DNA of 63,592 bases, filler included, from Licmophora abbreviata (GCA_900291995.1; 10 parts of 10 records of this genome joined end to end with filler, not necessarily neighbours in it), one strand, 5' to 3'. Shown: positions 1 to 63,592, counted from the first letter of the whole stretch. Made by a program: numbers and translations. The notes: generated from the letters alone by a model not told the origin.

Positions 1-1
1 G

Positions 2-274
2 GTAGCACCGTCGTCGACACCCTCCTCTTCCCCGAGCCATGCGCCGTCTGTTGCCCCATCGATCCTCCCCAGCCACGTCCCGTCCCAGTCTCCCTCAAGG
101 GCACCGCTCGACTCGCCAGTGACTTCTTCCCCAGGTCTGTCAACTTCGCAGAGTCCAGTAGGTACACGGACAGATTCGAGAAGCGAGCCCACCTCCGGGG
201 CGCAATCGAGCGCCGCAGAACAGGTCTTATTAATCCCATTGCTCATTGCAGTCGCTCTTCAAGCGATCATATAA
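2..274 (+). CDS. 3' end of a Pro/Ser-rich cell-surface protein with a probable GPI-anchor signal (5'-partial)
   Basis: Frame from base 2 is open to TAA at 272-274: VAPSSTPSSSPSHAPSVAPS...EPTSGAQSSAAEQVLLIPLLIAVALQAII*. PS-repeat stalk, small-residue omega region, hydrophobic C-terminus. Absent from the ORF track because it has no start codon. Confidence 0.75.
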   Translation, partial: VAPSSTPSSSPSHAPSVAPSILPSHVPSQSPSRAPLDSPVTSSPGLSTSQSPVGTRTDSRSEPTSGAQSSAAEQVLLIPLLIAVALQAII

Positions 275-283
275 AACTTGTAT

Positions 284-2626
284 TTAGAGAATCTCCTCGT
301 CTTGACTGTGACACATTTTGATAGAACTGAAGCGATGCACTGGTCGGCCCACTGAGACGTTTTCTTGTGTAGATTCGTCTTCATTGGTAGTTGGGAGAGT
401 CAATGCCTGAGCGCGACGAACCTGCCAAATTCTCCCAACAAGTATCCCCAGTGTGACGACCACCAGTACGACGATTACCACAGAAAACAGTAGCAGCAGT
501 GACATACCAGAGTCCCCAGATCTATTAAGAGATTCGAGATTTTCTCCTGAGCTTGGGCAAGTATTTCGTCGAAATCAACCCCGAAGTAGTCCAGCACGAC
601 AGAAAGATCAGTGGGGGGAGCAGTTGGACCAATTGAAAACACGCCCGAGGGCTCCCCAGATGGGTCCTGCGATGGTCCTGGAGATGGGCCTGGTGACGGG
701 GTTTCTGTAGGAAGGAGGACGAGATTGAAATTTGTAGGCTCTGATGATGAAGCCATTGTTGGACTGGGAGAGGGTAGCGCCGATGGAATATTGGTTGGCC
801 GTCCTGAGGGCTCGACCGACAAGGCGAGTGACGGTAAGCCTGAAGCTACGATAGTAGGTAGACTGCTAGGTGTAGAAGTCGGCTGAGTCGATGGATATGA
901 AGAAGGCGTTGCAGAGTCGTCCACTGTCGGCGTCGCGCTTGGCAACATGGTGGGCGCCGTAGGTGACAATGAGGGCGTAGCCGTCGGTGAAAATGTAGCG
1001 TCGTCGAATCGAAGCGCGACTACTCGTCCATAGACGTCCGAGTAAACCAAGAATTTTCCATCGCCGGACAACGTAAATTCAGCTTCGACATGCAGCTGAC
1101 ACGCTTTGCTGCCCGTGATGTCCTCACAACTGAAGTCTGAAAGCACCATCCCTGATGCAGTATGATATTTCCTAAGCAGACCTTTTGTTTTCTGCGGAAA
1201 AAAGGAGATGCTAGGATGAGACAGTAGCCACAATGATTGCTGTTGTAGATTGAAAGATAATGCCACTTACCGACATTGAGTATAGGTAGTTTCCATCTAA
1301 TGTCATATGACTCGAAGCGTAGGTAGGTGCCTCGCCAGTATCGATCCAAAGTAGATCACCATTTGTCGCGTTCAGACAGAAAACGCTGTTCCCGGCTGAA
1401 GAGCTACAAACTCGAGAACTGTCTGCGGATACTACTGCTCGGGTTGATATTGCTGCATGTCACGATTGAGGTACGATTGGATGGCAAACAGTGAGCAACG
1501 AGCACATGCAGATGCAGTCAACGGTCTTGCATGTTTAGCGAGTCGACAACTTACGTGCGGATGCGTCCGTGGAGTTTGGGTCCACAGCCACTGACCAAAG
1601 TGGTTTGAGTGCAAAAGCATGATCAGCTGGCCATCCATGCAGACAAGACCCCTGTCCCCCGATCCACATGGAACTTTCATCCACTGAGAGGGTGGGAGGT
1701 GCAACTGTGCTCCACGAGGTTCTGCTCAATCCAGTAATATGAAACGTCGCGGCATCAAATCTGTACAATAAGCCGAATGACCCTCGACCTTCGCTCCATG
1801 CCTCACCCCAGTAGACACGGTCAGACCCATCCGACCTTGTCACAACCGAGACCGATCCAAACGGAGCGTCCTTTTCAGCAAACCCCAGAGCCCCAGCTCC
1901 ATTCATTGGTACCTCGCCTCCCATCCCATGGAAATCGTTTCGAAAGACAGACAGTCGTCCCCGCATGTAGCCCTGAAATGTTTCACTCCAAGTGTTGTGA
2001 GTAATGAAGACCATTTCTCCATCCCCTCCCACTTGGGGTGTCCCGACAGCAATCCCCTCGAGCGTCACTTCCCATCGTTTGGCTCCGGACGGATACACTG
2101 CGATAACACGACTGTGGCGAATGGTTAGAAAAAAGCTTTTTCGGTCGACCATACTGCGCGATACGCTTTTTCCATCTTACCTTGTTATATTTCCCCCCTC
2201 TGTTGTCGGTCGATCTATGACGGCGTACACACCGAACTGAACTCCTCCTGACTGTGACTGGGACAGCGATATGGAGGATTGACTTTCCGTGCTTCGGTCT
2301 GGCGGCAGCACTGGATCGTATCTTATTTCGCTGACGCCGGCTCCACTCTGCGGTTGTTGTAGTATTCTAACGGAGCCATCATGAGTCGTCACCCAAACGT
2401 CGCCGCCCTCGTGTGTTGCCACGACCCCATTTCCTCGTCCAACTCTCGGGCCACCTAGGGTACCGCCGCCCTGTATCACATACTGCCAAATTGGGACGGC
2501 CGAATCTACCGCAGGACTCGAAAGAGCACACAGTAAAAGCACCAGCAAGGAGGATGTGCTGTCACGCGAACGCATTCTGCGAAAGGTCCTCATTGGGCGT
2601 GATTGTCTTATTTGGGCAGTCGCCAT
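284..2626 (-). CDS. PQQ/BamB-like beta-propeller surface protein with P/T/S-rich stalk and C-terminal TM helix (4 exons, one apparent frameshift)
   Basis: Exons 2626-2181, 2111-1555, 1452-1271, 1191-284. GTAAG..CAG introns at 2180-2112, 1554-1453, 1270-1192 keep frame. Signal peptide LLVLLLCALSSPAVDS; blade motifs VIAVYPSGAKRWEV and VFCLNATNGDLLW; PT/PS stalk. The TM segment (MSLLLLFSVVIVVLVVVTLGILV) is reached only by adding one base to the G4 run at 514-517. Confidence 0.75.
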
Positions 2627-2969
2627 GGGCCTTTGTACGTTCCCGATACGACCTCGTCACATCGAAATCTGGCATTCCAAGACATCTCGTGTGTAGTTTC
2701 CTGGTACGAATCGAGCCCAACATCCGTTCAACGCATGCTTGTCTAAGTAGAATAGAGCACATGTCAGTCTAAGTAAAGCAGGCAACTCCGCAACGCGCAC
2801 CTCTGTCTATAAAAAAACGCCGGTCAGTCATCATGGTGAACCTGTCACATGCGTTGAGCGCCGGCGAGCTGTTCTGAACTGATGGTCGTTCGGAACGGTA
2901 GGCTGGACAGACCTTCCCGCTTTGTACATCGGGACTGACGGAGACCAGTCACGAGTCACGAGGCGACCT

Positions 2970-2990
2970 GAGAGAGAGAGAGAGAGAGAG
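2970..2990. repeat. (GA)n microsatellite
   Basis: gagagagagagagagagagag read directly. Confidence 0.95.
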
Positions 2991-3222
2991 CGCTCTTAGT
3001 TGAAACTCGAGGCTATGGTCTCCTATGATATGTGTGGACGGACGGGAAAAGCTGTCTCTCTGGTTGCAAGTACATCATTTTTAGCTTCTATTAGTACCAC
3101 CCTACATTACGCGGATCTGCGTCGCGGGCTCGCAGTCCGTTTGCATGCGCTCGCTCTATTTTTGCAAACGCCTTGACGCCCAAGATAAAGTGCACTGCAC
3201 CACACTCTATAACCTGACACTG

Positions 3223-4365
3223 TCATCGGCGGGAATGTTTTGCAACAAAAATAATGTCATCATCGGTACCAGTAGCCCGCCATGCTCGCTCGAGCCTCGA
3301 AGGGCTAACGTATTCCGTCTCTTCGGGACTTGCCGGATTCTTGATGACCATGCAATAGTCATTCCGATCAGCCGAGGATCGTTCTCCTCGCATTCTACCC
3401 CATGATGCTTTTTGAACACACGCTGGGTCATGACTGATACCACTCACAATCACATAGTGACCAGAGTAGTAGTCGTCTTTCTTACCAAAAGACTTTGTCC
3501 CGGAAATATCCCGTAAAATCGAGCCATCCAGAAGCATCATGGCAACACAATCTTCTCGCGATATGACTTCCATCACTCTGTCCCACTTTAGATGTTGGAT
3601 AGATAGCATGGGCAATTCTTTGCGTCGTGCCTCTTCGAATCGTTTCTGCACCCGAGCAGCATCGTCCTGAAAGGCGCGTTCGTAATACGCCAACCATCCG
3701 TGCGCCGTGTCCACGCGTAACGTTCTCGAGCACATCAAGAAGGATGCCTCAGGATAGCGTTCTGTTAGTATTGTTTCATATACTGTTTCGTCTCGTATCT
3801 TCTCCTCTGATGGCGACGATAAGATATGATCCAACAACAATATCAGTTCCACAGTCCAAATGGACTTGGTTCCAAGAAACTGTAGCATTTCTTGTCGTTC
3901 CTTCCATTCAGCAGCGGATGTTGGGTCGTCCACACTACTACTGAGGCAGAGGTCATCACTCCGCAGCCATTTCAAGATAATTTGCAAACACGCGACTCCA
4001 CAGTCCCATTCATCCGATTGATGAAAGTTCACGAGTCGAGTCGGAGCCGCCCGTAGTTTGGAATATGGACTGGTATGGTGCAGTAGACTGTGTATAGCTG
4101 CATGAAACTGTTTCTCTTCCTCGTCGTGTTCATCTTGTGATTCTTCTTCTAGTAATGGGGAAGAGGAGGATGGTGATGATGGTGATGCGCTAGAGATCTT
4201 CTCTTTCGTCGTCGTCACCACCACCATAGACGGTGGTGGCGTTCTTGCGACCTGTGATGATGACTCCGTAGGCTTGTTCTTGTTGCTCGGTGACGACAGC
4301 CAGCGACGAGGGACCAAGTTTTCCCCGAAGCAATGAAAAGCTTGCTTCATCAACCTTGAGACCAT
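3223..4365 (-). CDS. GUCD1: GUCD1-like protein (Guanylate_cyc_2 family, peptidase C39-like fold)
   Basis: Family motifs HQSDEWDCGVAC, KSIWTVEL, YSGHYVIVSG, KNPAS and ERAWRATGTDDDIIFV; single exon. Confidence 0.85.
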   Translation of the reverse strand: MVSRLMKQAFHCFGENLVPRRWLSSPSNKNKPTESSSQVARTPPPSMVVVTTTKEKISSASPSSPSSSSPLLEEESQDEHDEEEKQFHAAIHSLLHHTSPYSKLRAAPTRLVNFHQSDEWDCGVACLQIILKWLRSDDLCLSSSVDDPTSAAEWKERQEMLQFLGTKSIWTVELILLLDHILSSPSEEKIRDETVYETILTERYPEASFLMCSRTLRVDTAHGWLAYYERAFQDDAARVQKRFEEARRKELPMLSIQHLKWDRVMEVISREDCVAMMLLDGSILRDISGTKSFGKKDDYYSGHYVIVSGISHDPACVQKASWGRMRGERSSADRNDYCMVIKNPASPEETEYVSPSRLERAWRATGTDDDIIFVAKHSRR

Positions 4366-4795
4366 TGTGTGTAATAAGATGCGAGAGAACCAGACTGTAT
4401 AGTGGAGCTATTATAGTGTACGATAGAAGCTGAGGTAGTGTTGCGTCCTTTGAGCACTTTCCACATGTGCCATTCATTCAGCAAAGGTTTTTGAATCAAT
4501 GTGTTCGCCTGCTTGGGAGGCTTTTCTCATGAAAGCTTCAATGAATCATGCCCGAGGGGTGGTGATAGTGCGAAGTGTTGATGTCCCTTCGTGCTTAACG
4601 TTGATGTGTGTGTGTTCTCTGCGCGCGGCTCTGTGCAGGGTTGAAAATTGGCGAAAACTTCCGAATTTGTGCAGTCGCAAAAACACAAAAACACACACAG
4701 CATCACTCCTTGCCGTCTTTACATACACGCCCCCGATCCATTCCATCTGCACTTCTCTCGTCATCCCCAGGCCCAATACTAAGTATGATACTGCC

Positions 4796-5714
4796 ATGAA
4801 CATTTCCTTGTCGAAATCAAAAAAGAAAAAGAAACAATACGGCTTGCTGAACAATCCGACCGTCGTGGCGGCAGGATTTGGTGGCGACGACGACGATGAG
4901 ATAGACAGCGACAAGGAGGCGTCGTCTTCCGGAAGGGCCCACATAAATCGTGATTTGGCCATGGAACAGGCAGCATTGCGAAAACGTGCGGCTGCATCAC
5001 TCGAACAAAATTCCGAGATTTACGATTACGATGGCGCCTACGATTCCTTTGCGCGGGCCTCTGGCACAAACAACGATACCAAAGATAACGACAACAGCAA
5101 GAAGAAAGAGTCGTTACGTGGAAGACTTACTCAAGGCAGCCAAAAGACGGGACAAAGAACGTGATGTCATTTTGGAACGCAAGATTGCCAAGGAACAACA
5201 AGAAGAAGAAGATGATGACGACTTTCACAACAAGGACAAGTTTGTCACAAAGGCCTATCGGAAAAAACTAGCGGAACGGGAATTGTGGGCACAAGAAGAA
5301 GCTGTACGAGAACAACAGGAACTCAAGGAAGATGTTACGAAAAAGAAGGGAGGAATGGCATCGAGCTTCTATGGAAACTTGAATCGGAATGTGGCCATGG
5401 GTGGTGGTGGTGACAATATTACACATGAAACAAACGTCAGTAACGCTAGTAGCAATCGAAACGACGCCGACGAGGTACTGGAAGATACAGAAAAGAGTAA
5501 GAATCCCGGCTTTTTCATGGAGGGTTTTGAACTGACAAGTGGTGGGGGTGGAAATGTCGATTCGAAACCAACATCACAGGACGATGCGGCCGAACTTCCA
5601 TCAAAGGAGCAAGCTGTACGAAATGCTCGTCAAGACAAGGTCGCTCGGGCAAGGATGCGATACTTTCAGCGAAATGGGATATCGGAAGAATCGATCGCCG
5701 ACCCTGCGCAATAA
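4796..5714 (+). CDS. NSRP1: Nuclear speckle splicing regulatory protein 1 (NSRP1/CCDC55-like), one frameshift near 5105-5113
   Basis: IYDYDGAYDSF in one frame; SRYVEDLLKAAKRR..ERKIAKEQQEE..KDKFVTKAYRKKLAER in the next. Frames switch at aaagagtcgttac with no room for an intron. Confidence 0.82.
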
Positions 5715-5974
5715 CGATGGAGAAAACGTGAAAAGTATACACTGTGCTGCTTGAAGTGAGTCCTACATCCAAGCGTAATCATATCTATAACCGTATCATC
5801 ACTCTAAACTACCCTTTGGAACTAAAGAAGACGTCATCCTTGTCATGCTGCATGGGTTTCGACAGAATCTCCGTGTGCATCCTACTCTCTTGCTTGCAGC
5901 TACACGATGCTTCGTCGCCGCTCGACCCACCGTCCTTCAAAGTTCTACTATCATACTCCCAAAAATGCTCTTGT

Positions 5975-6598
5975 TCAAAATGTCAGTCCCTCTGCCGGCT
6001 GACGCAGTCGACGATTCTGATCCGTGCACATTTCCATTCGAATCGACAATAGGACTTGCTCGATGCCCATATTTCGATTCCAGTGGCGCATGGCCGGTAC
6101 CTTGTGGATCAAGACCTTGCCCGTCTTCTGGTCGACGCAGGACATGTTGACGCGAGAGACAAAGCGGACGGCCGGGGGAATGGCGGGGTACTTTTCAGGA
6201 CAGTGAATTCGTAATTCGTAAAAGCGACCGTCGTGGGGAGTCTGTGACAATGTGTGAAACAAGCTTAGGGTGAGAGAACGACTGCCATGACAAGAGAGAG
6301 ACCTTGCAAGCATGATGGCTCGTGTGTAATCTCATCGTGTCGTTGAGAAGTCATCAGTCTGTTGCAATACAGTAATTTCCATAGTCCAATACATAAATTA
6401 GCGTATTCCAATACGATTTCGTACCCCGTGAGGACCCAAGAACCCCCCATTCCAGTCGGAGAGGAAGGTGTCGCCCGAATCGACCAATCCAAAGGAAACG
6501 GACATTTCTCCCTGTCCCTTTTCGCTCTTCTCCAGCTCCTCGAGCAGTTTGAAGTTGCGAGGGACAATCACGGTCTCTCCGGAAGCTGCTTTCTGCAT
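5975..6598 (-). CDS. UBE2V: Ubiquitin-conjugating enzyme E2 variant (MMS2/UEV1), 2 exons
   Basis: Exon 1 6598-6425 (VPRNFKLLEELEKSEKG..VSFGL..WNGGFLGPHG); intron 6424-6242 (GTACGA..CAG); exon 2 6241-5975 (TPHDGRFYELRIHCPEKYP..RLRQPAEGLTF). Confidence 0.95.
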
Positions 6599-6840
6599 GA
6601 TAATGGGACGACGAGGACAATGATGCTGTGTGTGTTCTGATCTTGTGTGTGTGTTCATGCGCCGCGTAGGGTCTTTTCGTAAAGGGAGACCCGGATGAGT
6701 CTTGCCGCCTATCGGGCTAAATTTGAAACGAAACAAAAGACAAACATCATCGCAGACCATGATGAGGATGGCGACGCCGACGACCGCATCCACCACGTCC
6801 ATCACAACAACAGCAATCACTACTGCTGCCTCGAACAGCA

Positions 6841-7935
6841 ATGGCACTGACAGGAGACGATGAGGAGAATGGCATGATGAAAGTGAAGAAGACGAGCAGT
6901 GACGAAGCCTTGTGCGAAATGCTGGGTTTGGATTCCAAAACATCCTTTCGAATGAATATCGTAGAGCACGACGACGACGATAGTACAGCGCACCCTTCAC
7001 AATTCGGTATTCCGAAGAAGTCAGCGCAAGAGATTACCGAGTGTGTAGATGTTACAACAGCAGTGTTGTATCAGAGCGAGTCCATGTGTATTGTACCTGA
7101 AAAGCTATGGGTACCAGCGGCCGTCATGAGGAAACTGACGGACGAATTGGTCTGGGCCGGCGAAGATACTGCAAAAGCGACCCGTACGTACGAAACGATT
7201 CGGGTGTGGCGTACAACCAACAACGAGGGCGTTCTGGAAGAGCGACGAACCTTGACGCGACTCGAGGATTTTGTGAATCATCATGCGGGCTGGAACGAAC
7301 TCTGCAATGAGTACCTGCGAAAGATCATTTCGGCCATTGCGGGGACCGAAATGGTGCTCTTCAAGGAGAAATTGAATCTCAAACCTCCTGGGGGGAGTGG
7401 CTTTGCGCCTCACCTTGACACGCCTTCCTTGCGAGTGGCGCTGGGAGACAAAGGGCCAACAACGTTCGTGACAGTCATGGTAGCGATTGACAACATGACG
7501 GTACAGAATGGATGTTTGAGAGTGTGCAAGGGACCGTGGTCAAAAGACAATTGTTGTGCAGTGATCCACCCAGAACAAGATGGAAATCCAGATGCAGGCG
7601 GTAGGGCTGGCGCGATTCCAGAGCACGTGGCGGAGACGATGGACTTTCAGAATATTACGTGTCGGGGTGGCTGTATTGTGGCGTTCCATGGCTGGGCGCC
7701 GCACCGCTCGTCTGCCAATCAGTCACCGTTTCCACGAAGGGCAGTCTTTCTCACATACAATCCAAAAAGCGAGGGAGACTTTCATGATCGATACTATGAA
7801 CGCATGGAGGAGATACGAAGTGAATGGAAAAGTCGGGTTGGGCTGAGTGATAATGGTGATAACAACCAGCGTCTCAATATGGATGCCGTCGAGGAGAGCG
7901 AACTGGACGCTCTCTCTACGATACCCAGAATATGA
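6841..7935 (+). CDS. PhyH-family Fe(II)/2-oxoglutarate dioxygenase
   Basis: LFKEKLNLKPPGGSGFAPHLD (HxD), VAID..TVQNGCL, FHGWAPHRSSANQSPFPRR (distal His and 2OG-binding Arg). Confidence 0.88.
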   Translation: MALTGDDEENGMMKVKKTSSDEALCEMLGLDSKTSFRMNIVEHDDDDSTAHPSQFGIPKKSAQEITECVDVTTAVLYQSESMCIVPEKLWVPAAVMRKLTDELVWAGEDTAKATRTYETIRVWRTTNNEGVLEERRTLTRLEDFVNHHAGWNELCNEYLRKIISAIAGTEMVLFKEKLNLKPPGGSGFAPHLDTPSLRVALGDKGPTTFVTVMVAIDNMTVQNGCLRVCKGPWSKDNCCAVIHPEQDGNPDAGGRAGAIPEHVAETMDFQNITCRGGCIVAFHGWAPHRSSANQSPFPRRAVFLTYNPKSEGDFHDRYYERMEEIRSEWKSRVGLSDNGDNNQRLNMDAVEESELDALSTIPRI

Positions 7936-8003
7936 GTGAGCTGCATGTAAAATAACACTACGACTGTAGTACCGGTATATGCTCTCACGACGCCAAAGCC
8001 GCT

Positions 8004-8103
8004 NNNNNNNNNNNNNNNNNNNNNNNNNNNNNNNNNNNNNNNNNNNNTTAATTAATTAANNNNNNNNNNNNNNNNNNNNNNNNNNNNNNNNNNNNNNNNN
8101 NNN
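8004..8103. other. Artificial scaffold spacer
   Basis: N44-TTAATTAATTAA-N44; stops in all six frames. Confidence 0.97.
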
Positions 8104-11100
8104 GTGCTTCTTCGACTTGGGCCTTGGCTTTCGCACTGAAGGACTCTCCAACCCATTGTCCAAGATCGACAACTTGTTCCTGTGATGATGATGACGCCGT
8201 AGTCCTTGATGACTTGTCATTCGAGTAGAGCGCTCGCGTAAGAAGTAGATCAGGCAAACCACCACTGTAGTGTCGATAGTCAAACATCAGAGCGCGGAAC
8301 ATCGCCGCAAGCTGCACACCCCCGAATCCAGCGGCAAGCATAGATAAAGTTCGGACCTGCTGGAGATCATTCATAAGCGAAGCGTGTTCGGTCTTCTGTG
8401 TCCCGGCGAGTTCCAAGCGCCGAATAATCGTATCATGCACAAGATCGCTTATTGCTTGGCTGTCCAATAGCTCAAGCTTTCGAAGGTATGCATCAGTCTT
8501 GTCTCGTCTTCGTACGTAAAAACCCCGCATCTTAAACGAGCTTTCAATGTTGTCGACGGACGGCTTCGAGACTGGGGCTGTCCAGAATCCAACATGTAAA
8601 TCGTGCGGTGCCCCTTGATACGGAGTTAGAAAGATTGTTCGATGTTCAAGTTCGTCGCGCGAAGTTGCAGGCTCCTCGCCACAACCCGAGTCCATCCCGA
8701 AAACAGCTTCAGCGCAAATGATGCGAAAAAGCGCACGAATGTGGCCTCCTTCGTCATGCCATCCCTGCCAGCCACCACCTGCGGTGAGCTTGTTGCACGG
8801 AGCTTCGGCCGACGGGAGTCTGCCTGTGCCGTAGAATTCCATGGCGAGCTCCTCGACGTTCAGAGACGACGTCTGGACAATGTCAGTCTCTCTGTCCTCA
8901 AAACCGACAAAGCTACAGCGTCGTCCTACAAGTTGCTCGTCTGTGCCCATAGCGTTTGCGATTGCAGTGTCAGTTGTCGGTGACCAATCCGAATAGCCTT
9001 TTCTGGCCGGATTTCTTTCGTCCTGTCTAGATGTATTCCCAAGACGCAGACTGAGCTCGTCTCGCTCTGGGCACTGCGTTCCCTTCATGGCATCGGCGAG
9101 CGGAGTTCTCGTTCGTCGGACTAGAGATCGCAAAGCAGAAAAAGGCACAACAGCAGTGCACGCGAGGTGAGGAATGAGATCCGAACACATGCTGGCGACG
9201 ACTGACTGCGGCGTCAGTCTCTGCTGACCCTGCGACCGCTTCGAAGACTCCTTTTGTCTTGCTTCCTCAACAGCGTCAACCTTGACTTGCCGTCGCAACA
9301 AATGAGTGTAGTCAATCACCAGGCGCTCGAAAAGCTTTCCCCTTGTTCGCCGCGAGACCAGAAGCTCCCCGAGTGAGAAGCCCCGTTCACATCTCGTTGT
9401 ATTCATCCAAACGGCAGCTGAAGGACTACCAAGACTTTGAGTCGAGAGTAGTTTTTCAAGTGGCAACGAGCCAAATAATATGGACTCAATGGCACTTGCA
9501 GCGAGGCCGTATAACCCGGTACGTTCCAGGACGGCTATCGAGTCCCAAAGGGCATACGTTAAGACTGCATCCCACCACAAATGCCGTAGCCATGGTCTTG
9601 AAGACAAATGACTCAGCTCGTCGCTCGCAACGGACTTCCACCGCGTAAGTAGAATTTTGATGATAATAATTGAGATCACACAAACGATTCTTTCGCAGTC
9701 AGAGAGACTGGAGGACAGAGTGTCAGGTGCGTCCTGTTCGAGAGCCAATATTGCATGCTCGACAGCCTTGTGTGACGAGTTTACTAGTAAAACACTTCTT
9801 TGTGTTTGATGCGCACTGCGTATTTCGTCGCTTGGTCCTGCGAGTAGCCTCGAGATCAATACTCTCCTTCCGGAGGGGGACAACAATTCAAGAAAATCTA
9901 CGTCTACACCAACCTCGTCGTCGCTCAAATCAACTTGGATTTGGTCTATTTGAGACTTGCCCGAAGGCGCGTTTTCGTGCACTTCGTTCTCACTGTCTTT
10001 TTCCCCTCTGAGCCTTCTGCGCTCTTGATAACGCATCATATCATTAAGCTCGATGAGATAGTCTACCTGAGCTCTTAGCTCAACGGCCGCTTCCCATGAC
10101 TTGAAAGCAGCGACAGACAGAAACACTTGTTCCATCGAGTCTGTCGATATAACAGTGGCGTCGGGCGATAGGTCACGCGTCTCTCTTTCATTTAATGAAG
10201 CTCCTTCCGTACAGGCAATGAAGGAGTAGCAGTTAAGAAATGAACACTTGGCCAGTCCGAATCGATGTGACATGGCTGGGTACGACGCCTGGTGAAACGT
10301 ATGAGCCCCCGGTGGTCGTACAACATTGAAAAGGGGAATATCAAGATCGGAAGAGTGTACGTTTATGTCAAGGAGACTTTTCCATCCGTTTGTACCGTCG
10401 CCTCGCATGTCACCAGGTCCATGCGTAGCACAGAGGTAGAGACGCGCTGCACGGCGCAAAGCAAATAGCGGATTCTCTCGGAGCCTAAAACATAGTGCAT
10501 TTGGCACTGCGCTTCTTCCCCGACCATCGATCAGACTTGGTATGGATTTTTGAATGATCCGCTTCACGTCCGATACACACTCTCGAAGGAGGCGCGCGGG
10601 TATAAAGTCGACAGTACTACACTTCATGACAATACAACGAGCGAGCTTGTCGAACAGCTCAGCATCGACGTGCCGGCGAACAGGAAGGAGTGACGTACTT
10701 CTTCTTGAGCCGCCATGAGCCGCCAACCCGTACAACATGGTCTTCTGTTGACGCATGTGTTTCCATATCGTATTCTCAACCGGACGCATACTCCATCGAT
10801 CACCACTTGTAGAGTTGTTGTCTCCGTGTCGCCGCTGCTTCTGTTTATCCTTGCACCCTAGCTTCGCCAGAATGCAACGGCGCTCTTCTGCAGTTAGAAT
10901 GACGCCAGAGCCCTCTCGCGTTACCGCTCCTACCGTCTTTCCGCATTCCTCCTCGCTATGGAAGGATCGAATCAGCCCCAGGGTACGAAGGCGGTCGATG
11001 TCATCGAAGAGATCATCGACGGCCGCCAAATGTAGGCGAAGACTCTCTTCGTCAATGACATCTTCTCTCGTGCGACCTGAATTGCCCCCCGATGACTTTC

Positions 11101-12535
11101 CTGAGTAACTAAACTTCGTCTGTTTGGATATCTGAAAGATGTTGGACTGCTTCTCCGACACAACCTCGGTTGATAGGGATTTATTCTCTGCACTTTCACA
11201 GTCTTGATTGTCGCTACTATCGTCTGGACTCTCTTTTAGCTTTGGAGCGTAATATCGGTTGTAAACATCATCCAGACGGTACCAGGGCCCCTTGCGATAG
11301 TAAACACGGCAAAACAAATGTATTGCTCGATCGTCAGACTCCTTCTCCGTATCGTCGATTCGAGCGTCAGGCTCTGCCTCCGCATTGCCGACTGCTTTCG
11401 TTTCGGCGCTTTCCGATGAGCCGTCAGCGACCGCCCCCACACCTTCAGATATTGGTGATTTCAATTCATCATTTCGACTCTTCTTTTTCTCCCGGCATAA
11501 AAGGCAAGCACAACAAGCGCGCCGCTTGGGAGGATAACTTTTGATAGGCGGACGATTAAACAGCCGACTCAATATGTAAATGGCACTCATGTCGTCGCCT
11601 CGCTCCCAAGCCAACAATCGTTTCTGCGACGTGCCTCCCACCCTCCATCGTCTGTCATGCAGCAGAGTGTAACAAATCTCGGCCAGATTCTGAACATAGG
11701 CTGAAGATCGATAGGAATAAGAGGTAGGAGGCAGGAGCGAAACATTAGCAATAGGTTCCGAGGGGGCGTTGCCTCTGGCAGTATCAGTGCGAGGATCGTC
11801 ATTAGTCTCGTCGACGGAGTCCGATTCAAACGCGGCAGAGCAGGCGGGGCCTTGCGATTCAGAGTCAATTAATTCGGATTGAGTCGCTGTCTCTTCTCTC
11901 AGAATTGCAGATTGTCTTGCATTCTGCGTTTTTATATAACTCTGTGCACTCGCGCTTGTTGCTTCAGAATTGGTGACTGACGACCGAACGGCGGTATCCG
12001 AGTTGGAAGTAGGTCCCTGTCCCGAACTCGAACCAAACTCGGCATCGCTCCCGAGAAGAGGTTCGTTTTGTCTTGTCCGCTTTGGGGTCGGTGGCATGAT
12101 GGTAAGCAAAACTACCACGTCATCTTCGCTATTAGTTTCGGTGGCACCATCATCACTGTCGTTCCTAATGTCGTTTTCATGATGAAGGGCAAGACGTAGT
12201 GATTCATTCTCACTTGACGATTTGCGTTTCTTTTCAGAAGTCTGCGGGGAACCTGACTGAGATGAGAAATTAGGATGAGCATTCACCCCTATTCGCTGAT
12301 GTCGTCGCCTTGGTGTCAATGCAAAGTCAATGGTATCCAATTCGACAATGTCCGTGGTCTGTGTGGACGCCCACTGTACGAGTCCCTCGTCGGCGTTCAA
12401 AAGATAGGCGGCGTGCTGCGTTTTCCCTTGTCTGACCCACACCAGGGGCGGACTTGATAATGATGATGCGGACTTTGAGGGGGTACCTGCTGGTGGTGGC
12501 GGACTTGCAGAGGGAGACGACGATGATGATGCCAT
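8104..12535 (-). CDS. FAN1: Fanconi-associated nuclease 1-like protein with VRR-NUC domain (3'-partial at spacer)
   Basis: Long ORF with NVEELAMEFY..GWQGWHDEGGHIRALF, FLTPYQGAPHDL and DYRHYSGGLPDLLL (PD of the PD-(D/E)xK site), plus RRTRGKLFERLVID. Likely start MASSSSSP at 12535. Confidence 0.85.
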
Positions 12536-12752
12536 GGTCCAATCGCACGGAAAAATAGGATGGTCGCAAAGTTCTAAATTTACGAATTTACTGACAAACT
12601 GGGACACAGACACACCCGACCACACCCCATCGGGAACTCTAGGCAGAGACTCTGACCTCCAAGCAAGCAAGCAACCCGCGCCGTGGCGGTTTCTGTCGGT
12701 TTCTGTGCAATCTACGTGATCTCAGTACAATCGAACGCGGCCGTTCACGTTA

Positions 12753-12852
12753 NNNNNNNNNNNNNNNNNNNNNNNNNNNNNNNNNNNNNNNNNNNNTTAA
12801 TTAATTAANNNNNNNNNNNNNNNNNNNNNNNNNNNNNNNNNNNNNNNNNNNN
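12753..12852. other. Artificial scaffold spacer
   Basis: N44-TTAATTAATTAA-N44. Confidence 0.97.
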
Positions 12853-13316
12853 GCGCGCGGCGACAATGCAAATTCGCATTGTCTCGTGTTCTCGTTCCTT
12901 CCGTAAGACGATTGCAACGATGCTCCTGCCTAAGCTCACCGCATCCCCATCGATGCACGGAGGCGTACAAGCGATTCCCGGGAAACTCAAACGGAAGTCG
13001 ATTCTAGCGATGATCTCGACGCGTTGACCCACGTCCTTCTCGTGATCGTCGATACTAATCCTGATGAAACTTCATTGCAGTCATCGTCGTCAGTCTGGAA
13101 GAGTCTCAAGCAGACATGCACTAATACCAAGGTGATTGATATCGGAGCGTGACTAACATGGATACACAATCCAAAACAACTCGAGAGGGCGCGCGCAACT
13201 TTCAACATGAACGAACACTCTACCATTTGTGGTGACGAAGTCATGCATATTGGATCCATCCCTTCAGTTTATACGCTGCAAGCAATACGACGGTTGACAT
13301 CGGCGTGCTATCATAT

Positions 13317-14882
13317 CTAGCTTGATCGTGCGGCAGCACCTCCACGAGTCACGTTCCCTTCCCGTATCGCCACATCAGTATGTAAGAACTTAGCTGCTTC
13401 CGCCGATGCCTTCACTTTGACTGCACTACGTTCCAGCATCTCCTCCTCGTACTGCTCAAGAGCATCGCGCACATCACCCTCCTCCACGCGGCGAATCAAG
13501 GTACGGGCAAGTGACAATGCATCCAATAGAGCTTGGTTCGCTCCCTGACCCTTGAACGGACTCATTGGATGTGCCGCGTCGCCTAGCAAAGTGACCCGTT
13601 GCTTGTCCGTGTCAGAAAGAATGTCTCGAGTCAGGATCGATCGGTCGTACACTGGATACCCAGAAATAAGGGACTCCGAAGTACCAGACAAGAGTTCTGG
13701 GACGGGACTGTGCCACGCGCCACACTTGATCAGTGCTTCTCGTTTCAGACTCGACGCGCCCTGTCGGCTCAACTCTTCCGCATCGCCTTCCGGCATGGGA
13801 AAGCTGAGCTGCCACATGTAATGAGACGGCGAGTACGGCATTGCATAGAGCCGTGTAGTTCCGTCTGCGGTCTGAAAGACAGTTTCGCCGTCAAGTAGGG
13901 CCGAATCCGACGGAATATCAGCCCTTGGGCAGATGCCCAACGCGACAATGCAACCTAGATAGCGCAACGGAGTCGTTTCTTCGCCCACTAGAATCCGCCT
14001 CACCGTACTTCGAATACCGTCGGCTCCGACAAGAACTTCGGCGCGTCTTTTGAGCTCCTTCGATCCTTGCCGCAACGTTAGCTCTACCCCATTGTCATCT
14101 TCTTCGTAGTCCAGCAGCTGACAATCCCATTCCAACTCATCGTCTCCGCCCAAAGCGTCCAGCAGCTCCCGGCGAAGCGATTGCCTTGCAATATGAATGT
14201 TTTGCCGTTTGTTTTTACTATCCGAGTTTCCATTTGTCTTTTGCGACGCTCCCCATTTTCGTAGTCCCCATTCGCCCACCACAGTTCCGTCCGGAGTGTG
14301 CACGACATGTTTCGTGGAGGTAATACCTTCGCCCGCCAGGTCCACCGAGATTCCAAAGGAACGGAGCGCTTTGGAGGCTTGTTGCATTGTCAGACCGTAG
14401 CCTTGACGGCGTTGGGAGAATGAATGATCTCGCTCGTACACTGTGAAAGGAATGGAGCGATGACGACAGGCAATTGCGAGCGCCAGTCCGCCTAGCCCCC
14501 CTCCGACAATTGCCACGTGAGGCAAGTTCAGTGTCTTCGTCTTTGCACCGTTTGCTGACTCTACTGCGTCCCTCGAAACAAGGCCGCTCAACTGACAGCG
14601 CGAGCACGATTCAATACGATAGGGTGCAGGCGATTCTTCTTGGCCTTCCGTACGAGCTCGCTTGTGTCGAAGACGGGCCTTCTGGGAGGGAGGCCTCCGC
14701 AGCTTTCCTTCTCCTCGGCACTTGGGACAGGCAGTCAGAGATAGACTGGCATGCCGAGTCGCCATTTTCAGAAGAAGTCTGTTTGGAACGAAAGACCGTC
14801 GAATAGCAAACGACTGAGAATTCCTAGTCAAAAGCAGCGACACGATTCCGATCATTCCAGGAAACCAGGCTCTCTTGCTCAT
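13317..14882 (-). CDS. FAD-dependent monooxygenase (group A, salicylate hydroxylase/zeaxanthin epoxidase-like) with probable plastid presequence and N-terminal CxxCxGxG-type motifs
   Basis: GGGLGG, GADGIRSTVR, GDAAHPMSPFKGQGANQALLDA. Signal peptide ending SQS-F followed by an Arg/Ser-rich transit-like stretch; CPKCRGEG and CSRCQLSG. Confidence 0.9.
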   Translation of the reverse strand: MSKRAWFPGMIGIVSLLLTRNSQSFAIRRSFVPNRLLLKMATRHASLSLTACPKCRGEGKLRRPPSQKARLRHKRARTEGQEESPAPYRIESCSRCQLSGLVSRDAVESANGAKTKTLNLPHVAIVGGGLGGLALAIACRHRSIPFTVYERDHSFSQRRQGYGLTMQQASKALRSFGISVDLAGEGITSTKHVVHTPDGTVVGEWGLRKWGASQKTNGNSDSKNKRQNIHIARQSLRRELLDALGGDDELEWDCQLLDYEEDDNGVELTLRQGSKELKRRAEVLVGADGIRSTVRRILVGEETTPLRYLGCIVALGICPRADIPSDSALLDGETVFQTADGTTRLYAMPYSPSHYMWQLSFPMPEGDAEELSRQGASSLKREALIKCGAWHSPVPELLSGTSESLISGYPVYDRSILTRDILSDTDKQRVTLLGDAAHPMSPFKGQGANQALLDALSLARTLIRRVEEGDVRDALEQYEEEMLERSAVKVKASAEAAKFLHTDVAIREGNVTRGGAAARSS

Positions 14883-15265
14883 TTACTTGCTCTCCGCACA
14901 CCCCGTCCGTACTTGTTGGCCGCAGAGCGCTCCCGGTCTTGACCTGCACGTATCAAGGATGACAATTCGGCGTCGTCTGGAAAGTGGATGTACCGAATCG
15001 TTGGTCCGCGAATGTGTAGCAGACTGATGCTCTTGACAGGATCCGCGTCGCCGGTTGTGCGGCGGGGTAATGGCACAACTCTTTCCGCTCCTTCGAGAAC
15101 TAGATTCATGTACTCGTCAGCCGAGGACAGAATTCCTTTGTACAAACGCCCGGTTTTCAGTTCAACCGTCACTTCAAGGCCTTCAAAATACCGCAGCAGG
15201 GAAGATAAGCTCCTTTGTGGACCACGTTGTGCTTTCGCTTTGTTGCTAGACGCCATGGTCGACAT
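14879..15265 (-). CDS. LSM10: Sm-like protein, LSM10-like (U7 snRNP-type subunit)
   Basis: Sm1 SLSSLLRYFEGLEVTVELKTG..GILSSADEYMNLVL and Sm2 LHIRGPTIRYIHFPDD. The SLxxLL helix and RYxHxPDD end resemble LSM10 more than SmD1/SmD3/Lsm2/Lsm4. The Sm fold is secure; the subtype is inferred. Confidence 0.7.
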   Translation of the reverse strand: MSTMASSNKAKAQRGPQRSLSSLLRYFEGLEVTVELKTGRLYKGILSSADEYMNLVLEGAERVVPLPRRTTGDADPVKSISLLHIRGPTIRYIHFPDDAELSSLIRAGQDRERSAANKYGRGVRRASK

Positions 15266-15650
15266 CAGTGTGATATGTGAGATGCGATTATGTCCGGCAC
15301 CGTGCGGCGCCGCGACCGGGACCTCGTCAAGGCGCAGGTCGACCTCGTAAAACTAAGCTCACATTTTGGAGATTAAACTCCGCTTGAAGGAGAGGTGCAA
15401 AGCGATGCATGACTATGTGTATCGGAGCTTGGTTGGGGAAATATTATATGGCGTGGAGTTGTAGGCCCTCCACATAGCGTCTCCAAGATGTGAGAGTCTC
15501 ACCACTGGTTGCACCTCCGTCGAATGCAGACCCGCCTCGATCACTCCGAGTAACACGGGACAAGACAGCAACAACCCACAAACTTGCGTTTGCCCTTCGT
15601 TGTCGTTACGAATGGTAGTTCTATCGATATCCAATCTAAAATTTGTCGCC

Positions 15651-16334
15651 ATGGTGTCCAAGTTGCGCCGAAAGAAGCCTCACCCCATCACCAACATTAC
15701 CGTAGTTTCGACGAGGGCCGTTAAGTCGACCAATAGCAAGATTACACCGAACACGAGCGACGATAGCAACAGGAGCACGGGCAGGAGCAAACCCGCCAAA
15801 CTGGAGAGTCCCATCAAACCCTTTGACGTCAACAGGCTCCCTACGATAGCCCCCGATAAGCGAATCTACAACGACGATGATATCCTAGAAGTGCCATACT
15901 CCTTCAGTTGCTTTCGTCTCTGCGTTCCGGCTACCATTTCCGTCGTGGACACCCTAGATGACAACACCTCCGAGCTCAGTTGTGAGTTGATTCCTGATCG
16001 CGTTCCCACTCCTTGTCCCAAGAATGAACGCAAAACACTTAAGACTCTTGCGAGACGCAAAGTCGTACCTGTTGACCCCTGCGACTGGCCGAGCGACGAG
16101 GAAGAAAGTGTCGTCTCAACGGGAAGTCCGTTTGATGGGAGCCCTCAAACTTTCCAGTCTCGTCTACGACTAGTAGATGACACCATGAGTGGAGCTTGGC
16201 CATGCTCAGCGAGGCGAGAGACGTCCAATGGAAGAGAACATCCAATGAGGGAAATGCTATGCCATACGATTGCCACGCGCGACGACCTGGATACTGAGTT
16301 CTTGGATCTCACCAATGCATCGCCGCGAGACTAG
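15651..16334 (+). CDS. Hypothetical protein (about 227 aa)
   Basis: ORF from gccATGg at 15651, divergent from the LSM gene; no recognisable domain. Confidence 0.5.
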   Translation: MVSKLRRKKPHPITNITVVSTRAVKSTNSKITPNTSDDSNRSTGRSKPAKLESPIKPFDVNRLPTIAPDKRIYNDDDILEVPYSFSCFRLCVPATISVVDTLDDNTSELSCELIPDRVPTPCPKNERKTLKTLARRKVVPVDPCDWPSDEEESVVSTGSPFDGSPQTFQSRLRLVDDTMSGAWPCSARRETSNGREHPMREMLCHTIATRDDLDTEFLDLTNASPRD

Positions 16335-16587
16335 GAGTCGTCCGCGGTTTCATCCTTCAACTAAATTTGCATCAATCTATAACGCAGTTATGTTCACTTG
16401 ATATGCAGTCACTTTCCCAGAACAGCTACTACATACGCGTTACGACGGCATGACTGCAAGTCCCTTGACAATGGTTTGCTTGAACGGATATCATAAGTAT
16501 ACAGGATTGTGTGGCCATGCACGATTCACCGCCTGTAGTAGTTTTTCAGGATCAAACACATTTCAATATACTCTGTGGTTAGCACAT

Positions 16588-18238
16588 TTAAAGTTCCATG
16601 TCGACTCGCAGCTTCGGTTGAAAGCGTAGAAGGGGCGGTCGGACACCACCAAACTGAGCAATAACTTGGGGATCATCAGCGTCGTTGTGGACGCCTACGG
16701 TTACGCTGTTTCCGCCCAATTGATAGCCGGCAAAGCCTTGCAGACTCCCGAATCCGTCGGGACGAATCATCGCCACAACATCCAATCCCATATCTATCGA
16801 ACGCTGGGTCGGTTTCTTCTCCTTGCTCGTGACGCGGGTAACTTCCTTGGTTCGTTTCAGCTGCGCGGCTGGACTATCGGGGAAGGCCACGAGGGCGTCA
16901 TTGAGCATGGCGCTCATTTCCTGTGACGCCTTCGCTTTCGAAAGTCCCAACGACGGAACTTCCAAATCATCCATGACTTGATCAAAACGGTAAGCAGAAT
17001 TTCTCATGGCCGCCGCATTATCGCCCAACGCCGACTCTTCCGAGGAAGCCGATCCCATTTTCCGCAAGAGCTGCGCTTCAAACTTCTGCAGCATGGTCTT
17101 TTCCAAGTTGACTACCTGCGCCGCGAACAGCTCCCGAACAGCCGCTTCCACGAGAGCCTGCAGCTGGACTCGCAGCTCTAACCGATACTGGGCCACCAAC
17201 GGCAATCCAGCCGAGGACAGTGTCTCCGTATCATATCCCTGTACCAACGCTCGATCCATGAGCGCCGTCGCGTCGTTCCCGAAGCCATCCACGATCAATC
17301 CACGTGCAACGCGACTGCGCCATGCCGCTACCTTGGTTCTGATGGCACGCGCCTGTTTGGCATACGCCTGACGACACGTCAAGTAGGCCTGGGCCACGTG
17401 AGGAGGATCCAACGCATGGCCTATCACTCCGGCATCTCGAATTGAAGCTTGCGCGTTCGAAAGGCGCTGCGCCAGTGACGACGATCCGGCATCGGTCGAC
17501 TTGGCGGCGTCTGACGCGAGGAGAAGCGCCTATGAAACACGTTAACAATCTTGTTAGGTACTGAACGATTGAGTGGCTCAAATGATGTGTTGCCAGGCGT
17601 ATCGACATCGAAGGAAACAACGAACTTACCTGCCGAGCGTCGTCCGTTGTCGCCATTGACACAGACACAACTCTACACACATCTTCAAACTTGGGGTCGC
17701 TGCCAAACTCGGCAGCAGTAGCCTGGAAGATCTCCACTATTTCCGATGTCAGCTGCCGCTCTGTTGCAGCATCAACATAGCCCATGACTCCCAGCATAAT
17801 GGTGAGAGGCTGCACGGGGGAGCTGGCCAGACGCGCCCGGATAAGAGCCGTCAAGGTTCTAGCGTGTCGCGAGTTTCGTAAGCCCATTCCTACATCTCCT
17901 TCCGTTATCCCATCAATCACTACTGCATCTGCCGCCAGTGAAGTAGCAGCGAGTGAATTGCGTTCCGATGGCGACAAGGCGTGGTTCAGAGTGGCACCGC
18001 GACAGATCAGGTTGGCGGAAGCACCATCTTCACTATCTTGCAGAGACAAGACACTTTCGGACGATACTCCCAGAGGCGACATGGTCCCAGGACTGGAAAC
18101 GATGGCAACGATACCGTTGGGTGTCGGTACATCCGGAATTTGTCGATGCAGACTCCCTGACGAGTCCATCAAGACCGTATTGGCGGACGCGCCAAGCACC
18201 CACGCCGCAAAAAGCAGCACAGTGTTCTGTCGACCCAT
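16588..18238 (-). CDS. Signal-peptide protein, possibly a degenerate Sey1/RHD3-like helical protein (2 exons)
   Basis: Exon 1 18238-17630; intron 17629-17530 (GTAAGT..TAG); exon 2 17529-16588 in frame. N-terminal LLFAAWVLGASA; C-terminus AMIRPDGFGSLQGFAGYQLG..PLLRFQPKLRVDMEL looks conserved. Family call tentative. Confidence 0.7.
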
Positions 18239-18694
18239 TGCAATGATCCGATCTTCCGTTCAGCGTCTCACACTGCAAAGGCAAGAAGTTTCACTTGAGA
18301 ACTATGTCGATACGGTCCCTCTTGGAAACCCACGTTGAACGTATAGCTTGTCGCGGTCGGATGTCAACTGCATCATGGGGAATCATGATCCGAACACGCG
18401 GAACTCCAACATCAAAAGCTGTGCGGCTGTGGCACGTCTGGTTCTGAGCCAGTCTCGGGACCATGTGATCTTGTCTGTCGTCCGCCATCTCGTTTAGTAG
18501 TCGAGTGAGTCGAAGCTTACTAAGCATGGCGATGAGGAGACGTGGAGTATGTGGACTATCTTAGCTAGAGAGACCTACGACGTACCATTGCAATCTTCTC
18601 AACAAGTGCAGCCTCTGTCGGTGCAGCGATCTCGTGTGTTGATTCGTCTCCCGGTACTATTATCAAGGCATACCAGTATACATATTGTCAGATT

Positions 18695-19458
18695 CTACCC
18701 AGCGCAGAGTGAGGACAGATTCTCCGCAAATCCGCGAATCTCATCCTCACTTTTCGAAATACGGCGATAATACTCCGCCAAGCTATGCGCCCTTCGTTGT
18801 CGGTCCCGACCAGTCTTTAGCACAAACAGTTTTATGGTCGCTTTCCAGTTCGACAGGGTGACTCGAATTTGAGAGCGGGACCGGCTTAGCTTGACATTTC
18901 GTGTATGCTCATCGGGATATAGCTTTATTTCCCATCCCACATGCACGTAGTTGAAACTAGGACTGGGGGAAAACGCTGGAACGGCAGTCACACCGTCATC
19001 TTGGTTCCGAATACGGAGCAGCTTTAGGTTTGCACTCTCTTCTAGCTTCCGAACCGAGCGAAAGAGTCGCATGTCCCCCACAAGAGGCTGTGCGTGTGTG
19101 ATACAATAAACTGGTTTTGGAATATCTTCTCGAGACGCTGCCTCGATTGCGAAAAGACTGGCAAGGCCGCCACCCAGGCTATGGCCGGCGATCCAGAGCG
19201 AGTAACCTGGGTACTGCTCAAGAATCGGAAGGAGAACCTCAAAAATTCCCTCGGGCGTTCCATCCCTATGGTGAAGGTATTCGTAGAAGCCTTTGTGGAC
19301 ATACACTTCATGAGGAATAGACGTATCGTTCTCAAAAGCTTTCAATCTCTTGATTGGGTTCTTGACCGGAGTCCCCTCGAACTTCCTGTTCTGTACCCAG
19401 TCCTGTGGTGTTCGAGAGCCCCGGAAGATCACGGACACGCGTCGTTCGACGCTGGTAC
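18695..19458 (-). CDS. Class 3 lipase (5'-partial at spacer)
   Basis: VIFRGS, VHKGFY, GHSLGG nucleophile elbow, NQDDGVTAVP, YVHVG, AHSLAEY. Confidence 0.92.
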
Positions 19459-19558
19459 NNNNNNNNNNNNNNNNNNNNNNNNNNNNNNNNNNNNNNNNNN
19501 NNTTAATTAATTAANNNNNNNNNNNNNNNNNNNNNNNNNNNNNNNNNNNNNNNNNNNN
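19459..19558. other. Artificial scaffold spacer
   Basis: N44-TTAATTAATTAA-N44. Confidence 0.97.
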
Positions 19559-19702
19559 TTCCTGAAAACTCACGAATTTCTATTTTCCTATTCCAAACAA
19601 ACACCCAGTTTTTTTTGTATTACACGTTCGAACACACTCACGACTTTGTTGAGGCCGCGGCATGTTGATGTGTTGGCGCCGTGCCAAGGACGAGAGAACC
19701 TA

Positions 19703-20356
19703 ATGATGATCATATCAACCATTCTCCATTGGCTCCAGAGACCAGCTCAGGTGGCTCCGAGTGTGTGCACTGGCGTAATTTCACGTTCTCGCCAACAGAC
19801 TTCCGCTACTAGACGACACATAGCCACATCTTCTTCATGGTCGTCGCTTCAGAGCGACGAACGACCATCGTGGTCGGACGAATGGAAGAAGCTAGGACTG
19901 GGAGCACGCCTTGTGGACAACGAAACGCTCACGAATCTATTCTTTGTCGAAATGGGCTTTGGAGTCGATCAGCATGGATCTCAGGACGCCACCAAAGCTG
20001 CCGTCCGTGCTGTCCGTAACGCCATTGAATTCAATTCAATACCAGGAGTGATTGAGGCGATTCCCGGAGGACGACAGGGTATGCTGATTCAGCTTAAGCT
20101 GGGAGTCCCTCCGGACGAGCAGGGTCAGCCCAGGTCTCTCGATGTACTTGAGGTTGCCAAAGTGTTTCCGTACGGAAAATTGTTGCCAATACAGGTGGTT
20201 GTCGGCGGTCTCTCATTCCCAACAGGTCGGGTAGTGGAAGAACTCGGGGACTCCGACGACACGGCCATATGTGTAGCTGCTTCTGTGTCGATTGGCTACA
20301 ACGATGGATCCAGTAAAGATTCTCATGAAACTTACAACACAAAGGACGGTTACTAG
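19703..20356 (+). CDS. Lin0512-family protein with N-terminal targeting-like extension
   Basis: FVEMGFGVDQHGSQDATKAAVRAVRNAIEFNSIPG, KLGVP, FPYG, VVVGGL, AASVSIG match the Lin0512 family pattern; Arg/Ser-rich N-terminus. Confidence 0.85.
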   Translation: MMIISTILHWLQRPAQVAPSVCTGVISRSRQQTSATRRHIATSSSWSSLQSDERPSWSDEWKKLGLGARLVDNETLTNLFFVEMGFGVDQHGSQDATKAAVRAVRNAIEFNSIPGVIEAIPGGRQGMLIQLKLGVPPDEQGQPRSLDVLEVAKVFPYGKLLPIQVVVGGLSFPTGRVVEELGDSDDTAICVAASVSIGYNDGSSKDSHETYNTKDGY

Positions 20357-20552
20357 CTAATACTTAGTTCAAAGTAGCCTGCAAGCTGGGCCTGAGGAAG
20401 CATTCGCCGATGTTGCGACGGCGTCAGGTGTCAAACATTCTACAACCACAGCATCGTAGCAATACATGATAAAATCCCTGCACGTTCGAACTTTGCAAGC
20501 TTCAAAGATTTATTTCGTGCTTCCAGTGGATTATTGTAAAAGTGTCGGTCGG

Positions 20553-20900
20553 TCATGCAGACGACCGTTCCTGGCGCGTTGACTCTAGTTGACGCGTAAG
20601 ATTCTCGATTTCATTGTCTTTTCTCTTGATTTCAGCTGCAGCTGTTCGGTACAATATTCCCATGTTTCGCTTTAGCGTTTCATTTTCTTCATAAAGACGC
20701 TTTACTTGACATTCTAGCGCTTTTACTTGGTTGTCCATGGAGAGAGTCACAGTGCTGGCTGAAGTCGTCGTCGTGCTATCGGACGCAGGCGCAGCGGCGC
20801 ACTTGGCATCTTCCAAGTCACCGTACAATATATCTTCGGATTCTAGCTGAGGAGCTGACATTTGCGATGCAATGCGGGGCGAGATTGCTCCAGATTCCAT
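20553..20900 (-). CDS. Small coiled-coil protein resembling the FLASH/CASP8AP2 N-terminal domain
   Basis: EDILYGDL (LDLY-like) then ENETLKRNMGILYRTAAAEIKRKDNEIENL, closely matching the FLASH N-terminal coiled coil as recalled ([30 protein letters not shown]). Confidence 0.78.
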   Translation of the reverse strand: MESGAISPRIASQMSAPQLESEDILYGDLEDAKCAAAPASDSTTTTSASTVTLSMDNQVKALECQVKRLYEENETLKRNMGILYRTAAAEIKRKDNEIENLTRQLESTRQERSSA

Positions 20901-21277
20901 TTCACAGACGGCACCCCATGATCAACATAGTGCTGCGTCGTCACCGTCATTGTCAGCACACCGTGCGCCGACATGCCATCATGGCGTCAATTGACAATGC
21001 GTCGCGCGCGGGCGTATATCCGCGCTACACCAAACTTTTTCTTTTCCGCTGCTAATACGCTCCTCCAGTATCCCAAGAACACTAGGGAGTGCACGAGCAA
21101 AAAAGATTCGCCAAGGATTCGAGATCGAAGAAAGAGAAGAAGGTGAAGTTGTTGCGATGCTGTTGTGTTTCAATTGTGACTCGTCTCACTCACAGTAGTT
21201 GTCTTATCTTGGTCAGGCTTCGCATCCTGACTGTCGTTCGTTTCTTCCGTGAACAATCGACATCATCCATCACCATA

Positions 21278-22441
21278 ATGTTGATAGAAAAGGAACGAGC
21301 CTTCTTCGAGGCGACGAAAAAGGGCAATTTGGAAGATGTTCAACGCCAGAAATCCAAGAATGGAATCAATGTCAACGCCGCGGACGACTGGGGCGTGACT
21401 CCCCTCTTTCTTGCCAGTGAACGTGGACACGCACAAGTTGTTGCGTTCTTATTGAAAAGGGGCGCAAACGTCGATGCGGTTCGGAAGAATGGAATGACGG
21501 CACTCTACATTGCCTGCTGGAATGGTCACGAGGAGGTCGTTTCGCTTCTATTGGACCGCAAGGCCAATATCACTCTCGCTGAAAACACACACAAACGCAC
21601 GCCTTTATACGCTGCCACGTCTCAGGGACACATCAATGTCGTTCGACTCTTACTACAAGGCGAAAAACGCCGAAAGCCCGACGTCAATGCCTCTGGGATG
21701 ACATTCGCATGGACGCCCTTGAAGATCGCCGCCTTGCAGGGACGACAGGATATGGTGGAGCTGCTCTTGGACAATGGTGCTGCCGTCGATCAACCCAGTA
21801 CGCATGGTCGCACGGCCTTGTGGAATGCGTGTGAGGCTGGACATGCTTCTGTCGCGCAGTTGCTCCTGGACCGGGGTGCGTCGATTGATCAAGGTGACAG
21901 TGAAGGACTCACACCACTCTATGCTGCCAGTCAAAATGGAAGGTTGGAAGTCGTTCGACTCTTACTGGATCGAGGTGTGACTGTCGATGCACTTACAAAG
22001 GTTCAGACGACACCCTTGTGGATTGCTAGTGACCAAGGACACGATGAGGTGGTGCGGATGCTCTTGGACTCGGGAGCGCAAGTTGCTAGTGTGAGGCGTA
22101 CCTTTGATAATTCCACGCCCCTTTGGGTTGCCAGTTGCAACGGGCATACCGAGGTAGTGCGTCTCTTGTTGGAGCTTGCTCCTGACAGTAGCGATCATAT
22201 TGGCGTCAATGTCGCCTTGCACAAGTGGAGAGGTGGGTCAACGCCGTTGTTGGTAGCCTCCAAGAATGGCCACGAGGAGGTTGTCAAGCTCTTATTGGAG
22301 CATGGGGCAGATAAGAACCTAGCGGGATCGTACTTGAGGAGCACGCCTTTGTCTGTGGCCAAGTACAACAAACACACTGCCATTGTAAGCTTGTTGGAGG
22401 CAACGACGACGACCGGTATCGCCGCACCACCGCAGCAGTAA
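21278..22441 (+). CDS. Ankyrin-repeat protein (about 11 repeats)
   Basis: Repeated TPL..A...GH..VV.LLL..GA units; likely start MLIEKE at 21278. Confidence 0.95.
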   Translation: MLIEKERAFFEATKKGNLEDVQRQKSKNGINVNAADDWGVTPLFLASERGHAQVVAFLLKRGANVDAVRKNGMTALYIACWNGHEEVVSLLLDRKANITLAENTHKRTPLYAATSQGHINVVRLLLQGEKRRKPDVNASGMTFAWTPLKIAALQGRQDMVELLLDNGAAVDQPSTHGRTALWNACEAGHASVAQLLLDRGASIDQGDSEGLTPLYAASQNGRLEVVRLLLDRGVTVDALTKVQTTPLWIASDQGHDEVVRMLLDSGAQVASVRRTFDNSTPLWVASCNGHTEVVRLLLELAPDSSDHIGVNVALHKWRGGSTPLLVASKNGHEEVVKLLLEHGADKNLAGSYLRSTPLSVAKYNKHTAIVSLLEATTTTGIAAPPQQ

Positions 22442-22819
22442 CAGTTTGTGAGAAAGACGCCCCACCATGGTAGAATAGTACAACTTGTTTACTTGTTCTT
22501 AGCAACTTTATTACATACCTTTGACCTGCGATCGTGCAAAGTGCTCGTGTGTTTTTTGGCGCGCCGCCCGCCGAAGAAAGAAAATGTCACTGTTTGTGTC
22601 ATGACAAAAATGTAGGTGACATTCGAAGATGACCCGCCGGCGGGCCCCTTATTGTGATCATCATCATCAGTCGACATGAGAATCGTGGTGTGTCAGACAC
22701 TGGCATATGAGGACGGTAAAGACACATTGAAGGAAATGTGGTAGTAAGTTCCCAAGGCGACATCCGAGCTTAAATTTGAAGGCAGATACATGCCCTGAAA
22801 TCCCTCCCCTCTGCGTACA

Positions 22820-24139
22820 ATGAATCATCTTACGCCTACGAGTAGCATCGGTTTCGATGGTGTCGATCGGAGTATGGGCAAAGGGAGTCGACTCTTTTCC
22901 AGCGCCGGCGAGAATGAATCAAACGAGGAGGATATCATCCGCACCGCATTGCATCGCCGTAGATCAACCTCGAGCTCAGGAGACGTCCGAAGCCCAAACG
23001 ACGAGGTGCACAAGTTTCGACACCCCCTTCATGACGCAGAAGACATTAACAGCGCAATCACTCGAGCTGAGAACAAGACGCCTTCGAACTCGACCACATT
23101 TGGAAAGTTGCGAGATCNNNNNNNNNNNNNNNNNNNNNNNNNNNNNNNNNNNNNNNNNNNNTTAATTAATTAANNNNNNNNNNNNNNNNNNNNNNNNNNN
23201 NNNNNNNNNNNNNNNNNCACCCCCTTCATGACGCAGAAGACATTAGCAGCGCAATCACTCGAGCTGAGAACAAGACGCCTTCGAACTCGACCACATTTGG
23301 AAAGTTGCGAGATCAAGTCCAGCAGTGGGCTAATAGGCGTTATTCGAATACTCAATCTTCGGGTTTCCAATCAGATGCGTCGTTGTCTGACGAGAGCGAG
23401 GACTCTCGCGGGGAGGTGGACGAGGACAACTGGTTGTCGTCGGAGGGTTGGGAGAGAGCCGATGCAGCACTAATTGCCAGTGTTCACGAGACAACACGTG
23501 ATATGGAGAGCATTCTTAGACGAAAGGGGTTTGGTTCACCATTTTGGAAGGTTCACGAGGTGAGTTGCATGTGTAGAGTTTGCGGTGCTATAAGGAAGCG
23601 TTGTGAGATGCATTCGTGTAGATCGAAAATTGATCTCCGAATCTTTTATAACGCAGGTAATTCCAATGTTCCAAGGGCTTCACGATATGTTAAGACCTGA
23701 AACAGTACACATTTCATGCAGAACAGAGACCTGTGATCGGGAGTTCCTACCAAAGTATGTCTATCAACCTACGCCGTATTCCAACCAATACTCGGTGCCG
23801 GAAGCGATCTCTGCTTCCTTCGCCAAGCCTCTTTCGTCCGAAGCTGAAGTTTTCATCTCGACGTTACAAATATTCTTGAAGAATCCGTTGAGGTCTCGTC
23901 AAGGACATCAAGAGACTGACGGTATCATGCTGCACCATTGCAAAGTAGAAGCCACCGATGACAAGGGCGATCTTGAGCGCATCGACCAGTCGCCAACTGC
24001 AGCGTGGCTCACAACCCCATGGCACAGGGTGGTCTGGAGGAGGCAAGATTCTAGCAGCGCGACGACGACGACCGACCAACAAGAATATGACAGTGACGAC
24101 GTGTCCATGCCGGACGATCGCTCTCCGTGTTGCACATAA
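22820..24139 (+). CDS. Hypothetical protein spanning a false gap (2 exons)
   Basis: Collapsing the 97-bp duplicated overlap across the spacer gives one frame to 23559; intron 23560-23656 (GTGAGT..CAG); exon 2 VIPMFQG... to TAA at 24139. Confidence 0.7.
23118..23217. other. Artificial scaffold spacer between overlapping contig ends
   Basis: N44-TTAATTAATTAA-N44; 23021-23117 repeats at 23218-23314 with one mismatch. Confidence 0.97.
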
Positions 24140-24565
24140 AAAGATGGTTGATCTGATTCACAAAAGGAGCCATCATGCATCTATCATCGCACAACTGAAT
24201 CGAATCGTTCTCTCTGCGAACTCCTCAAAAATACCGTGTAATTCTTTCAAATCATCCTTTCCCTCTAGCCTCTCCCTCCTCATCTGCTGCTTCCTCCATC
24301 ATCCCAGAGGGTAGGAACATTCCTCGTCGCAGGTAGCACTGGCAGTCTTGATGCTTCAAGCATGATAGGAATGAGTTTTCTTGACGATCAGATGAAGACA
24401 GTGCAGTATTAGTAGAGTGATTCAAGGGAGAGTCGTCAGATGAGGTATTTCGCTTGTGCGATTGTCCCGACGGTCTCTTTTTCTGTTGACGCGGTTTGGT
24501 AGCGGCTCGTTTCTGGGCGCGAGAGGAGGCGGTCGTTTTGCGTGCCATTGAAAGAGAGAATCAAT

Positions 24566-24862
24566 TTACTGGGTTTTCTTATGTTCTTCCCTTGTTTCTC
24601 CAGTCATCGCGTCTTGTCCTGCTTCCACCTGACCGTCCCTCCAATGGCGTTCGATGCGAGACAAGAGCGATACGACGGCCACCAAGATTACGGAGAGCAG
24701 TCGGGTGAGGGGTGGAATAGGATCTAAAATGAACAATCCCGCTGCCACGATCAAGGTTATTTTCGCCACGTATTCAAAGGGAACGTAGGATAACAATGCA
24801 AGTAAGGATGATATCACCAAGTTGGTTCCGAGACGAGCTGGAGCGGTCGAAGACGACGCCAT
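24566..24862 (-). CDS. Small membrane protein (98 aa, 2-3 hydrophobic helices)
   Basis: LVISSLLALLSYVPF, ITLIVAAGLFILDPIPP, LLSVILVAVVSLL; good start context accATGg. Confidence 0.7.
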   Translation of the reverse strand: MASSSTAPARLGTNLVISSLLALLSYVPFEYVAKITLIVAAGLFILDPIPPLTRLLSVILVAVVSLLSRIERHWRDGQVEAGQDAMTGETREEHKKTQ

Positions 24863-25347
24863 GGTGATGTGCAGCAGTGGTGTGGATGTCTGCCTTTTGT
24901 CGAGCTGAAAATCATGTCACGAAATGGCGAGCTCTCGGAGAAACTCAAATGGAGATTGGAGCTCGAAATCGCCAGCAAGTTTGGAACGACCGCAAGCGTG
25001 TCGGAGGGAGTTCGCATGAAAGTTTGGTGAATATTTCGCAAGTACTCATGTGCTTAGTTATGTAGAACGCGCTCGGCCGTCGAAATTTCAAAAGCAGTTT
25101 CCGTTGTCGTGGTTGTGCCGGCGCTAGACAAGAGCTGCGTGGGAGCTTCGTAGGTTTTGTACCGCCAAACTCGCTTGCGACCACACTCTCTCAACGCCAC
25201 ATCGCAGTCTGTGCCCGAGAGCAACCAAGAACAAACGGGAAAGGCGCACAGCAGGCACTCTTGTCTTGCGTAAACGCACTTGCGAAGGCCTCGAACACAT
25301 CACACAAGACACGATTGTCCGTGGTTTCATTCTTGAATCAGACAAGA

Positions 25348-26978
25348 ATGTCTTTGTCTCCTTCTTCTTCCGCTCCGTCGTCTCCTGGGGGCCGACGAGA
25401 GCATGATTTGGCGGTCATGGAGTTTGATATGAGCGAGAGCGAGTCACTGTTCATGCACATGGAGGATGACGGCTTGCCTCCTCTTGAATTTTCCAGAAGC
25501 TCCAGCTCGGCCTCTTCTTCTTTCGAATCCAATACGACCTCATCAACGCCCCCCTCCGCTGCAGGGCCCTCTACCTTTACCCAGCGGCTACGACAGCGCG
25601 TCAGCAATGTCTTGCAGGCCGGAGCTCCGCCCGTACCTGAGTCATCCTCCTCCTCGCCAAGATTTAATTCCTCGCTGCCAGTCCAAGAGTCAAGACTCTC
25701 CTTTCTTATGGGGGGACCGCATGCCTTTGAACAAAACATTCCCTTTCCTCCGGGACCGGTTCCAGTACGGAAAGGAAGTGACTATGAAAAGCTTGCCAAT
25801 CATCAGTACGGCAAGACGGAAGGCGCGGATGTGGCGGCTGCTAGCACGGCGACTCGAGGCAACGAGCTCTTTACGATCCGCTCCCGCGAGCAAATTGTTC
25901 TTCATTTCCTTATTGAGCTCACCATGCTACGACGGGACGCTCTCCTTCTCTTCTCTGGGCTCGTCTTTCAGTGGCTGCACAGTGTCATTACCAACCTTGC
26001 CTATCTCAAACAAGCCAAACTCACCGCGGCGCAGCGCGTGCCGCTCAGCGATATCGCCTTCGACGCCCTCCCAGCACTCAACGGAGCGTGGTGGATTGCC
26101 TCCGAGTACCTTGTCTACGGCATGGTTATCGCTGTCACCGTCTTGATTGCCAGCATCCTCGTGGTGCGATGGAATGCGCCGCACAAACGACCGCTCTACT
26201 GCATTCCCATTTTGCGTCGCATGATGTTGACACTGGTTGTAGCGCAGGCGCTTCGTATCGTCTCCTTTATGATTACGACACTCCCCGGACCCAGTCGGCA
26301 GTGTCTGTATCATGTTCCGGAGGACATGACGGCCCAAGACATTCTGGCAGGACCAGCGCAGGACCGTGGAAATCCTGAGGGATGGTTGCCGCCCAAATCC
26401 ATGTACGATGTATTGTGGAGGATAGACGCCACCAACGGTTGTGGCGACTTGATGTTCTCAAGTCATACCATATTCACCGTCTTGTTTGTGTGTGTCGTAT
26501 TTCGGTACTTCAACTGGAATTTCGCGAAATACAGCATGGTGTGCATTCAGGTAAGAACTGACGAGATGGAAGGATGACGGCTTTGTCGCTAGTACAAGTA
26601 CCTACTAGTATACTCACTGCTCTTCTTGTGCACTTTCTACTTGTGCAGATATTTGCGGTTCCCTTTATTCTGGCGGCACACAAGCACTACTCGGTCGACG
26701 TCTTTACGGCGCTTTACGTGACTCCCCTCATCTTTCAGTTCATCAAGAGTCGGTTGCCCGACATGGATATCACTTCCGCGCGTATGGGCCAACACTATGG
26801 CGTCCGCTTTTACCGTGGATTGAATGGAGGACATGTCGTAGCGCTATTTGGGAATGAATTCTACATTGCCACAGCAGACCTACCGACGGATTTGCAAAGG
26901 CAAGAACGGGACGAACCTATGAAGGTTCTGACGGAGCATAACGTCTTGGAGAGTGAAGTAGATCCCATGATTGTATGA
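25348..26978 (+). CDS. Inositol-phosphorylceramide/sphingomyelin synthase family protein (2 exons)
   Basis: PLSDIAF, LRIVSFMITTLPGP, GCGDLMFSSH and HKHYSVDV catalytic motifs; intron 26551-26648 (GTAAGA..CAG). Confidence 0.92.
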
Positions 26979-27149
26979 CGAACCATTAATCTAGAAATGT
27001 TTCGCTTGTATTTCATGCAACAGTATCTATGTGGTCGGTGTATTACTTGTAGTTTTTGAATTTGCTTCTTTGAGTTTGTCGTCGACTGATGTGTGCAGTG
27101 GTGATATGGCGGACGAGGATGCCGACTGCCATGAAACGGCACCCAACCA

Positions 27150-28157
27150 TTAGATCAGTCCGACGGCTTCGATTTCTCTCTTGGCTGTCACGAAGATTTC
27201 GCCCAGCCAGGCAATCTGCAATATGGTCAGCCCCGACAGGCACACCATGGCACTAATCATGACCACTCGGCGCTGCTGCGCCCGCTCACTATTCCCCTTG
27301 AGTGACATCCACGAGTCGCGCATAATGTAGTACGTGACAATCGGCCACGCAAGGGTTCGGCACAGGATAAATAGTACAAAAAACGCAGCCCCAATCCCCA
27401 CTTTGGTGAATGGAAACGCATCTCCCATGCCCTTGACACCATGCTCGTCGTCAAAATTGGCCAACACGCACAGCACGGCGGTCGAGATTTCCGACAATCC
27501 GACGAAAAAGATGGCATAAAAGTGAGCGAATCCCGGAAACAAGGCTCCGTAAGACGCAATTAAGGAGGCCACGTGGTGGAAGATGAACTCCGGACCATCG
27601 CCCCAAACAATCGTATCGTATAGATTCTTGATTTGGTAAGAGAAGAAAAAGACAAGGATTCGCACAGCTGCCGGATGGCTTGTGAATAGTCGCGCGTCGT
27701 GTCCCGCGGGCGGCATGGCGCTTTGGTTGCCAAAGGTTGCTCGAACCACGTCGTAACACACATGTCGAGTCCTCCAGCCCAGGACTGCAACAATGAAACA
27801 GCTGAGTGCGTCGACGCCGACATGACGGGCCAGAATCATACGACTGGTTTCGTCTTCTAGAATCGGATGCAGATCCTGAATGGATCGAAAATGGAAAATA
27901 GTTTAGTGAGACTGACACCATGCGGGACACTGAGCATTGGCATGGATAGCAGTCGAGCTCCCCTACAAGACACACACCTTGTACTCAGAAAGCAGCAGTC
28001 GCAATGACAGTTCTACGACAATCAAAAAGGCGATTATGATGGTTCCAGTGGCGACACAGGACACTTTGTTGGGTGGCGCGCCATTGGTCTCGTAGGACTT
28101 CAAGTCAACCATGAAGAGCGGCTGCTTCGGAAGCACATCATTTTCAGGCTTACACAT
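27150..28157 (-). CDS. TLC (TRAM/LAG1/CLN8) domain membrane protein, TMEM56/TLCD-like (2 exons)
   Basis: Exon 1 28157-27978; intron 27977-27876; exon 2 from DLHPILED. Motifs FIFHH, SEIST, FILCR, LQIAW. Confidence 0.85.
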
Positions 28158-28514
28158 AGTGTGAAGGACTGTTGGTGTGGTAGATTCGACTGGTGGAAAG
28201 TGAGAAGATTCGGTTCTTGCGATCTGATATCATACGAGGACGATGATGTCGGCAGAAGGCACCGTTCGCGTCAGTTTTGGCGGGAGACCGAAACCACGTA
28301 CCATACGACGATCTACGTAGAATGCTACGTAGACGGAACAGAAACGAAAAATTGAACTCCTGATTCCCAACATCATTCCCACCTACGACTAACCTTTGAC
28401 TTGTACCGCAACTGGATCTCCTTGAGGGCCCTTAGGCTACGGCACATTACTATGCTATCGGTTCGGTACACTAAGCTAGCTCTGAGATCATATGTCATCA
28501 AACCGGTAGTCTCC

Positions 28515-29933
28515 TCAATAGCGTGGCATGCTTGGATCGCACTCTTTCTGCCATTTCATTATTCCACCCTCGAGATTGTACAGTCGATCGGGATCGACGC
28601 CACAGTCGACGAGCCGAGTGCACGCCTTCTTTCCACGTATTCCAGCCTTACAATACACAAGGACATCGCCTTCTGTCGGTACGTCCTCAACTCGCACTGT
28701 CCGGTGAGGAGAGACCCGGTCCGTAAACGGCAGGGCGACAATGTCGTGCTCGGTTTGTAGTCTGACATCCAACACCCATGGAGCCCAACCAGATGACAGC
28801 TTTTCCAGGCAGGCCTTCGGCTCGATACCATGAAATACAGGGAAATCTGACGATGTCACTTTCTCTTCTGCTTCATCCATCGTACGCCCGCCTTCGCTCT
28901 TGTCTGCGGTCGCCTTCTTGGACGATGATGCGGGCGGAATCTTAGGACCAGCACAGAATCCTTGATAGTCAATCAGATCGGTAATGGTTTCGCGATTGGC
29001 TTGTCGCTTCAAACCAACCTCATTAAACTTCATCTGAAGCGCATCAAATACCAGTACACGCCCACTGAGGAGACCTTCTTTCTTGTCCAAAATATACTTG
29101 ATCGCCTCGGTCGCCTGCAAACAACCCATGGTGCCGGGCAAAACCCCCAGCACACCTCCTTCTGCACAGCTGGGTACGTCTCCCGGTGGCGGTGGCGTCG
29201 GAAGCAAATCGCGATACGTCGGGCCCGTCCCGTCCAGGTTGAAAAAGGACAATTGTCCTTCAAAGGCGAGAATAGCCGAGTAGACCCACGGCACACCAAC
29301 AATGTCACATGCATCGTTGATCAGGTACTTGGTTGGAAAATTGTCGCTTCCATCAATCACGATATCATAAACTCGAGTCACATCGAAACCTTCTCCCAAT
29401 ATACGCATGGCCGTCTCCGAAGTAAACTCCTCTTCGTAGAGTCGCACATGTACATTTGGATTGATATCATGGATACGGTCCTTCGCCGACTGACACTTGG
29501 ACTTTCCAACGGTGGATGTTCCATGAATAATCTGACGTTGAAGATTCGACTCATCGACCACATCTCCATCGACTATACCAATGTGTCCGACTCCTGCTGC
29601 CGCCAAGTACAGTAGACAGGGCGACCCCAAGCCACCGGCGCCCACGACCAGCACAGACGCTTGTTTAAGCGCCTTTTGTCCCGCCATGCCAACATCCCCT
29701 AGGACCAAGTGTCGTGAGTAGCGAGCAATTTCGTCTTTGCTAAGATCAGAGGACGAAGAAGATAGGAAGTGACGTGATCGTGGGGGCTTTCCTTGTCTGT
29801 TTGATTGACTGGTGTGTCGGGCTGTCACTGTCGTCGACGCCCAGGAGCCATCACTAGTGATGGTGGAGAAGGAGGATACCGAGCCAATCAGTGAAAACGC
29901 GACTCCCAGTACAGCTTTCAGCGGTCGTATCAT
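28515..29933 (-). CDS. moeB: MoeB/ThiF-type adenylyltransferase fused to rhodanese (MoeZ-like), probably plastid-targeted
   Basis: RYSRHLVL, GAGGLG, SNLQRQ, DGSDNF, PSCAEGGVLGVLPG, LIDYQGFC; rhodanese LDVR..YCKAGIRG..GGIMKW..DPSMPRY. Signal peptide ending VSS-F plus Ser/Thr/Arg-rich transit. Confidence 0.92.
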   Translation of the reverse strand: MIRPLKAVLGVAFSLIGSVSSFSTITSDGSWASTTVTARHTSQSNRQGKPPRSRHFLSSSSSDLSKDEIARYSRHLVLGDVGMAGQKALKQASVLVVGAGGLGSPCLLYLAAAGVGHIGIVDGDVVDESNLQRQIIHGTSTVGKSKCQSAKDRIHDINPNVHVRLYEEEFTSETAMRILGEGFDVTRVYDIVIDGSDNFPTKYLINDACDIVGVPWVYSAILAFEGQLSFFNLDGTGPTYRDLLPTPPPPGDVPSCAEGGVLGVLPGTMGCLQATEAIKYILDKKEGLLSGRVLVFDALQMKFNEVGLKRQANRETITDLIDYQGFCAGPKIPPASSSKKATADKSEGGRTMDEAEEKVTSSDFPVFHGIEPKACLEKLSSGWAPWVLDVRLQTEHDIVALPFTDRVSPHRTVRVEDVPTEGDVLVYCKAGIRGKKACTRLVDCGVDPDRLYNLEGGIMKWQKECDPSMPRY

Positions 29934-30335
29934 TGTACAATTTGGCTTCAGCGATAGACAAAAGACACAGACGAAGCTCTAACAGCTCACAAAGAGAGTA
30001 AGATCGATGAACGTCGGCGCTGATGTAGCGGGCTCCATTATCGATCATCGCAATATACGACGACCGATTGACGCGAACGCGCGCGCTCTGCACTCACATT
30101 GGTGTTGTCCCCGTCTGTAGCACCGTCCCAGCCACAAGCAAGGCATATTGTACGCAGGTATGTGGTTCTAGAGTCCAATACGACGAACGAGTTGTTTCAT
30201 TGCTATTCTACCATAGCTAACGCCTAAGGTTAGGTTCTCTTGATACCAGTCGCTGTATGTAGTACGCCTATTACTGCGATGCCACACTTGAAGGAAGCAA
30301 AGTACACGACTATCATGATTCTTGTCTTAGTCCAA

Positions 30336-30902
30336 CTAGCTTTGTACACTTCGCTTCAGGAATCCAAGCCACGACTTCTTCTCGCTGATTGGTTGGAGAT
30401 ACGCAGTTGGATACCACCCGATTGACGCTGGCTCACCCTCTACTTTGGACGGCATTCGACACAATGCGTACACTCGTCCCGGTCCAACCATCTCTTGCAA
30501 AACTTCCACAACATCATCTTCTTGGGCTTTGAGACACTTGCTCCCTCCAATGTTAGCCTTCCGGCGTACTACACAACGAAACACCGCCGGCTTGTCCAAC
30601 CATTGATTCATTTCTTCTTCGTGCTTCCGCGCGTCTTCCTTCATACGAATGGATACCGTCTCCAAAAAGTCCGCGTTCTCTTTATCTCGCAAGTAGAGCA
30701 AGTACCTATCCACCGCCAGAATCGACAGCATGAACGTACCGGCTGCAATTTCCAAAGACCCGTTCTGGGTCAGAGTTCGCATGCGATCTCGGAAGGACGA
30801 AGAAAATTGACGATGCGGGGAGCGCAGCAACATCACTTGTCGTCGTGTCGCAGTGTGTCGTTGGACCTGTGTTGTCAGTCTGGAGATACTATATGTAAGC
30901 AT
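30336..30902 (-). CDS. Hypothetical protein: mitochondrial-type presequence, one hydrophobic helix, C-terminal SH3-like domain
   Basis: Arg-rich N-terminus ending RQFSSS; IAAGTFMLSILAV; LKAQEDDVVEVL..GWYPTAYLQPI. Confidence 0.75.
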   Translation of the reverse strand: MLTYSISRLTTQVQRHTATRRQVMLLRSPHRQFSSSFRDRMRTLTQNGSLEIAAGTFMLSILAVDRYLLYLRDKENADFLETVSIRMKEDARKHEEEMNQWLDKPAVFRCVVRRKANIGGSKCLKAQEDDVVEVLQEMVGPGRVYALCRMPSKVEGEPASIGWYPTAYLQPISEKKSWLGFLKRSVQS

Positions 30903-31706
30903 CCTTTCTCTCTTTGTTATTCAATCGGTACCGCGGGTATGAAACAGCGGTGCTATTCCAATCAGACCTATGAAAAGAAAGCAATCGCCATGGAAGTAAC
31001 GCGAGTGTTGTCTTATGAAGCTGACGCGGTGTGAAGGCGCGAGATTCATTCGATTCATCGACCGCGCGGAGTCATGCGCAGCTTCTTCTCCTAGTTCGGC
31101 GGAGGGCCTTCTTGTCTCTCTTGAATGAGCTTCTGCGATCGAAGAGTCTAGGATCGGTGGCTATGGCAGGAGCATGGAAGCAGACCGTCGTAGTGAACGT
31201 GGACGCATCAGTCTTTCGACTCGCAGTAGTAGGAGATACACAGATGGTATCATTCGGTCCAGATTCTATCGAAGAAGGACGAGGAGTTTTGGCGCAGGGC
31301 TATCCATGTCGGACAAACTCGCCATTGGAAGTGGCCTCCAGGATTGTGTCGAGTGAGGAAACAGTACCGGGCATGATAGAGTGTTTAAGCTCGATCAGTG
31401 AGCTATCAATGGTAGAACACGAAGTTTAGCTACTCTACTAGCTAGGTAGTGAGGCTCAAATTTTGTACTCCTAGTAGTTAACGGAGGCAAGTAGCTGAGG
31501 CCACGTAGATAGTACTCGGAGTAGGAAATAAACGACGACAGCACCGGGGTCAGATACGATAGATTTGTCGTACGGCATGATCGCCATGTTGAATTGAGAA
31601 GACGACTGTACCAGTGCGACGAATTTGCTCAAGCTATCATAGCTAGCAGCTAGGTCTACAATAGCTTTGGAATTTTGTTGTAGTAAATCTACGAAGTACC
31701 ACGGCG

Positions 31707-31786
31707 CTACTATGGTCCCAAGACTAAACTGGCAGCGCACGAACGAATGAATGGCCAGGGGCGCACCCAAACCAAAGCGATACCCG
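31707..31786 (-). repeat. Non-coding repeat, copy 1 (inverted relative to 34166-34292)
   Basis: Reverse complement of 31759-31786 matches 34166-34193 at 26/28; reverse complement of 31707-31738 matches 34261-34292 at 30/32. Confidence 0.85.
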
Positions 31787-32051
31787 GAGACGAACGTAGC
31801 TGACACATTTCCATCAATCTCGTTCGCCTCGCCGACACATTTTGAGTCGAAACAAGCGGGGCGTGTGCTTCAATCTCTCGAGTACCGAGTATCTAAACCT
31901 AATCTTGCGCGTTTGTTATTGGTCTTGGTTGTGATCTTGCTTCGATGACAAAACATGACAACATCACACGAATACACAAAGATATCAGTACGGCAGAACA
32001 ATCGACGATACCAACCCTTTCAGCTACTGAACGAAGAAAGCATATCACCCA

Positions 32052-33872
32052 ATGAACAACTCCGATAGCAAATCAGACAGCAAGATGTCTGCTGAAAGCC
32101 CCAGCCAGAACAATCCCATGGCACAGCTTTTTCAGAGGCGCCAAAATCCGGAGAAGTTTGAGAAAGAAACAGCTCAACCACGATACCCTTCTAGGAACGA
32201 CCAGTCCGACAAGCTGGGCCCAACGAAAGATCACGAAGCCTCAGATTTTGTCGCGAGAAAGAATGGAATACTCGATATCACAGACGCTCCAGATCTTCAG
32301 TCTCCCGGCAGTGTGTCCTTCGAGGAAGCATGGGGCGAAGAGGACAGTTTCAAGGAGGACAGCCCCGAGACTGATTTGTTCACAGATCAACAGCACACGC
32401 GTGTCGAGGAAGCAAACGTTTCAAGGACGGCAGAAGAGAGTCCCACTGGTGTTATTGCTGTTGCCCAACCTGTATCGAATAGAGAAGTGACTTCCGGCGA
32501 CTTGGACTTGGCTGACAAAGAAATTAAGAAACAGTGGTGGAAGGATCGTCGCACTCGAATAGTCTTTCTATTGCTCCTATTGGCCTTCATTGCCTTCATT
32601 GTTTGTCTTTCTGTCCTTTTGACACAGAATGATTCTAATTCATCAAAAGCGTTGGTGCCAGATAATGCACCTCAAAGACTTCCGGGCAACTGGACACAGG
32701 TGGGAGAGACGATTGCCGGAGGTCGAATGTTGGAGCTCTATGGTAGGAGCGTGGCACTCTCCAATGATGGGCTAACCCTGATTGGAGGCGCGGACGACTT
32801 TTCGCGGGATGATGCATTCATCACCGGTGGTGCCTACGTCCATCGCCTCATTGGCGAGAATTGGATTCAGCTTGGACAGACCTTGGAAGGAAATGGAACT
32901 GACGATAGCTTTGGTATCGATGCTGCGATCAACGGGAATGGCACTATTGTTGCGGTTGGTGCATACTTTGGTGATCCAGAAGGTATTGAATGCTGCAATG
33001 CAGGTTATGTCCGAGTCTACCGGCTTTTCAATGATACGTGGGATCAGATGGGTCAAATCTTGATTGGCGAGAGCAAGGCAGACAGATTTGGACTAGGACT
33101 TTCAATCTCAGATGATGGCACAACCATTGCAATTGGGGCTCGACAGAGCGACCGTTTCGAGAAGGATGCTGGTACCGTGCGTGTTTTCAGTTTTGTCGAC
33201 GGGAACTGGACACAGGTTGGGCAGCACCTTGACGGCGAAGCCAAGGGAGATCGGTTTGGAGAGTATTTGTCCCTGTCAGGCGATGGTACGGTCGTGGCGA
33301 TTGGTTCAGTAAGAAGCAGAAACGCGACTGGTCACGTCCGCATCTTTGAACTTGCGTCTACCGGTAATTGGACGCAGCTCGGTCAAACAATCGAGGGTGA
33401 CGAAGAAGGCGACGACTTTTCCTCTTCTGTCTCGCTGTCCTCTGCTGGAAGTCGTGTTGCCATCGGTGCTCCAAACCACAACGGTGCTCTTGGAAATTTC
33501 ACAGGTCAAGTTCGCACCTATCAGCTCTCGTTGTCCTCTGGAAACTGGACTCTCCTAGGACAGACATTGGAGGGACAAGCTGGAAGCATCTTTGGTCGGT
33601 CGGTTTCCTTGAGTGATGATGGTACCTCACTTGCCGTCGGAAGTCCTAGGAATGCGGATACCTATGTTGATGCTGGCAAGACTCAGGTTTTTCGTCTGGT
33701 TGATGACTTGTGGGCTCAGGTTGGCCCGGCCATCAATGGAGAGGAGCGGGACGAACACTCTGGGAGGGGTGTCGCCCTTTCCTCGGATGGGGGGACGTTG
33801 GCCGTTGGCTCTCCTCTGGCCAACGAGGGCGGCTCTAACTCTGGGAAGGTCCGAGTCTTTCAGTTGAGCTGA
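32052..33872 (+). CDS. Type II membrane protein with seven FG-GAP-like (integrin-alpha-type) beta-propeller repeats
   Basis: Acidic disordered N-terminus; TM IVFLLLLLAFIAFIVCLSVLL; seven W.Q.G..I.G...FG.SV.LS.DG..LAVG units. Confidence 0.9.
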   Translation: MNNSDSKSDSKMSAESPSQNNPMAQLFQRRQNPEKFEKETAQPRYPSRNDQSDKLGPTKDHEASDFVARKNGILDITDAPDLQSPGSVSFEEAWGEEDSFKEDSPETDLFTDQQHTRVEEANVSRTAEESPTGVIAVAQPVSNREVTSGDLDLADKEIKKQWWKDRRTRIVFLLLLLAFIAFIVCLSVLLTQNDSNSSKALVPDNAPQRLPGNWTQVGETIAGGRMLELYGRSVALSNDGLTLIGGADDFSRDDAFITGGAYVHRLIGENWIQLGQTLEGNGTDDSFGIDAAINGNGTIVAVGAYFGDPEGIECCNAGYVRVYRLFNDTWDQMGQILIGESKADRFGLGLSISDDGTTIAIGARQSDRFEKDAGTVRVFSFVDGNWTQVGQHLDGEAKGDRFGEYLSLSGDGTVVAIGSVRSRNATGHVRIFELASTGNWTQLGQTIEGDEEGDDFSSSVSLSSAGSRVAIGAPNHNGALGNFTGQVRTYQLSLSSGNWTLLGQTLEGQAGSIFGRSVSLSDDGTSLAVGSPRNADTYVDAGKTQVFRLVDDLWAQVGPAINGEERDEHSGRGVALSSDGGTLAVGSPLANEGGSNSGKVRVFQLS

Positions 33873-34165
33873 ATTCTTCGTACCCCAAATGCACACATTA
33901 TATTTATGTATATGAAAAAATATTAGGATGCATCAAATCAGTAGCGAACGTAATAGGCATTTGCTGCAAAGAAGCCAACTATAATAGCTATGACCGAGTA
34001 GGAGTAGGGAACTACGCTAAGCTAGCTAGTAGCTACTAGAGTTTCTATAAAACGTGGAGTTATTGTGAGCCCCGGTATCCATGGTGATTTGAAAAAAGCT
34101 GCAATATGTCAGCGATCTGTTCGGGGGCCGACAAGCAAGTGTCAGTCACTACAGTATGTGCACCT

Positions 34166-34292
34166 CGGGTATCGCTTTCGTCTGGGTGCGCCCTTATTGA
34201 TTGCAATAGGCCTATTTATTCGTTCGTTCCGGCGCCGCCACCTTGGGACTGCGTTCCGCGGCGCTGACAGTTTAGTCTTGGGACTATAGTAG
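34166..34292 (+). repeat. Non-coding repeat, copy 2
   Basis: Same two blocks as 31707-31786 in opposite orientation, with a longer spacer between them; a middle attcgttcg is also shared. Confidence 0.85.
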
Positions 34293-34527
34293 AATATTGT
34301 ACATATTACAGATGGCATTCAATTCCGGTACCGTCACAGGAACCGCGGTACTTGAGAATGTTCTGGATTATGGATGCTGAAAAAATTCAGCATTGACTAC
34401 CATGACTTCTTAAACGTGAAACAATCATTCCAATCCTTTACGAGTGTTCGTCGCACGACCCCGTTATCGCTGGCTCAGTCTCCACTAGTATTTCTCTTGA
34501 AATTACAATATCGCCCAAGACAGCAAC

Positions 34528-35762
34528 ATGCCCAGACTGCACAAACCCGACGACGATGACGGCCATGAAACTCGACCTCCAGCAGTTTCTGTGAAAGCAT
34601 CCGCAGAGATTTCCACGCAACTCCCCAGTCAAGCACGAGCAGCGGCTGCTTCGCTCCTCAAACAGCCAGACGATTTGGAAGCTCCACGTCCTCAGCTTCC
34701 AGAACGTGGGCGCGTTCAGTCAAAAATGTATGAAAGAGCCCCTCTACCACCATCACACGCCGCCAGAGCCGTCACTGCTCCCGCTGCTGCTGCTGCGTCA
34801 GCCCCGGCAGAACAACCCTTCCAACCTGTCCTAGGACACGCCAAGATGCGAGCGCCCGCGACAGCTGCCGGCTCGTCGGATGTACGACCCGGAGCGTATC
34901 CCCAGCGAGGACACTTTCAAGAGGAAAGCAGCGACGACGACGACAACGACGATGATTGCACGACTGGAGCTGACCATCCTCAGCCACCCGACCAACCCAT
35001 GTTTGTCGTGACGGCCGAAGTGGCGGAGTCCGATGACGATACCAACAGTCAAGCCGAAGCACCACTCAGAAAACGGAAACGACTGCTTCTATTTGGAGGC
35101 GCCATCGTATTACTCGCCTTAATTGCCGTTGTGGTAGGCGTGATTGTAGGAACGCAGAACGACGAGTCGACTCCGATGCCATCGACCAGTCCCACCATGA
35201 CACCCATGCCCACTTGGGCTCCCTCCTTTCAACCTTCGGGTCGACCGACCTTGCAGGGAGATTGGCTACAAGTGGGACAATCACTCGAGGGAGTATACGA
35301 CTTTGATCGATTTGGATTGCGAGGTGTTGCTCTCAATGGTAATGGGACGATCCTGGCCATTGGTACCATTGGGGATGAGCTCCTTGGAAATCGGACAGGT
35401 CGTGTCTATGCCTATCAGTTTCAACAAGGTTCTGGATGGCGTCCTTTGGGTCAGGTGTTGGAAGGACAAACAGAACTGGACACCTTCGGATATGCAGTAG
35501 CATTGTCGCAAGACGGAACAATAATGGCCGTGTCTGCTCCGCTCAGTTTCAGCCGACTTGGGAGTGTCCGAATGTTTCAGTTGGTGAATGGTAGTCGTTG
35601 GATGCCATACAGTCAGACCATTGTCGGTCAAGGCGAATTTGGTGAGCTAGGCACTTCCGTAGCGTTGTCTGCGGATGGAAATGTCGTTGCGGTTGGCGCA
35701 CCCCTCGTTGATATTGATGGGCGGCAACTGTCAGACACAGGTCAGGTCCGCGTCTATAGTCT
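34528..35762 (+). CDS. Second type II FG-GAP-like beta-propeller membrane protein (3'-partial at spacer)
   Basis: Pro/Ala-rich N-terminus with RPGAYP; TM LLLFGGAIVLLALIAVVVGVIV; PT/PS stalk; three repeats of the same type before the gap. Confidence 0.88.
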
Positions 35763-35862
35763 NNNNNNNNNNNNNNNNNNNNNNNNNNNNNNNNNNNNNN
35801 NNNNNNTTAATTAATTAANNNNNNNNNNNNNNNNNNNNNNNNNNNNNNNNNNNNNNNNNNNN
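35763..35862. other. Artificial scaffold spacer
   Basis: N44-TTAATTAATTAA-N44. Confidence 0.97.
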
Positions 35863-36022
35863 CCACATCGCGAGAACGAAGATACGCAGTGACATGTCCT
35901 CCACGAGCAACTAATCCGAACTGGCTTACGAGGAGATAGTGGATAACGCACGAAGAAAAACTGTTGACGTAAACTATGTTCATCATTATCCCAAGGGGAG
36001 CAAAGATGAGACGACGACAGAA

Positions 36023-39000
36023 TCACATGTCTGTACCTGACAAGTAGCTAATATCGTCCCATGGGTGGCGGTATAGACCTTGTTTCAACCGTTTCTGGTC
36101 CAAGTAGTGTCCGATGAAACCGATGCTGCGTCCAAGCACGAACAGACCATTCAGGCACCCGTTCTTGACCAGTTCGTCGGCTTCTTCCACCGTGAATGCC
36201 CCACAGCTTCGCATCATATCCACAAAGCAGACTGCAATGCACCCATCTACGTTCAGAATTAAGTTTGCTTTCTTCTTTGTCGTCACCTGCTCCACGGCCA
36301 TAGCAAACTCGAGAACTGTATTGGACTTGAAGTGCTCCAGGGCATAATCCTTGATGATTTCCACACGCTTGTCGGGATTGGCAAGGGACTTAATTCTATG
36401 CCCGATACCCATAATGAGCTTGTTGTTTCTCCGCATATCCTTCACAAACTGTGCTGCGTCCACACCAGCATCACTTGCCTCAGAGAACATGGCGGCGGCT
36501 TCGTCGAGCGCTCCACCAAAGCGGGGTCCAATAGTCAGGAGACCGCTAGTCAAAGAAGAGACAAGATCCTTCCCAGCACGAGCAGCGACGATCGTGTTGT
36601 GAGCACCAGAGACGGCTGGACCGTGGTCGCCAGTCACCATCAAGATCATTTCGACAAACTTGGTTGCGTAGGCAGGAAGACGCCGACGGAACCAGAGAAG
36701 CGAAAGTACACCGCCGACGCCAATATCCTCCTGGAAGACTTCGCTGATCGGCATACCAGAATACTCAAGCTCTTCTCCTCGGTCGTCAGATATGGAGGAA
36801 ATAAAGTTAGCTGGCTTTCGGACGAGACCCAAACGCTTCGCCCAAGTGAAGTCCATGGGGATCTTGGGGGCTTCCGGTTCTGGGGCTGGGACGAGGTCAC
36901 CAGATTCGACAAGAGCATCGTAAATGTCCTTGATCGTGTCGCCAAACCCGAAGAAGTTATCCGGCACATGTGCTCCCGCTGCCCTCATTGCTCTGTTCTT
37001 GGCCGCCGCTGTCTCCAAGTTCCCACGAGCCAAAGCCCCCGCATGACCAAATTGCACTTCAAACGGAAAGATGGACGCGCAAGTTCCGATACACCACGCG
37101 ACAAGTGGCTTATGAATGCGACCGCTCTGGAGGGCCTCACAAATCTCGTACTCGTCGACGCCTCCAACTTCACCCAAAAGCACAAGAATATGTACCGCGG
37201 GGTTGTCGTTGTAGCGGAGCAAGTGGTCGATGAACCGAGAGCCGGGGTAACGATCACCGCCAATGGCGACTCCTTCGTAGACACCATTCGAGTTGCGACA
37301 AATCAAGTTGTTCAGCTCATTCGACATTCCTCCAGATTTTGAAACGTACGCAACCGAGCCTGGCCGATAGAGTTTCGACATCACAATGTTGTCAAGCATG
37401 CCACCAGTGTTCCCAATACGAAAGCATCCAGGCTAAATAATCGACGCGGCGAATGGGCAACCGATTAGGGAAGTGCATTCCTAGGGTTCAAAGTGAATCA
37501 GCACCACAGCGGTCGCGCTTACCTTAATCCCTCCAACGGTGGCTGGGCCGATAATCCCGACCCCTTTCGTGTGTGCTGCCTTGTTCATGGTCCGCGTCTG
37601 AGACTCGGGGACTCCCTCAGCTATAATGGCGATCGTCTTGATCTGAGACGAATACTCTAGAGTCTCCATAACTGACGTGAAGACAGAACGGAACGATGCG
37701 AAATTGACGACGACGGTCACATCTGGGTTCTTCGTGAACGCTTCCTCCATCTTTTGGTACACTGGCACGAGAATCTCCTCGGTTCCCCAGTAGAACTGTC
37801 AAGTGCGACGAGGCAATATAAGCGTTAATCAGGATTCGCATTGATCTGGACAAGGTACACGTTGCACTGATGTAAAGCTCACTTTGATGTAATGGTTCGA
37901 TGAAAACGGGAAGATCATCGCCGCGACAGAGGGTTTCTCGCGCTTACTGAGATGACGAGCGGAAAAGTAACGTGAGCATCAAGACAGTCGAGACGCCCAA
38001 AACTAGGCAGCCAAAGACTTACCACATGAAGTCAAAGTCCAGCATGCCCTGTACAGCCCTATGTTGCAATCCATACACGACACAGCGAGTCGACGCACTG
38101 AAATTCTCGACGCGATGATCGGTCACATGCGTGGCATCCTGGGGCACGAGCGCGTTTCCACGATCCAACTGCACCTTCGAGTCGACCCTCGCCATAGGTT
38201 TGGATACCACTCGATCGTCATCAAACTCAGGAAAGTCTTCGACGGATGCGAGTCCCAACGCGAGAGGTACAACAGCAATAATGTGCGTTTCGGGTCCGTA
38301 AATGTGAATAGGTAGTCCGGTCGAGTTGGCGGCACTGCGCATCATCTCGAGAGCCTCCTGATAGTTGGGTCCCGCACGACGCACCCATATTTGAACCTGC
38401 AAAAGAGAAACGAAATGGAAAGAGTGAGTTAGGGGGGTGTCATCTATTAGTACATAAAAGCACCGATACGCATCTCAAAGCGATCAAGCCACGTACATGA
38501 TGCGACTTAAGGACATCTTGAAAAGCCTTGATGGCCTTGATGAGCCCGGTAAAGGTGGCTGCGGTGTCTGTAAAATTGGCAATTCCTCCGCCAATAATGA
38601 AGATCTTTCCACGCGGGTCTCTGTCACGGCACAACAATCCAATCAAGGTCTTGGCATACTCGTATGTGTGTTCGGTACTGGGTGCCCCCGAGTATTCTCC
38701 GTAGTTTGCCAGCTCATGGCCGTATCCCAAGTCTGAAATGGTATCAGCATACACCACCGATGCTCCGCCTCCAGCCACCATGGTCCAGATGCGTCCTGTG
38801 TGATTGAGAATAGTCAGCTTGAGCGACGCTCCTGTCTTGCTGTCCAGCTCTCGGATGTAGGCTTCTTCCGGAAACTCCTTGCGGCCAAAGGGAGCCGGAA
38901 AGTCTAGATGACCCCACTGACTGGCATTCAAGAATGCGGCCGTCTCGTCAATTTTGGCGGCGAGGTCGAGTGGTACAATCGTGCCATCGTCCGTATACAC

Positions 39001-39715
39001 GATGGGGTTGATCTGTGCATAGAGCACAAAAAGATTGAATAAAGCGTGAGATCAAAGAGGGGTCCAAGTGCTATTGACATGTCTTTCGAAGGCAACGTAC
39101 CTCCATGTAGACAAAGTTCAGCATGCGGTACACTTTAAACAAGGTCAACAAAAAGGAAGCAAGTGACTCTTGACGGTGCTGCGGAACTCCTTCGAGGAGG
39201 TTGGAGTCGAGAATTCTGGCTTCCGACAGACCATCATCGTCAATGCCAACGTGCAAACGCGCGGCCTTGCTATCGACATCACCGACATCGACACCTCCCT
39301 GCGAGCAAAATAGCATCTCTTCGCCTTCTCGATCACTCTGAATACAAATATAGTACTCATCCGACTGTTCGTGCGGCAGAAAGGGTTCGACAATGAAATG
39401 GTCCAGCGTCCCTGTCAAGTGCTCCACCTGAATAGTCTTTTCCATGCGTTCGTCAACCCAAGTTTGCACGCCCGCCCAGTCCAGCTTGATACCGACCAGC
39501 CCCGCTTTCCCGCGTCTCTTAATCAGCTGATCCGGCTTGACCACGAGGGGCGTGTCCAACAGCCACGCTTCCTTTCCCACAAGTTCTTCCAAGTCCGTTT
39601 CGGGTACAATCAAGGCAGATCGATCGTCCACGACATGCTTGCCGTTGGACAGTTCCTTGACGTATTTCGCCAGCAACTTCTTGCCGTGGTACTCGCGAAC
39701 AGCCTTGGCAGACAT
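36023..39715 (-). CDS. ACLY: ATP-citrate lyase, single-chain form (6 exons)
   Basis: Exons 39715-39101, 39012-38497, 38396-38023, 37946-37883, 37795-37523, 37432-36023, all GT-AG and in frame. Motifs [36 protein letters not shown] (phospho-His), [27 protein letters not shown]. Confidence 0.97.
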
Positions 39716-40175
39716 GGTCAGTAGCTGCAATGCTGATTTTACGTTGTAACAGGTCTTTTGATGCTATATCGCACCCAGATCATCAACACACAAACATTCG
39801 TCGTCGCGATTGTGATGCACTGCTTTTTCTCAAAGCGGCGGCGCGTGATGATTGTGACGATCGTGGTGTCATAACCCATCTCTAGATCTGTAGAGCTGAG
39901 AGGATGCCACGTGGAATCTAAGTCTCGGTCATCCTAGATTTGTCACAATGCCTCTTTCCGAGTTTCAGTTTGGAATGTGGTCGACCATGACAGTGCGTCG
40001 CTTCGTTGGTAATTAGTCATGAAGCGTGTTCGGAGGTCTCCGTCGCCAGTTCAGTCTCATTCTTTGGAGATTCGTCATTCCTCCGTGCTTGAAATTCCAC
40101 AAGAACAAGACGAAGCCTTCCGAAAATTGGTCGGATTGGACGTCGCGCCGCCCCAGACTGACGATTCGAAAGAAC

Positions 40176-41399
40176 ATGACCATCGACCGGCTTGATGCTC
40201 CTCGGGGGCGACCAAAAATATCGATCGAGTCAATTATTGCTCAGAGAGTTCTTCTACGGATACTCCTGCGCGTCTGCTTGGTGGCTTGCCTTGTTTTGAT
40301 TGTTCGAACGACATCGTCGACTCTGCGGTTCCACCAGGAGGTTTCCCTCTCCGACCACGACACATCCAGCGAGGTTCCATCTACCGTCGTTCCAGGCTCA
40401 CCGAACCCACACACGATAGTCACCAACACTACTTTGCGTGCACTAACATCTTCTTCGAAAGCTGAACCCAATCGACAGTCCCTTCGCCTTGGCTCTCGCG
40501 TTCCCAAGGCACTCAACGGCCTCGCCGACTTGTCGACTCCGTTCAATTCGAGAACGGAAACTCCTTACTTTTGGGATGTTCACTTTGCTGGAGAAACAAT
40601 CGCGGAGAGTGTATTTCGCAAATGCCACTTTCTTATTCAGGCATGCGAGCATGGATTGAAGCAGCCTCGCTTCAATCAAGATAAACTTGAAGTCTTTGAG
40701 TCGCCTAATGGGGCACTCTACGTCAATGTCGATACGACCAGTGTGTCGGGGATTCACCGAGCAAAACAACTTCAGCTTGCTCAGAAACACATGGCCGACG
40801 TCATGATAAGTCCGAGGCTTCACGATTTTGTTGGAGACATCTTTATGGATGCAGCGCATAGAGGACGGCTCTTTGCGTTGTTTCGTCATCCTGTTGACCG
40901 GGCCATTACCATGTACTACTATCTGGCGACGGCATCGTGGGATCCACAGTACAACCCCGCACTAAAGGAAATGACATTAGAAGAATACAGTAGGAGTGCA
41001 TCGATGGAAAACAACTGGATGACACGATTCTTGGTCAATAAGCCAGGTGGACAACTTTCCAAGGAGGACATGCTCGAGGCGAAAGAGATATTGCGAACAA
41101 AATGTTTGGTTGGACTATACGAGGATCTAGAGGCATCATTGTGGCGGTTTAGCATGTACTTTGGCTGGTCCAAGGAAGATACTAACGCCGACAATTGCCG
41201 GACAGCCGTAGTGCAGGCGGGCGATCCGCGCCACGAGCATCCGCCGATCGAAAGTTTTGGGTCCGAGTGGAACGCTATCGCTGCCGTAAACCAATACGAT
41301 CTCGAGCTGTACGAGTATGCCAGGGTTCTCTACCGCTACCAGGGAGAGCAGATCTTTGGACTTAATACGCCAGTAGAACGTGAGATACATATATTCTAA
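40176..41399 (+). CDS. Type II membrane sulfotransferase-fold protein, paralog 1
   Basis: TM ILLRVCLVACLVLIV; PYFWDVHFAGET (5'-PSB position), YVNVDTT, GRLFALFRHPVDRAITMYYYL (3'-PB), ENNWMTRFL, AKEILRTKCLVGL, NQYDLELYEYA. Confidence 0.85.
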   Translation: MTIDRLDAPRGRPKISIESIIAQRVLLRILLRVCLVACLVLIVRTTSSTLRFHQEVSLSDHDTSSEVPSTVVPGSPNPHTIVTNTTLRALTSSSKAEPNRQSLRLGSRVPKALNGLADLSTPFNSRTETPYFWDVHFAGETIAESVFRKCHFLIQACEHGLKQPRFNQDKLEVFESPNGALYVNVDTTSVSGIHRAKQLQLAQKHMADVMISPRLHDFVGDIFMDAAHRGRLFALFRHPVDRAITMYYYLATASWDPQYNPALKEMTLEEYSRSASMENNWMTRFLVNKPGGQLSKEDMLEAKEILRTKCLVGLYEDLEASLWRFSMYFGWSKEDTNADNCRTAVVQAGDPRHEHPPIESFGSEWNAIAAVNQYDLELYEYARVLYRYQGEQIFGLNTPVEREIHIF

Positions 41400-41409
41400 T
41401 ATCACGGCG

Positions 41410-44400
41410 CTACGACGCTATGCCTTGGGGAAAGAGAGATCGTCCCTGTTCTTCGAACAACTGTACTGCGAAATTCACGACCTCAATGTCCATGCGGTGC
41501 TGAGCGAGGAGAAAGTTGTAGCCTTCCGGATCGACGACAGCATAGTTAATTTGAATTCGGTACTCGGACACCCAGGTATCCAGCAAATCGAGATGACACT
41601 GGCGGAAACCGGGATCACTTGAGTACCAAGAGAGAAAAGTCTCCCATCTGTAAATGGTTTCGTAGAGACGGTCCTGCAAACCGACTAAGACCTTGCGTCG
41701 GACGACTTCCTTGGCAGTTTCCAGCAGTGAATCACTGAGGTGCGTGTCCGATGACACTCCAATGAGTGCTCTTGTGAGCGGGTTGTGCTCCCGGAAGCGC
41801 TTATTGTTGGCGAATTCAAACAACGTGAGCTCACTGTCTTGCGTACGTAGTTTGAACACTTCGAAGCGATTGATGGCACGAAGGATTGGATCACGGAACA
41901 CGACCATGAGCCGCCCGTGCACATTCGGAGTAGTGCTATCTTCTCGTGGCTCGTAGAGCTTTGCGCTTGTCTGGAGTAGAGGAGTGTAGGCGACCTCGGC
42001 AACACCAGACGACGCCAATCCCATTCGTACGGCTCGTTCAATTCCAGGTCCTGTCTCGAGGTCGACGTTGACGAACCTTTGACCCTGGAGGTGCAATATT
42101 CGCAGGTTCTAAATTTGAATTGATGGTAAGTGCATGTTAGTGTTCGCCGGGGATGTGTATTCTAATATAACGGCCCTGCATGCAGAATGACACTCACCTG
42201 CTCCTCAGCACTCCATGCCTGTACCGCCTTTCCTTCCGTGTCGAAGTTGAGACCGTTTCCCGCTTGTGTCTTCGTCAAGCATTGACCGAACACTGCTTGT
42301 ACTATCTCCGCGCCACTCTTATCGTAGCTCCACAGTGTCGGTACCTCTTTTGATGGTCCGCCGTACGGTGCCGCCCATTCCATGTACGCACGTTGAATGT
42401 TATGAGGAAAGTTCTCGACATTATGCCCTGATGACAACTCACTTTCTTGTGTTGTAGAAGTCTGATTGCCTTCCGCAGCAAGCTGAGAGTCCTGTGACGC
42501 CCCTCGCTCCGACGACTGTGGCTGCACGTGGAAAGGGCCGATGTGCACGGCAAAAAAGATGGCTGTTGCGACTAGCCCGGCAAGGGAACAGAGCGTCAAG
42601 ACACGGTGGAACATGCCATTCGACTTGTCCCATGGAGCCTTGTCCAGTTCCTGACCATCGTCAAGGATACCACTGAATGTGCTGGCAACTGTCGCGTCGT
42701 CTGAGGGAGGCTTGACTTGGTGCAGAAATCCGTCCATACTTACTTCGACTTCTCTAGACATTGCCTTGCGAGGATCTGAGTTTTGTCGGTGCGATGGCCT
42801 CATGAAGATTCCGGTCGGGCGGTCGACGCCCTTGTCGGGAACACTGTTGGCGCTACTTCGACCACTCTTCAATTCAGTCGAAGCTCTCGAAGAGCCTGAG
42901 AAGATGGAGTATTTACCCTCCTCATACTCATGTCGGGTGGTTCCTCTTGAGCTGAACGTGTAAGAATCGCTCCTCGTGTCACTCGTGGCTATTGTGTCTT
43001 CGTGGATAGTGTCGATTGTTGCCTCATCCCTTTGAGGCTTCACTGGATCCGTCCATCCTTTCTTCTCATTCCAGTATCCTGTTCCTTCCGTCATAATAGT
43101 CCCATCTTCGTCGTAGAAGGCGGAGTTGTTCTGAACCGTGGACGTCGCAGCTGACGTCCTTTCGCCAACTCCACGAGAAGATGGAGTCTGGGGCCTCCCA
43201 TCGCGAGAGCTTGCAGGCATGCTCCATGGCAAAGCTTTCTCAAAGAACCGCTTCTTCGTGTCGAGAGTCGACATCGTGTTGTCGTCCCACCCAACCGACG
43301 CCGTCGACTGGCCGACAGCAGAGGATCGAAATGTGTTTCCTGGCGTCGACGATCGCTCTGATGTGGGAGTATTCGTCCCCTTGGACCTACCTCGTGATTG
43401 CGCATCTCCAGGCATGTAATAGGGCAGCGCTCGCTCAAAGAATTCTTGGTTTGTGCCCACAGTCAACATATCGTCTCCGTCACTGAATCGCGACCAGCCC
43501 GCGGACCGAGTAGAGTTGTCGTAGGTGTCACCAATAGTTCCTTCCAATGTCTCATCTCCACCAAAGAATTCGCGATTTGTCCTCAACGTGGATGTTGTGC
43601 CTTCATCATCGGATAATGTTCTTGTAGATGGCATTTTGCGACTAGCATGAGAAGCTTCAGCATCCTGGGTTGCGTCGGTTTCAAAGAAGTTTCGGTTCGT
43701 CTTCGTGGTGGACATGGTATGTTCATCGTCGTCGGTTGAGCCTACGTTTTTCTCCACCGCCACATCCATTGGGGACTCTGATATGGTTGGTGTGCCTCCA
43801 AAGAACACACTGTTGGTGCCAGAGCTGATTATCGACGGGCCGTGAGTCCCAATGGATCTCGTCGAGCGACTCATTGATTCAGCCATTGAGAGTCCGAACG
43901 ACGACATGGTTGACACGGAATCTTGTGATCTTAAGGAGGGACGATGGAGGCTCGATGTTGGAGGAGGCCGAGTAGGGCCATGCCTCACGTGCCTTGCCGT
44001 AGCGTCATTCCCTTGGTGCATGGTTGAATCTGATTGATAGTTGAAGCTACTTGGTCGGCTGGAGTCTGAAGAACCGCTTGTATCATTCTGGGTGGAGGAG
44101 CTATTCGACATCCTGGTACGAGACGAGTGCTGCACTGGAGTCAAGTCACCAACGCTCAGCGATGCCTCTGATGGTTGCTCAGTCTCGGTGCTGTTTCTGC
44201 TTACGTTGCTCTTCTTGCTCTGTCTGCTGCGATCGCTCCTTGTCGACCGGTGTGTCCTGGCTGACTTGCTTGACTTCTTACTGGTCTTGCTTCCCTTGGA
44301 GTTTTTTGATATTTTCGACTTGTCATCTCCATCTATAGAAGTCTTCTCGCTTTCCTCGTCTTCCTCTAGCACCATATCATCGAGTTCGTGGAGCTTGTAG

Positions 44401-44729
44401 CTGCCCAGAGCTGAGGCAGGGGTCAAACTAGAAGGCAAACTGAACGCGTTCGAGCTTTTCGTCGACGAAGTGACACGCGAATATCTGGACGATGCCACAG
44501 AGAAATCTTCTATTCCACGCTGCCCCAATGAGGACAAGTCGTCCGTCATTATGGAGGATGCGCTGCTCATCGCTGCGACATAAGGGCGTAAAGGCTCCTC
44601 ATCTTCAATCGGGGCAAGACTCTTTGCGCAGCTCAATTGCACATTACTCGTTCCATGCGTCCCGTCGGACTCGCAAGAAGCATCGTCATCATCTCTGCTT
44701 GTCGCAGTATTCCATGCTTGGTCGCTCAT
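41410..44729 (-). CDS. Type II membrane sulfotransferase-fold protein, paralog 2, with about 710-aa Ser/Thr/Asp-rich N-terminus (2 exons)
   Basis: Exon 1 44729-42198; intron 42197-42109 (GTGAGT..TAG); exon 2 42108-41410. TM VLTLCSLAGLVATAIFFAVHI; PTLWSYDKSGAE, FVNVDL, GRLMVVFRDPILRA, AKEVVRRKVLVGL. Confidence 0.85.
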
Positions 44730-45003
44730 CCTTAGAAGACGATGAAAAGTGTGTCCATTGTAATAAAGTGCAAGAAGTTGTGAATATTGCGTAATGATGA
44801 CCTTTGCGAACAGGTCATAAAGTGTGATCGGAGCGACATGCTCGCTCATAAGTACATCATGACCAGAATGTCCTTTGGGCCTGTCAGGTCAGTAAATGAC
44901 CACATGGGGGTCATCTCGCCATGAAAAATGGGAAGTTCGGTCACTTTTTGGCAACAACACAATATACAGCAGTGTCTACCTCCTGTCAAATCACCGCCGC
45001 TCA

Positions 45004-47877
45004 ATGAAGCGAAACTCTGGCCATTCCACTCAATCTCGCAGGAGTCGACAGGAGGATGCATCCCCTCTGGATTGGGATCTAAGTGACAGCAGCCATAGTC
45101 TCGCGCTTTCCATGGTCTCAAGCGCCGACAGAGCTCTCGTCTCGCAGGGCAGGCGGGGCATTCACAGCTCTGGCGCCGGCTCCATCGTTTCCTTTGGGGA
45201 GAGATCCCTAGCTGCATCAACGACCGGTCGAACAAATCTGACCGACCCACAACTTGAGCGAGATTCAGAGAGGGCCAGGATTTCAGGGGAGACGCGTCCT
45301 TCGCTTGGACACCATGGCAGTCATCGATCACTTCCCTCGTCGTCACCATCGAGCAGGTCTCTGGTAAGCTACGAGGGATCCAGAGAGCTCGTATCACTCA
45401 GTTCAGTAGGTGATGACAACAGTCTAGCTGGTCAGAGTCTTGCGTATTCGAACTACTCGCTTGATGATCAATCCCGAACCAGCACCTACATCAGCGAAGC
45501 GAGCGTCGAAGAAGAAGTTGAACGGACGCACTTCCCGCAACAGTCGAACCCTGCTCATAGTCCATCTCTTTCGCGTGTCGAGCGACCGGTAGAGTATATC
45601 ATGCAAGAGGAGTACCATGATGACGACGTGAGCACGATCGGGGGCACATTCTTCAATGATGCGTCCAGTGTTTGGGACGCGTCGACGATTGCTACGACTC
45701 CGACGCTTCGACAAGAAATCGGTCCAGCTCTGCACGAACAAGACACCATCTATGAAGAGGAAGAAAGCGAAGAGGAAGAAGAGAGCGATGAGAATGAAGA
45801 GAGGTCGGCTGAGAGTTCAAAACGAAGCAAAGTGTCACAGCAATCATCACATCCTTCAGATCGCGGAATGGCGAGGGGTGCGCAAGGACACTCCATGTCG
45901 ACAGTCGGGATGGATTCTGCACGTGAGCAGGCCAGAAGTCATCGCCAAGGAAGGCGCCCATCTACTGGACAAGTCAGCGAGGCCTCAGCATCTCAGACTC
46001 AGGGAACCTTCAATGCAAGTATGTATGACCGACAGTCGGCAGATGATGCTATCTCTCTCGCCGGCAGTATTCGTTCTGCAGACTTTTCTGGGACCGGTGT
46101 TACAGACGAGGATGCATTCCGGTACCATGAGGAGGATGAAGACTACGACGATTATTATGATGCTGATAGCTACGCTGACCAGAGTCTGCCAGTCCTTTAC
46201 CCCGATGACAGCGCCTCGCTCGTGGGAGCACGATCAGTGGGAGGTGGGAGCTATGGTCGGCCTCCCAGAGCGCCGAAGACCTTTCCCTCATCGGCGTCCG
46301 TGTCCTGGTCCCGTTCTGGTTCCGAGCAAGCTGCAATGTCCCTCAGAGGAGCTCGCACGGTTCAGTCAGAGGTATTGTACCGCGGTGGGATGAGTGGGGT
46401 AGGATCGGTAGGCAGCGGGAGTGGAAGCGGTACAAGAAGCATTGGAGCTAGAACGGTGCAGTCGGATGGATATGTGTTACAACAGAGGAAACAGGACTTT
46501 CGAGAATTATATCAGCAGCAACGTCCTAGAGCTGCGCTTCCCACCACACCAGAAGTGCTCCAGTTTGGAGCCGATGGTCCAATGATGACCAAAGGTATGA
46601 GTGGGCGTGCGGTTGTTCACGTTGCCATGTCGTCAGCTACGGACGGGTCCATCCAAGACTTGGAGTATACTACGCCTCTCGTCGAAGACAATGAGATACG
46701 ATCTATTGGTTACGGTAACGGAAGTACAACTCTAGGATCCGGAAGGGAGCTTCCATGGTTCGAGTACTACGTGAAGCAGCACGGCTGGGTTGAGAAGTGC
46801 TATTCGCGACGGTGCTACCGAATCAACGCTCTCATACTTCTCTGCACAACGCTACTGATTTCAGTGATTGTTACATTGACAACCGTGTCCACTGGAAACT
46901 CACCAGTTCCGCATGAGGGACGGTCAGCGGCGGGTCTACTCAACGATCTCACGTCACCTGCTGCGCTAGATATCCCTATTCCGTCGCTTTTCGAACGTCA
47001 CGTTCATGATTGGTTGAGCAGCGACAATTTCAACGCTTTACAGCCCGAAGATGTCCCTTTCTTTTGGAATATTCCTCTGTCGTCGGCCAACCTTGTTCAG
47101 GAGAACTGGGGGGCTTGTCTCGGATTAACGCAGGCGTCAGGGGTTGGACGAATCCATGCCTCAAATGAAACTCTCAAGGTCATTCAGATTTTCGGTGCAA
47201 GTTATGTCAACGTCGACACAACCACGTCGGCGGGCATTGATCACGCTATAAAGATGGATTTGATGGGGTCTGGACTGGCGGATGTAATGTTTTCTCCGCT
47301 AGTAACGGAGGTTCTATCGAATCTCTACAGTCGTAGGGCGAAGGCTAAGCTCATCATTGTACTTCGACATCCCATCGACAGAGCAGTGGCGATGTACAGG
47401 TACCTCTCAACGGCCACATCGGACCCAAGGTATGACCCATCTATCGCATCGATGACGCTCGAGCAGTTCTCAGTCAGCAAGTACATCGACAATAACTATG
47501 TATGCCGAGTGTTGCTCAACAAGTTTAGCGGCGCTTTGAGTGAAGACGATCTCAATCAGGCAAAGGAAATTCTTAGAAGAAAAGCAGTTGTCGGCATATA
47601 CGATGACATGCTTCGGACAGTTCAACACATCGAACGCTACTTTGGCTGGCTGCCCTTCAACGCCGACGCCGCACATTGCCAGCGGAATTCGATCGAAGCG
47701 GGACTTGCCAAGCATGCGGTCCCCGTGGTTGATCCTGGTTCGGCCGCTTGGGAACTCATCAAGTCGCACAATCGATATGATCTTGCTCTCTATGAGTACG
47801 CCAGAAACGTCGTTTTCCCGTATCAACATGAAGTCATACGTCGCCAGTTTCAGAGTGTGAGCACGCCCGTAGCATGA
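45004..47877 (+). CDS. Type II membrane sulfotransferase-fold protein, paralog 3, with about 600-aa disordered N-terminus
   Basis: TM ALILLCTTLLISVIVTLTTV; PFFWNIPLSSAN, YVNVDTT, LRHPIDRAVAMYRYL, AKEILRRKAVVGI, NRYDLALYEYA. Confidence 0.87.
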   Translation: MKRNSGHSTQSRRSRQEDASPLDWDLSDSSHSLALSMVSSADRALVSQGRRGIHSSGAGSIVSFGERSLAASTTGRTNLTDPQLERDSERARISGETRPSLGHHGSHRSLPSSSPSSRSLVSYEGSRELVSLSSVGDDNSLAGQSLAYSNYSLDDQSRTSTYISEASVEEEVERTHFPQQSNPAHSPSLSRVERPVEYIMQEEYHDDDVSTIGGTFFNDASSVWDASTIATTPTLRQEIGPALHEQDTIYEEEESEEEEESDENEERSAESSKRSKVSQQSSHPSDRGMARGAQGHSMSTVGMDSAREQARSHRQGRRPSTGQVSEASASQTQGTFNASMYDRQSADDAISLAGSIRSADFSGTGVTDEDAFRYHEEDEDYDDYYDADSYADQSLPVLYPDDSASLVGARSVGGGSYGRPPRAPKTFPSSASVSWSRSGSEQAAMSLRGARTVQSEVLYRGGMSGVGSVGSGSGSGTRSIGARTVQSDGYVLQQRKQDFRELYQQQRPRAALPTTPEVLQFGADGPMMTKGMSGRAVVHVAMSSATDGSIQDLEYTTPLVEDNEIRSIGYGNGSTTLGSGRELPWFEYYVKQHGWVEKCYSRRCYRINALILLCTTLLISVIVTLTTVSTGNSPVPHEGRSAAGLLNDLTSPAALDIPIPSLFERHVHDWLSSDNFNALQPEDVPFFWNIPLSSANLVQENWGACLGLTQASGVGRIHASNETLKVIQIFGASYVNVDTTTSAGIDHAIKMDLMGSGLADVMFSPLVTEVLSNLYSRRAKAKLIIVLRHPIDRAVAMYRYLSTATSDPRYDPSIASMTLEQFSVSKYIDNNYVCRVLLNKFSGALSEDDLNQAKEILRRKAVVGIYDDMLRTVQHIERYFGWLPFNADAAHCQRNSIEAGLAKHAVPVVDPGSAAWELIKSHNRYDLALYEYARNVVFPYQHEVIRRQFQSVSTPVA

Positions 47878-47912
47878 ACACGACGATGAGTAGTCCAATG
47901 TCTCTAACAACT

Positions 47913-50016
47913 CTACACGAGAGATAAGTAGCGCTGTAGTTGTTCTTTTTGTTCACCATCGCCCAATATGCTCGCAAACTCCTGGATGGCTGCTTTGATC
48001 ACTAAAATACGAAATTCACGAGTGAACAACATGCCTACGTTGCGACCAAGCACAAAACACGCGAGAATCAATGTCACGTACCGCCAACCCCAGATTGTTG
48101 AAGCGTCAGTTGTTTCAGTATGTGGTTGTGGCCTTTCTTGGATCCCACACAAACGAATGCCGCAATGGCGCCCAAGCGATGAAACAGGTCTCCTCCGCCT
48201 TTGAGTTTTGCGTCTAAGGCTGCCAGTTCGACTTCATCGCCCATTTCCTCTTCGATGTCGCTGCGATAGAATTTGTATTCTGCCATTCGCGCCATGTGAT
48301 CATATTGAAGAACTAGGTCGACGAGTCGGTCGCATTTCTCCTAAAGGGACACGCAGACAATGATGAACGTGATAAGCGACCCACGACCTTGCTGAGAAAA
48401 CACAATTGTCAACAAGTTGAATTCCACCACATTGTCTTGCATCATTTACTTACGCAATCGTCCTCTAGAAACTTGACTAGCAGTCTTGCTTTGGCATCTT
48501 CGGGCGATTCTTCGGTCAAGTGTCGCGTCAAATTGTACATAATGTGAATCACCTGCGTTTCCACCATGCGCAACCACTCCTTGCGAGCCTTTGTACTCGT
48601 ACGTCCACTCGCAGGCGCAGGTTTCGGGATGGATCTTCCCACAAACAAGGGAAAGATCCACCGAAGCCCTCCTGCCTGCGCCACCAAACGCTCACAGCCT
48701 TTCCGCGATGACCGCAGGTCCAATAGTTTGAGCCCGACTCCACCTGCGTGTGTCTTTTCCTTCAAACATCGCATAACTAGTTCAATGCCTTGCGCCTCTA
48801 GAAAGTTGTCTACATTGGTGGAAGAATACGTGAGTGCGGAGGCTAGTGCAAGACTGACATTTTCCAGAAAGTCGCATTCTGCGTCAGTTGGAGGCTGGCT
48901 CTTGCGATACTTGGCCATGGCCAGCAATAGAATCTCGATCCCGTCCAGTGGAGGCGTCTTCTTTTGGGCGCCGTTGTTCTCTTCCGTCAAAAGTGATACG
49001 TAGGGTGGAATGTTCGTCAGATCCGAATAGTCAGAGTGTACATCAGGCTGCTGTAGCAGCAACACCAGGATTTCACAGGCTCGTCCCGATTGTCGCGTGG
49101 AGACCTCCGTCAAGAGCCACCCAAGAATCGTCGTCGTTCGTACCAGTGTCGATGCCACCGAGCTATTCTCATCTAGGACAATTGCATTGTCCATATCTAA
49201 CAATGCTTCCAACAAGGACATTATGTCTTCAATTCCGGTCGCATCCTCTTCTTGCGCTGGATCAAGACGTCCCAAATTAGCCACCAACCATTCAAGACAG
49301 TCGGAGACAACGGCACGGGCCATGTCCTGCATCGGTGCATCCAGAGCGTAGGACTCTACATCGAGCCATTCATTCAAGACACGAAGTACACTCATTGCCA
49401 CGTCGCTGTTATCGTGCGAAAGGAGTTGCGCCAGCTGTGGCACAATGCCTTCCTCTAGAACAGTTGGAAAGAGCTCGAGCGAGTTTGCAGCAATTGCCGA
49501 GAGTGCCGATATCTGTTCGTTCAGGGCCAGTTCACTTTCCATGTACTCTTCGGGGGCATTGGCATGTTCAGCTCTCTGCAGAGAGTTCCTCGCAACCACC
49601 TTTTCCAATGATTTGGCAGCATGACGCATGCCTTTCGGAGTCAAGTCGACAACTTTGGAATGGGGATCGACATCTTGTTCGGCACGTTTCAAGAGCTCCT
49701 CTGCCGACAGCTGCTCTTCTCTCGGTCTCTTTCGAGACTGAGTTTTTTGTAGCAAAGAACTCTCTTTTGCAACTCCATTCAACGAGCCACGTGTCGCAGT
49801 ATCCCAATAATACCCTGTCCCTTGGCTCGAAGTGCCAAAATAGTAACCCGATTTCGAGCCTTGCCAAGTCGCAGAAGAGATGAAAAGGGGAGGATCCGTC
49901 GTAGCTGAAGCCGATGCTACCATGCGATCTAGAACTGTATCCAAGGACGCCTTTCCTTCTGACTTGGGCCGATTGCCGCTGCCATTGGCGGCGGCGGACT
50001 CTGGTAGCGACGCCAT
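47913..50016 (-). CDS. CTNNBL1: Beta-catenin-like protein 1 (spliceosomal PRP19/CDC5L complex), 3 exons
   Basis: Exons 50016-48454, 48340-48082, 48001-47913. Motifs PEEYMESELAL, LLSHDNSDVA, LDGIEILL..YRKSQP..E.DFLEN, FLEAQGIEL, GGLRWIFPLF, RLLVKF..EKCDRLV. Confidence 0.92.
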
Positions 50017-50118
50017 GGTGATGCAGTCAGTGACATCCGCACACATTTTTATGTGTGGTCGGTATCTTTCATAGCACGACGAGAAAGATCCACCTCCGGG
50101 TTGTTCAAAAGGGAATCA

Positions 50119-50218
50119 NNNNNNNNNNNNNNNNNNNNNNNNNNNNNNNNNNNNNNNNNNNNTTAATTAATTAANNNNNNNNNNNNNNNNNNNNNNNNNN
50201 NNNNNNNNNNNNNNNNNN
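50119..50218. other. Artificial scaffold spacer
   Basis: N44-TTAATTAATTAA-N44. Confidence 0.97.
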
Positions 50219-50276
50219 CGTATCAATGTATTCCACATCTTCAATCTGTGTTCTGCTCACACCTCTCTATACCACA

Positions 50277-51395
50277 ATGATATCACGGGAAAGAATAAGG
50301 CGGCGACAGAGTCAGTATCCTGTTTTTCTCTTGATTTTAGTTCTATTTTGTGGTGAATTCTGTATCGCGTCGTCTGCCGCTGCCGGTTCATCATCGTCGG
50401 CGTCGCTGTACTCCACTCTCGGCCTTAGCAAGGACTGCTCCTCAGCTGATATTAAAAAGGCCTATCGGAAAATGGCATTGAAATATCACCCTGACAAAGT
50501 GGCACCGGAAAAACGCGACAAGGCAGAACAAAAGTTCAAGAAGGTAGCGCAAGCCTACGAGACACTTTCGGACGAAAACAAGCGAACCCTTTATGATCAG
50601 TATGGCGATGCTGCTCTGGACCCACAGTTTTCTTCCGCATCGGCTCCAGGAGGCTTTACAGGAGCACCACCTTTTCGATCTTCGTCGTCCGCGGGACCCA
50701 TGCCGCAGTCGTCCGACTTCTTCTCTTTTTTCCAGAATAATGGTGGATTCGGTGGTAGTCCCTTCGGCTCGGGCGGGCCTAAGAGTGTTGACCTCGAGCA
50801 GATGCTACGAAAGATGATGGGCGAAAACAGTCTGGGTACTGATTTCAACATGCCGCGACCAGAACAAAAACAACGGCGACGACCCCATGCACCCAAGACG
50901 TCCTCCTACATGAGAAGCATAACATGTAGTCTGCAGGACTTGGCGACAGGCGCCACCAAAAAGTTCAAAGTTCGACACCCCCAGGTCCCTTCTGTTGAGG
51001 AGATTTATGTAGTGAAATTNAAAAAGGGCTGGAAGGAGGGAACCAAAATAAAGTTCCCGCCGCGACACACTGCCACGAGCAGTGCCATGTTTCCAGCCAT
51101 GACGTTTGTGGTGCAAGAGAAAAAGCATCCTTTCCTGCGCCGCATCGGAAACGACTTGCACTACATGTGTGAGATTACCACGAAGCAGGCGGAAAAGGGG
51201 GCACGCGTCAAGATCCCACTTCCCGATGGAGAAATGGTTGCCGTGACTACAGAATCGCAACTTCCAATGGAGGACGGTCATGTCATGACAGTGGATGGCA
51301 AGGGCATGCCTATTCGCGGTGGACCGGAGCGGGGCAATCTTGTGATTAAATTTCGAATACCAAGAGGAATGGAGTCGTCGCGACATGCTGGATGA
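50277..51395 (+). CDS. DnaJ/Hsp40 class B co-chaperone with N-terminal hydrophobic signal
   Basis: J-domain [32 protein letters not shown]-rich linker; C-domain [19 protein letters not shown]. One ambiguous base at 51020. Confidence 0.93.
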
Positions 51396-51446
51396 CAACG
51401 CCATACATGTTACTGTTACTGTATCTATGTGCGGACGCGCAGGCTT

Positions 51447-51463
51447 GCTAGCTAGCTAGCTAG
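51447..51463. repeat. (GCTA)n short tandem repeat
   Basis: gctagctagctagctag between convergent genes. Confidence 0.8.
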
Positions 51464-51537
51464 GGACGAATTGATAATACTACCAATAGATTACAATAGA
51501 TTTTCAAGAGCCATGCCGACAACAAGTAAGCACTCGA

Positions 51538-52422
51538 TTATCCTACATAGCTCAGCTTCTTTCGTTTCTTTTTCTTCTTTTTTGGCTTCTCCGGAGGCTT
51601 CGCTTTTGGTTCTTCTGGTGGTTCAACGAGCTTGAGTTCAATCTCGTTCTTTCTCAGAGTCTTGCCGTGTTCCACATCAAGAGCTCGAGCGAGACCCGGT
51701 CGCAATTTCGTCAGTGCCTCCTCGTCGCCGTCCGCTGCACACACAACAGGAGGTATTTCATTGAGTCGACATAGATACAACTTGCATAGTAGAGTGCACA
51801 GACAATGCCCTGAGTGGAGACTCAGTCGACAACACTGCACAAAGTGTCCCTCAGGATTAGACTGAAACTGATATGCCGTGAAAAGCATTCCAGAAATCCA
51901 AAGTAAGATGGATAACAGAACCCCTGCAATCAGTGGAACCTCCACATCACTGTTGTCTTGGAACCACGATAGGCTCGCCGGATGATAGGACGACGGCGAA
52001 CCGCCGAGGGTTGATTCGCCAGAATACGCATCGTTGTATTCTTCATAAGACGACGCCGGTGAGTCCCCATACGATGAATCTCCATAGGACGTCGACGATG
52101 GTCCTGCTTCGGTCGTCAGGGAATCTGAGTCACCGAACGACGATGCCGATGCTCCAATGCCATCCCATTCCCCACTAGAAGTTTCAGAGCCCCAACCATC
52201 TGACTCTTCAGCACCTGCCTCCATTTGTTCTGTGCCTCCGGAGGCAAGCGAATAGTCGTAGAATTGCTCGAGTCGTCTGCGGACTGTAGGAGCTTCCCTG
52301 TTCCTGGCTACCGTCATGCTACTGGAACTGCGCACAGTCGCCGCCGATAAGCACACGACAGTTGCGACCAAGAAGGCGCTTGCACCTAACGGGCCTCTGC
52401 GCACTCTAATCAATGGGAACAT
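51538..52422 (-). CDS. Single-pass membrane protein, silicalemma-associated protein (SAP)-like
   Basis: Signal peptide FLVATVVCLSAA; RRL motif (VRRRLEQ); Ser/Gly/Glu/Tyr-rich luminal region; TM LIAGVLLSILLWISGMLFTAY; cytosolic QFQSNPEGHFVQCCRL; Lys-rich tail. Confidence 0.72.
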   Translation of the reverse strand: MFPLIRVRRGPLGASAFLVATVVCLSAATVRSSSSMTVARNREAPTVRRRLEQFYDYSLASGGTEQMEAGAEESDGWGSETSSGEWDGIGASASSFGDSDSLTTEAGPSSTSYGDSSYGDSPASSYEEYNDAYSGESTLGGSPSSYHPASLSWFQDNSDVEVPLIAGVLLSILLWISGMLFTAYQFQSNPEGHFVQCCRLSLHSGHCLCTLLCKLYLCRLNEIPPVVCAADGDEEALTKLRPGLARALDVEHGKTLRKNEIELKLVEPPEEPKAKPPEKPKKKKKKRKKLSYVG

Positions 52423-52669
52423 CGTGAATTGATTGCCACGCAAGAGAATGTAGCACTGATGATACTTCTTCCCTCCACTTTGACTCTCATTTGTGTAGCG
52501 ACGCGTTGTGAGTCTCGACCCGTGAAAAAATGACTCCAGTTTTGCCGCGATAGGGCCCTATGATAGAATGACCGACGACACCAAAAGTCATTTGTGGCGC
52601 ACCAAGGTCACAAATTCACTTCAATTGCATAATAACTCTCACGACTAGTACCCACTGAAGACCTTCACC

Positions 52670-54945
52670 ATGGCTTCCTTGAGCGGGAGCTCGATGCAGA
52701 GTTCCCAGAGCGGCGGGTCCAAGGACGAAAGGAAGAGCCTAGGCAGCTGGGGCAAGGGTCGAAGCGCCAAACCAGACGAAGAGAATGCGTACGCGTCACT
52801 ATCTGATCACATGTCCGACGACAGGACTGCTCTAAGTGAAAGTATTCGGCAACACGCATCCATCCTGCGCGGTGACGACGATGAGCTAGACGACAATACA
52901 TTTGCTGATGGGGATGACTTTGTTGGCATACCTATGAAGAATATTGATCCCATTCCATCGCCTGCGCTTGGTACGAGCTCAGGCCACTCCTATGCCGAAC
53001 CTTCTACGATTCAAAGTGAATCGCAACACTTTTCATCAAACATTCAGAGTGAATCGTTAGACTACCCATCGACCATTCAGAGTGACTCCCAAGAGCCCTC
53101 GACGATACATAGCAGTTCACATGATCAGCCCAATCCATACTACATCCAGTACGACGATGGCACTGGTACAATGGATGGCGTGTCCTTCGCTTCGGGATCT
53201 ATGCAGGGGTCGGCACATTTGCCTCCGCCTCCTCCGCGAGCGACTTTCGCATCGCAGTACTACAGTAGCCTATCGACTATACAGACAAATGCCACATCGC
53301 TTCGATCAATCTCGAACGTGGAGCCCAAAGCGCCTATCCCGGAAGGTGACGAGGGCGCGCCCGATCAAAGTAGTATTGAGTCTTCGCAATTCCAACCAGA
53401 GCGACAGGAGGAAGTACAGCGCAATCCATCTCCGGCAGTGCCTCAGCCAGTCCATCGCCAGCAATCGCTCTACAACAAGTCAGCCCCTATTCCACGAGCG
53501 AGTCGAACGTTTGCTGTGCCTCTCAACTCGACAAGAGAACTACAAACGCCTTCTCCTATTGTCTCGGCAGATACTGGGAAACCTTTGCAACCTGCATTAC
53601 GTGCCGCACGGAAGTATAGTCCATCCGTAGCCCCTCAAGATCTGGACTCTACATCAGTGGGAAGTTATCACTCTCGAACGAGTTATGCACCTTCTGTCAC
53701 GTCCCAGTCGAGAGTTGCCTTTGCAGAAACGGTGCACAGTTATGGCGCTTACACCACAAACCAACCTCTGGGACGCCCCAAGAAGTTTCGATTGGTCCTG
53801 GTCTTGTTTTGTCTTTCCATCTCATTGGGTATGGCCCTCCTGTATGGACACGGCGACTTTGGGCTGTGGATGACAAATCAGTTTATTGGATCGACTGCTG
53901 CCAAGGAGGGGAACTACACTGGACTCCCAGGAGCTGTGGGGTCGCCGCCGGCCTACAATAAGACGTTTGAGATTCCCGATTTGGAGAGCATGAACATTGT
54001 TCTTCCAACACCCTCCATGGAGGCGAGTCTTGCGGAGTGGAGGATACCGTATCCCGCTGCGACGAGAGTTGATACACCGCTGTTCTGGGCACTTCCCAAG
54101 GCAGGCGGCAATGCAATTATGCGAATATTGGTCAATTGCCTTGGGCTTGTAGAAGCCAGTGGAGAGGGAGCGGGCCACAATGAGATGGTATGTATCAGAG
54201 GGAGCATCCATGTTTGGTACGGAAAGCGACAATATCTGTACTCGATTGAGGCTAACACCTTTCAATTCTTCGTGCACCCTCATAGACACTTCAAATCCTC
54301 GAGACGGACCAAGGCACACGATACGTCAATGTCAATACGATGACAGTTGAAGGGCTTGAGCGCGCCAAGATACTATCTCTGGCCGACTCGGGCATGGCAG
54401 AAGTCATGTCGACGCCGCTCATACCGCATGCCGCTCAAGTCTTCACGCCCGACTACAAGGGACGTCTGTTTGCCATCCTTCGTCATCCAATGGAGCGATC
54501 CATGTCGATCTACAATCAAGCGATAGTAAGGGATCCCACTGTGGCAGATATGAGTATTGCCGACTACGCTTCCAACTTCCTACCCAACAATGAAATGGTC
54601 CGGACACTGGCCTACAAGACATCCTCAGACGATCTGTCTGAGGCGGACCTGTATGTCGCCATGGAAGTGCTACGTCGCAAAGGCGTCGTAGGGCTCGTCG
54701 ATCGTATCGAAGAGTCTATTCAACGCTTTCATGGCTACTTTGGCTGGAAGTCAATGGTCGTCGACAGTGTGTTAGAATGTCAAGAAGAGCTGCTGGCACC
54801 CAGCGCCGATCGACTTGCCGCACCGGCGCCCGGGAGTGAGGCATACAACCTTCTGTTTGCACAGAACCGACTGGACATTCGCTTGTTTGAGTATGCTCAG
54901 TATTTGTTTGACATTCAGGGAGGCAACTCACGTGAAGCAAAGTAG
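52670..54945 (+). CDS. Type II membrane sulfotransferase-fold protein, paralog 4 (2 exons)
   Basis: Intron 54188-54285 (GTATGT..CTAAC..TAG). TM LVLVLFCLSISLGMALLY; PLFWALPKAGGN, YVNVNT, GRLFAILRHPMERSMSIY, AMEVLRRKGVVGL, NRLDIRLFEYA. Confidence 0.87.
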
Positions 54946-55085
54946 TGTGTAGCTTCACTCTAGAGAGAGATATGCTGTAGCCATTGAACGATAAACAAGC
55001 TACGTGGATAGTGTCCTCTTCGGTGGTTGTAGCTACGACTATTCGTTATCCCAGAAACCTGTCGCCTATTCACATAGTATGTCAT

Positions 55086-56021
55086 CTAAAACACTACCGT
55101 ATCAAGCATGGTTCCAAGACACTGGATAATGTTGGAACTCATGAGATCAGAAACGCTGCTCTCCAAGTGTCGTTTGGGATCTATCTTTCCGACATTTTCG
55201 ACGAGAATCTGTTCGACCGTCTTGCCTTCTTCTTGCTGAACCCGTTCGTTGTAGTCCTTGGTAAGTTTGAGCATCTTGTCCACAATATCTTCCGTGGTCT
55301 GCTGGTGATCCTCATAACGATCGACCGTCAAGCCAGACGTCCAATTGCGCTTGTGTAGATTCATGAGCATTTGCTCTTCGAGTTCGTTCTTGCGATAGTC
55401 AATGACAATCGAGTAATAATGACGATTGAGTCCATGAATAAGCGCCTGAATAGACGGCTTCTGCAAGTGCCCAATGTTGGACGTGGTTTGTCGAGGTTCC
55501 TGTCCCAGCATCATGAGCTGCGGATTGATGAGACGAAAGCAGTCGATGACGACCTTGCCCTTGACGGACTGGATGGGGTCGACGACGAGTGCGACGGCGC
55601 GCGAGTTGAGGGCCTCAAAGGACGACTGCGTGTTGATATCCGTAGAACTAAGCCAGCAGCCGAATCCAGGATGCGAGTGATACCATCCGACGACCATTTC
55701 GGGGCGGCCCGTCTGCTTGAGCATGTCCAACATTTTGGTCTGAAAAACGGGGTCGACGGCTTCGACAGAGACGGACGTTCCACTCTGAGGCATGGCGAAG
55801 ACGTCGACGCAGTTGATGGTGTAGTCGTCGACGAACTGTCCCAGCATGAGTCCCATGACTTCCATCGGGACGCCGGCGCGGCCGTGTTTGAGCATCTTGA
55901 GCAAAGCCAAGGACGAGACATGGACCTTTTCAGCGCAGTCTGGAGTGGGCGAATCGGAGCCTGGGCCTCCTCCCAAGCCTCCGCCAGGCATTCCTCGCAT
56001 CAATTGTTGCAATCGCTCCAT
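55086..56021 (-). CDS. RPN11: 26S proteasome lid deubiquitinase RPN11/PSMD14
   Basis: [27 protein letters not shown] motif [25 protein letters not shown]. Start MERLQQLM at 56021. Confidence 0.98.
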
Positions 56022-56401
56022 TGTCGATTGCAGATTACTTCTGAAGGGACAGGAGCAAGAAACGAGCAGCAGGGATATCCCAATCAAGCCGTCGCATCCA
56101 AAGGCGCCATTGTGAGAAGCAAAGCGATGCTCAAAGAAATCGCGTCTGTGCGTCTACCCGAAGACGACGATGAGCGAATTGACTTCTGACGGACGGCATA
56201 CGTACTGGCAAAGAGCGAGGCGATTGATGAAGACGTTCAATAGACCTACGCCCAAGTCTAGCAGACTAGCATAGCACCCACACTTGTTTAGACTCGCATA
56301 CGATCGCCAATAACTTGATCCTTTAAAGTGTGTCGCACCCTACAGACAGAGAGACCTCTACTCACATCCAACCTTTCGACGTGTATCATCGCGCGCTTGC
56401 T

Positions 56402-57177
56402 TCACTCCCCATTCGACGCCACATCAAAGGTATTTGGGTGCGCCTCCTCGAACGCACTTTTCGCTTTTTCCAAACGGTTCATCATTCCAAAGAAATCAAA
56501 CTTGAGCACTCCTTCCCCTCGATTGGGGCATTTGGACTCTTCCGGGTAGAACTGATCGTGATCGACAGGTCCGTTGAAGAACGTAGGAATGTCGTCCTCG
56601 CCATTCTCCAACAAGTCAACAAGCTTGGCCTTCATACGCTCCACATCCAAGAGACACACTTTTGAGGCCAGTCGTCCTGGCATCAAGGGAAGAAGCAAGT
56701 TCATGACGAACTGCACAATGGAGGAAATGGGAGCAGACACCAAGAGGTTGAGCCGATCGGGATATCCCCTCACCAAGGCCTTGAGCATCTTGATCATAAA
56801 AGTAGGGTTCGGAGGGGGAGGCGACGTCGAGTCGGAGATGCAGACAAAGTCAGTGACACCTTGTGGCATGCATCGGATTCCAGAGTCAGCGAGAAGAATA
56901 AGTCCATTGACTTCGGCGTCCACGTCCGGGTACCAAGGTTTGCGATTGGTCCTGATCCAGAGAATGGGACGGCCGTCCTTGGTAAAGCCATGCCAGTAGA
57001 GCGATCCATTGTTGAGGCACGACACCATAGCCTTGGCCTTGGTATACTTCTCAGGATTCTCGACAGCTTCTGGCGCATCCTGCGGTCCATTGGCAAGCAC
57101 GACAAGGTCCTCCATCTCGGGTGCACCGGCCTCTGCCCTCCACTCCATGACGTGCGTCAACTTCTCCATGGAGTACT
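56402..57177 (-). CDS. CRAL-TRIO (Sec14-like) lipid-binding protein (5'-partial at spacer)
   Basis: VMEWR, LYWHGFTKDGRPILW, LVRGYPDRL..VSAP, LASKV, IPTFFNG. Confidence 0.85.
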
Positions 57178-57277
57178 NNNNNNNNNNNNNNNNNNNNNNN
57201 NNNNNNNNNNNNNNNNNNNNNTTAATTAATTAANNNNNNNNNNNNNNNNNNNNNNNNNNNNNNNNNNNNNNNNNNNN
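57178..57277. other. Artificial scaffold spacer
   Basis: N44-TTAATTAATTAA-N44. Confidence 0.97.
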
Positions 57278-58465
57278 GACTCTCTCCACACTACTACAAG
57301 TACAGGGTTGAATCTGGTCTCTGTGAGCAACAGGATCAACGTTTTCTTTGTCATCGACAATACAATCGCTGACAATTGAACGCTCCGAAGCCGTCGCATT
57401 GCTGTGGGGCGGGAGTGTCGAGACGTAAGAAAAGTCATCCGGTTCATCTTGCATCGTCGCTGCATCGCCATTCGTGTCCAAGACTAGCTGTTCCTTCTGT
57501 TCCGACGGTTGATTCTGCAAACGCTGTAACCAATTCAGCTGTTCGGCTGACACATATGCCACTTCGAGCACACAAGAGCTTGGTGCGGGTGTCGTCGGCA
57601 AACGAGCATCGATCACATTGGCCTCCGTGGCATCGCTCGTCTTCTCCGCACTTGGTCCTGCAAGCCGATCTCCGGTGCCGGCTCATGCGATACAATGTCG
57701 GTCGCATCGTTCGCAGTATTAGATGGGTTCACACGCGTCCCTTCGTCAGACAAGTTTCGCACAATATCCCCTCTTGCTTGTTCAGCTGCTACGCCGGTTG
57801 TGCCTTCTTCCACGTCAAACGATACCGACGAGGAGCCTCCATTGCTCATTTCTTTCAATCCGCACCATATCTCCCAAAACGATAGTCCAACCCGCGGTCG
57901 TATTCAAAGCAGCACACTCGTCGTTGTCCCGTTTGGCTCTTTGTACAAGTGTCGGTTCTTCTTTTCCGTCATCACTATCTTCGTCGGAGTCAATGAAAAT
58001 ACACGTCGACTTGGAACATGTAATCATGGTCGACGGGCGGCATTCCTGAACACATCGACGTGTCGAAGAAGGCGTTGCCGCTGCGGCAAAGCATAGCCGG
58101 CGGGGCTGAATAGGTGTCGACATACTAGGGATCGCCGACACCGCATTATTCGACAGAGGTAGAATGTCATCCACCAGACCATTGTTTCCCAACACAGAAG
58201 GGTCCATGATTTGTGGTTTCAAGATCGGAGGTGAGACGATGCCATCCTCTGTCGTGCTGTCGCTGGATATGTCTTCACTGAATTGAGGCGACCGAGCCAC
58301 GACGGCTGCGAGAGACGAAGGTCGACGGCGGACTAGAGCAGGAGGAGGAGAAAATGGATCACTTGACTCGGGTGAAGGCTCGACTTGAATTTCCTCTCGA
58401 TGGTGATGATGATGATACTCGTGCATGACGTGACCGGCGCCATCCTTGTCGTTCGTCACAGACAA
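57278..58465 (-). pseudogene. Low-complexity hypothetical gene broken by two frameshifts (pseudogene or sequence error), 3'-partial
   Basis: ORFs 58465-57815, 57858-57613 and 57616-gap abut in successive frames and share acidic/Ser/Pro composition; frame switches near 57900 and 57670 lack splice signals. Confidence 0.45.
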
Positions 58466-58963
58466 GTCTTCTTCGTAGCCAGACAGACGAAAATGCAGTA
58501 ATGTCGTAATGTCGTCATGCGGCGAAGCATCACGAGCGAGACTACAGTAATCATGACAAGAGCCAGCAGACCACTCTTTGTCGCTATGGAATGCCGATCC
58601 GTGCTGGCTGCATCCGTTGGAAGATTGAATTTATCTTGAGTCGATCGAAAATTGCACATCGAAGTTCCGGTCAGATCCACTGTGACGAGAGGATTTCTCC
58701 CACGACCAACGGGAATATTCGCCAGTCTTCGTGTGACAATACGGGGCGAGAAAGAAGGAGCAGTGGTTGGTATAGAACTAGTAGCAGCATCCATGCCCAC
58801 GGAATGCTCAATCAATGCGACGACGAGTGTACGCGTAGTATCGGCCTGTTGTCATTGTACACCGCGACAAACGGAACGACGAGATATACCGTAGGGAGTA
58901 GCACATAGCCTGCCCATGGTAGATGGAAGAGCCAACATCAGCCCAGCGTACTATAGTCGGATA

Positions 58964-58984
58964 GAGTCGAGTCGAGTCGAGTCG
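58964..58984. repeat. (GAGTC)4 tandem repeat
   Basis: gagtcgagtcgagtcgagtcg read directly. Confidence 0.85.
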
Positions 58985-59050
58985 TTCGTACGAAGTGGTT
59001 CCGATAGGTTGACAGTCGTATACTCCGAGTAGTACGGCGGACCGGGACGC

Positions 59051-59084
59051 TATCAATATCAATATCAATATTCAATATTCAATA
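59051..59084. repeat. (TCAATA/TTCAATA)n tandem repeat
   Basis: tatcaatatcaatatcaatattcaatattcaata read directly. Confidence 0.85.
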
Positions 59085-59217
59085 GTCACCGCGGCCACTT
59101 CCAAGACCGACACAGATTCACGAGCTCGCAGAGCGACAAAATTTTAAATGTATTCGAAATGGCGTCGGTTTCCAAAACCTATCCATCTCTGCACTCTTCA
59201 CACAAAACGCCATCACC

Positions 59218-59317
59218 NNNNNNNNNNNNNNNNNNNNNNNNNNNNNNNNNNNNNNNNNNNNTTAATTAATTAANNNNNNNNNNNNNNNNNNNNNNNNNNN
59301 NNNNNNNNNNNNNNNNN
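59218..59317. other. Artificial scaffold spacer
   Basis: N44-TTAATTAATTAA-N44. Confidence 0.97.
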
Positions 59318-60578
59318 CATGATTGTTTCTCGTTTTTCAGACAAAGCGTCTCCCCCAGTAGGACGTAGGGCTCTCTTGTTCATGTCTTCCATCAGAGGAA
59401 AGCACAAAAGCATTCAATGGTTCAATCAAACCGCTTTTCTTCACAAAACCGATGAGTTAACTCATCGCCTGCGATCTGCGATTGTGGCTGATTTTCCAGT
59501 ACAAAAAAATGTCTTATCAGATATCTTAATCGCTAGCAAATTTGAGCAAATGCTAGTGAAAAATACGTATTTCAAACGTACACACCTTTGCTGCGTCCCG
59601 CGCCCACCATGACGCGCAGCAACAGTCGGGAAACACTGACGGTCACGGCTCGCGGTCCTTCGAGTTCACTTGAATCACAATGGTGGCCGCCGCTTGTTGC
59701 CTTGTCACCGCCTTTTTCTCGTACTCTCTGTCTTAACTGACGACTCAAAGTATGTTCCGGAAGCACAAAGTGAGGAAACCGAAACGAAGACCGACCAAAG
59801 CGATCGGAGATCGTTCTCAAACCGGTCGCTCTTCAGTTCAATGCATTGTCTACACTGCGGTTGAGGTTCCAGGGGTGACTATCGAAGGAGGCTATCGTAG
59901 AATCGTATTGCGGCGAGTTGGAAAGTATCGAAAAGACCGATCGGATCGTGATACGCACTGGTCCGCTTGTCTGTCACTTCGATGTTCTCGCTCACTGCGG
60001 ATCATAGTCGACCTGGCACTCCAGACGGCATTCTCGACGCGAGGCCTTGGCCTCGAATAACATTCTCGTCAACATGTAATCGAAGCTGACAGTACCGACA
60101 ACGGAATCAAACCAACACACTGGTCTCGACATGACACCCGAGCCGGCAATGGAAGCGGCTGACTGATTCCACTGTTGACACCAGTAGACTACCGGTACAC
60201 CATCACCCAATCCAAACAATCCGAGATACCCTACCGGAAAGCAATATAGAAGCAAAGGGTTCCATTATATATGTTACACTTGAGGAGTGGTTGTCAGAAA
60301 GAGTTGAGCTGTGCACTCACGCATTAAACCCGAGCAAGAAAACCCGTTGACGTTTAGAGTCCCATGTGGTATCATCCATCGAGTGCTTCTTCCTCTTCTT
60401 GCTGTCGAGGTACGAGTCTTCATATCAAATATTGAATGACAGTGTGGGTACGTGCCGTGCCCCGCACGACGCAATCCTCACACCGAGACGTACCGCAGCT
60501 TGTCGCCGCGAAAGCGCACTAACGTGCCGGGGTGACGGATGCAGACTGCACCACCGCCGTACAAGCTCGCCTTCAAGA

Positions 60579-62143
60579 CTAGCTAGAGCTCTCGGCGAAC
60601 CCAAGAATAGCGTAGTCTTTCCATGTCAGGATTCTATCCTTCGACGTGTTTGTAGACTCGTCTTTACTTTCCAGACCCATGGCCGCTTTAGGATCCATCA
60701 AGACATTAATCACTCGGAATGGAAGCTCGGCCGTCCCTCCACGTAGCGTTCCTGCCAGCTTGACGATCCTTCGCCGTCGGACCCATAGGAAGTTGAGATA
60801 AAGGCGCGCACACAGCAAGCGTTTGATCACGACCAAAGGCACTGGTCGGTCATGCGAAGGCAGAAACGAAAACTCCCAGACAGACATCAGTCCGTCCATC
60901 GCGATAAGCATTCCCACGTACAATTCCAGTGTCAACGACATGCGAGAGGTCAATTTGGCAAGCATCGCCTGTCTGGTTTCAGAATCTGTGCCTCTCCACG
61001 TTTTTGGTGTCACCAAGACACTCATGCCCGCATTGACGAAGGACGTGCTCACTTGCAGTAGCCGCGGTACAACTTCTTGTCCGGCGCTTGTGCTTAGTAG
61101 CACGAGAATGTCCGAACACACAAACGCCGTCGACACTGCTTCCCGGAGTAATACGGGCCCGACCAGAGCTAGCGGCGCCAGTCCTCCAGTCAGCGGGGAG
61201 GTGTACCACCATGGTATCGACGTAGCCACCTTTGGCCCCCCACTTGGCAACCACAGCAATACCAGCGCCGCATAGAAGACATACTGCGACACTGGATCCT
61301 TTGCTAGTTTCTCTACCCACTTCCGGGCCTGCCGCAATCCGACTTCAGGTATCGCCGTCGCAGCAATAGATGTTGCCGCCAATAGACCACTCATGTGCTT
61401 TGTCATGGCAAATAGCATGGCGCGTTTGATCAACGTGAGACGCAAGTCGGACTTGCTCGAAGGCGTCATAACAGTGCCGGTTGCACACAGAAAAGCCAAG
61501 AGACTGCAGACGCACTGTACGGCATGAGCTCCCCCGTGAGATTTCAGAAAGTAGTTCGCTAGAACTGACGTTGGTGCAGCTTCAACGCCACCTCCATCCT
61601 GTTCGGGCGACAACAGGAGCTCGCTTTCCCTCGCGTCGGAGCTTCCCATCGCATATCCGACGCTCGATACTGAGGAATCGATCTTCTGCAAAAGTGGATT
61701 TTCTGAGTCCGCCTTCAACACGTCGGCTCGGTCTCTAAGGGCGTGTGGCAGACGAGGGATAAGAGGATGAGACGGGGTAGATATGACTCGACGATATCAA
61801 TTCGGGCAGTTCACACGTACCTAATGGCATCACCGAGAGACTTGGCGGCATCCTTTTCTCGCATGGCTTCTTGAATGACCTTCTTGTCCGAACGAATCCT
61901 TTTCTCTGAACCTGAGCTTTTCTTTTTCTTCTTCTTTTTCTTCTTGGATGCGAATGGCTTGGAAGCTTGAGAAGTTTCTCCGCCCCGGGGGATCATAACG
62001 GCATCTGCACGGCGATTTTGAAACGGGGCCATGTCGCGCGGCGGTGTACTGGAAAGGATCGAGCTGATACGCATGCTTTGCGACGCCTCCACGGTACCGG
62101 TACAGGCGATCCATAGCGCCAGCGTTGAAACTGTCACAATATC
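60579..62143 (-). CDS. Signal-peptide multi-pass membrane protein, possibly TMEM33/Pom33-like (2 exons, 5'-partial)
   Basis: Exon 1 to 61821 (signal peptide, IPRGG, poly-Lys); intron 61820-61735 (GTACGT..TAG); exon 2 61734-60579 with several TM helices. KDPVSQYVFYAAL and LYLNFLWVR recall TMEM33. Confidence 0.75.
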
Positions 62144-62243
62144 NNNNNNNNNNNNNNNNNNNNNNNNNNNNNNNNNNNNNNNNNNNNTTAATTAATTAAN
62201 NNNNNNNNNNNNNNNNNNNNNNNNNNNNNNNNNNNNNNNNNNN
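62144..62243. other. Artificial scaffold spacer
   Basis: N44-TTAATTAATTAA-N44. Confidence 0.97.
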
Positions 62244-62457
62244 GAATCTTCAACCATGATTAGTCGAGTGAGTCGAATCATCTTCTCCAATGTCGGGTGA
62301 TGGACATACGCTCCCAACAAAACTCTCCATAAATAATTTGGTCTTATTCGGAATTAGATCCATCGGTCATTTGTCATGTCAGACGAGAGAGAGAAGATAT
62401 AAATCCTGCGATTGGGCCCAATGAAAACCGAAAGCCCCCCCACTCCACTTTCGCGCC

Positions 62458-63159
62458 ATGAGAAGCAAACTCGAAGAGGTGGAACGACGCATACAGGCAA
62501 CTCGAGGGAAGCTCGAGTCTGTCCGTAAGAAACGAGAGCATGAGCACCAAAACCACGAAGAAATGAAAGAACGCTTCGCCTTTCACAAAGCCGACTTGTC
62601 GCGAGATCTAGCGAATGCACACCAAGAGACGAGTCTTTACGAGTATGCTGATGCCATGACGGAAGCGAGAGGAGAAGGCATGGTCGAATCGTCGTATATC
62701 GTTGCCATGGAGGCGCAACTGTGTCGCGCAGTCCATCTCATGGGTGCGCTTAATAAACAGTTGCACATTGTCAAGACGGCTAACGAGTCCACAGCCCGAG
62801 AGATGGAACACGATCTCGCCAAAGAAACGGAAGAAAAGAGTCTCGTGGAGCTCCGCATGATGAATGCATTGGTCCAAGCTGATACAGAAAAGCGTTCCAT
62901 GCATGAGTTTTACGAGAAGGAGCTGGCCGAGCAGCAAAGAGTCTTGGCGACGCTGCGACCAGGCACGTACGAAGGCGGGTTCGCAAAGAGCAGCAAGACC
63001 AGTTTCAATAGTTATGTGCAAGAGATAGAAGCTAAATTATGGGACACAGCGGGAGAAAAGGCTTCTAGCAAGCCCAAGGGGACCCTCGAGGCGGAGAAGG
63101 TGACCTTGGCGTCAGCAACCGAAATGAAACTCGACAACACGGCCGCAACTACCGCATGA
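62458..63159 (+). CDS. Coiled-coil hypothetical protein (233 aa)
   Basis: gccATG start; E/K/R/L-rich heptad pattern; YIVAMEAQLCRAVHLM. Confidence 0.75.
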   Translation: MRSKLEEVERRIQATRGKLESVRKKREHEHQNHEEMKERFAFHKADLSRDLANAHQETSLYEYADAMTEARGEGMVESSYIVAMEAQLCRAVHLMGALNKQLHIVKTANESTAREMEHDLAKETEEKSLVELRMMNALVQADTEKRSMHEFYEKELAEQQRVLATLRPGTYEGGFAKSSKTSFNSYVQEIEAKLWDTAGEKASSKPKGTLEAEKVTLASATEMKLDNTAATTA

Positions 63160-63592
63160 CAATGACACTCCACGCGCAGAGGAACATGTGCGTGGGGTCG
63201 AGGGGAAAACGCGTGACTTGATTGAAGCGATGAATTGGAGAGATCGATAGGACTAGAAGAAACCCACACTGTAATTTGTTGGATGGGCGTTCTCTAGAGC
63301 GAATGATGGTTGTCGCCGCAAGCGACACTCACCATGCGGTGCTGACATCGTTATTGGTACGTGACAGCGAAAATCGTTTGCCGATGATAGACAAACTAAA
63401 GATATTAACTGCGCACGAATTCTAGTGAATATACGTATTAATTGAGAATGATGCTGGCCTCCGCTGACACGTGTACCGTCACGGTGGATGTGCGAATGCC
63501 AGGTCTCAACACTCTGCAACAAGACGGTGACACATCAAACACCGAGACAAGGATCGCTCTTAGACCTACTTCAATTGTCATAGCCTTGCGCA

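Follow-up and report, generated by a model that had tools for sequence, protein, structure and literature searches.

The locus described here raises the question of whether two diatom genes set in tandem, the stop codon of one overlapping the start codon of the other, are expressed from a single mRNA. In the window, meaning the whole 63,592-nucleotide stretch of Licmophora abbreviata DNA that was analysed, a short ORF for an LSM-domain protein (ORF1) is followed on the minus strand by a longer ORF for a FAD-dependent monooxygenase (ORF2). A sequence-only reading had reported an ATGA shared by the two, with a further in-frame ORF2 ATG at 14855, 23 nt beyond the ORF1 stop, and had proposed a bicistronic transcript or a promoter embedded in the LSM coding sequence. 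Both observations were confirmed, with GCA AGT AAA TGA ending ORF1 and an ATG at 14882-14880, overlapping that stop, opening ORF2, and the whole junction is contained in a single gap-free contig (C3070). The features of the locus are as follows.

14879..15265, minus strand: ORF1, 128 aa, 387 nt, intronless; LSM domain (PF01423, E 8.5e-14)
13317..14882, minus strand: ORF2, 521 aa, 1566 nt; FAD_binding_3 domain (E 1.9e-23)
14879..14882, minus strand: ATGA stop/start overlap, formed by the ORF1 TGA and the first ORF2 ATG (T at -3, weak context)
14766..14882, minus strand: predicted organelle presequence of ORF2, 39 codons, with a hydrophobic stretch, no acidic residues and an Arg/Ser-rich composition
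14763..14765, minus strand: third in-frame ORF2 ATG (aaaATGg, strong context), a conserved Met just before the CxxC motif
15280-15276 and 15273-15269, minus strand: two initiator-like TCAHW motifs directly upstream of ORF1
15266..15611, no strand assigned: intergenic region presumed to act as a common promoter for ORF1 and the divergent ORF
15612-16334, plus strand: divergent ORF without a Pfam match

The locus comprises two intact, conserved ORFs in a conserved and tight tandem order, with avoidance of ATG in the first of them. The ATGA alone is weak evidence for coupling, as the same overlap arises by chance at the Lsm10 stop in two of six relatives that have no adjacent monooxygenase (L010 and L012), where it opens ORFs of 6 and 11 aa. 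In a survey of 140 long ORFs from 470 kb of the assembly, the window included and a few bacterial contigs among them, an upstream ORF ended between -8 and +70 nt from the start in 23 cases, five of which lie on bacterial-looking contigs. The upstream ORF of the 17 other eukaryotic pairs had no Pfam match (13 pairs) or a partial match (4 pairs), and these last four we read as first exons. What goes beyond chance is a complete, separate and conserved gene abutting a long ORF. A second copy of the locus (C182) is 94% identical and indel-rich, with both ORFs frameshifted and CTG in place of the ATG, and a third (C501) covers the monooxygenase part alone; we take both to be error-rich or decayed copies, and nothing is drawn from either.

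A prokaryotic operon was considered and rejected on the basis of the eukaryote-type Sm protein, the diatom orthologs and the synteny with Phaeodactylum tricornutum chromosome 8. Named homologs come from Phaeodactylum, Epithemia, Seminavis, Mayamaea, Cylindrotheca, Fragilariopsis and Fragilaria, indicating a diatom host. Other contigs of the same assembly look bacterial. A scan for sigma-70 promoters and terminators, elements with no bearing on a eukaryote, returned background counts.

ORF1 is best read as Lsm10, a name that rests on exclusion and context. Twenty LSM matches were found in the genome (G000), of which the others, named by eye from familiar motifs, are presumably SmB, D1, D2, two D3, E, F, G and Lsm1-8, alongside Lsm11, which was identified by its PDB match; relative to this set, as named by eye, ORF1 is an additional Sm-fold protein. 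It resembles the Lsm10 of the U7 snRNP (PDB 6v4x_C) in its Sm fold, in its ESM Atlas neighbours (LSm10 clusters ranked 2 and 3, at 0.93 and 0.92), and in the presence of Lsm11 (PDB E 1.5e-9) and SLBP elsewhere in the same genome, but differs in that a PDB profile search with ORF1 ranks Lsm4, Lsm2 and SmD1 above Lsm10 (3e-13 for Lsm4 compared with 4.6e-7 for Lsm10). None of the Seminavis proteins that were looked up is Lsm10. LSM10 and LSM11 have already been reported in stramenopiles, with diatoms unnamed in the accessible part of that report (bioRxiv 10.64898/2026.10.14.759114).

ORF2 is, as judged from its sequence, a bacterial-type FAD-dependent monooxygenase of class A. It has an N-terminal CxxC...CxxC module, many bacterial relatives at 51-56% identity, and distant similarity to solved single-component monooxygenases (best E 2.6e-22). 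A fast, unrooted tree of the monooxygenases places all of the named bacteria in one clade (SH 98), and because the tree is unrooted no direction of transfer is claimed. The predicted presequence has a Phe after its hydrophobic part and includes the second in-frame ATG (14855). A similarly hydrophobic, acid-poor N terminus was found in 14 of the 30 homologs with an extension of at least 40 residues, and the presequence therefore appears to be a trait that eukaryotic members of the family share. Three in-frame ATGs precede the conserved core, at 14882 (T at -3), 14855 (G at -3), and 14765 (A at -3, G at +4), the third having the strongest context. The Met before CxxC is where bacterial homologs begin, as do several annotated diatom models, and ATG 14765 may serve to initiate a short, untargeted isoform. 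The earlier argument that the ORF2 start could not move further downstream consequently applies to the targeted isoform only, having overlooked the conserved, strong ATG at 14765.

A scan of metagenomes yielded 12 loci with Lsm10 (L005-L016, with L008 a shorter piece of the L006 species), and in four of these (L006, L007, L009, and L011) Lsm10 is followed by a monooxygenase on the same strand. L006, L007, and L009 represent one species, with a gap of 52 nt between the genes, and L011, of Phaeodactylum type, has a gap of 31 nt and an Lsm10 interrupted by a 126-nt intron. L005 has an Lsm10 that is 44% identical and the same upstream neighbour as the window; its ATGA (-4) stands at a window-like distance after the C-terminal KY motif and is followed by a 31-codon presequence-like frame and then the contig end. 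L005, with its ORF2 unconfirmed and cut by the contig end, was counted with the window, L006, and L011 as the four linked loci of the ORF1 tests. Other genes lie downstream of Lsm10 in L010, L012, L015, and L016, and no monooxygenase start was found within the ~260-320 nt available downstream in L013 and L014. The two genes bear adjacent locus tags in Epithemia (ACA910_020725/020726), on a contig of equal length, and lie on different scaffolds in Cylindrotheca fusiformis. Conservation of the pair in related diatoms had been named as a check on the proposed transcript, and the pair is indeed kept in L006, L011, and Epithemia, with gaps in L006 and L011 in place of the exact overlap.

The lengths of the source contigs were also compared between 87 of the 127 Lsm10 proteins listed and 103 of the 120 monooxygenases listed (entries lacking a length were excluded, as were many short contigs and part of the bacterial tail), which gave seven equal-length matches against a mean of 0.76 (maximum 3) for offsets. 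One of the seven is the Epithemia pair. Another, P0141/P0064, was discounted as probably fortuitous, since its two members come from different sources and the upstream extension of P0064 has no Lsm10 in its other same-strand frames. Ten extensions were tested for the Lsm10 C terminus, and one, that of P0059, carries it in another frame (score 55 compared with 31-39 in three shuffles). The linked members are scattered over several clades of the monooxygenase tree and of the weakly resolved Lsm10 tree, which suggests that the link is old and that the Cylindrotheca/Fragilariopsis group either lost it or never had it.

RHD3-like, VRR-NUC, and ankyrin genes are found near the locus both in the window and on P. 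tricornutum chromosome 8; as the neighbours are microsyntenic too, adjacency alone proves little, and it is the tight spacing rather than the gene order that stands out at this pair. A same-strand ORF of at least 150 aa starting within 300 nt of the stop was found for none of 14 Sm/Lsm paralogs of the genome (two of which end at a contig edge). Scans of viral contigs and prokaryote genomes gave no useful loci, and two archaeal Sm-like matches.

The best new evidence for the bicistronic reading is the avoidance of ATG in ORF1. Over ORF1 and the spacer, the number of out-of-frame ATGs is 0 in the window, L006, and L011 and 2 in L005, as compared with 6, 14, 10, and 11 in L010, L012, L013, and L014, respectively. 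These unlinked relatives are AT-richer (GC3 of 0.21-0.32 in the three measured, versus 0.50-0.54), so that their high counts are confounded and the fair controls are internal ones. The Sm/Lsm paralogs of the same genome (n = 14, with Lsm1 and Lsm6 not reconstructed and Lsm11 counted apart, at 11 ATGs in 376 codons) have 2-6 out-of-frame ATGs each, 54 in 1531 codons, a rate at which the zero of ORF1 has a Poisson P of 0.011. Windows of 128 codons drawn from the genome's own long ORFs lacked an out-of-frame ATG in 1 case of 144.

A second comparison concerns the sites at which an ATG would be created, namely Asp, Asn, His, and Tyr codons before G. T is used at 2 of 16 such sites in the four linked ORF1s but at 40 of 77 in the monooxygenases next to them (P = 0.003), at 26 of 59 of the same codons before bases other than G (P = 0.018), and at 25 of 50 sites where CTG, GTG, or TTG would arise (P = 0.007). 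The last two controls indicate that it is ATG in particular that is avoided, and that a CpG preference does not account for the bias. The bias persists over the first 75 codons of ORF1 (T at 2 of 12 sites, P = 0.014), both T-using exceptions belong to L005, and codon shuffles gene by gene gave P values of 0.04, 0.07, and 0.36-0.55; the sites of this test are few, some of them are homologous, and it was devised after the zero of the window was known. Protein-level counts of Met and of dipeptides prone to ATG were set aside, as the tree carrying them is weakly resolved. The avoidance extends to codons 45-75, ~170-270 nt upstream of ORF2, and selection against ATG at this distance suggests that ribosomes bound for ORF2 scan most of ORF1.

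The orthologous locus of P. tricornutum is present in the public annotation as one fused protein. Positions 219-2417 of L011 equal the span (chr_8:719050-721248, 2199 bp) of model Phatr3_J45936 (XP_002180103, B7FZ78), a protein of 598 aa with both domains, in which exon 1 of Lsm10 is joined to the monooxygenase core (it is found so also in the part of supplement file 8 of PMC5859163 that was available). The model omits the conserved Lsm10 C terminus and the monooxygenase presequence, its Phatr2 name is that of an fgenesh prediction with EST extension, and it was scored as 'other localisation'; in our reading the locus contains two ORFs, of which ORF2 has a predicted presequence. In the protein collection, the P. 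tricornutum Lsm10 occurs as an unspliced read-through of 172 aa (P0232) and as spliced proteins, of 130 and 87 aa; one spliced form (P0419) has 77 extra upstream residues. The presence of P0232 beside the spliced forms suggests that the gene caller does not splice, and that the spliced forms would come from intronless, RNA-derived contigs. The longest contig of the spliced forms measures 3012-3136 nt in five of six cases and 1600 nt in one, and L011 without its intron amounts to 3169 nt, holding Lsm10, the monooxygenase and a convergent gene. The ~3-kb contigs fit, indirectly, a continuous RNA coverage through the junction in P. tricornutum; short reads join one molecule and overlapping monocistronic RNAs alike, so that the two are indistinguishable in these contigs, and the direction of their extension is not fixed. 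The 'intron retention in 16 conditions' recorded for J45936 was not counted, as a second predicted intron inside the monooxygenase would raise the same flag.

From these observations we infer a single mRNA, leaky scanning and alternative ORF2 isoforms. One bicistronic mRNA whose ORF2 is reached by leaky scanning through ORF1 is moderately probable, and a bicistronic mRNA translated in either mode, scanning or reinitiation, is probable. The proposal of the sequence-only reading is partly supported, by virtue of the tandem order, the ATG avoidance and the ~3-kb spliced contigs; the arguments first given for it are weaker than claimed, the ATGA overlap, for one, not being required. A capped mRNA would begin shortly upstream of the Lsm10-like ORF and continue through the monooxygenase, which would be expressed from the Lsm10 promoter. 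Most ribosomes on it would produce Lsm10; a minority would pass the ORF1 start, encounter a single in-frame AUG, a weak one, and none out of frame, and initiate at the monooxygenase AUG 14882 or 14855 to give the organelle-targeted form, or at 14765 to give, possibly, the short form. Lsm10 and the monooxygenase would be made as separate proteins, with functions that are probably unrelated. The ATGA is the extreme of a short spacer and not a needed signal, since it is absent in two linked species, occurs by chance in L010 and L012, and has no 18S partner.

The main difficulty for leaky scanning is the strong context of the ORF1 start in all four linked loci, where a purine occupies -3 and a G occupies +4 of the aligned main start throughout. 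ORF1 of the window can begin at ATG 15265 (C at -3, 128 aa), an extra ATG that alone is weak, or at ATG 15256 (accATGg, strong, 125 aa), and has one internal in-frame ATG, at 15109 (T at -3, weak), and no out-of-frame ATG; L006, too, has an in-frame ATG inside its ORF1, there in strong context. According to the available text of PMC11291117, a short 5' leader could permit leakage past such a start. A TCAHW initiator-like motif lies 9-58 nt upstream of ORF1 in 4/4 linked loci and within 80 nt before ORF2 in 1/4, and the 150 nt preceding each of the first two ORF2 ATGs of the window contain none. This evidence is weak because the motif is present in about two-thirds of flanks (67.9% of the 80-nt flanks of P. 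tricornutum in the accessible part of PMC4686930).

The strongest rival to leaky scanning on one bicistronic mRNA is a pair of overlapping monocistronic mRNAs, with the monooxygenase transcript starting inside the Lsm10 coding sequence and the Lsm10 mRNA ending in that of the monooxygenase or reading through it untranslated; ATG avoidance would then clean the monooxygenase leader. The earlier reading had held that there is no room for a promoter and a terminator between the genes, which is a prokaryotic argument and weaker than claimed: in eukaryotes, promoters and poly(A) sites may lie within a neighbouring coding sequence. Overlapping monocistrons would accommodate the strong ORF1 start, suit a compact genome with microsynteny (the mean intergenic length in Phatr3 is 307 bp), and predict continuous short-read coverage equally well, and in Cryptosporidium internal monocistrons are described beside polycistrons (PMC11761812, in part). 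The avoidance at codons 45-75, however, would place the internal start near the 5' end of ORF1, and the distribution of initiator-like motifs, found before ORF1 in every linked locus and before ORF2 in one, argues weakly against it. We regard this alternative as unlikely.

A bicistronic mRNA on which ribosomes finish Lsm10 and restart at the overlapping or a nearby AUG is still less probable. It would be favoured by the strong ORF1 context (PMC11892635, as far as its accessible text goes) and by the ATGA at the same position in two of the four linked loci, and reinitiation can be induced on bicistronic RNA in yeast (PMC11952965, likewise), but the other two loci have gaps of 31 and 52 nt and the mechanism has no need for ATG avoidance far from the stop. 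The viral TURBS motif, which acts at AUGA or UAAUG, pairs with helix 26 of the 18S rRNA. The 18S of this genome contains no TCCCA site, the longest 18S complement to the 90 nt before the ORF1 stop is 8-9 nt, which is the background value, and folding of the junctions revealed by eye no shared structure. As to the viral analogy drawn at the outset, the stop/start overlap is present in 2/4 linked loci, as it is by chance in 2/6 unlinked ones, and is not conserved. A single spliced gene for an Lsm10-monooxygenase fusion, as in J45936/XP_002180103, is very improbable: the 598-aa public model has both domains, and in-frame GT-AG combinations (11 listed) are possible on paper in the window, but the model's name marks an fgenesh prediction, it drops the conserved Lsm10 C terminus and the presequence, and the proteins from intronless contigs have the 126-nt intron removed with Lsm10 ending at its own stop, and an LSM domain occurs in 0 of the 120 listed monooxygenase representatives (286-912 aa searched). 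Hardly credible, finally, is a deletion or collapse in assembly that joined the two ORFs. The assembly is fragmented (7734 contigs), with indel-rich second copies and the CTG of C182 in place of ATG, yet the two ORFs are complete and uninterrupted, the same order and junction recur in the second copy, indels aside, and relatives share the layout.

Native nuclear bicistronic mRNAs are known in green algae, red algae, some fungi and Cryptosporidium (PMC7896298 and PMC11761812, both in part). Under the preferred reading, with leaky scanning on one mRNA, the pair would work most like the green-algal bicistronic loci, for which the accessible texts describe leaky scanning and ATG depletion before ORF2 (PMC7896298, PMC11291117, PMC11892635), median lengths of 291-357 nt for ORF1 and 1113-1185 nt for ORF2 (PMC11291117), and, at several Auxenochlorella loci, a spacer of 0 nt (PMC11892635). 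The likeness lies in a short ORF1 for a small subunit of a complex and a longer, unrelated ORF2 (387 and 1566 nt here), in a near-zero spacer (-4 in the window, -4 in L005, 31 in L011, and 52 nt in L006), in ATG depletion before ORF2, on small numbers here, and in colinearity across species. The ORF1 context, in contrast, tends to be weak there and is strong here, the lineages are chlorophyte and diatom, and the green-algal cases were proven by long reads or ribosome profiling whereas the diatom locus is known from sequence. The locus is a candidate member of that type, which is defined by a single mRNA, and does not follow its trend to a weak ORF1 context. One Auxenochlorella bicistronic locus has an LSM-domain ORF with U7 GO terms (PMC11892635, in its accessible part), there as ORF2 with another partner, unlike the diatom Lsm10, which is ORF1.

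Cryptosporidium belongs to the SAR group, as do diatoms. The polycistrons described for Cryptosporidium parvum in the available text of PMC11761812 are similar in their compact genome, in two same-strand ORFs without trans-splicing and in internal monocistrons that may coexist, and differ in having been shown by long reads, in another lineage and with other genes. A literature search that covered few subscription papers found no native bicistronic mRNA in diatoms or stramenopiles, the diatom reports consulted describing engineered constructs. If the bicistronic reading is true, the pair would be a known kind of locus in a lineage without a previous report, and it exists in the model P. tricornutum, so that it is directly testable. 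The public model J45936 would then be corrected, its fusion of two genes hiding an organelle-targeted enzyme, more such loci could be sought among fused gene models, and a native spacer would become available for expressing two genes in diatoms. A bolder version, which we offer as tentative and rather doubtful, is that Lsm10 and the monooxygenase form an obligatory bicistron in many raphid pennates, the first native one described in stramenopiles, with the monooxygenase made from the Lsm10 message only, the strong ORF1 start bypassed (for example through a very short leader), the three AUGs setting organelle versus cytosol, and fused models hiding more loci.

The Seminavis ortholog of ORF2 is annotated as a zeaxanthin epoxidase (ZEP). 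In the available part of bioRxiv 10.1101/2020.01.06.896316 (section 6), the known diatom ZEPs group together without further members, and J45936 is mentioned once as a ZEP-related candidate, with GO terms that include snRNP.

The Lsm10–monooxygenase pair is embedded in a neighborhood of genes whose domains also occur together in Phaeodactylum tricornutum, where VRR-NUC, RHD3/Sey1-like, and ankyrin domain genes are located within about 30 kb of Phatr3_J45936, the chromosome 8 gene model that fuses Lsm10 and the monooxygenase. The corresponding flanking genes, together with two further ORFs of the window, are as follows.

8048–12535, minus strand: VRR-NUC (FAN1-like) gene, flanking the pair
15612–16334, plus strand: Ser-rich ORF of 240 aa, divergent from Lsm10
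16588–18238, minus strand: RHD3/Sey1-like gene, flanking the pair
19703–20356, plus strand: Lin0512-family protein (PF09585, E = 7e-29)
21278–22441, plus strand: ankyrin gene, flanking the pair

The Ser-rich ORF has no Pfam match. Two relatives' loci, L005 and L006, carry a divergent ORF at the matching place beside Lsm10, and the one in L005 is weakly similar to the Ser-rich ORF (E = 0.025). The Lin0512-family protein carries a targeting-peptide-like N-terminal extension. A further −4 overlap in the window, where a 167-aa ORF (44846–45349, minus strand) lies upstream of an 895-aa ORF, is probably due to chance, as the shorter ORF has no Pfam match and contains eight out-of-frame ATGs.

Two other proteins of the U7-type pathway were located in the genome.

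Contig C176 (locus L050, 1342–2469), minus strand: Lsm11, 376 aa (PDB match, E = 1.5e-9)
Contig C1726 (locus L059): SLBP RNA-binding domain

Together with the Lsm10-like gene, these would make up the protein side of a predicted U7-type pathway for histone mRNA 3′ ends in a diatom. Two SmD3-like genes, named by eye, are present on contigs C5259 (L048) and C1434 (L052), the former divergent in sequence with a long Gly/Arg-rich tail. Two Lsm10-family proteins of the diatom-like family, P0266 and P0432, are filed in EukProt under the foraminifer Nonionella stella; that data set perhaps includes diatom-derived RNA.

The monooxygenase of the P. tricornutum-type locus (L011) is frameshifted at 1305–1341, a stretch left out as an intron in the public model. 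The 351-aa downstream piece (P0253) occurs on 17 contigs, intact forms of 504 and 549 aa also exist, and the frameshifted version is possibly a heterozygous broken allele.

In the Licmophora assembly, second copies of the region of the pair (92–94% identity, many indels) reside on C182 (L002) and C501 (L003 and L020), representing either error-rich contigs or a decayed haplotype. The assembly probably also includes bacterial contamination, since C980, C1060, and C1080 (L096, L100, and L101) look bacterial, with dense ORFs and a transporter operon bearing its own ATGA overlap.
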